A stretch of DNA of 17,958 nt from Octopus sinensis. Lineage: Eukaryota. The DNA lies in the NCBI RefSeq assembly GCF_006345805.1, contig NW_021824743.1, forward strand, positions 1-17,958, read 5' to 3'. A model generated the notes under the pieces. The model worked only from the letters and a program-made list of their open reading frames with translations, ran no database searches and was not told the origin of the DNA. Each line of letters opens with the position of its first letter. Position 1 is the stretch's first letter. Positions 1 to 17,958 of this stretch are shown piece after piece. Made by a program: the position numbers and the translations under genes.

Positions 1-243
1 GGGCGATTGAAAGATGGATGTACCTAATACTTCTTAACACGCAAATTAAAATACACCTTGATGTCTTATTCTATAAACATCAGTTTATGTAATAGCAATG
101 ATTACATAACATTGGCAAATGATGCGATTACAAAATCTATAGGTTACATAAACTTAGCAAAGCTAGAAATATTGAGAAAATAGATTGAAGCACGAACTTT
201 GAAGTTAATTATATGTGTAGTTATACAGTATGTCCACCCTATA

Positions 244-258
244 TGTGTGTGTGTGTGT

Positions 259-311
<53 letters not shown>

Positions 312-677
312 TGTGTGTGTGTGTTGTGTGTGTGTGTATGTGTGCTGTGATACTTGTATATTGATCTGTATCATTATAGAGCTTTGTACAGACACAGCTA
401 ACACATCGAGCACATGCATATGTCTGTATGTCTGTATGTAAGCAGACGCGCGCTCGCGCACACATATGCTAACGTACATATGTAAATGAATGTGTAATGG
501 ATATATGCGTACATATGCGTTGTTGTACTTATAAATATATGTATATAACATGCACACACACATACATATAGACACACACACACACACATATATATATATA
601 TTATATATACATATATACATACATATATATATATACATATATACATACACACATACATACATACATACATACATACA

Positions 678-713
<36 letters not shown>

Positions 714-720
714 TATACAT
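244..720. repeat. Compound microsatellites (GT)n, (CA)n, (TA)n, (CATA)n
   Basis: Read directly. They explain the low-complexity ORFs 144-746, 199-441, 205-465, 398-706 and 550-762. Confidence 0.95.
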
Positions 721-828
721 AATGTGAGGTATACTTGCCATCTCAATATGGCTAACCATTAAGGGTGGGTGTTACTGTAGCTTGTAGCCCCAGGAGAACA
801 TATTGAGATGGCAAGTATACCTCACATT
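721..828. repeat. 30-bp perfect inverted repeat with 48-nt spacer
   Basis: 721-750 AATGTGAGGTATACTTGCCATCTCAATATG is the exact reverse complement of 799-828. Confidence 0.9.
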
Positions 829-885
829 GTCGTGCAGTTACTGTTTATACCTCGTTCAGAGTTTATTTATATATATATATATATA

Positions 886-2389
886 GGGTGCGGTGAATAA
901 ATTGTCCTCTAAATTACGCAAAAATGAAAATAACACTGACATTTCGTTTTAATAGAAATATTTACCAAAATTACATTGAAATATCTTCAAATATCAAAAA
1001 GTAAATTTATTCAATAAAATCACCATTGGCTTCAACCACGGTCTCCAGACGACTTTGAAATTTCCTGCAACTCTTCTGGACAGTCTCCTTGCTTAAGTTG
1101 GTGAATGCTGTCATAATCCTTGTCTTCAGTTGATCTTTGGTGTTACAAGCAGTTTTGTTGGTCTCTCGCTCAACTGCATTTCATACATAATAATCAAGGG
1201 GTTCGCAGCCTGGGGAGTTAGATGGCCAGGTTTTAGGGGTGGTGTGGTCACAGAAAATATCTGGCAGTCATAACTGTGTTCTGTTTTTTTTCGCATGGTG
1301 TAGAGTCCTGTTGCCAGATATAGGGTCTTCCGGCAGCCACCCTCTTGATCCAGGGCCGCACTACCTCTTCCAGGTACTTGGTATAGGCCTCCGCGTTGAG
1401 TCTGTGGCCGTGTGGGAAGATAAATGAATGCATAACGTCGCCATCACTAGCGATCATTCCAAACACCATGATATTGATGTTTGATTTTTATCACTCTAGA
1501 CACATGTTTTGGGTACACAACAAGTCAATGGTTGTTCTGTTTGTTCACCATGTGCTGAAAATATCTGGCAGTCATAACTGTGTTCTGTTTTTTTCGCATG
1601 GTGTAGAGTCCTGTTGCCAGACATAGGGTCTTCCAGCAGCCACCCTCTTGACCCAGGGCCGCTTGTAACACCAAAGATCAACTGAAGACAAGGATTATGA
1701 CAGCATTCACCAACTTAAGCAAGGAGACCGTTCAGAAGAGTTGCAGGAGATTCCGAAGTCGTCTGGAGACCGTGGTTGAAGCCAATGGTGATTTTATTGA
1801 ATAAATTTACTTTTTGATATTTGAAGATATTTTAATGTAATGTTCACCATGTGCTGAAACGTTTCTCGTTTGAAAAAACCCCAAAACCAGTGTATGTTCA
1901 GTTGGAGGGGATGCGTGAGTTTCTTCAAAAGATTCGTAGCGCGGTCTTTCCTGTCCTTGATGGCTTGGGATAAAAACTGACCGTCTGTCATCTTGTATGA
2001 GGAATACCGAATGTTTTCATGCAATACCTGCCTGATAAGTAAGACACTTCCATATCCCTGGGGATGGACCTGATTGATTTGGAGGGATCGTTTTCAATCA
2101 TGGCCTGGATCTTTTCTTATTGGATGTATTCTTATTACAATGATCAGAGTGAGTTTTCTGAGCTGCCGTACCTTCGTAATCACCTTTAGACTCATCCAAC
2201 TCTTTTCGAATCCCCTGTGCTCTCTTCAGATTAACATCCAAACACTCTGAAGTATTGGAACTTCCACCACCACCATCACCATTTCCAAATTTCTAGCTGA
2301 GTGAATTGCGTGTGCCCAACTGACCCTTCTATACTATGTAGTCAACAACATCAAAAAAAACCAAATGGTGACAATTTACCCATCGCACC
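886..2389 (-). mobile_element. Tc1/mariner superfamily DNA transposon, DD37D (maT) family, defective
   Basis: Imperfect TIRs (left GGGTGCGGTGAATAAATTGTC; right GACAATTTACCCATCGCACC) are flanked by TA on both sides. Minus-strand transposase fragments: HENIRYSSYKM..GQFLSQA..KDRA..LLKKL.HPLQ, MVFGMIASDGDVMHSFIFPHGHRLNAEAYTKYLEEVVRPWIKRVAAGRPYIWQQDS, and TWPSNSPGCEPLDYYV*NAVERETNKTACNTKDQLKTRIMTAFTNLSKETVQKSCRKFQSRLETVVEANGDFIE*. Confidence 0.9.
1014..2270 (-). pseudogene. DD37D transposase pseudogene
   Basis: Frameshift in an A-run after QQDSTPC, two Trp-to-TGA stops, a degenerate first-Asp (FSDE) region, and an interrupting insertion at 1561-1840. The 5' boundary is approximate. Confidence 0.85.
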
Positions 2390-2400
2390 TACCAACAGTA

Positions 2401-2789
2401 TCTCTCTATATATAACCGGCAGTTTGTCTGTGCGTGTTTTTCTGTTGTCTGTTTGCTTGTATACCTCACCCCGACCACGGCTTTCAACCGATTCTGATGA
2501 AACTTGACACACACATACCCAATTCTAATTCAAACTAACCTAACGCAGCCAAAATTTTGAAAAGTTTCCCCAGTTCTGAAAAAAATCGATAAATTCGACA
2601 TGGGGTCGAGAATCAGAAACACGAACCACAAACTGTCTAGGGGACGCAACTCCATCCTTTTTTAACTCTCAAAAAAAAATTTACCATCATTTTTTCCCAT
2701 TTTTTTGCTATTTTTTGGCTATAACTCTCTAAAAATGCTTTATAGTTATTTCCCTTACAAACCTGAGCAACGCCGGGCGATACTGCTAG
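2401..2789 (+). mobile_element. Non-autonomous Helitron-like element (389 bp)
   Basis: Begins A|TC (TCTCTCTATATATAA) and contains a (CTGT)-like tract and an ACCGATTCTGATGAAACTT core. It ends with a subterminal GC hairpin (CCTGAGCAACGCCGGG) followed by CTAG|T. There is no TSD. These are Helitron terminal hallmarks. Confidence 0.75.
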
Positions 2790-2846
2790 TATTGGATAAA
2801 TATTATTCCTTAGTGGTTGGATCCACAACCCCTAACCTTACATGGT

Positions 2847-2847
2847 G

Positions 2848-2918
<71 letters not shown>

Positions 2919-3008
2919 TAATAATATAATATTATATATATATATATATTATATATATATATATATATTATATATATATGTATATATATATATATAGTAT
3001 ATATATAT
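2847..3008. repeat. (TA)n microsatellite
   Basis: Read directly. Confidence 0.95.
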
Positions 3009-3188
3009 GCGCAGGAGTGGCTGTATGGTAAGTAGCTTGCTAACCAACGACATGGTTCCGGTTCAGTCCCACTGCGTGGCATCTTGGGCAAGTATCTTCT
3101 GCTATAGCCCCGGGCCGACCAATGCCTTGTGACATGGATTTGGTAGACGGAAACTGAAAGAAGCCTGTCGTATATATGTATATATATA

Positions 3189-3226
<38 letters not shown>

Positions 3227-3449
3227 ATGTTGTGTGTCTGTGTTTGTCCCCCTAGCATTGCTTGACAACCGATGCTGTGTGTGTTTACGTCCCCGTTACT
3301 TAGCGGTTCGGCAAAAAGGGAGCGATAGAATAAGTACTGGGCTTACAAAGAATAAGTTCTGGGGTTGATTTGCTCGACTAAAGGCGGTGCTCCAGCATGA
3401 CCGCAGTCAAATGACTGAAACAAGTAAAAGAATAAAAGAATAAAAGAAT
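3009..3449 (+). mobile_element. tRNA-type SINE family A (internal TA/GT microsatellite, GAATAAAA tail), full length
   Basis: A-box-like TGGCTGTATGGT and B-box-like GGTTCAGTCC head. Near-identical to the copy at 14783-15256 and to several partial copies. Confidence 0.9.
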
Positions 3450-3470
3450 ATATATATATATATATATATG

Positions 3471-3521
<51 letters not shown>

Positions 3522-3819
3522 ATTTATATATATACACACACGTGTAAATAGAAAATACACTCATTAAAATGACTATATCAGTGGCTAGCGTATAAAACAC
3601 CACCATATCGGTAAAATTAATTTTTAAGTATACAATTATTAAAAGATATAATTACAATTATACATATATATATCGATTTTCTACATATGTATATACAACC
3701 GCACATGCACGCTTTCACTCAAAGGCAACATACATACATACATACATTCCAACACATTCGCGCGCGGACACTCTCACTCTCACACACACACATATATATA
3801 TATATATAACTATACATAC

Positions 3820-3966
3820 AGCTCTTAGTTCGCTGATGGAATGAAGAATCTTGTTATGCAATTCCCGCCGTTTCAGCTCTTCGCATTCTAGAAAATCCAG
3901 GGCGAATATTCTTCCACTTAATCCCCTGTCAATGTCGCTATTCTGCAACATACCGATTTTCTTATC
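3820..3966 (-). CDS. Candidate internal exon (147 bp, phase 0-0): DKKIGMLQNSDIDRGLSGRIFALDFLECEELKRRELHNKILHSISELRA
   Basis: Unique non-repeat sequence, open frame, acceptor cacttgcag| (weak pyrimidine tract) and donor |gtatgt. Protein not recognised. Confidence 0.3.
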
Positions 3967-4098
3967 CTGCAAGTGTATTCTCTCATCACATTAACGAACC
4001 TACGAGGATCCCTCTATATGGTCGTTTGATATGCTAGAAATAGCAGGCACCCAATTCTGTCTTAAATGCCTGCTTATTTATTTTAGAAATTGTTCACT

Positions 4099-4500
4099 GG
4101 CATGGCTGTGTGGTTAACAAGTTCGCTTTGCAGCTATGTGGTTTTGAGTTCGGTTCACTGTGCGGCTCCTTGGGAGAGTGCTTTCTACTATAGCCCCTAG
4201 GCTGACCAACGCCTTGTGAATGAATTTGGTAGACGGAAAGGAAACAATGAAAGTCCTTTCTACTATAAGCTCAAGGCTTGAAATTTGGCGGGAGGAGGCC
4301 TGTCGATTATATCGCCCCCAGTGAGCAACTGGTACTTAATTTATCGACCCTGAAAGAATGAAAGGCAAAATCGACCTCAGCGGAATTTGAACCCAGAACG
4401 TAAAGACAGGCGAAATACCGCTAAGCATTTCGCCCGCCGTGCTAACGATCCTGCCAGTTCATAGCCTTGTAAACAATGAAAGTCCGCCGTACATTTATAT
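4099..4500 (+). mobile_element. SINE family A 5' half, degenerate, interrupted by a family-B SINE
   Basis: GGCATGGCTGTGTGGTT...GCCTTGTGAATGAATTTGGTAGACGGAAA matches the family A head. Confidence 0.7.
4257..4470 (-). mobile_element. SINE family B with 15-bp TSD
   Basis: AAACAATGAAAGTCC at 4242-4256 and 4471-4485. The body matches copies at 7949-8140 and 13870-14093. Confidence 0.85.
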
Positions 4501-4562
4501 ATATCTATATATATATCTATATAGATATATAGATATAGATACACACACACACATACACACGC

Positions 4563-5248
4563 ACAAAGTTAAAACATGGTCTGGTTTTCACGTTTTTTAT
4601 ATTGGTATTTAAAAAAATATTTTTTTTACAGTGTTGAAGTGTGCTAAACATTAAAAAATATCTTTTAATGTTCATAAAGTTCAATTACCGCTTTCATACG
4701 TTCGTTGTAATCATCAGATTTTAAAATGTATTTAATCAACAGTTGAGTTCTTGACAACTGTATTAAAATTACTGATGCCTTCCTTTTTGTACCTCTTAGA
4801 AGGCTCCAACAAGCTACATTTTTGGAAACGGTTTTGACCAATCCGCATGCATCTTAAAGGCCACGGTTTGTCGGGCGTACCGATATTACTGGCATAGATC
4901 CCGCCTTTATTTTAACCAATTAACTTGCGGTTTATATGTAATGGTCTTATGAGTGAGCAAATTTAGTTGGTTTCCATCGTATTTCAATTGGTGGGTGTTT
5001 TCTGTAATTTGCTTATATTCATATGTTAAAGATATTTTTTAACCTACATCATTAACTGGTTGTTATATTATTGTTATTTCCGTTCATAACAGGTTTGAAC
5101 ATTTTAATAAACCGTTTTTCTTTTTTATCTTTCTTCCAGTTTCACTAGTGTCATGGAGTTTGTAGAAAGGAAAAATTACAAGCACTTCCTAGCAGATGTT
5201 TCTATATGTTCGCTCAGTGGAATTTGGCGAACATTAGTGTCCTGGATC
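4563..5248 (-). mobile_element. Penelope-like element remnant no. 2 (3' end of GIY-YIG ORF plus 3' UTR), 5'-truncated
   Basis: Minus strand, with frameshifts, reads IQDTNVRQIPLSEHIETSARK / VIFPFYKLHDTSETGRKIK / EKRFIKMFKPVMN...* (stop 5052-5054). This resembles the PLE endonuclease C-terminus (EK.FI..FKP.LN). The element is bounded by microsatellites. Confidence 0.65.
4683..4720 (-). ncRNA. Degenerate minimal type-I hammerhead-like motif
   Basis: Reverse complement: AAT CTGATGA TTAC-aacgaac-GTAT GAAA GCGG TA ATT. It has a 3-bp helix I, a TAC/GTA helix II, and a helix III one substitution away from palindromic. Confidence 0.4.
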
Positions 5249-5251
5249 ATA

Positions 5252-5288
<37 letters not shown>

Positions 5289-5293
<5 letters not shown>

Positions 5294-5490
5294 AATCCAA
5301 ACATGAACAAAAAGAAAACACAACAACGCGAGAACGTTCAGCAAGTATAGTGTTATTGGACGCTCAGGAAAGGAAAGAAAGGAGGATTTAACGTTTCGAG
5401 CGGAGCTCTTCGTCAGTAGCATATAAAAAGGAAAGGTTCAAGGAAGGGAAGACGGAGAGAGAAAATCGCCAACGATACCCACGCGGTCAC
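5289..5490 (-). mobile_element. ~200 bp non-coding element carrying a hammerhead motif (PLE pLTR-derived or retrozyme-like)
   Basis: Lies between (TA)n and (CA)n tracts and contains the hammerhead core at 5387-5420. Confidence 0.6.
5387..5420 (-). ncRNA. Minimal type-I hammerhead ribozyme motif, helix I disrupted in this copy
   Basis: Reverse complement: gcta CTGACGA A GAGC-tcc-GCTC GAAA CG TT AAA. It has a perfect 4-bp helix II and a palindromic AACGTT helix III. Confidence 0.65.
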
Positions 5491-5503
5491 GCGCACGCAC
5501 ACA

Positions 5504-5571
<68 letters not shown>

Positions 5572-5629
5572 GGAGGACGGGGTGATTTTCCTTTGTACCT
5601 ATCAATTACTGCACTTGACAGCAGTTCCA

Positions 5630-5745
5630 CTAAAGAGAAGAATAGCACAAGTATCAACCTTAAAGAAGAAAATAAGTACCGGGATCGATTTCAAGGCGGT
5701 GCCCCAGTATGGTTGCAGTCCAATGACTGAATGAAGTAGAATATA
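5630..5745 (+). mobile_element. SINE family A-related 3' fragment
   Basis: ATAAGTACCGGGATCGATTT...AAGGCGGTGCCCCAGTATGGTTGCAGTCCAATGACTGAA resembles 3340-3425. Confidence 0.6.
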
Positions 5746-6034
5746 AATGATGAAACAACAGGATAATTTGAACTGAGAATTAAATGGTACCTAAGGAAAG
5801 AAGCAAATATGAACAAAATTAAACAAACAGGCATGAGTTGCATGCCATTTGATCCTAAACGTGCTTCGTAATAGCTGACTTATGGTTAAGCAACATCAAC
5901 AACAACAACAAACACTATCGTGTTTTAATGCCCTTAATATAGTGTTATATACTGCGTATTAATATTTCCATACACAGTACAATAACTGCTCTTTACACCC
6001 AATTGTATCGCTTCTTTAAGATATACTAAGATTG

Positions 6035-6600
6035 CTCTGTACGCCATGCTATCATGGCTCTCTACACTATACTTTCATGGTTTTCTATGCTCTACTATGA
6101 TGGCTTTCTACTCTATATATATCTATGGCTTTCTACGTTAAATTATGATGGCTCCCTACACTGTACTATGATTCTTTTCTACGCCGTACTATATCGGCTT
6201 TCTACGCTTTACTATGATGGCTTTCTACGCTATACTATGATGGCTTTCTACACTATACTAGGCTTGCTCTCAACCCTATAATATTATGGCTTTCTACTGT
6301 ATAATATGATTGCTCTCTACGCTCTATTATTATGGTTTGCTACGCTATACTATGATGGTTCTATACTCTATATTATTATGTCTTTCTATGTTATTCTATG
6401 ATGGCTCTCTACGCTATATTAGTATGGTTTTCTACGTTATACTATGATAGCTCTCTACGCTATATTATTATATTTTTTCCCGCTATACTATGGTGGCTCT
6501 CAACGCTTCACTATGAAAACTTTCTACACTGTATTATGATGTTTCTGTACGCTATACTATGATATCTTCGCTGTACTATGATACGGCTTTGCGATATACT
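6035..6600. repeat. Degenerate 23-bp minisatellite, consensus ~CTATGATGGCTTTCTACGCTATA, roughly 24 units
   Basis: Adjacent near-exact units around 6212-6257, with periodic ATGATGGCTTTCTAC throughout. Confidence 0.85.
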
Positions 6601-6639
6601 AATCCCCTTGCGATAAACTTCTTCAATTTCCGCCCACCA

Positions 6640-6772
6640 ACTCCACTGACAAGAGTTTAGTATATCCAAGGCTATAGTAAAAGAGGTTTCCTCAAGGTGC
6701 CACGCAACAGAATTGAACTCAAGACCACATAATTACGAAGCAACCTTCTTACCACACAGCCATGCCTGCGCC
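6640..6772 (-). mobile_element. SINE family A head fragment
   Basis: CTTACCACACAGCCATGCCTGCGCC is the reverse complement of the family A 5' end. Confidence 0.7.
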
Positions 6773-6984
6773 ATCCGCGCTTGCGCCTACCCACGCCTGC
6801 AATCTCACCACATAATTTGTAAATGCAAGAGTTTAATAAAGAATGAAGGGAAGTGTTTTCGGAACTGTACGATGTAAGTGATTTTGTGAGTGACTGAGCG
6901 TTGAAATCATAGCTATAACACCGTGGAAGATAAATATTAGACATTCAAAATCTGTGAACTTCATTTAAACATTTATTTGCTTAG

Positions 6985-7074
6985 AAGTGGGTGTTGTTTG
7001 GAAGTGATTACGAGGAGGTGGTTGATGTGGACGGGGAAAAAGTTCACCGGGTAGAAATTGATTTCGGATCCTGA
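6985..7074 (+). CDS. Candidate terminal exon: KWVLFGSDYEEVVDVDGEKVHRVEIDFGS*
   Basis: Acceptor atttatttgcttag| and an open frame to TGA with protein-like composition. No homolog recognised. Confidence 0.15.
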   Translation, partial: KWVLFGSDYEEVVDVDGEKVHRVEIDFGS

Positions 7075-7124
7075 AATGATTGCATAACATATGTCGTCTC
7101 TACACTTCTTCGTCTGACTGTTGA

Positions 7125-7620
7125 AACCACCACTACCATCACCACCATCACCGCTGCCGCATCCACCAAAACTACTACCACCACCACCACCACTCTCATC
7201 ATCATCGTCGTCGTCGTCGTCGTCATCTTCACCACCACCAACACCAAAACCATAATCATCCCCTTTTCCCTCCTCCGCCTCCTCATCAGTATCACCATCA
7301 CCACCAACACCACAGTCTTTTTCATCAACATCGTTATCATCATCATCATCATCATCAATAGAATCACTGATACCACCACCACCACCACCACCACCATTTT
7401 CATCTCAGCTACTACTACTACCATCGCTACCCTCATCACCACAACTACCACAACCACCACAACCTTAAGCTCTTCACCGCAGACACTGCTACTACCACAT
7501 CATCACCAACGCCACCACCACCATCACAAACATCACCATCAGCATCTCCACCAGCACCAGCACTAGCACCAGCACCACCACAACCACCACCACCACCACC
7601 ACCACCATACTACCACCACT
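7125..7620. repeat. (CAC/CAT/CGT)n degenerate trinucleotide tract
   Basis: Read directly. It gives the poly-Val/Met ORF 7044-7460. Confidence 0.9.
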
Positions 7621-7791
7621 CCTAATTAGGAGCCCAGAATTGACTTCAAAAGATGTCACCCAGCGGAATGGTTCATTTTACAATATTTTTGATAATAATC
7701 AGAAATAGCAACAGGGGAACTCATTTATGAGAAACGGTTTGCGATGTATAACTGTATTTATAGGCAAACGATACTCGAGATCAAATCTTAC

Positions 7792-7891
7792 TCCTACGCC
7801 TGTCATATCTATATCACTAATGGACCCTGGGGTACATGGGTGTATTGCTTTCCTCAGGAAAATCTTCTGTGATGTCATCATGAGATGGCGC
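7792..7891 (-). CDS. Candidate exon (100 bp): RHLMMTSQKIFLRKAIHPCTPGSISDIDMTGVG, or in another frame a terminal exon APSHDDITEDFPEESNTPMYPRVH*
   Basis: Strong acceptor ttcttcatcttgtctgtttttttttaag| and donor GGA|gtaaga in unique sequence. Confidence 0.3.
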
Positions 7892-7948
7892 CTTAAAAAA
7901 AAAACAGACAAGATGAAGAATTCGTTGCTAATATTTTTATTTCATGAT

Positions 7949-8140
7949 AAGGCAGTGAAATGCTTAGCGCCATTACTGTCCGTCTTTACATTCCGAGTTC
8001 AATCAAATTCAACCGAGATCGACTTTGCCTTTCATTCTTTCGGGGTCGATTGAAATAAGTACTAGTTGAGCATTGGGGTCGATGTAATCGACTTATCTTC
8101 TCCTACAAAATTACTGGCCTTGTGCCAAAATTTGAAACCG
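7949..8140 (+). mobile_element. SINE family B, internally deleted head; a further head fragment at ~8150-8200
   Basis: GAAATGCTTAGC...GAGATCGACTTTGCCTTTCATTCTTTCGGGGTCGAT...GGGGTCGATGTAATCGAC...GGCCTTGTGCC. Confidence 0.8.
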
Positions 8141-8291
8141 TTATAAGGTCGTCAGCTGACAGAATCGTTAGCACACCGGGCAAAATGCTTAGCAGTACCA
8201 TTTTTTTTGCTCTGCCAAGTCCATACTTATTGCAAAGTGTCAAATGGACAATTCTTGCTATATTGTCATGACGTCTCTAATATTCTTTCTA

Positions 8292-8675
8292 GGAGGCGCA
8301 ATGGCCCACTGGTTAGGGCAGCGGACTCGCGGTCATAGGATCGCGATTTCGATTTCCAGACCGGGCGTTGTGAGTGTTTATTGAGCGAAAACACCTAAAG
8401 CTTCACGAGGCTCCGGCAGGGGATGGTGGTGATCCCTGCTGTACTCTTTCACCACAACTTTCTCTCACTCTTACTTCCTGTTTCTGTTGTACCTGTATTT
8501 CAAAGGGCCGGCCTTGTCACTCTCTGTGTCACGCTGAATATCCCCGAGAACTACGTTAAGGGTACACGTGTCTGTGGAGTGCTCAGCCACTTACACGTTA
8601 ATCTCACGAGCAGGCTGTTCCGTTGATTCAGATCAACCGGAACCCTCGTCGTCGTAACCGACGGAGTGCTTCCAT
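8292..8675 (+). mobile_element. tRNA-derived SINE family C, full length, 11-bp TSD
   Basis: tRNA-like head GGAGGCGCAATGGCCCACTGGTTAGGGCAGCGGACTCGCGG...TTCGATTTCCAGACCGGGCG. TSD TATTCTTTCTA at 8281-8291 and 8676-8686. Confidence 0.88.
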
Positions 8676-8684
8676 TATTCTTTC

Positions 8685-8686
<2 letters not shown>

Positions 8687-8746
<60 letters not shown>

Positions 8747-8757
8747 TATTATTATTA

Positions 8758-8801
<44 letters not shown>

Positions 8802-8959
8802 TATGTTTGCTTTAAAACTTGAGATTACATAGAAAGTATTTTGGGTAGGATATGAGCAGTTCCCATGAGCACTATCTTTTGAATTTCTGCCATTTTGGGG
8901 TTTCCTGGTATCTGAGTTAGGTAGCAATCAGCCCCCTTTGCTATCATTCCCAGGGCACC
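8687..8959 (-). mobile_element. R4/Dong-like (RLE) non-LTR retrotransposon 3' fragment with (AAT)n tail
   Basis: Minus strand reads GALGMIAKGADCYLTQIPGNPKMAEIQKIVLMGTAHILPKILSM*, followed by a short UTR and (AAT)n. Confidence 0.75.
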
Positions 8960-8960
8960 T

Positions 8961-9346
8961 ATTATTATCATTATTATTATTATTATTGATTGCCTTTACA
9001 CAGCTTCTAACGATGGAGATATACTACAGTGTCAGCTATTCACTACAGGTGAACTAAGGTAACACCTCTTACCTTTCGAACGCTTCCGGAGTATTCGAGC
9101 GGTTCCAAGCAGTGCTGTTTTCTGCAAATGCTCCACCCCTATTGCAGCCCCTATTTGTTCCACGTACTTCTCGAGATTTTTGATCACTGTTCCCAGGGAT
9201 CCAACAATTATTGGTACTATTGCTACCTTTTCCATCGACCACAACTGCTTAACTTCCCAAGCTAACCTGTCATGTCTCTCGACTTTTCTTTCTTCCTTAT
9301 CGCATAACTTGTTGTCAGCTGGGCATGCTATATCTATTATTATCAA
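8961..9346 (-). mobile_element. Second R4/Dong-like RLE LINE 3' fragment, different subfamily, within (AAT)n
   Basis: ORF 9032-9346: IIDIACPADNKLCDKEERKVERHDRLAWEVKQLWSMEKVAIVPIIVGSLGTV...LQKTALLGTARILRK, a restriction-like endonuclease C-terminus (D..E..K..Y/H..L; VP.IVG.LG). AAT repeats lie on both sides. Confidence 0.85.
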
Positions 9347-9358
9347 TATTATTATTAT

Positions 9359-9558
9359 TAAGACTATAAAGGACCGAGTAACTCATCCAGAAGTTATACA
9401 CAAATAAATAGAAGAGTGCCATATCATGTGAAATTGGTTGAACAATATTTCGGCATCTAGCGTGCTTTCCACTGGTTCCAAATTATATGTCAGTCTACTT
9501 CATGTTTTGTTAAGACTTTATAGGTCCGAGGTAACTCATCCAGAAGTTATACACAAAT
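9359..9558. repeat. ~48-bp imperfect direct repeat, 151 bp period
   Basis: TTAAGACT..A.AGG.CCGAG(G)TAACTCATCCAGAAGTTATACACAAAT at ~9359-9406 and ~9510-9558. Confidence 0.8.
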
Positions 9559-9561
9559 TAC

Positions 9562-9594
<33 letters not shown>

Positions 9595-9619
9595 TAAATG
9601 TTTCGACACACTTTCCAAC

Positions 9620-9748
9620 CCCGAATACACTCATAAGGTATAGTCTACCAGGTCCATAGTAGAAGACACCTTCCTAAGGTGCCGCGCAGTGGGACTGAAC
9701 TCAAAACCACCTGGCTGCGAAGCGAGCGTCTTAACTACCCAGCCATAT
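9620..9748 (-). mobile_element. SINE family A head fragment
   Basis: ATAGTAGAAGACACCTTCCTAAGGTGCCGCGCAGTGGGACTGAAC...CCCAGCCAT. Confidence 0.7.
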
Positions 9749-10036
9749 CTAAAAACTTAAATAATATTTTTTTTTAAATACATGATACCCACCTTATTTT
9801 TAGAAACACTGCTATAATATATATATTATTACTTGTTACTTATTATATATTGATTATTCATTTTTATACTTTTTGAGATCCAGTTATATGTTTTATAAAA
9901 ATATATATGATTTGTTATTTATGTTTTGGTTTATGTTTTTCACTGTTTGAGTTGCATAATAGTGGTTTTATCTCTAATTTATATCATATATATATATATA
10001 TATATATACTTTATTTTAAGCAGCAGAAAATTCAAC

Positions 10037-10084
10037 AAAATCTGTTACTCTGAGTTTCTCGTTGCCGTTCATCAGACAGTTTTT
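10037..10084 (-). ncRNA. Minimal type-I hammerhead ribozyme (left arm)
   Basis: Reverse complement: AAAA-A-CTGT CTGATGA A-CG-GCAA-CG-A GAAA CTCAGAG TA ACAG-A-TTTT, identical to the right-arm copy. Confidence 0.75.
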
Positions 10085-11109
10085 CTAGAATGGAAATTAT
10101 ATATTAATTCAATCTATACTCTTACAAACGCTACACCTTTAAAAAGAAATGGACTTGTTGATTGGCCCTTAGAAAAAACGGTCAATCTTCGAGCGATAAA
10201 CAAAAAGGTCAAAATATATGTATATATATATAAAAAACTTATAAAAATTATAAAAATTATAAAATCCGAGGAAAAAACCGAGGAAAAAACCTATTGCCGT
10301 TAATGAAGACAGTACAAATTAATGCACAGAAATTAAACCTGTTATTAAATACTGCAATACATATTTATATTAAAATCCACATATATATATCAACATACAC
10401 AAAGGATGCGCGTAAACGCCATACATACATATACAGACGTATGAATATGAATCTAAATTATACACATAAAGCATGTGTACATATATTCACGCAAACCGTC
10501 TCGCACGCAAGCTAAAATTCATCTATGTAGCATTCTCATATACTGAGCAAGGAGGGGGAACGAAAGAAGGGAAAGAGAGAAAAAGGAACGAAGGAGGGGT
10601 GGGAAAAAACTTGTAGCGAGTTATTGCATCTATAGAGGCCAGTATACATACACAAGTTTGATGATACAAATACATATCGTCGTGTGTATGCGTGCTTAAG
10701 CACAAGCATACTTTCACTTACACATACACAGATACGCATGCTTACAAATACATATGCTTTGCTATACACATACTTATATAAACATTCTAATTTTGACAAC
10801 ATTGCTTTTTTTAAAAAAAATTGCTTTTAAAAAATGGGTGCATTAATAAAAATATATACGAAAGACATATAAAATAAAATATAACATCCTATTTTGGGTC
10901 ATTTATAAATAATCAAGGTAGTATAAATAATCAAGGTAATCCTATGCAATACAATAACATGAAAAACAAGTTTGTAGGTTTTTCCTAATATATATGTAGA
11001 AAACAATAAGACTTTGCTATAGATCCGTCGTGGCGCTCAAGAGTCAAAATCAAAATCAAAAATCAAAATACAAAATATATACTCTATCCATATGGTATAT
11101 TTATATTCG

Positions 11110-11547
11110 ACATTTTAAATTTAGCCGCGTGCCTACATAAGTTCATAACTCACTTCTTTGATTCAAAGAATTATGTTCTTTGATAAGATATGCATTTTCT
11201 CTAATAAGCAAAGCCTGCACTTGAAATTATATTTGTAAGCCCATGCCTGTATGGTGCCGCCCTGTCCAGAATGCTCCATGGTCACGTTGAAAGGTGGGGC
11301 TTCCTTTTCTTTTGTTCCCAGACATATTTTGCTAGGCTGGTTTTCTTCCTATTCTCTGGGTATTTAAAAGAATTCTTATGAGAATAAAATCTTGTTTTAA
11401 ATGAATTTTCTGAAGCCCCTGTGTATGTCTTGTATTCGATGAGCCTTCCACTTGCACCTTGGCTCTATAAACTACTCCTTTCACTAGACATTTCCCTTTC
11501 TAACGGAAAGGAGCTTCGTTTTTGAACTTACATTTCTTAATTACATT
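11110..11547 (-). pseudogene. PLE GIY-YIG endonuclease C-terminal domain, frameshifted
   Basis: GKCLVKGVVYRAKV / EYKTYTGASENSFKTRFYSHKNSFKYPENRKKTSLAKYVWEQK / WSILDRAAPYRHG / KCRLCLLEKMHIL / LNQRSE(L)MNLCRHAAKFKMSNI. It shows a GVVY-YTG variant of GIY-YIG and the conserved Arg (KTRF), Glu (LLEK) and Asn (LNQRSE). Confidence 0.85.
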
Positions 11548-12647
11548 TCAAAGACAATAATTCTTTGAATCAAAGAAGTGAGTTAATGAACTTATGTAGG
11601 CACGCGGCTAAATTTAAAATGTCGAATATAAATAACCATATGGATAGAGTATATATTTTGTATTTTGATTTTTGATTTTTGATTTTGACTCTTGAGCACA
11701 CGACGGATCTATAGCAAAGTCTTATTGTTTCTACATATATATTAGGAAAACCTACAAACTTTGTTTTCATGTTATTGTATTGCATAGGATTACCTTGATT
11801 ATTTATACTACCTTGATTATTTATAAATGACCCAAAATAGGATGTTATATTTTATTTTATATGTCTTTCGTAATATTTTATTAATGCACCCATTTTTTAA
11901 AAAGCAATGTTTTTTTAAAAAAAGCAATGTTGTCAAAATTAGAATGTTTATAAAGTATGTGTATAGCAAAGCATATGTATTTGTAAGCATGCGTATCTGT
12001 GTATGTGTAAGTGAAAGTATGCTTGTGCTTAAGCACGCATACACACGACGATATGTATATGTATCAATTCAAACTTGTGTATGTATACTGGCCTCTATAG
12101 ATGCCAATAACATCGCTACAAGTTTTTTCCCCACCCCTCCTTCGTTCCTTTTTCTCTCTTTCCCTTTCTTTCGTTCCCCCTCCTTGCTCAGTATATGAGA
12201 ATTGCTACATAGATGAATTTTAGCTTGCGTGCGAGATGGTTGCGTGAATATATGTACACATGCTTTTATGTGTATAATTTAGATTCATATTCATACGTCT
12301 GTATATGTATGTATGGCGTTACGCGCATCCTTTTGTGTATGTGATATATATATGTGGATTTAATATAAATGTATTGCAGTATTTATAACAGGTTTAATTT
12401 CTGTGCATTAATTTGTACTGTCTTCATTACGGCAATAGGTTTTTTTCTCGGTTTTTTCCTCGGATTTTATAATTTTTATAATTTTTATAAGTTTTTTTAT
12501 ATATATATACATATATTTTTGACCTTTTTGTTTATCGCTCGAAGATTGACCGTTTTTTCTAAAGGGCCAATCAAACAAGTCCATTTTTTTAAAGGTGTAG
12601 CGTTTGTAAGAGTATAGATTGAATTAATATATAAGTTCCATTCTAGC

Positions 12648-12695
12648 AAAAACTGTCTGATGAACGGCAACGAGAAACTCAGAGTAACAGATTTT
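12648..12695 (+). ncRNA. Minimal type-I hammerhead ribozyme (right arm); predicted cleavage after GUA at 12686
   Basis: CUGAUGA 12657-12663 and GAAA 12674-12677. Helix I is CUGU/ACAG extended by AAAA/UUUU, helix II is CG/CG capped by a GCAA GNRA loop, and helix III is quasi-palindromic ACUC-A-GAGU. Confidence 0.75.
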
Positions 12696-12790
12696 GTTGA
12701 ATTTTCTGCTGCTTAAAAAAAGCATATACTCTCCACTGGTATTTGAGTACTCTTTTTTCCACCTTGTTTCACATTATGTGTTTACTCCGG

Positions 12791-12811
12791 CTATATATAT
12801 ATATATATATA

Positions 12812-12859
<48 letters not shown>

Positions 12860-12860
12860 G
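12791..12860. repeat. (TA)n microsatellite at right PLE boundary
   Basis: Read directly. Confidence 0.95.
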
Positions 12861-13659
12861 TAAAGGAAAGAAGTATTTAAAAAATGCCGTCTGAGATTTT
12901 TAGTAATATAGGATAAGCCATGGCCGGAATAGCCTTTGATCAGCTCATTCAAGAGTGATCTAGGTTAAACAGCTAAACCTTTAAACAACCTCCTCACAGC
13001 AAAACAACCTGATCAACAATATCGCTTTCGCTTATTACTCTTTCTGTAAGCAGGGTTCTGTTGATTCTTGAGGTCGTTGACACGATTGCGAGGTCAATGA
13101 ACGATACAACTCCCCTGTGATATAATACCATAATGTATTACACAAACGATGATATAATGTTCGAATTACCGATATTTTTTTTTTTCAATATGCACTGAGT
13201 ATTCTCAAAGGAGACTTCAAAATAAATTAGCATTAATAACCTTCAGCTCTATATTTACATTTAATTAGAGTTTATTCCATGTATACACGCTCAGAGCATT
13301 CTCGTACGTAGACGCACCAAGTCACACAGTTGGTTGTAAGCAATAACATACTTAGCAAAATTATGCATAGTAGCGCCATCTCCATACAATTGAGAAAATG
13401 CTGACGGGCTTTGGTGGAGCGACGGCGGTGTGTTTATCTAGAGTAAGATATATATATGCTGCAGACAGTCATGTGACTGCACGCACAAATACAAGCATTC
13501 ACACACACTGCTCGCACAACAAGTATGAATGTAAAAACAGACATGCGCGCGCGCACACACAGACGCAAGTATGTTTTATGTGTGTATGTATTAATACATA
13601 TATAAGTGAGTGTGCTTGTGCATGTGCGACATATCTACACATGTATGTATGTACGTATG

Positions 13660-13736
<77 letters not shown>

Positions 13737-13771
13737 CAGATAGATAGATAGGTGTGTGTGTGTGTGTGTGT
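13660..13771. repeat. (TA)n-(GATA)n-(GT)n compound microsatellite
   Basis: Read directly. Confidence 0.95.
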
Positions 13772-14160
13772 ACATAGCTGAGTAGTAAGAAGCTGCCTTC
13801 TCAACTTCACCGTTTCGGGTTCAATCCCTCTACGAGACACCTTGAACAAATGACTTCTGCCATAAACTTATTTCTTTATTAACCGCAAGGAGCTAAACAT
13901 AGAGGGGACAAACAAGGACAGACAAAGGTATTAAGTCGATTACATCGACCCCAGTGCGTAACTGGTACTTAATTTATCGACCCCGAAAAGATGAAAGGCA
14001 AAGTCGACCTCGGCGGAATTTGAACTGACGTAACGGCAGACGAAAAACTGCTACATATTTCGCCCAGCGTGCTAACGTTTCTGCCAGCTCGCCATAAACT
14101 TGGTCTGACCAAAGCCTTGTCAGTGAATTTGGTAGAGAGATACTGAAAGAAGCCCATATA
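13772..14160 (+). mobile_element. Degenerate SINE family A 5' half, split by a family-B SINE
   Basis: Head at 13772-13869 resumes at 14094 with GGTCTGACCAAAGCCTTGTCAGTGAATTTGGTAGAGAGATACTGAAAGAAGCCC. Confidence 0.7.
13870..14093 (-). mobile_element. SINE family B with TSD
   Basis: (GCC)ATAAACTT at 13859-13869 and 14091-14101. Head reverse complement GGCGAGCTGGCAGAAACGTTAGCACGCTGGGCGAAAT. Confidence 0.85.
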
Positions 14161-14394
14161 TATTGGATTATATAAATCCATATACTGTACATTAAATTTA
14201 TACTCATATATTTAACAGAGGATTCTTTCAGTTTCCGTCTACTAAATATGTACCAGTTGAACACAGGGTTCGATGTAATCGACCTGTCCCTTCCGCTAAA
14301 ATTGCTAGCCTTGTGCCAAACTTTGAACCCATTCTTTTTGTCCTGTTTGCTGTTGTTAAACTTCTTTTTAAGCTTTTAAATCTTTTCATATAGA

Positions 14395-14560
14395 GATCTC
14401 CATCAGATTTGGTCTTCGGAATTCAGTTATCCCAACCGTGCAGCCTTCTACTATTCCTTAAATTTCTGTGACTCTTTGCCATATTAATTTTGGTCTCCCA
14501 AGTTTTCTGTCTACTTTGAAACATCTTATTACAGGACTTGCCTTGTAATGTTGGAAACAA
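14395..14560 (-). mobile_element. Highly degenerate RTE-clade LINE 3' fragment
   Basis: Minus strand RCFKVDRKLGRPKLIWQRV and GITE...D...WRS resemble the RTE terminal GRGRPK.TW motif. Confidence 0.4.
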
Positions 14561-14609
14561 GTTTCCGTAGAATGTATCTCAGCCAATAGCGTTTCCTCCC
14601 CTTGGTTAC

Positions 14610-14678
14610 CTGTACCCATAAATGTTTGCTTATGAGATTGCCTAGCAGCAGTATATCCTTCGGATTTAAAGACCGTGA
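14610..14678 (-). CDS. Candidate exon (69 bp): SRSLNPKDILLLGNLISKHLWVQ (phase 0-0); a phase 1-1 frame is also open
   Basis: Branch-like TGCTAAC upstream of acceptor ttgctatag|, and donor CAG|gtaacc. Confidence 0.3.
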
Positions 14679-14782
14679 CTATAGCAACTAAGTTAGCACA
14701 GACATCGTGGGAAATAAAACTAATAGATATAACCTTGTTATTATCCTATGACAAAATCGTTATCATTCTATAATTATGTATA

Positions 14783-14951
14783 CAGAGGAGTGGCTGTGTG
14801 GTAAGTAGCTCGCTTACCAACCACATGGTTCCGGGCTCAGTCCCACTGCGTGGCACCTTCTGCAAGTGTCTTCTACTATAGTCTCTGGCCGACCAAAGCC
14901 TTGTGAGTGGATTTAGTAGACGGAGGTAAAAGAAGCCCGTCGTATATATAT

Positions 14952-15033
<82 letters not shown>

Positions 15034-15256
15034 CTCGGTGTGTCTGTGTTTGTCCCACACACCACTAGCAACATCGCTTGACGACTGATGCTGGTGTGTT
15101 TACGTCCCCGTAACTTAGCGGTTCGGCAAAAGAGACCGATAGAATAAGTACTAGGCTTACAAAGTATAAGTCGATTTCTTCGACTAAAGGCGGTGCTCCA
15201 GCATGGGCGCAATCAAATGACTGAAACAAGTAAAACAAAGAATAAAAGAATAAAGA
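14783..15256 (+). mobile_element. SINE family A, full length
   Basis: Matches 3009-3449 over head, internal microsatellite and GAATAAAAGAA tail. Confidence 0.9.
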
Positions 15257-15359
15257 AATTATAGACACAGGTATGGCGGTGAGATTAAGAAACTCTGTTT
15301 CCAAACACTTTAGATTTAATTATGCGGGTTTTTTTCCCTCCACTTCCCAATTACTAACG

Positions 15360-15838
15360 TCTGTTTCTTCTTTTGACAAATGTCAAAATGGGATTCCGAA
15401 GGTTGTCTGGAGTAATGTTACGCGATAAGGTTGGTAGCTCGGAATTCAGCAAGTCTTTCTAAGTTGAGCCCTATTTCTCCTCATTGAAAGGTCACAACTC
15501 TGTTACATTGTGGAAGGAATCTTCAAGCTGAGCCCGCTGACAAGAGACCTAGGGATAGACCAAAATGAGATGGTTCGATTATACCCAAAGTGGATCAATG
15601 AAATGAGCAAAAATTTAAGTCTCAGCGCAACCTACAAAAAGGTTAGCATAGCTTGGGCTCATCTTAGTTCCCATGGATACACTGGTAGCTGCTAGTAAAA
15701 TTTACCATTTCAGTTCGTCACGTTTGGGATCCAACCGGAAAGTGTAATGACTGCCATTTCTGATAAGACCCTGTGGTGGAAGTGTCTAGCTCCAAGACGG
15801 CCCCAAGCATTATAGACGGAGAAGATGGATGGACATTC
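15360..15838 (+). mobile_element. RTE-clade (Expander/Rex3-like) LINE 3' end, degenerate
   Basis: With frameshifts: VKMGFRRLSGVMLRDKVGSSE..VEP / LLIERSQL / KRPRDRPK.RWFDY / SRLGIQPESVMTAISDKTLWWKCLAPRRPQAL*, followed by a GAAGATGGATGGA tail. Confidence 0.75.
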
Positions 15839-16605
15839 ATGCTTCTGATATCAAGAGTAGAAAGCTTTTAAGCAAAGTTAGTGGAAGTGTCTAGCTCCAA
15901 GACGGCCCCAAGCATTATAGACGGAGAAGATGGATGGACATCATGCTTCTGATTCAAGAGTAGAAAGCTTTAAGCCAAGTTAGTGGAATGTCTAGCTCCA
16001 AGACGGCCCCAAGCATTATAGACGGAGAAGTGGATGGACATTCATGCTTTGATATCAAGAGAGAAGCTTTTAAGCAAAGTTAGTGGAAGTTGTCTAGCTC
16101 CAAGACGGCCCCAAGCATTATAGAGGAGAAGATGGATGGACATTCATGCTTCTGATATCAAGAGTAGAAAGCTTTTAAGCAAAGTTAGTGGAAGTGTCTA
16201 GCTCCAAGACGGCCCCAAGCATTAAGACGGAGAAGATGGATGGACATTCATGCTTCTGAATCGAGAATAGAAAGCTTTTAAGCAAAGTTAGTGGAAGTGT
16301 CTAGCTCCAAGACGGCCCCAAGCATTATAGACGGAGAAGATGGATGGACATTCATGCTTCTGATATCAAGAGTAGAAAGCTTTTAAGCAAAGTTAGTGGA
16401 AGTGTCTAGCTCCAAGACGGCCCCAAGCATTATAGACGGAGAAGATGGATGGACATTCATGCTTCTGATATCGAGAATAGAAAGCTTTTAAGCAAAGTTA
16501 GTGGAAGTGTCTAGCTCCAAGACGGCCCCAAGCATTATAGACGGAGAAGATGGATGGACATTCATGCTTCTGATATCAAGAGTAGAAAGCTTTTAAGCAA
16601 AGTTA
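15776..16605. repeat. Tandem array of 8 units of ~105 bp
   Basis: Units start at 15776, 15881, 15983, 16083, 16188, 16291, 16396 and 16501. Consensus GTGGAAGTGTCTAGCTCCAAGACGGCCCCAAGCATTATAGACGGAGAAGATGGATGGACATTCATGCTTCTGATATCAAGAGTAGAAAGCTTTTAAGCAAAGTTA. Confidence 0.95.
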
Positions 16606-16649
16606 ACCTTGGAATTAAATTTTGGAAAATATAAGTCATCTTCACTGCC

Positions 16650-16788
16650 TTTGAATGATGTTTTAGTCGAATGAATCAACCCCAGTACTTATACCTTTAA
16701 GGCTGGTATTTACACTATCAGACTCCTCTGTCGAACCGCAAGCTTACGTAAACAAATCCACACAGGTTGTCAAGTGGTGTGGGGACAA

Positions 16789-16831
<43 letters not shown>

Positions 16832-17000
16832 ACGACAAATTTCTCTCAGTTTCCGTCTATCAAATCCTCCCACTCACAAGGCTTTGGTCAGCCCGATGCT
16901 ACAGTAGAAGACGCTAGGCCAAGGTATCACGCTGTGGGACTGAACCCGGAACACTGTGGCTGGGAAGTAAGCTTCTTACCACACAGCCATGCCTGCGCCT
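16650..17000 (-). mobile_element. SINE family A, near full length, degenerate
   Basis: CTTACCACACAGCCATGCCTGCGCCT head end, CAGTTTCCGTCTATCAAAT and an internal (CA)n. Confidence 0.85.
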
Positions 17001-17459
17001 ATGAATGCATTATGGCCTTAAATTACAATATCTTATCTAAGTTTTCGAACTAAAGTGCTATGATAATAATGTTAGTGTTTATACGTTTTTATAGATAGCA
17101 ATTATTTATCGTTAAACTGACATTTCTCCGCAATACGTTGTATACATTATCTTTCTCTGTTAATCGAAATTACGGTATATCCTCCACGTATGAAACATGC
17201 AAATGATGCTCATTAGCGAAATGTTTAGAGTAAATGTTATTCTACGTGACATGCATTAGCTATAAATACTTGTATCTCTGTCGATTCGTTCACTTTTATT
17301 TGTGTGTTTTCATGAAATTGTGCAGAAGATAAAATACACTGTTTGAATGCCCGCTTGACTTCTGTGGTATTCCGGTCGATGTTTACAGTCGGTGTTAATC
17401 GACCGTTGGAAACAACACGTGATTGCATCTCTTATTTATTTATTAATTGATTTATCTTT

Positions 17460-17830
17460 AAATTATTATTTTTCGTCCTTGATTCAATCATCGGACTGCA
17501 GCCATGCGAGTGCATTGACCTGCTGGGGTATCGCCTTGCCGGAGTATCGCTTTACAGGGCTTAATAACAAAAATCAACTCCAGTAGTTTTTTCTTTTTGT
17601 TTTTCTTTGTTAGAAGTATGGTACGTATTCTATGAGTTTTTAACTTGCCGAACCGCTAAGTTATGAGAACGTAAAGAAAACAACACCGGTTGTGAAAGAA
17701 GTGAAAGGGAGACAAGCACAAGCGCAAAAATACACACGCAATATCTTACACACACACACACACACACACAATATCACACACACACAATATCACACACACA
17801 CAATATCACACACACACAATATCACACACA
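17460..17830 (-). mobile_element. SINE family A-related 3' half plus CA-rich repeats
   Basis: GCCGAACCGCTAAGTTA...AACACCGGTTGTGAA and GACTGCAGCCATGC match the family A 3' half. Confidence 0.65.
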
Positions 17831-17958
17831 TTTATAGATATGTTTCTTTATTAGCCACACGGGGCTGCACACAGATAGAACAAATTACAAGGTAGAGCTT
17901 TTCTTTTGAAGGTTTAAAAAAAAAAAAAAGGAAGGGGGAGTTTCGATCAAAAAGGGAT

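What the first reader, a model, noticed from the sequence alone, without database searches (positions are those of the whole stretch)
10004..12790. Penelope-like element captured as a 2.8 kb inverted (head-to-head) pLTR structure around a GIY-YIG core
Seen: two ~1.18 kb arms in inverted orientation around a 364 bp spacer. On the minus strand the spacer reads as a GIY-YIG endonuclease whose C-terminus (LNQRSE..CRH) runs into the left arm and is repeated in the right arm. The right arm continues ~60 nt beyond the shared region (12728-12790), and both ends stop at (TA)n. Known: PLEs commonly insert as 5'-truncated copies with an inverted pLTR, and one terminus often has a short extension. Inference: this is a recent single insertion of a cephalopod PLE family with a long (~1 kb) 3' UTR/pLTR, targeting TA microsatellites. 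The ORF track misses it because of frameshifts.
Basis: partly seen in the sequence, partly recalled or inferred. Interest (0 to 1): 0.8.

Follow-up and report, generated by a model that had tools for sequence, protein, structure and literature searches.

The report
Head-to-head truncated Penelope-like retrotransposon insertion
This is an ordinary insertion of a Penelope-like retrotransposon (Hydra clade): two 5'-truncated copies joined head to head inside a TA repeat, a layout typical of these elements, so it is real but not new biology.

Summary
Arms 10003-11183 and 11548-12728 are inverted copies around a 364-bp spacer. The right arm carries a 62-nt extension, and (TA)n lies at both outer ends.

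On the minus strand, the spacer plus the inner left arm encode the C-terminal endonuclease of a Penelope-like element (PLE). Pfam and Rfam see nothing. However, the translation matches a large family (closest relative P0197, 51% identity). Its full-length members are ~700-aa proteins with the endonuclease at the C-terminus. They carry the features Craig et al. 2021 list for the Hydra clade: RWK, DKT, a CxCxnC linker, no CCHH, CxxC and CxH around E and N, and (TA)n targeting. So the clade is Hydra, not Naiad, and no selenocysteine is needed.

Each arm has a hammerhead-ribozyme motif, 37 and 104 nt from its end. The extension is conserved element sequence (the PLE "tail"), not host DNA. Five relatives from short-read metagenomes show the same head-to-head layout, which argues against a foldback artefact.

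The arms differ by 33 small indels but only 10 substitutions. The reading frame has 7 frameshifts and no stop codon. The frameshifts are therefore probably assembly errors. The host cannot be identified. Verdict: a new member of a known kind, of low interest.

The parts
9986..10008 (.). Left remnant of the (TA)n target microsatellite
   Evidence: Read directly from the sequence. It abuts the 3' end of the minus-strand copy.
10009..11547 (-). Copy A: the longer 5'-truncated PLE copy (about the last 140 codons of the ORF plus a ~1.1 kb 3' UTR). Its 3' end is at ~10009 and its 5' truncation point at 11547.
   Evidence: The ORF runs without a break from the spacer into the left arm. tblastn with full-length relatives finds only residues from about 561-575 onward and no RT anywhere in the window.
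11093..11515 (-). Endonuclease (GIY-YIG type) coding remnant of copy A. It has 7 frameshifts and no in-frame stop under a frameshift-aware reading. The motifs VVY, YTG, R, H, CxxC-E and N..CxH are all kept.
   Evidence: Frameshift-aware alignment to P0197. BLASTP gives 51% identity, E 1e-40. All invariant columns of family alignment A1 are retained.
11184..11547 (-). The 'spacer': the 364 bp of copy A that lie 5' of the truncation point of copy B.
11548..12728 (+). Copy B: the shorter 5'-truncated copy, joined head to head to copy A at 11547|11548. Positions 11548-11640 read SKDNNSLNQRSELMNLCRHAAKF in one frame.
   Evidence: There is no TA repeat between the two 5' ends.
10038..10083 (-). Hammerhead-ribozyme motif of copy A. 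The predicted cleavage site is after 10046, 37 nt from the (TA)n.
   Evidence: A covariance model built from the hammerheads of 20 relatives gives 19.7 bits, E about 6e-4. This and its mirror are the only significant hits in the window.
12649..12694 (+). Hammerhead-ribozyme motif of copy B: CUGAUGA, helix II A-CG-GCAA-CG-A, GAAAC-UCAGA-GUA, cleavage after 12686. It lies 104 nt from the (TA)n.
   Evidence: The same variant is present in the closest relative, L075 468-513.
12729..12790 (+). The 'tail': element-derived extension present only on copy B. It holds the conserved motif UACUC..GAGUA at 12727-12749 and ends at a TATAT boundary.
   Evidence: It aligns to L075 530-600, between that element's hammerhead and its 5' UTR. 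The same tail is present or absent in sister insertions L015 and L014. The GCTC..GAGC / ACTC..GAGT motif occurs in 18 of 42 hammerhead-downstream stretches against 3.8% background.
12792..12859 (.). Right remnant of the (TA)n target microsatellite
   Evidence: Tandem Repeats Finder, period 2, 35.5 copies.

Best explanation
A single retrotransposition event of a Hydra-clade Penelope-like element into a (TA)n microsatellite left two 5'-truncated copies joined head to head.

The likely mechanism has four steps.
1. The element's GIY-YIG endonuclease cut both strands of the TA repeat.
2. Each 3' end primed reverse transcription of element RNA from near its 3' end. One start was at the outermost site, giving copy B, which keeps the 62-nt tail. 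The other was at an internal site about 65 nt upstream, giving copy A, which has no tail.
3. Synthesis stopped after ~1.54 kb on one side and ~1.24 kb on the other.
4. The two incomplete cDNAs were joined at 11547|11548.

What remains is non-autonomous. It has the last ~20% of the ORF (the endonuclease domain only), a ~1.1 kb 3' UTR, and a hammerhead-ribozyme motif 37 or 104 nt from each outer end.

Shown here: the anatomy, the family assignment, the hammerhead motif, that the tail is element sequence, and that the architecture recurs in relatives.

Inferred: priming on both strands in one event, the role of the two RT start sites, and that most frameshifts are assembly errors.
For: Anatomy.

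Family:
- The endonuclease translation hits P0001 (E 4e-21) and P0197 (51% identity, E 1e-40).
- The profile search finds 16,420 relatives. The long ones (~690-727 aa) match at their C-terminus.
- Alignment A4 of 12 full-length relatives shows RWR/RWK, invariant DKT, YRDD, a CNCx4-6CPL..G.C linker, CxxC before E and CxH after N. These are the features listed for Hydra in PMC8557442 section 11.

Fold:
- An AlphaFold2 model (pLDDT 84) has a beta-beta-alpha-alpha-beta-alpha order.
- Its best PDB hit is T4 EndoII, and Hpy188I also appears.
- Viral hits are dominated by GIY-YIG homing endonucleases and Endonuclease II, with probabilities up to 0.97.

Hammerhead: the relatives' motifs covary, and the model built from them hits only the two arms, on their sense strands.

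Tail: it is homologous to L075. Relatives show two classes of 3' end, with (TA)n starting 31-45 nt or 84-115 nt after the cleavage site. (TA)4+ follows 22 of 40 hammerheads against 6% background. L014 and L015 differ by exactly this tail.

Recurrence: the same head-to-head layout, with part of the endonuclease in the spacer, occurs in L046 (TA repeats on both flanks), L048, L044, L065 and L039.

Mechanism: a purified Poseidon PLE cleaves and extends both DNA strands and starts reverse transcription at two internal sites that bracket the tail (PMC11167929).
Against: - The RT is missing from this copy, so clade-defining RT motifs could only be checked in relatives. No reference Hydra sequences were available for a phylogeny.
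- Pfam detects neither GIY-YIG nor RVT_1 in any family member. The fold matches are individually weak (E 0.01-0.3).
- The hammerhead has only a 2-bp helix II with an A.A pair at positions 10.1/11.1. Rfam does not score it, and its activity is untested.
- The tail is 62 nt, against the 30-40 nt reported for other PLEs.
- Single-event formation cannot be proved from one locus. The in vitro data come from a different clade, and there initiation was reported as not homologous to the target.
Confidence: 0.85

Rival explanations
1. Two independent insertions of the same PLE family into the same TA microsatellite, in opposite orientations, that happen to abut at their 5' ends.
For: The family targets (TA)n, so repeated hits on one microsatellite are plausible. 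Tail-to-tail neighbours from separate insertions are seen in relatives (L002; L016).
Against: No TA units remain between the two 5' ends, although every insertion is expected to be flanked by the repeat. The arms differ by only 0.9% in substitutions. The same abutting head-to-head layout recurs in at least 5 unrelated loci.
Confidence: 0.08
2. Assembly artefact: a foldback or chimeric long read, or a mis-join, duplicated one arm in inverted orientation.
For: The arms differ mostly by 1-nt indels (33 against 10 substitutions). That is the signature of noisy long-read consensus, so the assembly is probably long-read based.
Against: - A foldback gives a palindrome with no spacer that runs to the end of the read. 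Here there is a 364-bp unique spacer and unique flanks on both sides.
- Each arm has its own mark of authenticity. The left arm continues the spacer's reading frame. The right arm carries a 62-nt tail, absent on the left, that is homologous to a relative's element.
- The same layout occurs in short-read metagenome assemblies.
Confidence: 0.03
3. An old insertion, or a later inverted duplication, whose arms stay alike through gene conversion. On this reading the frameshifted ORF reflects real decay.
For: Palindrome arms can be homogenised by conversion. The ORF as assembled is broken 7 times.
Against: The unconverted spacer shows no excess damage. Its frameshift density (5 in 364 nt) equals the per-copy indel disagreement of the arms (1.4%). 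It has no stop codons, and every invariant family residue is kept. Two frameshifts of the left arm are absent from the right arm. An indel-to-substitution ratio of 3:1 is not what neutral decay gives.
Confidence: 0.04

Closest known systems
Hydra clade of Penelope-like elements (Craig, Yushenova, Rodriguez and Arkhipova 2021, PMC8557442)
   Same: - C-terminal GIY-YIG endonuclease without the CCHH motif
- CxxC and CxH on either side of the catalytic E and N
- CxCxnC linker, RWK and DKT motifs, seen here in relatives
- insertion into (TA)n
- a hammerhead motif near the 3' end
- head-to-head and tandem pseudo-LTR structures and a one-sided tail
   Different: - The 3' UTR is ~1.1 kb, and ~0.9 kb in the closest relative L075. 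Most relatives have ~0.1-0.2 kb, and the clade is described as 'generally <3 kb'.
- Helix II of the hammerhead is reduced to 2 bp with a non-standard closing pair.
- The tail is ~62 nt rather than 30-40 nt.
- This copy lacks the RT, and one linker cysteine is replaced (FPLEGKCL).
Penelope/Poseidon PLEs (for example PAc of Anolis, PMC11167929)
   Same: Pseudo-LTR and inverted structures, an optional tail bounded by two RT start sites, cleavage and extension of both target strands, and a hammerhead in the repeat.
   Different: Those endonucleases have the CCHH motif and no upstream linker. They do not target TA microsatellites. The protein sequences are too distant for Pfam-level recognition.
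Naiad / Chlamys PLEs (N-terminal endonuclease)
   Same: A GIY-YIG endonuclease with a nearby CxC-type motif, microsatellite insertion bias, and tandem or inverted structures with tails.
   Different: In Naiads the endonuclease is N-terminal, followed by the RT, and canonical hammerheads are absent. Here the endonuclease ends the ORF and is followed by a UTR with a hammerhead motif. There is no evidence of in-frame UGA.
LINE-1 twin-priming inversions
   Same: A 5'-truncated retrotransposon copy with an internal inversion, created by priming on both target strands in one event.
   Different: Twin priming yields two different, adjacent segments of the element. Here both arms are the same 3' terminal segment, that is, two cDNAs both started at the 3' end.

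Membership tests
Penelope-like elements, Hydra clade | GIY-YIG endonuclease at the C-terminus of the single ORF, after the RT | tested here: met
   In the window the domain is followed by the end of the ORF and a non-coding 1.1 kb; no RT lies downstream or anywhere else. In relatives of 690-727 aa the match is at the C-terminal end. The RT itself is absent from this truncated copy.
Penelope-like elements, Hydra clade | CCHH motif of other PLE endonucleases is absent | tested here: met
   There is no cysteine between GKCL and CRLC in the window's translation, and none is conserved there in A1 or A4.
Penelope-like elements, Hydra clade | [quoted passage not shown] | tested here: met
   The window reads CRLCLLEK and LNQRSELMNLCRH. 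These columns are invariant in A1 and A4.
Penelope-like elements, Hydra clade | Linker with a CxCx5C motif upstream of the endonuclease | tested here: inconclusive
   Relatives have CNCx4-6CPL..G.C. The window copy is truncated at about this point and reads ..FPLEGKCL, so the CxC part is missing or unreadable and one Cys is replaced by Phe.
Penelope-like elements, Hydra clade | RT with an RWK motif and DKG changed to DKT | not testable with these tools
   The RT is absent from this copy. It is met in the closest full-length relative P0197 and in 12 of 12 sequences of A4 (D97 K98 T99 invariant; R19 W20). Other copies from the source genome could not be fetched.
Penelope-like elements, Hydra clade | Insertion into (TA)n | tested here: met
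   (TA)n lies at both outer ends of the window's structure. In relatives, (TA)4+ follows 22 of 40 hammerheads against 6% background.
Penelope-like elements, Hydra clade | Grouping with the reference Hydra families in an RT or endonuclease phylogeny | not tested
   No Repbase or supplementary reference sequences were available. The assignment rests on the diagnostic motifs described in the paper's text.
Penelope-like elements (general) | Pseudo-LTR or inverted 5'-truncated partner and a one-sided tail | tested here: met
   The description is in PMC8557442 section 6.
GIY-YIG nuclease superfamily | GIY..YIG strands, then a helix with R (and H/Y), a later E and N, in a beta-beta-alpha-alpha-beta-alpha fold | tested here: inconclusive
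   The motifs VVY, YTG, R, H, E and N are invariant. The AlphaFold2 topology fits. The top PDB hit is T4 EndoII at E 0.14, probability 0.72. Many GIY-YIG proteins lead the viral hits, with probabilities 0.84-0.97. Against this, Pfam PF01541 gives no hit, the PDB sequence profile search finds none, and no Foldseek E-value is below 0.009.
Type I hammerhead ribozyme (PLE type) | CUGANGA and GAAA cores, UH cleavage site, helices I-III with a short helix III and a small loop | tested here: met
   The cores and helices I and III are present. The covariance model from relatives gives 19.7 bits on both arms only. Helix I shows compensatory differences from L075.
Type I hammerhead ribozyme (PLE type) | Stable helix II closed by a standard 10.1-11.1 pair; self-cleavage activity | tested here: not met
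   Helix II is 2 bp plus a GCAA loop with A.A at 10.1/11.1. L075 has U.U with the same 2-bp stem. Cleavage activity cannot be tested with these tools.
Naiad PLEs | N-terminal endonuclease followed by a CxC linker and the RT; sometimes in-frame UGA (Sec) | tested here: not met
   The endonuclease is C-terminal in all full-length relatives. No RT lies downstream in the window. No in-frame stop remains in the frameshift-aware reading.

The most novel reading that the evidence does not exclude
The window copy and L075 may represent a distinct Hydra sub-lineage. Its features would be a ~1 kb 3' UTR, a hammerhead with a minimal 2-bp helix II, and a conserved ~65-nt tail module (GCUC..GAGC / ACUC..GAGU motif).

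Both borders of that tail are short UAUA runs. These could pair with the nicked (TA)n target. On this reading the two alternative reverse-transcription start sites, and the TA targeting itself, come from microhomology between target and template. That would be a concrete mechanism for the PLE 'tail'. It differs from the non-homologous internal initiation reported for Poseidon.
Probability: 0.25. Interest if true: 0.4.

Novelty: new member of a known kind. Interest (0 to 1): 0.2.

Why it matters
Little for biology at large. It is one more truncated copy of a retrotransposon clade described in 2021.

Its practical value is for annotation:
- Hydra-clade PLEs are invisible to Pfam (no RVT_1 or GIY-YIG hit).
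- Their hammerheads are invisible to Rfam.
- Their inverted structures look like assembly artefacts.

So such loci are easily left unannotated or mistrusted.

The locus also gives a clean single-locus picture of the two alternative 3' ends (with and without the tail), which recent biochemistry links to two RT start sites. Finally, it flags that this assembly probably carries ~1.4% indel errors in multi-copy repeats.

Tried and rejected
Searches that found nothing useful:
- Pfam on the window translation, on short and long relatives, and on the RT parts gave no GIY-YIG, RVT_1 or other meaningful hit.
- Rfam at E up to 10 on the window, on the arm end alone and on three relatives found no hammerhead, even where a canonical one is obvious. 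The Rfam negative is therefore uninformative, and I built my own model.
- A profile search against PDB sequences gave only chance-level hits such as VbhT.
- A second word-indexed protein search with the frameshift-corrected translation found no closer relative.
- The 3' UTR shows no nucleotide similarity to any fetched locus, apart from the hammerhead-tail block of L075.
- The tail has no copy elsewhere in the window.

Readings I rejected:
- Minimum-free-energy folding does not recover the proposed tail hairpin in the window or in L075 (z about 0). I report it as a conserved sequence motif only.
- The idea that the ~170-aa hits are a stand-alone small GIY-YIG protein. They are ORF calls starting at an internal Met of truncated copies; longer hits extend upstream into the RT.
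- The two apparent in-frame stops of my first manual reading. They vanish in the frameshift-aware alignment.
- A uniform assembly error rate. Another repeat pair in the window (967-1150 / 1661-1844) has 7 mismatches and no gaps, so indel excess is confined to multi-copy or AT-rich repeats.
Full report
1. OBSERVATION

The inverted repeat is real. A gapped alignment places the left arm at 10003-11183 and the right arm at 11548-12728 (reverse complement). It has 1153 matches, 10 mismatches and 33 gaps of 1-2 nt (ungapped blocks). The spacer is 11184-11547, 364 bp. Neither the arms nor the spacer recur elsewhere in the window.

(TA)n lies immediately outside both ends: 9986-10008, and 12792-12859 by Tandem Repeats Finder. 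The right arm is followed by 62 nt (12729-12790) that have no counterpart on the left.

2. THE CODING REMNANT

The minus strand of the spacer, continuing into the left arm, reads as a nuclease-like domain: GKCL..VVYRAKV..YTG..FKTR..H..CRLCLLEK..LNQRSEL..CRH.

Pfam finds nothing. The word-indexed protein search does find P0001 (39% identity, E 4e-21). P0001 in turn finds 209 relatives. Most are ~167-170 aa, but these are ORF calls that begin at an internal Met. Longer hits (~295 aa) and the contigs L001-L003 extend upstream into a polymerase-like ORF.

A profile search of 1.84 billion representatives finds 16,420 relatives. The long ones are 690-727 aa, and the match sits at their C-terminal end.

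Twelve of these long proteins align (A4). They share:
- RWR/RWK near the N-terminus;
- an invariant DKT;
- KDHK..RLINP, F.FD..FYPSI and GLYRDDGL;
- a linker CNCx4-6CPL..G.C;
- the nuclease, with CxxC just before the conserved E and CxH just after the conserved N, and no other conserved cysteines.

Craig et al. 2021 list exactly this combination for the Hydra clade of Penelope-like elements: a C-terminal endonuclease, RWK, DKG changed to DKT, no CCHH, a CxCx5C linker, CxxC and CxH around E and N, canonical hammerheads, and "almost all families" inserted in (TA)n (PMC8557442 section 11).

The closest relative of the window copy is P0197 (713 aa; 51% identity over the nuclease, E 1e-40). tblastn with full-length relatives finds only residues from about 561-575 onward in the window, and no RT anywhere. 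Copy A therefore keeps about the last fifth of the ORF. The Naiad suggestion (N-terminal nuclease) is not met.

3. IS IT GIY-YIG?

Sequence profiles (Pfam, and a PDB sequence search) do not say so. An AlphaFold2 model of the domain (pLDDT 84) has a beta-beta-alpha-alpha-beta-alpha order, with the VVY and YTG motifs on the first two strands. Its best PDB match is T4 endonuclease II, and Hpy188I is also listed. The best viral matches are mostly GIY-YIG homing endonucleases and Endonuclease II, with probabilities up to 0.97.

Each match is weak (E 0.01-0.3). I rate this feature as consistent but not proven by my own tests. The literature treats this domain as GIY-YIG.

4. FRAMESHIFTS

A frameshift-aware alignment to P0197 reads through about 140 codons with 7 frameshifts and no stop codon. 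The two "stops" of a naive reading are out of frame.

That density (1.7%) equals the per-copy indel disagreement of the arms: 33 / (2 x 1170) = 1.4%. Two of the left-arm frameshifts (at 11173 and 11144) are absent from the right arm, which reads SKDNNSLNQRSELMNLCRHAAKF in one frame. Indels outnumber substitutions 3:1, and 17 of 33 lie in homopolymer runs of 3 or more. The 105-bp satellite at 15776-16605 shows the same excess. A repeat pair at 967-1844 does not.

I infer that most frameshifts are consensus errors of a long-read assembly in multi-copy sequence. This is an inference, not a demonstration.

5. HAMMERHEAD

Rfam reports no hammerhead in the window. It also reports none in relatives where one is obvious by eye.

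A pattern scan found type I hammerheads 60-110 nt after the stop codon in most relatives. Twenty of them align, with 92% of cells paired and compensatory changes in 9 of 11 pairs. The covariance model built from them gives exactly two significant hits in the window: 12649-12694 (+) and 10083-10038 (-), each 19.7 bits. Each hit is on the sense strand of its copy.

The cores CUGAUGA and GAAA, helix I, and a 2-3 bp helix III with a small loop are present. Helix II is only CG-GCAA-CG, flanked by A.A. L075, which encodes P0197, has the same reduced helix II (U-CG-AUGA-CG-U) and compensatory differences in helix I. This therefore looks like a lineage variant rather than damage. Activity is untested.

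6. THE TAIL

The 62-nt extension is element sequence. Window 12654-12760 aligns to L075 473-580. The alignment runs from the hammerhead to a shared CTATAT at the outer border.

L075 is a tandem (pseudo-LTR) arrangement with a unit of ~3.19 kb. In it this segment lies between the hammerhead and the next ORF. This also shows a ~0.9 kb 3' UTR in that relative, comparable to the 1.1 kb here.

Among relatives, (TA)n begins either 31-45 nt or 84-115 nt after the hammerhead cleavage site. L014 and L015, two insertions of one family, differ by exactly such a tail. In the window the two distances are 37 nt (left) and 104 nt (right).

The tails share a motif, GCTC..(T)GAGCAC, which is ACTC..GAGTAC in the window and in L075. 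It occurs in 18 of 42 hammerhead-downstream stretches against 3.8% background. Energy folding does not support a hairpin there.

Both tail borders are short TA runs, so the ends cannot be set to the base, and pairing with the TA target is possible.

7. THE HEAD-TO-HEAD LAYOUT

The 5' ends meet at 11547|11548 with no TA units between them.

The same layout recurs in L046, L048, L044, L065 and L039: an inverted shorter copy abutting a longer copy, with part of the nuclease gene in the spacer. L046 has (TA)n on both outer flanks. These loci come from short-read metagenome assemblies, so long-read foldback artefacts cannot explain them.

In the window each arm has its own proof of authenticity. 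The left arm continues the spacer's reading frame. The right arm carries the tail.

The literature describes exactly this. [quoted passage not shown] Dual hammerheads on opposite strands are reported (PMC4209133). A purified Poseidon PLE cleaves and extends both target strands and starts reverse transcription at two internal sites that bracket the tail (PMC11167929).

8. VERDICT

The element is a Hydra-clade PLE, not a Naiad. There is no sign of selenocysteine. The broken frame is probably an assembly problem. The host could not be identified: the closest relatives come from unnamed ENA and JGI metagenome contigs.

It is a new member of a known kind. The long 3' UTR, the reduced helix II and the ~62-nt conserved tail are modest variations, shared with at least one relative.

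No full-length element sequence was built or printed, and no step had to be referred.

Noticed in passing
window 15776-16605: A satellite of 8 tandem copies of a 105-bp unit (95% matches, 3% indels). Copies differ mostly by indels (for example 21 gap positions against 3 mismatches), the same error-like pattern as the PLE arms.
   Followed up: partly
window 967-1150 / 1661-1844 (inverted) and 1253-1359 / 1557-1662 (direct): A second repeat structure of ~0.9 kb, 96% identical, with 7 mismatches and no gaps in the inverted pair. Its nature is unknown. It shows that the indel excess is not uniform across the window.
   Followed up: no
window 3002-3454, 14775-15263, 4099-4239, 6611-6772, 9549-9746, 14107-14214, 16824-17002 and others: A dispersed ~140-500 bp repeat (69-83% identity, at least 8 copies on both strands), usually next to TA or CA microsatellites. 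It is SINE-like. The weak Rfam SCARNA7 and sno_ZL1 hits at 14915-15106 and 5374-5629 fall in or near it.
   Followed up: no
window 6022-6563: A tandem array of a 23-bp unit (higher-order 92 bp), about 23 copies, 69-74% matches.
   Followed up: no
window 9032-9346 (-): A 104-aa ORF (..VPIIVGSLGTVIKNLEKYVEQIG..LQKTALLGTARILRK..). From memory it resembles the C-terminal tail of some invertebrate LINE ORF2 proteins. Pfam gives no hit, so this is unverified.
   Followed up: partly
loci L001-L075 (relatives): Rfam 15 hammerhead models miss PLE-type hammerheads altogether, including well-formed ones (for example L002 2232-2266). Pfam misses both the RT and the nuclease of this 16,000-member family. 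Only a weak HTH_animal (PF26215) mark appears.
   Followed up: yes
L014 1056-1130 vs L015 1372-1510; L011, L012, L016, L048, L055, L062: Hydra-clade insertions end at one of two positions, about 40 or about 100 nt after the hammerhead site. The ~60-nt piece between them carries a conserved GCTC..TGAGCAC motif across families that share only 33-50% nuclease identity.
   Followed up: partly
L075 1-95 vs 3186-3282: The contig that encodes the closest full-length relative (P0197) is a tandem, pseudo-LTR arrangement with a ~3.19 kb unit. The two repeat copies are 92% identical.
   Followed up: partly
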